A DNA stretch of 64,000 bases from an uncultured bacterium (GTDB taxonomy: Bacteria > Armatimonadota > Hebobacteria > CAIYQO01): assembly GCA_964472305.1 (NCBI GenBank), contig CAYYJR010000001.1, forward strand, positions 25,346 to 89,345, given 5' to 3'. The notes under the pieces are model-generated. The model saw only the letters and a program-made list of their open reading frames with translations, made no database searches and was not told the origin of the DNA. The translations under genes were made by a program, and so were the position numbers. This document shows, piece by piece, positions 1 through 64,000 of the stretch. The stretch's first letter is position 1; each line of letters opens with the position of its first letter.

Positions 1-38671: not shown

Positions 38672-40816
38672 CTATTCCTTCCGTTCGTACATGACCAGTT
38701 CGCTGGTGAGCGCGCTGTCCAGCTCGATCGGCAAGCCCGCGAATGCCAGCTCGCGACCCGACATACGGAAACGCTGCCCGCCATTGTCCAGCGTCACCTC
38801 GTAGTCGACCCCGGCGTCCACGCCGCGCAGGCGCAGCCGGTATTCCCCGGCGCCGTTGAGGAGCTTGAACACCCCGGCGTAGCCGCGGCTGCGGTCGGGA
38901 CGGGCGTATTCCAGCACGCACCATTCGGTCGGCGTCAGGAGGCCGATGTCCGGCGTGTGGTGATGGACGACCGGATGCCCCGCCAGCACCGGGCGGCAGA
39001 AACCCTTGTGTAAGCCGACATAGCGCCGGACCTTGGCAAAATACTCCGTCGCGCGGTCGGCGCCTTGCGAGCCGAAGCCGACGAAGATCGGCACGGCGAA
39101 GAGCGCGACGCGCAGGTGCGTGTCGAGGTCGCCAACCTGGTGGGCGTGCTGGACATGGTTGTGATAGTAGCAGAGCGACTCGGGCGGAATGAAGAGGGTC
39201 AGCGCGTTGATGCAGCGGATGCTGTAGGGCAGCACGCTCCAGTCGGACTGGCAGGCGTAGTGGAAGCGGGCGAGCATGCCCAGGTCGTTCCGGCCGCCGC
39301 CCGCCGCGCAGTTCTCCAGGCAGACATCCGGGCACTCCTTCAGGATGCGGTCATAAGCTCGGTGGACGGCTTCGGAGTGCCGCCAGATTTCCGCCTCGGC
39401 GTAGCCGTCGCGCACGGTCTGGCCGCCTTCGCCGGTCATGACGTTGTAATCGAGCTTGTAGAAGTCGAGGTTGAAGCCCTTGATGATATTGACGATCGAA
39501 TCCTCGTAGTACGTCGCGGCAGCCGGATTGGCGAGGTCGAGCGTGTCGGCGCAGTCCCGCTTGTCGTCGGTCCGGAGCGTCCACTCCGGGTGCTCCTGGT
39601 ACGCCCGGGTTTTTTTGCTCAGCGCCTCCGCCTCATGCCAGAGCCCGAAGAGCATGTCCTTTCCATGGGTGTAGTCCCGCAGGCCCGTGATGCCGCCCGC
39701 CGGCAACCAGTCACCCTCGAACCAGTCGCCGCGGTGCTGCCACCAGTCGGAGAAGTCGTCCCCGTACCAGCCGGCATCGACCATGAAGGCCTCCACGCCC
39801 ATCTCGGCGGTGATGTCGATCTCGCGCTTGATCCAGTCGCCCTTCTCCTCCACCACGCGGCCGGCGATGGTATACATCTCCCGGCCCTGCGGGCGCGGCG
39901 GGATGACACTCGCGCGCATGTGCCGGTGCCACTGCGCGACAGCCGCATCGAAGGACCCATGCATGGGGCCGAGATGGACCTCGGGGCTGATGACGGTCTC
40001 GCCAGGAGCGATCAGGCGTAGCGGCGCCGGGGCCAGCGGTCCGATGCGAAAGGAAAGCACGGAGTCGTAGCGGTAGGCGAACTCCGCAAAGAAGTTGCCG
40101 CCCCAGGCCAGCCCGAGGAAGAACAGTTCCCCGGTCACTTCGTTCCGCAGGATGTAATAGGGCGAGCCGAACGCGCGCCCGTGTTCCGTCCGCTCGATGC
40201 GGAAATGCTCCTTCGGCAAGGGCTGCCAGGTGAATCCCCCTTCCAGACCCCAAACGTCGTCTGCCAGGTAACCGAGGGAGAACTTGGACCGGCCCTCGCG
40301 CTCCTCGAAGGCGGGGTTCCGGATCTTGTTGGAAAAAGGCTGGGGAGCGTCATCCGTGTTCCAGAGAACCCCGGACCAGGGCGAGACATGGCCGAGCGCG
40401 GCCGGCTGATCACCGGTGTTGGTGATCTCCAGATATCGCGCCAGCACCGGCGTGCCGTCGACCCGCGTGACCACCTTGACGGTGACCGGGCGCACCTGGT
40501 GCCGCAATTCCACCACGGCTTCTTCCGTCCCCGTGCGCTTCCCTTCGCGGCGGGAAGTTCCGACAAGGTTCCATCGGTTGTGCAGCGACTGCCCGTCGAT
40601 CTCGAGTTCAAAGGCGTGGACCGGGCGCTTCAGGGAATCCAGCCCCGGCAGGCCGGGGAGGACATTCTCGCGGTGGACATGCCCGCTGGCCGACCAGTAG
40701 AGTCCGATCCAGCGACCATGCTCCAGCGCTTCCTCGCACACGGCGGTGTCCGAAACGTAACGGGCGCCGGGGCGGGTGGAGGTGGGGAAACTGAGTTCGA
40801 CTTTCATTGCGTTCAT
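38672..40816 (-). CDS. Glycoside hydrolase family 36 (alpha-galactosidase-like)
   Basis: 714 aa; GH36 motifs (EAFMVDAGWYGDDF, FYKLDYNV, CAAGGGRND). Confidence 0.8.
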   Translation of the reverse strand: MNAMKVELSFPTSTRPGARYVSDTAVCEEALEHGRWIGLYWSASGHVHRENVLPGLPGLDSLKRPVHAFELEIDGQSLHNRWNLVGTSRREGKRTGTEEAVVELRHQVRPVTVKVVTRVDGTPVLARYLEITNTGDQPAALGHVSPWSGVLWNTDDAPQPFSNKIRNPAFEEREGRSKFSLGYLADDVWGLEGGFTWQPLPKEHFRIERTEHGRAFGSPYYILRNEVTGELFFLGLAWGGNFFAEFAYRYDSVLSFRIGPLAPAPLRLIAPGETVISPEVHLGPMHGSFDAAVAQWHRHMRASVIPPRPQGREMYTIAGRVVEEKGDWIKREIDITAEMGVEAFMVDAGWYGDDFSDWWQHRGDWFEGDWLPAGGITGLRDYTHGKDMLFGLWHEAEALSKKTRAYQEHPEWTLRTDDKRDCADTLDLANPAAATYYEDSIVNIIKGFNLDFYKLDYNVMTGEGGQTVRDGYAEAEIWRHSEAVHRAYDRILKECPDVCLENCAAGGGRNDLGMLARFHYACQSDWSVLPYSIRCINALTLFIPPESLCYYHNHVQHAHQVGDLDTHLRVALFAVPIFVGFGSQGADRATEYFAKVRRYVGLHKGFCRPVLAGHPVVHHHTPDIGLLTPTEWCVLEYARPDRSRGYAGVFKLLNGAGEYRLRLRGVDAGVDYEVTLDNGGQRFRMSGRELAFAGLPIELDSALTSELVMYERKE

Positions 40817-40935
40817 GCTCTCTCCTTGCGGTCAAATTTCTCCCCCGGATCGCCCATGATTGTATCGAACGTTCGCACCCGTTTAATCCGGTCGGCGCGG
40901 GAGAGGAAGTGTTCCAGAATGTCTTTGGCCTTCAT
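40814..40935 (-). pseudogene. 39-codon remnant ORF homologous to the N-terminus of the Nif3-like gene, bridging URO-D-like and GH36 genes by ATGA overlaps
   Basis: Own translation of minus strand 40935-40814: MKAKDILEHFLSRADRIKRVRTFDTIMGDPGEKFDRKERA-stop, versus Nif3-like N-terminus MKPRDILEHFISRSAWVTPGKTADRLIMGDPEEDFDR; its ATG overlaps the URO-D-like stop and its TGA overlaps the GH36 ATG. Confidence 0.5.
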
Positions 40936-41897
40936 GGGGCGATCCTTTTGCCTGCCGGTAATTCCCGCGCCACCTCGATCAGGGCCTCAATATTCCGCAA
41001 CGGAACATCACCCTGGATGCACTGTGCCGGTGCAAAGATGTACCCGCCTCCCACACCCATCAGGTCGCGCACCCTCCGGGACTCGGCGCGGACCTCGTCC
41101 GGGGTGCCATAGGGCAGCGTGCGCTGCGTGCTGAGCCCGCCCCAGAACGTCAGTTTTGCACCATACAGTCGCTTGAGTTCGGCAATGTCCATGCATTCCG
41201 GCTGGACCGGATTCAGCGCGTCCAACCCCATCTCGACCAGAGACGGCAGCAGCTTCGAGATACATCCGCAGGAATGGACCCAGACATCCTTGCCGTACGA
41301 ATGGATCAGGTCGTACTCGCGCTGTTCGCCCGGGCGGATCAAGTCCTCCCATACGTCCGGGGCCATCAGCAAGTCACATTGTGAACCCCAGTCGCTGCCG
41401 AGGAGGACACCGTCGATCTCCGCCATGCCCAGGATTATCTCGAGCATGACCATGTTCCGATCGACGATTTCGGTGCACAACCGCTTGGCAAACGGATAGT
41501 CGCGCGCGATGTCGCACAGGAAGTTCTCGATGCCGCGCGAGAAATACGCCTTCTCGAAGTGGCTCCCATACACCATGGCCAGGAGATACTTGTCGGTCTG
41601 CTCGCGCAGGGTCTTCACCTTGCGCTCGAACTCGTCGAAGTTGCCGTAACCCTTTATATTCGCGCGCGAGACCGGGGTCTCGAAATCCGTCCAGTCCGCG
41701 CCCAGCTCATGCCACCCCCACCAGGGCGGAAACACCTGCCGGACGTCGTTGCCGAACCACTCTTCCACATCGGCCACGCCCTTGACCCGCCGGATCTCGT
41801 CCTCCGTCTCGCCGCAGGTCATGATGCAGTATGGAGTTCGCTCCGTATCCTTATGCGCCAGAGCAGCCTTGACCAATTCGCGTGATGTCATAACCAT
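40932..41897 (-). CDS. Uroporphyrinogen decarboxylase (URO-D) family protein (MtaA/CmuA-like)
   Basis: 321 aa; URO-D/methyltransferase-like TIM-barrel pattern (CIMTCGETEDE..., HSCGCISKLLPSLVEMGLDALNPVQP, GGYIFAPAQCIQGDVP). Confidence 0.7.
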   Translation of the reverse strand: MVMTSRELVKAALAHKDTERTPYCIMTCGETEDEIRRVKGVADVEEWFGNDVRQVFPPWWGWHELGADWTDFETPVSRANIKGYGNFDEFERKVKTLREQTDKYLLAMVYGSHFEKAYFSRGIENFLCDIARDYPFAKRLCTEIVDRNMVMLEIILGMAEIDGVLLGSDWGSQCDLLMAPDVWEDLIRPGEQREYDLIHSYGKDVWVHSCGCISKLLPSLVEMGLDALNPVQPECMDIAELKRLYGAKLTFWGGLSTQRTLPYGTPDEVRAESRRVRDLMGVGGGYIFAPAQCIQGDVPLRNIEALIEVARELPAGKRIAP

Positions 41898-42005
41898 ATC
41901 CTCAAGTGTTGCCTAACCGTCAATATGCCAATATCGCCAATGGATGTCAGCTTCCCATTGGACATTCCTCGTTACCACCACTGCCCACCGCCCACCGCTC
42001 ACCGC

Positions 42006-43742
42006 TCAGCCAGCCATAAGCCCCCGCTCGCCGAGCGACTTGATGACCTCCTTGTGCCATTCGCGCAGGCGGCGGCTGATGTGGTACTCGTCGTGCGGCT
42101 GCCGCTTGTCCCAGCGATCCGCAAGTTCCGCCAGCACGGGCAGTAGGTCGTTCAGCCGCTTCGGATCCGGGAAGCCGGGATTGGTCTTGTCGGTGCACAT
42201 GTGGAAGTAGTGCACCTCGGCTTCTAGAACGACATGGGCTGCCCGCGCGAAGAAGGCGAAATCCTCGAACTTCTGCAGGATGAAGCGCTGCGCGTCGGCC
42301 TCGAGCTTCGCTACCGCCGGCCGGGCGCGGGCGAGCAGATCCTCCGCATCCGCCAGCGCCTGCCGCTTCTCCTCGACTAACGCCGCCGGCCCGACGGCCC
42401 GGTACGACGGGCCCATGGTCCCGGCGTGATACGGCACAAGGCGATAACTCGGCATGCCCATCTTGAGCGGGTATGGGAATACCGTTCCAGCCTTGGCGGT
42501 CAGCACCTCGCCATGGCCCAGCCATCCCCAGACCAGATTGATGTCGGGCAGGATGGACTGGGCGGTGAACCACCCCTGCCCGGCATAATACACACGCGCC
42601 GCGACTCCTTCGACATCCAGGAAGACCTCCGCCAATTCCGGCAGATCCACGCCGAACTCGTTCCGCAGGAACTCGCACAGCACGTCCCGCGGATTTATGT
42701 CCGGGTCCATCGCACGCCGGAAGAAAAACTCGGCGTTGAATCCTCCGAGCGTGTCGAAGCAGCAAAGCTCCAGGTCGGTCGGGAGCGGCTCCCCGTCCCG
42801 CACCCACGCGAGCTGGGGGTACAGTGCTCGCCGGCCCGGCAACACATTCGCGTGCGGACTCCACGAGTCGTGGATGGTGGCAATGCGGGCGTTGACGTAG
42901 GCGGCACCCAGAGCCCGCGCTTCCTCGAGATGCTGGGCGAGCTGCGACAGGTTGACGCTCGGATAGAAGTTGCGCCCCCAGTACTCGGAATGGACGTCGA
43001 AATGCACCAGCAGCGGATTCGTCGACGATGCCCGGTACAGGTGCAGGTTGAACGGTGTGCACAGGTGGAAGTCGCCGATGGTGTCATCCGCGCTGACGAG
43101 TATATCCGGACGCTTGCGGGCCGCGGCGAGCAGCGCCTCGACGGCGCGCCGGTGGCCGCCGCCGACGTGCAGGTCCACCGACAGCTCCAGGTTATGCCGG
43201 ACGCACTGCTCATGTACCGCGCCGACGATCCGGTCCAGGTACTCCTCCATCGGCACCGTCTGATGCTGGAACTCGCTGACCACGACTTCTGACCCTTCCT
43301 CGATCCACAACTCGAGGCCGGTCAGGTTCGGCGCCAATTCCAGGAGTTCGTCCACCTGGTCCTGCAGCAGTTCGTAAATCCGGGGGCTGCGCATATCCGG
43401 CTCACCGGCGGCATTGAACAGTCCCTCACCCGCCGCGCCCCACTGCGCCGCCGGCGGCATCATGATCGCATGGAAGCTAAACCAGAACCCGATTCCGGCT
43501 TCGCGGCACATCGCGGCGGCTTGCCGCAGGTTCTCGCGCATGACCTGGACGTGCTGCCTCTCCTCCGCCCCGAGCAATCCCGGGTATTTCGGGAACAGGA
43601 ACGGTCGCCCGGCGTAACAACCGCGACCGACCGTCCAATGGACCAGTTGCGACACGCCGTGCGCCCTGGCGAAATCCACCAGCCGTCGCCAGTGCGCCGG
43701 ACTCCCGAAATCACTGGATAGTCCAATTTTCATGGGTTTCAT
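42006..43742 (-). CDS. Uncharacterised protein, tandem paralog A (possible TIM-barrel sugar-active enzyme)
   Basis: About 578 aa from ATG 43742 or 43733 (MKPMKIGLSSDFGSPAHW...); no family recognised; N-terminus resembles the MKLGI start of xylose-isomerase-like TIM-barrel proteins; highly similar to the adjacent paralog. Confidence 0.6.
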   Translation of the reverse strand: MKPMKIGLSSDFGSPAHWRRLVDFARAHGVSQLVHWTVGRGCYAGRPFLFPKYPGLLGAEERQHVQVMRENLRQAAAMCREAGIGFWFSFHAIMMPPAAQWGAAGEGLFNAAGEPDMRSPRIYELLQDQVDELLELAPNLTGLELWIEEGSEVVVSEFQHQTVPMEEYLDRIVGAVHEQCVRHNLELSVDLHVGGGHRRAVEALLAAARKRPDILVSADDTIGDFHLCTPFNLHLYRASSTNPLLVHFDVHSEYWGRNFYPSVNLSQLAQHLEEARALGAAYVNARIATIHDSWSPHANVLPGRRALYPQLAWVRDGEPLPTDLELCCFDTLGGFNAEFFFRRAMDPDINPRDVLCEFLRNEFGVDLPELAEVFLDVEGVAARVYYAGQGWFTAQSILPDINLVWGWLGHGEVLTAKAGTVFPYPLKMGMPSYRLVPYHAGTMGPSYRAVGPAALVEEKRQALADAEDLLARARPAVAKLEADAQRFILQKFEDFAFFARAAHVVLEAEVHYFHMCTDKTNPGFPDPKRLNDLLPVLAELADRWDKRQPHDEYHISRRLREWHKEVIKSLGERGLMAG

Positions 43743-43874
43743 TTGCGTCTCTCGTGTTGTTGTCATCGGCGTTCCTTTGTGGTCAGCCTTAGCGAGGTCC
43801 CCTTCTGCCCCAGCGCAAACATCGTCCCCCTGCGCCCGCATTGGTCGTGTTAATAGTGGCGCCATTTTCGCTAT

Positions 43875-45596
43875 TTATGCCAGCAGCCCCCGCTCGCCGA
43901 GCGACTTGATGAGTTCCTTGTGCCATTCGCGCAGGCGGCGGCTGATGTGGTACTCGTCGTGCGGTTGGCGCTGGTCCCATTGGGCTGCGAAGTTCGCCAG
44001 CACGGGCACCAGTTCGTTCATGCGCCGCGCGTCGGGGAAGCCGGGATTCGTCTTGTTGGTACACATGTGGAAGTAGTGCACCTCGGCTTCTAGAACGACA
44101 TGGGCTGCCCGCGCGAAGAAGGCGAAATCCTCGAACTTCTGCAGGATGAAGCGCTGCGCGTCGGCCTCGAGCTTCGCTACCGCCGGCCGGGCGCGGGCGA
44201 GCAGATCCTCCGCATCCGCCAGCGCCTGCCGCTTCTCCTCGACTAACGCCGCCGGCCCGACGGCCCGGTACGACGGGCCCACCATCCCGGCATGGTACGG
44301 GATGCGCAGGCTCGGCATGCCCTGGGCAAACGGGTAGGCAAAGGCCGCCCCGGCCTTGGTGGTCATCACCTCGCCATGGGCGAACCACCCCAAAACCAAG
44401 CCCATATCGGGCAGAACGGACTGGGCAGTGAAGGTCCCCTGCCCCGCATAATACACGCGCGCCGCGACCCCTTCGACATCCAGGAAGACCTCCGCCAATT
44501 CCGGCAGATCCATGCCGAACTCGCCGCGCAAGAACTCGCACACGGTCTCCCGCGGCGAGGCGGTCGGATCCTTCGCCCGGCGGCAGAAGAACTCGGCGTT
44601 GAACCCGCCGAGCGTGTCGAAGCAGCACAGCTCCAGGTCGGTCGGGAGTGGCTCCCCATCTCGCACCCGCGCGAGCTGGGGGTACAGTGCTCGCCGGCCC
44701 GGCAACACATTCGCGTGCGGACTCCACGAGTCGTGGATGGTGGCAATGCGGGCGTTGACGTAGGCGGCACCCAGAGCACGCGCTTCCTCGAGATGCTGGG
44801 CGAGCTGCGACAGGTTAACGCTCGGATAGAAGTTGCGCCCCCAGTACTCGGAGTGCACGTCGAAGTGCACCAGCAGCGGGTTCGACGTCGCCGCCCGGCA
44901 CAGATGCACATTGAACGGCGAGTGCAGGTTGAAATCACCGAAGGTGTCGTCCGCGCTGACCAGGATCGCCGGCCGCTTGCGGGCTGCGACCAGCAACGAG
45001 TCGACCGCGAAGCGGTGCCCCCCCATGACGTGCAGGTCCACCGACATCTCCAGGTTGTGGCGGACGCACTGCTCATGTACCGCGCCGACGATCCGGTCCA
45101 GGTACTCCTCCATCGGCACCGTCTGATGCTGGAACTCGCTGACCACGACTTCTGACCCTTCCTCGATCCACAACTCGAGGCCGGTCAGGTTCGGCGCCAA
45201 TTCCAGGAGTTCGTCCACCTGGTCCTGCAGCAGTTCGTAAATCCGGGGGCTGCGCATATCCGGCTCACCGGCGGCATTGAACAGTCCCTCACCCGCCGCG
45301 CCCCACTGCGCCGCCGGCGGCATCATGATCGCATGGAAGCTAAACCAGAACCCGATTCCGGCTTCGCGGCACATCGCGGCGGCTTGCCGCAGGTTCTCGC
45401 GCATGACCTGGACGTGCTGCCTCTCCTCCGCCCCGAGCAATCCCGGGTATTTCGGGAACAGGAACGGTCGCCCGGCGTAACAACCGCGACCGACCGTCCA
45501 ATGGACCAGTTGCGACACACCGTGCGCGCTGGCGAAATCCACCAGCCGCCGCCAGTGCTCCGGCGTTCCAAAATCACTGGATAGTCCCAGTTTCAT
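43875..45596 (-). CDS. Uncharacterised protein, tandem paralog B
   Basis: 573 aa from ATG 45596 (SD AAAGGAGAG); MKLGLSSDFGTPEHW...; near-identical to paralog A over long blocks. Confidence 0.6.
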   Translation of the reverse strand: MKLGLSSDFGTPEHWRRLVDFASAHGVSQLVHWTVGRGCYAGRPFLFPKYPGLLGAEERQHVQVMRENLRQAAAMCREAGIGFWFSFHAIMMPPAAQWGAAGEGLFNAAGEPDMRSPRIYELLQDQVDELLELAPNLTGLELWIEEGSEVVVSEFQHQTVPMEEYLDRIVGAVHEQCVRHNLEMSVDLHVMGGHRFAVDSLLVAARKRPAILVSADDTFGDFNLHSPFNVHLCRAATSNPLLVHFDVHSEYWGRNFYPSVNLSQLAQHLEEARALGAAYVNARIATIHDSWSPHANVLPGRRALYPQLARVRDGEPLPTDLELCCFDTLGGFNAEFFCRRAKDPTASPRETVCEFLRGEFGMDLPELAEVFLDVEGVAARVYYAGQGTFTAQSVLPDMGLVLGWFAHGEVMTTKAGAAFAYPFAQGMPSLRIPYHAGMVGPSYRAVGPAALVEEKRQALADAEDLLARARPAVAKLEADAQRFILQKFEDFAFFARAAHVVLEAEVHYFHMCTNKTNPGFPDARRMNELVPVLANFAAQWDQRQPHDEYHISRRLREWHKELIKSLGERGLLA

Positions 45597-45801
45597 TTGC
45601 TCTCCTTTGTCGCTCGTTTTGTCGTAAGCGTTACCGTAGCGCTACCTTCTTTCCGTTAGTTCCGGCATCGGCTGCGCGTGCGGCACCACCATCTTCGGCA
45701 GGTACCGGTACTTTGCCTCGTGGTTTACCTGGTGCAAATCATTAAAATGCGATTCCGTTTTTTCTGTGTTCCCGATGGTCCCGTCGTTGGCGGGACGTAG
45801 G

Positions 45802-45837
45802 GTGCCAAACGTGGAAGTCCATTTCCACGTTTGGCAC
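45802..45837. promoter_or_regulatory. Perfect 15-bp inverted repeat with 6-bp spacer (candidate operator or RNA hairpin)
   Basis: GTGCCAAACGTGGAA-GTCCAT-TTCCACGTTTGGCAC at 45802-45837, about 200 bp upstream of paralog B start, in a 770-bp lower-GC intergenic region. Confidence 0.4.
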
Positions 45838-46364
45838 TGGATAGTCTTGCCGTCCTTCGAAATCCTGGTGCACAAGCTAGCCTGACCGTAAATCGCCGGC
45901 ATAACCTCGTCCGCGCCCACGTCGCCGGGCTTAAGCCAGGCCAGCGGTGTCCAGGTACAGCAGGTGGTCGTTTGCCGCGTCCGCAGGCAATCCGCACTGC
46001 AGTTACCGGGGGATGTCGTAGCTGATCTCCCACGGGCCCTCGACGGGGACGCGAAAAAATATACCGTTGAGTTCCAACTCGAGTTGTGGCATAGCCATCT
46101 CCTGCGATCTGCCGCCCAGGGGTGATAAGGGGATCAGACAGTACCAGTTCCCTGCGCAGCGGACATGACATCGCGCAAACTTACTACATCGGCATATCGC
46201 TGTCAATAACCGTCTGATCCAATGCCGTCCACTTACCAAAGAGCCTTGATTATGACAAAAATACGATATCGCTGTGATGCGAGTGCGACATTGCCGGCGT
46301 ATCGTCGTATATAGGACAGAAGCGACATGCGCCACAGCAATGCGAATGCAGAGGAGAGTGATCG

Positions 46365-47858
46365 ATGAAACACCTGCACGGTATGATGACAGGCATATTG
46401 TTTCTGGCGCTGCTGGCCATGGCGGCGGTGGCGCAGGAAGGCCGGCGTGGTGGGGAGGATGGCAAGCGCCGTCCCGCGCTGGAGCAACCGTTGCCGGCGG
46501 CGGTCGCCACCGAGGCGACGCTGTCCGTCGTGTTGGGGCGTCCGACGAATACCGAGATCACCCTGAGCATCCTCTCCGCCGGTACACGGGAAGCGTATCT
46601 TGAATATGGCACGACGCAGGGAGTCTATCCCCGGCAGACGGCGCAAGTGACCCTGCCGGCCCATACCCCGGTGGAGGTGCTGCTGAACGGCCTGCAAGCG
46701 GATACGCGGTATTATTACCGCGTTCGCACGCGGCAACCCGGCGAGGCCGCATTTGCCGCGGGTGCGGCGCATGCCTTCCACACCCCGCGCGCGCCCGGCA
46801 GCGCCTTCACCTTCGCCGTGCAGGGCGATTCGCATCCGGAACGTCCGCAGCAACACGATTCCGCGTTGTACGCGCAAACGCTGCAGGCCGTGGCGGCGGA
46901 CCCCCCGGACTTCTACCTTACCATCGGCGACGATTTCAGCGTGGATACGCTCCGCACCATCAATGCCGAGACCGTCCAGCAGCTCTACCTGCGCCAACGG
47001 TATTTTCTGGGATTGCTGGGTCAGTCCACTCCACTGTTCCTGGTTAACGGCAATCACGAGCAGGCGGCGGCGTGCAACCTGGACGGCACGCCGGACAACA
47101 TCGCTGTCTGGGCACAGACGGCGCGCAACGCGTTATTCCCGCAGCCAGCGCCCGATACTTTTTACACCGGCGACGCGCAGCCCGTGGCGCATATCGGTTT
47201 GCTGCGCGATTACTACGCCTGGACGTGGGGTGATGCCCTTTTCGTGGTGATCGATCCCTACTGGCATTCGTCGCAGCCGGTGGATAACATTTTTGGCAGC
47301 CGCGATAAAGGCGGCAAAGGCGGTCGCGACCGCGACCTGTGGGAAAGCACTCTGGGCGATGCGCAATACGCCTGGCTGAAGATGACGCTGGAGAAGAGCA
47401 CGGCAAAGTACAAATTCGTCTTCACCCACCACATGCTGGGCACCGGGCGCGGCAACGAATTGGTCGGACAATTCGAGTGGGGAGGCAGGGATCGCAACGG
47501 CCGGGACCTGTTCGCCGCCAAGCGTCCGGGGTGGGCGATGCCCCTGCATCAGCTTTTCGTGAAGACCGGCGTGTCGATTCTTTTCCAGGGTCATGACCAC
47601 GTCTTCGCGCGGCAGGTCATCGATGGCGTCACCTACCAGACGCTGCCCGAACCCGCCGATCCCAATTATGCGCTGTACTTCTCCGAAGCTTACCCGGCGG
47701 CGGACACGCGGCCCAACACCGGTTACGTGCGTGTGACCGTCTCCCCGGACAAAGCGACAGTGGCCTATATCCGGCAATACTTGCCAAACGATGAAACGGC
47801 TGACCATAAGAGCGGTGAGGTGGCATTCAGCTTCACCGTCGCTCCCCGCAAGCCGTAA
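46365..47858 (+). CDS. Secreted calcineurin-like metallophosphoesterase (purple acid phosphatase-like)
   Basis: Signal peptide (MKHLHGMMTGILFLALLAMAAVAQE); metallophosphoesterase motifs in order QGDSH, TIGDDF, VNGNHE, FTHH, QGHDHVF; SD GAGGAG. Confidence 0.8.
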   Translation: MKHLHGMMTGILFLALLAMAAVAQEGRRGGEDGKRRPALEQPLPAAVATEATLSVVLGRPTNTEITLSILSAGTREAYLEYGTTQGVYPRQTAQVTLPAHTPVEVLLNGLQADTRYYYRVRTRQPGEAAFAAGAAHAFHTPRAPGSAFTFAVQGDSHPERPQQHDSALYAQTLQAVAADPPDFYLTIGDDFSVDTLRTINAETVQQLYLRQRYFLGLLGQSTPLFLVNGNHEQAAACNLDGTPDNIAVWAQTARNALFPQPAPDTFYTGDAQPVAHIGLLRDYYAWTWGDALFVVIDPYWHSSQPVDNIFGSRDKGGKGGRDRDLWESTLGDAQYAWLKMTLEKSTAKYKFVFTHHMLGTGRGNELVGQFEWGGRDRNGRDLFAAKRPGWAMPLHQLFVKTGVSILFQGHDHVFARQVIDGVTYQTLPEPADPNYALYFSEAYPAADTRPNTGYVRVTVSPDKATVAYIRQYLPNDETADHKSGEVAFSFTVAPRKP

Positions 47859-47881
47859 CGACAAGTTGAAAGGAGACAACT

Positions 47882-64000: not shown

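Follow-up and report, generated by a model that had tools for sequence, protein, structure and literature searches.

A short open reading frame between a URO-D-like and a GH36-family gene is a Nif3-like remnant, probably left by deletion

A string of genes on the minus strand of the window, by which we mean the whole stretch of 64,000 nucleotides that was analysed, contains a small open reading frame (ORF) whose two ends overlap the neighbouring genes. The question raised by this locus is whether the ORF is a short gene in its own right, the trace of an insertion, or what was left of a longer gene. In the order of transcription, the string consists of two copies of a 573-aa gene, URO-D_1, the small ORF (hereafter the stub), GH36a, Nif3_2, a second short ORF, a GH95-family gene and GH36b. 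The features are listed below; L numbers denote loci or contigs used for comparison.

45596..43875 and ~43742..42006, minus strand: two tandem copies of a 573-aa gene without known function, upstream of URO-D_1
40932..41897, minus strand: URO-D_1, URO-D/MtaA-like, 321 aa (PF01208, E=7.5e-17), the upstream neighbour and synteny anchor
40932..40935, minus strand: ATGA overlap of URO-D_1 and the stub, the putative ancestral URO-D_1/Nif3_1 junction (AAAAGGAG followed by ATGA is also found in L130, L127 and L128, before a Nif3 that continues beyond codon 37)
40813..40935, minus strand: stub ORF, 40 sense codons and TGA; codons 1–36 (40935..40828) are taken as the 5' part of "Nif3_1", an ancestral gene of the Nif3-like type, on the basis of translation, HMM match and the L130 orthologue
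40817..40827, minus strand: AAGGAGAGAGC, putative deletion junction and Shine–Dalgarno region of GH36a, read as stub codons 37–40 (end of the Nif3 homology at 40828; alignment with L130 and L125)
40813..40816, minus strand: ATGA overlap of the stub stop and the GH36a start, seen directly in the sequence
38672..40816, minus strand: GH36a, a 714-aa GH36-family glycosidase (PF02065 and PF16874; homologues in L130 and L125), apparently in the ancestral position downstream of the Nif3_1 slot
37827..38630, minus strand: Nif3_2, an intact Nif3-like paralogue of 267 aa (PF01784, E=3.2e-16), of a lineage unlike that of the stub
37497..37772, minus strand: second stub, 91 codons, the first ~78 from a GH36b-type gene (tblastn 57% over 96 aa, E=4e-26; repeat D4), with a stop that overlaps the GH95 ATG (ATGA)
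35173..37500, minus strand: GH95-family gene, 775 aa (PF22124, E=6e-185)
33066..35168, minus strand: GH36b, GH36-family, 700 aa (PF02065; gene call on L070), the intact counterpart of the second stub and its paralogue

The translation of the stub is exactly the peptide quoted in the original prediction, which had counted 39 codons; the frame at 40935..40813 holds 40 sense codons and a TGA, so that the count was short by one. The overlaps that had been described at its two ends are present, with ATGA at 40935..40932 (stop of the URO-D-like gene) and at 40816..40813 (ATG of the GH36 gene). A Shine–Dalgarno sequence precedes each start, AAAGGA ahead of the stub ATG and AAGGAG ahead of the GH36a ATG, and the last four stub codons (AAG GAG AGA GCA) are themselves the Shine–Dalgarno region of GH36a. 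With stop/start overlaps to both neighbours and a Shine–Dalgarno sequence before each start, the layout is that of a translationally coupled ORF. Both junctions were recovered in Logan contigs L001 and L070, the one past codon 36 of the stub in L001; the two contigs come from run SRR12261225, the sole run found with these sequences and possibly not independent of the assembly of the window. On the basis of this recovery, an assembly artefact was rejected as the source of the junctions.

The N-terminal part of the stub is clearly related to Nif3-like proteins. Residues 1–36 align with residues 1–37 of Nif3_2 with 21 of 37 positions identical (tblastn within the window, E=1.8e-6 to 7.7e-9). A profile HMM constructed from 119 homologues, with Nif3_2 of the window excluded, matched the stub with E=3.5e-8 at profile positions 1–37 when the six-frame translation was searched, and no match to the subfamily HMM other than the stub and Nif3_2 was detected in that translation. 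The Smith–Waterman score of the stub was 94, compared with 21.9 ± 3.6 after shuffling (5000 replicates, all with lower scores; z ~20). Alignment with the N-termini (residues 1–37) of the homologues of Nif3_2 was obtained in 120 of 120 cases, with a best identity of 70% and a mean of 55%. The proposal that the peptide is a Nif3-like N-terminal remnant thus withstood both the alignment with homologues and the statistical test of similarity to which it had been tied, and we conclude from these matches that the stub is such a remnant.

The homology stops sharply past codon 36 (..FDR). The stub resembles the Nif3/DUF34 family (PF01784; TIGR00486 YbgI_SA1388, "Nif3-like dinuclear metal center hexameric protein"; PDB 9g9u, "GTP cyclohydrolase 1 type 2 homolog") in being homologous to residues 1–37 of a subfamily of 260–280 aa. 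It spans approximately 14% of the domain, lacks a profile match across most of the ~250 residues, and gave no Pfam or NCBIfam match of its own. Nif3_2 matched PF01784 with 60.2 bits against a threshold of 23.4 (positions 27–241 of 256) and PDB 9g9u with E=7e-15, while it differs from the TIGR00486 equivalog, for which its score of 34.9 bits is well under the cut-off of 130.6. The conserved motifs HE (~62), HD (~101), and H..SEE (~235–240, Nif3_2 numbering) align between Nif3_2 and 9g9u; we take them to be the metal-site motifs of the Nif3/DUF34 family. All three are absent from the stub, as they lie beyond residue 60 and the homology of the stub ends at residue 36.

The same slot was found in relatives, and its contents indicate how the remnant arose. 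In L130 (Logan, SRR18504481), the 3' half of URO-D_1 is followed by ATGA and a full Nif3 gene (P0003, 264 aa); after 111 nt of spacer, a homologue of GH36a begins, which is 82% identical over 33 aa. URO-D_1 of the window and that of L130 are 94.5% identical in amino acids and ~90% in nucleotides. In L127 and L128, the C-terminus of an unknown upstream gene is followed by URO-D_1 (90%), ATGA, and a Nif3-like gene that continues for 73 aa or more up to the contig end. Inspection of this junction in related genomes, which had been suggested as a check, therefore revealed, in L130, a full-length Nif3 that occupies this position and has the same two neighbours, and in L127 and L128 at least 73 aa of Nif3 after URO-D_1, in each case behind the same ATGA. 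In L125 and L126, whose URO-D_1 is 96% identical to that of L130 in nucleotides, the slot holds a 363-aa URO-D paralogue in place of Nif3, followed by a ~100-nt spacer as in L130 and then a complete GH36a homologue (82%). The amino acid identity of URO-D_1 is 95% to L125 and 90% to P0241/L127. The spacers upstream of GH36a in L130 and L125 are mutually homologous and are missing from the window except for ~11 purine-rich nt. Measured on L130, the loss in the window amounts to ~784 nt (Nif3_1 codons 37–264 and all but ~11 nt of the spacer), with endpoints that are placed only to within the purine-rich 11 nt.

The nucleotide identity of URO-D_1 (~90%) makes the window an outgroup to L130, L125, L126, L127, and L128, and the presence of Nif3 in the slot of both the window and the L130 lineage therefore suggests that the ancestral order was URO-D_1, Nif3_1, spacer, and GH36a. 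This order was pieced together from contigs of 1.1–1.5 kb, no single one of which combines URO-D_1 with full Nif3_1 and a complete GH36a. Homologues of URO-D_1 in GTDB genomes (68 loci) were uninformative on the junction because none has Nif3 or GH36a adjacent and the best are 76–77% identical. At 45 loci of Nif3 homologues in metagenome contigs (≤67% identical), no synteny with GH36 or GH95 was observed, which indicates that there is no conserved module of Nif3 and GH36 at ≤67% identity. Other GH36a homologues (84–87% identical) reside in different contexts, namely SASA-GH36-SDR and AraC-GH36-URO-D. The one mildly unusual feature of the locus is its gene string, which in close relatives forms a patchwork with the precision of single ORFs.

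We consider it likely, with a probability of roughly 0.85, that a single deletion reduced Nif3_1 to the small ORF, its 5' stub, within an operon in which GH36a was already in place. In that operon, Nif3_1 would have had URO-D_1 upstream and GH36a downstream, with translational coupling to URO-D_1 via the ATGA overlap. One deletion of ~0.78 kb would then have taken out the whole of Nif3_1 from codon 37 onwards, as well as ~100 nt of the 111-nt spacer, to ~11 nt before the GH36a ATG, and codon 36 would have been fused to the Shine–Dalgarno region of GH36a. From there the frame of the stub runs for four extra codons up to a TGA, which shares nucleotides with the ATG of GH36a. Nif3_2, located directly downstream of GH36a, plausibly replaced Nif3_1 or made it dispensable, and its arrival and the loss of Nif3_1 may have occurred in either order.

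The original prediction had instead proposed an ancestral Nif3-like-plus-GH36 module that was duplicated and whose copies were broken by insertions. Under such a model, GH36a would have entered a Nif3-like gene at codon 36 or immediately behind it. The layout is suggestive of such a history, since an arrangement of the 5' piece of one gene, another gene, and the whole of the first gene occurs twice in a row (Nif3'-GH36a-Nif3 and GH36b'-GH95-GH36b) with direct repeats (D5 and D4) on either side of GH36a and GH95. However, the presence of the full Nif3, the 111-nt spacer and then GH36a behind the same URO-D_1 in L130, with the spacer of ~100 nt conserved before GH36a in L125, argues that GH36a is ancestral at this position and was not inserted. 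GH36a and GH36b are only 23% identical, and the two "modules" are therefore not recent copies of each other. Nor is the stub a recent copy of Nif3_2. Over 108 nt, it is 76.9% identical to L130/L128 versus 70.4% to Nif3_2, and the latter value is typical of the distance between organisms: Nif3-like genes of other organisms are 68–75% identical to each other at their 5' ends, and the stub is 68–77% identical to them. The stub is thus closest to its positional orthologue, a short comparison that gives moderate support, and its residues A3, K4, L11, A14, R19, and R21 form a signature that it has in common with P0003. Duplication followed by insertion appears very improbable in the light of these results. 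The pairing of the Nif3-like gene with GH36 is ancestral as had been envisaged, judging from the L130 order, whereas a single duplicated module is not borne out; the breakage itself is attributed to deletion of Nif3 codons 37–264 and most of the 111-nt spacer, with GH36a in its ancestral position.

Integration by homology, of the Campbell type or a related homology-facilitated type, was also considered. A circle or fragment that carried GH36a and a 5' piece of Nif3 would have recombined inside a resident Nif3 gene and duplicated its 5' end, so that the upstream copy was left truncated and the downstream one complete but hybrid. Such an event predicts exactly the observed succession of 5' fragment, cargo, and full gene, and two blocks in which the stub and Nif3_2 agree closely at the nucleotide level (17/17 nt; around ATCATGGG.GATCCGG) could be taken for crossover sites. 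These blocks, however, are the most conserved positions of the family, and GH36a was already downstream of Nif3_1 in L130. Moreover, integration would be expected to yield a mosaic with a P0003-like 3' part. Nif3_2 instead resembles a gene on L131, which is 91% identical in amino acids and 87% in nucleotides and lies among unrelated genes; the homology is limited to the ribosome-binding site, the ORF, and ~17 nt past the ORF. Identity to L131 is even along the whole protein (29/30 in the first 30 aa), and the identity of Nif3_2 to P0003, used as a stand-in for Nif3_1, is 79%. This evenness rules out a hybrid gene from Campbell-type integration, as well as the simple case in which a Nif3-GH36 unit was duplicated in tandem, and identifies Nif3_2 as a separate paralogue that is neither the twin of the stub nor a mosaic. 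We regard integration as slightly less probable still than duplication and insertion. Both an insertion of GH36a with duplication of its 5' target and a Campbell-type integration were rejected on the grounds of the L130/L125 synteny and the non-mosaic Nif3_2.

The substitutions in the stub are those of a sequence released from constraint. Its differences from L130 number 6, 5, and 14 at the first, second, and third codon positions, compared with 1, 1, and 16 for an intact orthologue pair (L130 and L072) over the same 111 nt. The ratio of positions 1+2 to position 3 is accordingly 11:14 in the stub and 2:16 in the intact pair, a comparison of 36 codons with limited statistical power. The nucleotide divergence between the stub and L130 (23%) is near that of the adjacent 5' end of GH36a (20%), so that the case for relaxed constraint comes from 108 nt alone. 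Residue 16, a near-invariant tryptophan in Nif3-like homologues, is arginine in the stub (3/119 homologues); K18, F23, the loss of R25, and T26 were each seen in 0/119, and K34 in 1/119. Because of these residues and the excess of non-synonymous changes, we consider that the stub is a decaying fragment and not a working Nif3-like protein.

The protein cluster of the stub is a singleton. An exhaustive search of 1.8 billion representative proteins gave one other match, P0379, a 32-aa ORF on a 564-nt contig that is 80% identical to the stub and has R16, K18, and T26 in common with it. The P0379 ORF is probably cut by the contig end and probably represents the same stub in a sister lineage; it also has residues of its own that were never seen in the family (E2, S7, and V10).

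These observations bear on the possibility that the stub is kept by selection, either as a bridge, for translational coupling or against polarity, over which ribosomes pass on from URO-D_1 to GH36a, or in the role of a micro-protein or leader peptide. The intact frame, the ATGA overlap at each end, and the retained Shine–Dalgarno sequence and ATG are in favour of a function, as are the second stub of the same architecture before GH95 in the same operon and the common residues of P0379 (a partial ORF), which suggest that the stub may have outlasted a lineage split. On the other hand, simulation of neutral substitution at 63% G+C gave a chance of no stop of 0.65–0.80 for the stub and 0.23–0.44 for the second stub, and the open frame of the stub was consequently rejected as evidence of selection. 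An ATGA ending would be expected in about 1 in 3 cases by frame alone, and published comparisons assign such overlaps to neutral deletion (PMC1480536). The peptide itself is not conserved, as the stub and P0379 each carry residues unseen in the family. GH36a has a strong Shine–Dalgarno sequence of its own (AAGGAG), which is left unpaired in the predicted fold.

RNA analyses agreed with these results. The fold of the stub RNA was not more stable than those of shuffled sequences (z=0.45), no Rfam family matched the stub with E<0.8, and the sites found in a promoter and terminator scan were not above the shuffle level. The start of the stub is spanned by a bulged inverted repeat of 13 bp, which does not exceed the background rate of 63 such repeats per 64 kb. 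The stub therefore does not qualify as a leader peptide or attenuator, having no conserved peptide (a cluster singleton), no RNA structure signal, and terminator-like sites at shuffle level only. A function for the stub is improbable in our estimation, and we give similarly low credence to the broader notion that both 5' stubs (Nif3_1' before GH36a and GH36b' before GH95) have been held open by selection, each ending on the next start, as ribosome-relay or anti-polarity bridges. If the bridge reading were true, incomplete gene deletion would be a recurrent means of rewiring translational coupling in large PVC-type genomes such as this, in which genes are apparently swapped ORF by ORF.

We return to the deletion of Nif3_1 as the preferred explanation. 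The open frame and ATGA ends of the stub are the outcome expected from neutral deletion. Since the ribosome-binding site and ATG of Nif3_1 are retained, the stub is probably still translated into a 40-aa peptide without a function of its own; at most, it may keep ribosomes passively on the mRNA between URO-D_1 and GH36a. The second, GH36b-type remnant that the original prediction had noted is present at 37772..37497. It has the same anatomy, its differences by codon position (21, 25, and 34) are spread almost evenly, and it is probably the same kind of scar.

The small ORF is thus an ordinary pseudogene remnant, neither a new gene nor an insertion site. In public annotation the 40-aa CDS figures as a gene; it ought to be labelled a pseudogene fragment. 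The locus provides a clean, comparatively dated example of the remodelling of a glycan-utilisation gene string, in which a paralogue was apparently deleted, a stub was left, and an ATGA junction was made by the deletion. Its relevance lies chiefly in annotation and in the history of the locus, and no new biology is implied.

Comparable events have been described in comparisons of E. coli and Salmonella, in which canonical 4-nt overlaps were attributed to neutral deletion and in which lysA was lost from the dapF operon of E. coli after lysR-lysA2 had been acquired (Price, Arkin & Alm 2006, PMC1480536). As in the loss of lysA, a gene within a conserved string appears to have been lost here with both flanking genes kept, and a second homologue of another lineage is present in the genome; as in the cases of that study, stop and start overlap canonically by 4 nt at the new junction. 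The present locus differs in that the deletion would have been incomplete, with 36 codons remaining as an ORF, and in that the surviving paralogue, Nif3_2, is found in the same gene string, one gene away. With gene pairs coupled through ATGA by termination–reinitiation (PMC6728339, PMC12548453), the stub shares the ATGA at both of its ends and a Shine–Dalgarno sequence inside the upstream ORF. It is unlike those pairs in that the middle ORF lacks a functional protein, GH36a has its own Shine–Dalgarno sequence, and the coupling is deduced here from sequence alone.

The slot between the URO-D-like gene (URO-D_1) and the GH36-family gene GH36a, whose counterpart in the window (40813-40935) holds the 40-codon Nif3-like stub, was compared between two contigs of other organisms, L125 (448-1639) and L130 (Logan, SRR18504481; 502-1407). 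URO-D_1 is 96% identical in nucleotides between the two and a spacer of ~100 nt preceding GH36a is common to both, while the slot content differs: L125 has a 363-aa URO-D paralogue and L130 a 264-aa Nif3-like gene. One breakpoint coincides with the ATGA start and the other falls about 30 nt past the stop, so these close relatives differ by a gene swap that is ORF-precise.

The intact Nif3-like paralogue Nif3_2 was also compared (window 37820-38631, minus strand, versus L131:5443-6254). The L131 orthologue, which sits in a wholly unrelated gene context, shares 87% nucleotide and 91% amino acid identity with Nif3_2, and the DNA homology spans no more than the SD, the ORF itself and some 17 nt past the stop codon. 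For GH36a, homology with L125 stops at the stop codon (window 38672). In this group of organisms, the unit that moves seems to be an individual gene, tightly bounded as RBS plus ORF.

A further stub precedes the GH95 gene:
37497-37772, minus strand: second stub of 91 codons (107 codons if the start is the GTG at 37820)

The N-terminus of the intact GH36-family gene GH36b (33066-35168, minus strand) is homologous to about the first 78 codons of this stub (57-60% amino acid identity), and nucleotide identity climbs from 60% to 89% along the stub. Its 3' end consists of GGGGGAGGG (SD) and an ATGA overlap with the GH95 start. The differences from GH36b are near-uniform over the codon positions (21, 25 and 34), the pattern expected of a pseudogene.

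The Nif3-like stub itself is 80% identical to P0379, a 32-aa partial ORF (MEAKDISEHVLSRADRVKRERTCDKTIMGDPE) on a 564-nt ENA contig. P0379 shares the unusual stub residues R16, K18 and T26, and at three more positions (E2, S7 and V10) it has residues that no family member shows; it is probably an orthologous stub of a sister lineage. A candidate RNA element of the stub was also considered:
40853-40866 and 40929-40943, minus strand: bulged 13-bp inverted repeat, GGATCGCCCCATGA / TCATGGGCGATCC

Its arms could pair the stub start region with stub codons 26-31. This candidate was rejected as being at chance level, since inverted repeats of this kind number 63 in the window and the predicted fold has a z-score of 0.45.

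Upstream of URO-D_1 lies a duplicated gene:
42006-45596, minus strand: tandem duplication of a ~573-aa gene, repeat unit 1863-1866 nt

No significant Pfam domain was found in this gene. The copies share blocks of 80-94% nucleotide identity, which suggest recent duplication or gene conversion. In L127, a member of the same family precedes URO-D_1.

URO-D/MtaA-like genes were compared at window 40935-41897 (minus strand), L132:9142-10299 and L125:448-1539. They repeatedly adjoin GH36a-type genes in varying order, with the URO-D/MtaA-like gene preceding the GH36a-type gene, following it or present as two in a row. Genes for SDR and metallo-beta-lactamase-fold proteins often accompany them, a grouping that hints at a shared, uncharacterised sugar-modification or catabolic pathway.

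Follow-up and report, generated by a model that had tools for sequence, protein, structure and literature searches.

Concerted evolution by gene conversion is a textbook process, known from the tufA/tufB genes and the rRNA operons. In these systems, paralogs of the same genome carry fully identical tracts, synonymous sites included, beside sequence that has diverged; inside the tracts the paralogs pair with each other, and between the tracts each pairs with a sequence from outside. The current work describes two adjacent genes, A and B, of an uncultured bacterium, in which both features are found. The pair lies in a window of 64,000 nucleotides, which is the whole stretch of DNA analysed. The process at this locus is the ordinary concerted evolution of two paralogs, and the example is unusually legible, with three sharp-edged exact tracts and outgroups that reveal two older lineages. 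Unlike tufA/tufB and the rRNA operons, A and B have been homogenised only in part, the retained patches are loops likely to shape a substrate pocket, and the family is uncharacterised. Our preferred reading, held with good but incomplete confidence, is that A and B belong to two old paralog lineages of TIM-barrel glycosidases in an Armatimonadota glycan operon and that tracts of them were homogenised by recent gene conversion.

Among characterised enzymes, the nearest in fold to the proteins of A and B are those of GH138 and GH67. The GH138 alpha-galacturonidase of rhamnogalacturonan-II breakdown (BPa0997/BT0997, PDB 6hze/6hzf, with "E361S" in an entry name) has about 860-890 residues with extra domains. 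The GH67 alpha-glucuronidases, such as AguA of Geobacillus stearothermophilus (PDB 1k9d/1k9e) and GlcA67A of Cellvibrio japonicus (PDB 1gqi), consist of three domains, with an N-terminal beta-sandwich before the barrel and the Pfam domains Glyco_hydro_67N, 67M and 67C, and are found in the context of xylan genes. Mutants named E285N and E386Q appear in the titles of GH67 PDB entries. Of the GH67 catalytic carboxylates, we take E285 to be the acid and D364 and E392 to be candidates for the base. The Lys of the GH67 motif IKNGPMD reportedly binds the carboxylate of the uronate.

Both open reading frames listed in the initial annotation are present, on the minus strand (Table 1). B has the ribosome-binding site AAGGAGA 5 nt ahead of its ATG, and A has AAAGGA 6 nt ahead of the ATG at 43766. 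Another possible start of A, at 43742, would give a protein of 578 residues, and its open frame reaches 43865; the form in the public collection (P0177) has 586 residues. B is identical to P0001, a public protein encoded on an NCBI contig of 452 kb. The two proteins are 88.9% identical, with 63 variable positions, and all family-invariant residues are kept in A. The codon-position GC of A and B (0.69/0.43/0.80-0.84) marks these frames as real coding sequence; the duplicated antisense ORFs are thus incidental, as had been supposed, and are by-products of high GC. The spacer between the genes shows no similarity to the other flanks of the pair or to the outside sequences L001 and L002 introduced below, and an exact search of the metagenome collection gave no match to it. 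No terminator-like site was detected in it by a terminator scan, suggesting that A and B are probably co-transcribed. No third copy was found within the window, and no Rfam family lies near the pair.

Table 1. Features of the A/B locus and its neighbourhood (positions counted from the first nucleotide of the window)
Feature	Position	Strand	Description or basis
Second GH36-like gene	33066-35336	-	Pfam scan
Rest of glycan cluster	33066..40816	-	Pfam scan
GH95 gene	35173-37500	-	Pfam scan
NIF3-like gene	about 37827-38660	-	Pfam scan
GH36-like gene	38672-40816	-	Pfam scan
URO-D/MtaA-like gene, downstream of A	40932..41897	-	Pfam URO-D 7.5e-17; NCBIfam MtaA/CmuA match below cut-off
Paralog A	42006..43766	-	586 aa from ATG at 43766; ORF and translation
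Divergent 3' part	42013..42195	-	encodes last bundle helices
Tract 3 in A	42196..42415	-	220 nt, exact match to B 44062-44281, offset 1866
Divergent patches 2 and 3	42446..42759	-	79% identity; dS 0.52-0.63, dN/dS 0.12-0.44; 3-nt indel at 3' edge
Tract 2 in A	42807..42914	-	108 nt, exact match to B 44670-44777
Divergent patch 1	43031..43197	-	78% identity; dS 0.65, dN/dS 0.22
Tract 1 in A	43198..43655	-	458 nt, 100% identity to B 45061-45518
Spacer, B stop to A start	43767..43874	-	unique, 108 nt; sequence
Paralog B	43875..45596	-	573 aa; ORF and translation, coding GC pattern
Tract 1 in B	45061..45518	-	partner of A 43198-43655

At the DNA level, A and B are 90.4% identical (166 differences in 1719 aligned nt), and these differences are far from evenly spread. 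The two copies match perfectly over blocks of 458, 108 and 220 nt; identity drops to 78-86% in the patches that separate these blocks, where the short peptide substitutions quoted before occur as written, and both gene ends have diverged (80% identity at the 5' end, ~86% at the 3' end). The copies had been described as duplicated at an offset of 1863 bp; this figure is correct up to a 3-nt indel near 42440-42446, past which the offset becomes 1866 nt. Across 10,000 shuffles of the differences, the longest identical run was 138 nt (mean 55), against the 458 nt observed, for which the analytic probability is 6e-21. Third codon positions alone give a clean run of 152 codons, against a shuffle maximum of 77. 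The block pattern proposed at the outset, as opposed to uniform divergence, is therefore firmly established.

Tract 1 encodes residues 27-179 of B, from strand beta2 to beta4, with the invariant E146 included. Tract 2 sits within a longer region of 94.5% identity (A 42760-43030), which encodes beta7 and beta8 with D246, E250 and R283, and tract 3 falls in the C-terminal helical bundle. Patch 1 spans the loops that follow beta5 and beta6, around the invariant residues D216, G220, D221 and N229. Patches 2 and 3 correspond to the helices that follow beta8, as well as the post-barrel loop region (B residues ~323-439), including a low-confidence loop at 423-437. Towards the 3' end, A 42013-42225 is ~86% identical to B, and residues 512-545 of B show a dS of 0.78 and a dN/dS of 0.24.

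The synonymous sites tell how these blocks and patches may have arisen. In the identical blocks dS is 0, against 0.52-0.78 in the divergent patches, where dN/dS is 0.12-0.44; these values point to an old divergence under purifying selection that was overwritten by recent gene conversion. The A and B lineages would have split long ago, leaving a synonymous divergence of ~0.5-0.8 where the original sequence is still in place. At least three tracts, of 458, about 110-270 and 220 nt, would then have been overwritten recently by non-reciprocal homologous recombination between the adjacent copies, and the older differences would persist between the tracts under purifying selection.

Of the two processes offered in the initial annotation, gene conversion agrees with this contrast in synonymous divergence and with the switching of site patterns described below. 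The other, patchy diversifying change, finds no such agreement. Targeted diversification of the patches by positive selection, a diversity-generating retroelement or cassette switching might be suspected, as the amino-acid changes are grouped in short patches, part of which lie in loops by the putative active site. The synonymous changes, however, are clustered as strongly as the replacements, and dN/dS stays at 0.12-0.44 in every patch with dS at 0.5-0.8. The substitutions comprise 83 transitions and 84 transversions, and adenine stands at 24% and 18% of the differing sites in the two copies, which shows no adenine bias. The patches are also 90-98% shared with L001, which argues for inherited lineages and not for local production, and a search for inverted repeats in 40000-48000 found none. 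A diversity-generating retroelement or other hypervariation was rejected on dN/dS and the substitution spectrum, and targeted diversification as a whole is extremely improbable. No PADLOC or PHROGs model matched A or B at E<=0.01; this counts against diversification too, and a defence or phage origin of the genes was rejected on the same result.

Two short Logan contigs, L001 and L002 (2 kb), from the runs ERR12084922 and SRR27007078, served as outgroups for the analysis of site patterns. With these two contigs as the only outgroups, 71 sites join A with B against L001 with L002 and 42 join A with L002 against B with L001, and the two classes are spatially clustered in alternating blocks. The patterns switch at the exact block boundaries: A pairs with B in the tracts, and in the patches A pairs with L002 and B with L001. 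All 42 informative sites of tract 1 are of the A+B type, and sliding four-way identities agree with the site patterns. In patch 1, B shares 90-95% identity with L001, and the nearest sequence to A is L002; over all patches, B is 90-98% identical to the L001 gene, which comes from another metagenome and another genomic context.

The outgroups also bear on the direction of copying. Tract 3 shares 92-98% identity with L001 over the first two-thirds from its 5' end and 87-88% at its 3' end, compared with 82-88% with L002; it is closer to L001 and hence of B type, suggesting that it was probably copied from B into A. For tract 1, the shared sequence resembles L001 and L002 to about the same degree (82-87%), and these two are close to one another in this region; a copying from A into B was rejected for these reasons.

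The tandem duplication claimed for this locus calls for a qualification. The genes are adjacent and co-oriented, but the homology comprises only the coding sequence and ~25 nt ahead of the start codons, and ends at the stop codons; the flanks of A and of B are <50% identical. Together with the unique spacer and the occurrence of a B-type gene in the other context of L001, this suggests that A and B are old lineages that are now adjacent and not the products of a fresh 1.86-kb segmental duplication.

A recent duplication in situ may nevertheless be considered, in which the patches were imported later by recombination with related strains or dispersed paralogs and the identical blocks are remnants. 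The close likeness of the B patches to a gene from another context and another metagenome would fit such imports. L002, B-like at its 5' end and in the 24 nt upstream, A-like in its body and followed by the downstream flank of A, would fit an unduplicated or collapsed locus, and L002 itself could be an assembler collapse of a tandem pair. In addition, 68 differences private to A, clustered in two patches, match no sampled sequence. From such a history, however, duplicated flanks or sharp identical ends would be expected, and the gene ends are diverged, with homology that stops at the coding sequence. It would also need at least four separate imports into two adjoining genes, whereas conversion between the paralogs is one well-known process. 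Recent duplication followed by import is thus unlikely, with some chance left to it.

The tandem order of A and B, and the way in which the patches are phased over the 458-nt exact repeat, are as read from one metagenome assembly. Looking up contigs by the exact proteins A and B yielded no other assembly of the locus, and the exact repeats of 458 and 220 nt exceed typical short-read k-mers. Moreover, other samples contain A-like and B-like alleles as what appear to be single genes. Such a picture could arise if two strain variants had been fused head to tail or if patches had been wrongly phased over the exact repeats. Several observations speak against an artefact of this kind. The 108-nt junction is unique, carries a ribosome-binding site of its own, gives A an N-terminal extension and is not something that an assembler would invent; the outer flanks of A and B are mutually unrelated; the frames are intact with normal coding statistics; and the contig is 452 kb long. 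The linkage of the B patches over ~900 nt agrees with the independent contig L001, and other genomes contain paralog pairs of the family as well (L009, L011/L012, and L003/L004 on two contigs of one MAG). An assembly artefact is accordingly judged quite improbable. In L015/L016, a protein directly after the family member (L015b, 574 aa, no Pfam domain) was considered as a further tandem partner and rejected, since it is not a paralog.

The family of A and B had been described as unrecognisable, and sequence searches bear this out in part. A Pfam scan of both proteins (E<=1) gave only sub-threshold DUF2087 and AP_endonuc_2, searches of NCBIfam and, by phmmer, of PDB returned no match, and the profile of the family (A1) matched nothing in PDB, GH67 included (E<=10). 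A profile of 99 superfamily sequences (A2), on the other hand, matches GH67 with E=2e-22, and a structure model points the same way. The AlphaFold model of B (pLDDT 87, pTM 0.90) is a (beta/alpha)8 barrel followed by a C-terminal helical bundle, with eight barrel strands (beta1 at 2-7, beta4 at 137-143, beta7 at 241-246). Its top fold matches are all glycosidases, with GH138 and GH67 nearest and then GH20 and GH84. Acidic residues stand at the C-terminal ends of beta4 and beta7 (E146 and E250), as in TIM-barrel glycoside hydrolases. A and B thus appear to be remote homologs in a GH67/GH138-like group of TIM-barrel glycosidases, the family being unnamed; the hhalign probability of this relation is low, at an identity of about 11-12%. 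The family is probably a new glycoside hydrolase family, and both proteins are predicted to be cytoplasmic.

GH138 is the best Foldseek match (E=3e-12, TM 0.59-0.60). A profile of the N-terminal half-barrel of the A/B family matches chain residues 167-291 of the GH138 enzyme with E=0.002, while the full A1 and A2 profiles gave no significant match, and the size and extra domains of GH138 are unlike those of A and B. Counted on from an aligned Gly (G139 with G287), E146 falls opposite Glu294 of GH138. Identity to the GH67 enzymes is ~11%. None of the three GH67 Pfam domains was detected in A or B, which start at beta1 of the barrel with the beta-sandwich absent; the more distant relatives P0038 and P0053 carry a GH67N domain. 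Instead of xylan genes, GH36-like, GH95 and URO-D-like genes surround A and B. The beta-N-acetylhexosaminidases and O-GlcNAcases of GH20 and GH84 have the catalytic pairs D-E (GH20) and D-D (GH84); their likeness to A and B is limited to the barrel (260-350 aligned residues, 7-13% identity).

Candidate catalytic residues may be read from these comparisons. D221 aligns with D364 of GH67 and E250 with E392 in two independent alignments, in which the equivalent of GH67 E285 is outside the aligned region. E146 lies just after beta4 and is kept in 91 of the 99 superfamily sequences, and E250, just after beta7, in 97. As a nearly invariant residue placed where beta4 ends, E146 is a candidate for the counterpart of GH67 E285. 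The catalytic carboxylates of both copies are thus probably E146 (end of beta4), D221 (after beta6) and E250 (after beta7), as judged from alignment and model. In the close family, the Lys of IKNGPMD is replaced by an invariant Asp (D216); a Lys is found at this position in 66 of the 99 superfamily members. This replacement suggests that the substrate of A and B is probably not a uronic acid of the GH67 type.

The retained differences between A and B may have functional meaning. They concentrate in the loops that follow beta5 and beta6, next to the putative catalytic Asp, and in the post-barrel loop region; the nearness of the patches to the active site is taken from the barrel topology of the model. 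From this placement we infer that selection for two slightly different substrate specificities may limit the homogenisation of the pair. If the assembly is confirmed, A and B could illustrate how selection on specificity loops restrains the homogenisation of tandem enzyme genes.

The genes downstream of A form a glycan cluster (Table 1), and GH36-like, fucosidase and URO-D-like genes are recurring partners of the family. In other lineages, too, GH36-like homologs are encoded no more than 10 kb from family members (L007, L008, L009 beside both copies, L010, L031 and L036), and URO-D-like genes recur near family members at the P0004 locus, L009 and L015. In this setting, A and B would most likely act as exo-glycosidases that take a terminal sugar off imported oligosaccharides, alongside the GH36-like and GH95 enzymes.

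The URO-D/MtaA-like neighbour allows a bolder proposal, in which this neighbour and the new glycoside hydrolase family would form an oxygen-independent route for O-methylated sugars. The GH67-like enzyme would free a methylated sugar, from which a methyltransferase-type enzyme would strip the methyl group, and each of the partly homogenised paralogs would be specialised for a differently decorated substrate. GH67 specifically recognises a 4-O-methyl group (PMC8056927), and O2-dependent P450 demethylases are known in aerobic degraders (PMC6292453); the route would stand in for the latter in the present bacterium, an anaerobe that carries an [FeFe]-hydrogenase. A literature search gave no relevant link between URO-D-like genes and either glycan loci or the demethylation of sugars, and this proposal is a long shot.

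The family assignment, a GH67/GH138-like barrel with E146, D221 and E250 as candidate residues, is the more useful product of this work and gives the search for CAZymes in uncultured glycan degraders a concrete target. The family consists of proteins of ~570 residues with ~30 close relatives, and the wider superfamily comprises ~220 representative clusters. Both are spread patchily over Armatimonadota, PVC-group bacteria and Acidobacteriota.

Genes A and B, two neighbouring minus-strand paralogs lying head to tail, are mosaics of identical and divergent sequence. The offset between the two is 1863 nt, then 1866 nt past a 3-nt indel, and they differ at 166 of 1719 sites. Three tracts are exactly identical (5', mid and 3'; see table), and in the patches between them identity is 78-86%. 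Shuffling the differences 10,000 times gave longest clean runs of 55 nt on average and 138 nt at most, against the 458 nt observed; at third codon positions only, a clean run of 152 codons exceeds the shuffle maximum of 77. The block-wise near-identity described in the initial annotation is thus borne out: the peptide patches quoted there are correct, and identity alternates in blocks along the genes. GC content at the three codon positions of both ORFs (0.69/0.43/0.80-0.84) matches the coding signature of the 63% GC window, and the antisense ORFs overlapping A and B are high-GC by-products.

Genes, exact A/B tracts and other features of the window
Feature	Position	Strand	Remark
B	43875-45596	minus	ORF, 573 aa; first gene of cluster
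A	42006-43865	minus	ORF, head to tail with B; second gene of cluster
Exact block 1 (5' tract)	A 43198-43655 = B 45061-45518	minus	458 nt
Exact block 2 (mid tract)	A 42807-42914 = B 44670-44777	minus	108 nt, within a 94.5%-identical stretch
Exact block 3 (3' tract)	A 42196-42415 = B 44062-44281	minus	220 nt
URO-D/MtaA-like gene	40932-41897	minus	after A
GH36-like gene	38672-40816	minus	after URO-D/MtaA-like gene
NIF3-like gene		minus	between the preceding GH36-like gene and GH95
GH95	35173-37500	minus
Second GH36-like gene	33066-35336	minus	last of cluster
Region upstream of B	45597-46364		no convincing gene
Metallophosphoesterase gene	46365-47858	plus	purple-acid-phosphatase-like
168-aa ORF	47882-48388	plus	adjoins metallophosphoesterase gene
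[FeFe]-hydrogenase and NuoF-like genes	23862-28577	minus
Ribosomal protein L10 leader	16786-16943	minus	Rfam RF00557

Two origins had been proposed for this pattern, gene conversion and patchy diversifying change. Nei-Gojobori estimates give dS of 0.52-0.78 and dN/dS of 0.12-0.44 in the divergent patches, dS of 0 in the 458- and 220-nt tracts, and 0.05 in the mid section that holds the 108-nt tract. Purifying selection has thus acted on long-diverged sequence in the patches, where amino-acid change has not been accelerated. Transitions (83) and transversions (84) are balanced, without adenine bias, and no inverted repeats were found near the genes. Diversifying change is contradicted by these values, and conversion between the copies is supported by the zero dS of the two longest tracts and by outgroup site patterns that switch by block.

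The outgroups were two close relatives on contigs from Logan assemblies: L001, encoding the protein P0002 (87% identical to B), and L002, encoding P0003 (84%). In the four-way alignment, parsimony-informative sites alternate in blocks. Those joining A with B (71 sites) occupy gene nt 60-540, 780-1020 and 1380-1560, and those joining A with L002 and B with L001 (42 sites) occupy nt 540-780, 1200-1380 and 1620-1740. Identity of B to L001 within the patches is 90-98%, and P0002 agrees with B at 43 of the 63 residues that differ between A and B and with A at 10. Sequence 3' of the A stop codon is matched at about 85% by the downstream flank of L002. The mosaic thus bears the classic signature of concerted evolution, in which A-type and B-type represent two older lineages spread across genomes and three tracts were recently homogenised in this genome. 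Over most of its length the 3' tract shares 92-98% identity with L001, dropping to 87-88% at the 3' end, against 82-88% with L002. This marks the tract as B-type, and B probably donated it to A. The 2-kb contig L002 (1-2032) is itself mixed: it resembles B at the 5' end of the gene and in the 24 nt before it, but A in the gene body and downstream. Either a relative really has one recombinant gene or, just as plausibly, an assembler collapsed a tandem pair into one copy across the 5' block that both genes share; the contig is therefore no proof of a single-copy state.

Homology between A and B extends from about 25 nt 5' of the start codons up to the stop codons, and their flanking sequences are unrelated to one another. 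The earlier view of a 1.86-kb tandem duplication has to be qualified. The copies have just the coding sequence in common, a unique spacer of 108 nt separates them, and in a relative a B-type gene is found in another place; A and B were thus not brought together by a fresh segmental duplication. A duplication of recent date, with later imports from other strains, is compatible with the outgroup similarities, but leaves both the diverged gene ends and the absence of duplicated flanks unexplained. An assembly artefact is a further alternative: a single public assembly holds the locus, on a 452-kb NCBI contig, and the spacer had no match in the metagenome collection. Against it stand the unique spacer placed before A's own ribosome-binding site, the mutually unrelated outer flanks, the intact frames of both genes, and the linkage of B patches over about 900 nt, which L001, an independent contig, also shows. 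In evolutionary terms the case is ordinary, as conversion between adjacent paralogs is a familiar process.

The 63 amino-acid differences are concentrated in three places: residues 184-238, in the loops that follow beta5 and beta6, on either side of D216, D221 and N229 in the model topology; residues 338-362; and residues 388-439, in post-barrel loops of the model. The beta4, beta7 and beta8 regions, with E146, D246, E250 and R283, fall inside homogenised tracts. Selection for two specificities may halt conversion at the variable loops.

The initial annotation could not recognise the family. This stands for sequence libraries, in that A and B matched nothing in Pfam, NCBIfam, PDB sequences, or PADLOC and PHROGs models; fold and profiles place them in a remote GH67/GH138-like glycosidase group. 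A search of 5.8 billion clusters gave only 30 relatives, all of them lacking Pfam domains; the few named by source are from Kiritimatiellae and Lentisphaerae. Genome scans added MAGs of Methylacidiphilales, Verrucomicrobiia, Planctomycetota, Pirellulales and Acidobacteriota. As DnaX places the window itself in Armatimonadota (65-70% against named MAGs of that phylum), the distribution of the family is patchy.

The AlphaFold2 model, from a 31-sequence alignment, is confident (pLDDT 87, pTM 0.90), with barrel strands at 2-7, 29-32, 82-88, 137-143, 183-187, 212-216, 241-246 and 279-285 followed by a helical bundle. Foldseek ranked GH138 (6hzf, E=3e-12) and GH67 alpha-glucuronidases (1k9e, E=8e-12, TM 0.58) first, then GH20 and GH84. 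An exhaustive profile search returned 218 representatives, most matched over the barrel only; one, P0038, has a GH67 N-terminal domain and scores E=2.5e-103 against the family profile. The 99-sequence superfamily alignment retrieved GH67 from the PDB (E=2e-22), pairing D221 with D364, D246 with E386 and E250 with E392, together with an 'N-x-x-F...D-P' motif; hhalign of the close family against the same segment agrees in register with a weak score. The first half-barrel profile matched GH138 at E=0.002, and E146 falls opposite GH138 Glu294, counted on from an aligned Gly. P135, E146, D221, E250, G253, R283 and N333 are near-invariant in the superfamily and all kept by A and B. Catalytic roles are assigned to GH67 E285 (acid), D364 and E392 (base candidates) and to GH138 E294 and E361, in keeping with mutant names in PDB titles. 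Membership of GH67 itself failed on sequence models and on domain architecture. Because the Lys of the GH67 'IKNGPMD' motif is replaced by an invariant Asp, a uronic-acid substrate is less likely. The best label for A and B is an unclassified family in the GH67/GH138-like barrel group, a modestly new assignment that supplies testable candidate catalytic residues.

B and A open a minus-strand glycan cluster, with no terminator-like site between them and, by eye, no signal-peptide-like N-terminus in either. Six contigs of other lineages (L007, L008, L009, L010, L031, L036) carry GH36-like genes no more than 10 kb from a family member, and URO-D-like genes occur near family members in three other lineages (the locus of protein P0004, L009, and L015, which also has a sulfatase). 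The two GH36-like (Melibiase) genes of the cluster are mutually distant, each with its own homologs beside family members elsewhere. From fold, conserved carboxylates and neighbours, A and B are most likely cytoplasmic exo-glycosidases which, together with the GH36-like and GH95 enzymes, would take a single terminal sugar off imported oligosaccharides that contain fucose and galactose. An anaerobic methylated-sugar pathway, in which the glycosidase releases a sugar that the URO-D/MtaA-like neighbour demethylates, seems very improbable; no description of a glycan-breakdown role for URO-D/MtaA-like genes was found in the literature.

Among about 30 family loci, directly adjacent copies occur in this window only; several genomes carry dispersed copies. 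In L009, from a PVC-group MAG, a module of family member and GH36-like/NPCBM gene is tandemly duplicated after a GH29 fucosidase (4618-14346). Its family copies, with one gene between, share 76% amino-acid identity and uneven nucleotide identity (57-98%, longest exact run 55 nt), which hints at older gene conversion there too. The L001 gene is flanked by a GH26-like gene (translation judged by eye) and a BNR-repeat gene (weak Pfam match). Another recurring, unannotated neighbour is a 574-aa protein without Pfam domain, encoded directly after the family member in L015 (10726-12450), L016 and L020, and L007 has a homolog of 52% identity (6330-7871) close to its own family member.

The approximately 770 nt upstream of B (GC 0.553 against 0.627 for the window) contain open stretches that change frame and are interrupted by stops, such as '...LELNGIFFRVPVEGPWEISYDIPR' up to a stop, then a 92-aa ORF in another frame. 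This region has the appearance of a gene remnant, lying between glycosidase and phosphoesterase genes that diverge in orientation. The 168-aa ORF beyond starts with a hydrophobic, signal-like stretch. Over 106 aa it shares 41% identity with the C-terminal part of the metallophosphoesterase, a second, older and partial case of tandem paralogs in this neighbourhood. Elsewhere, a [FeFe]-hydrogenase large-subunit fusion adjoins a NuoF-like flavoprotein with Fe-S domains, a pairing typical of electron-bifurcating hydrogenases that suggests an anaerobic host. Rfam models match the window only at the L10 leader (45.5 bits, gathering score 44).
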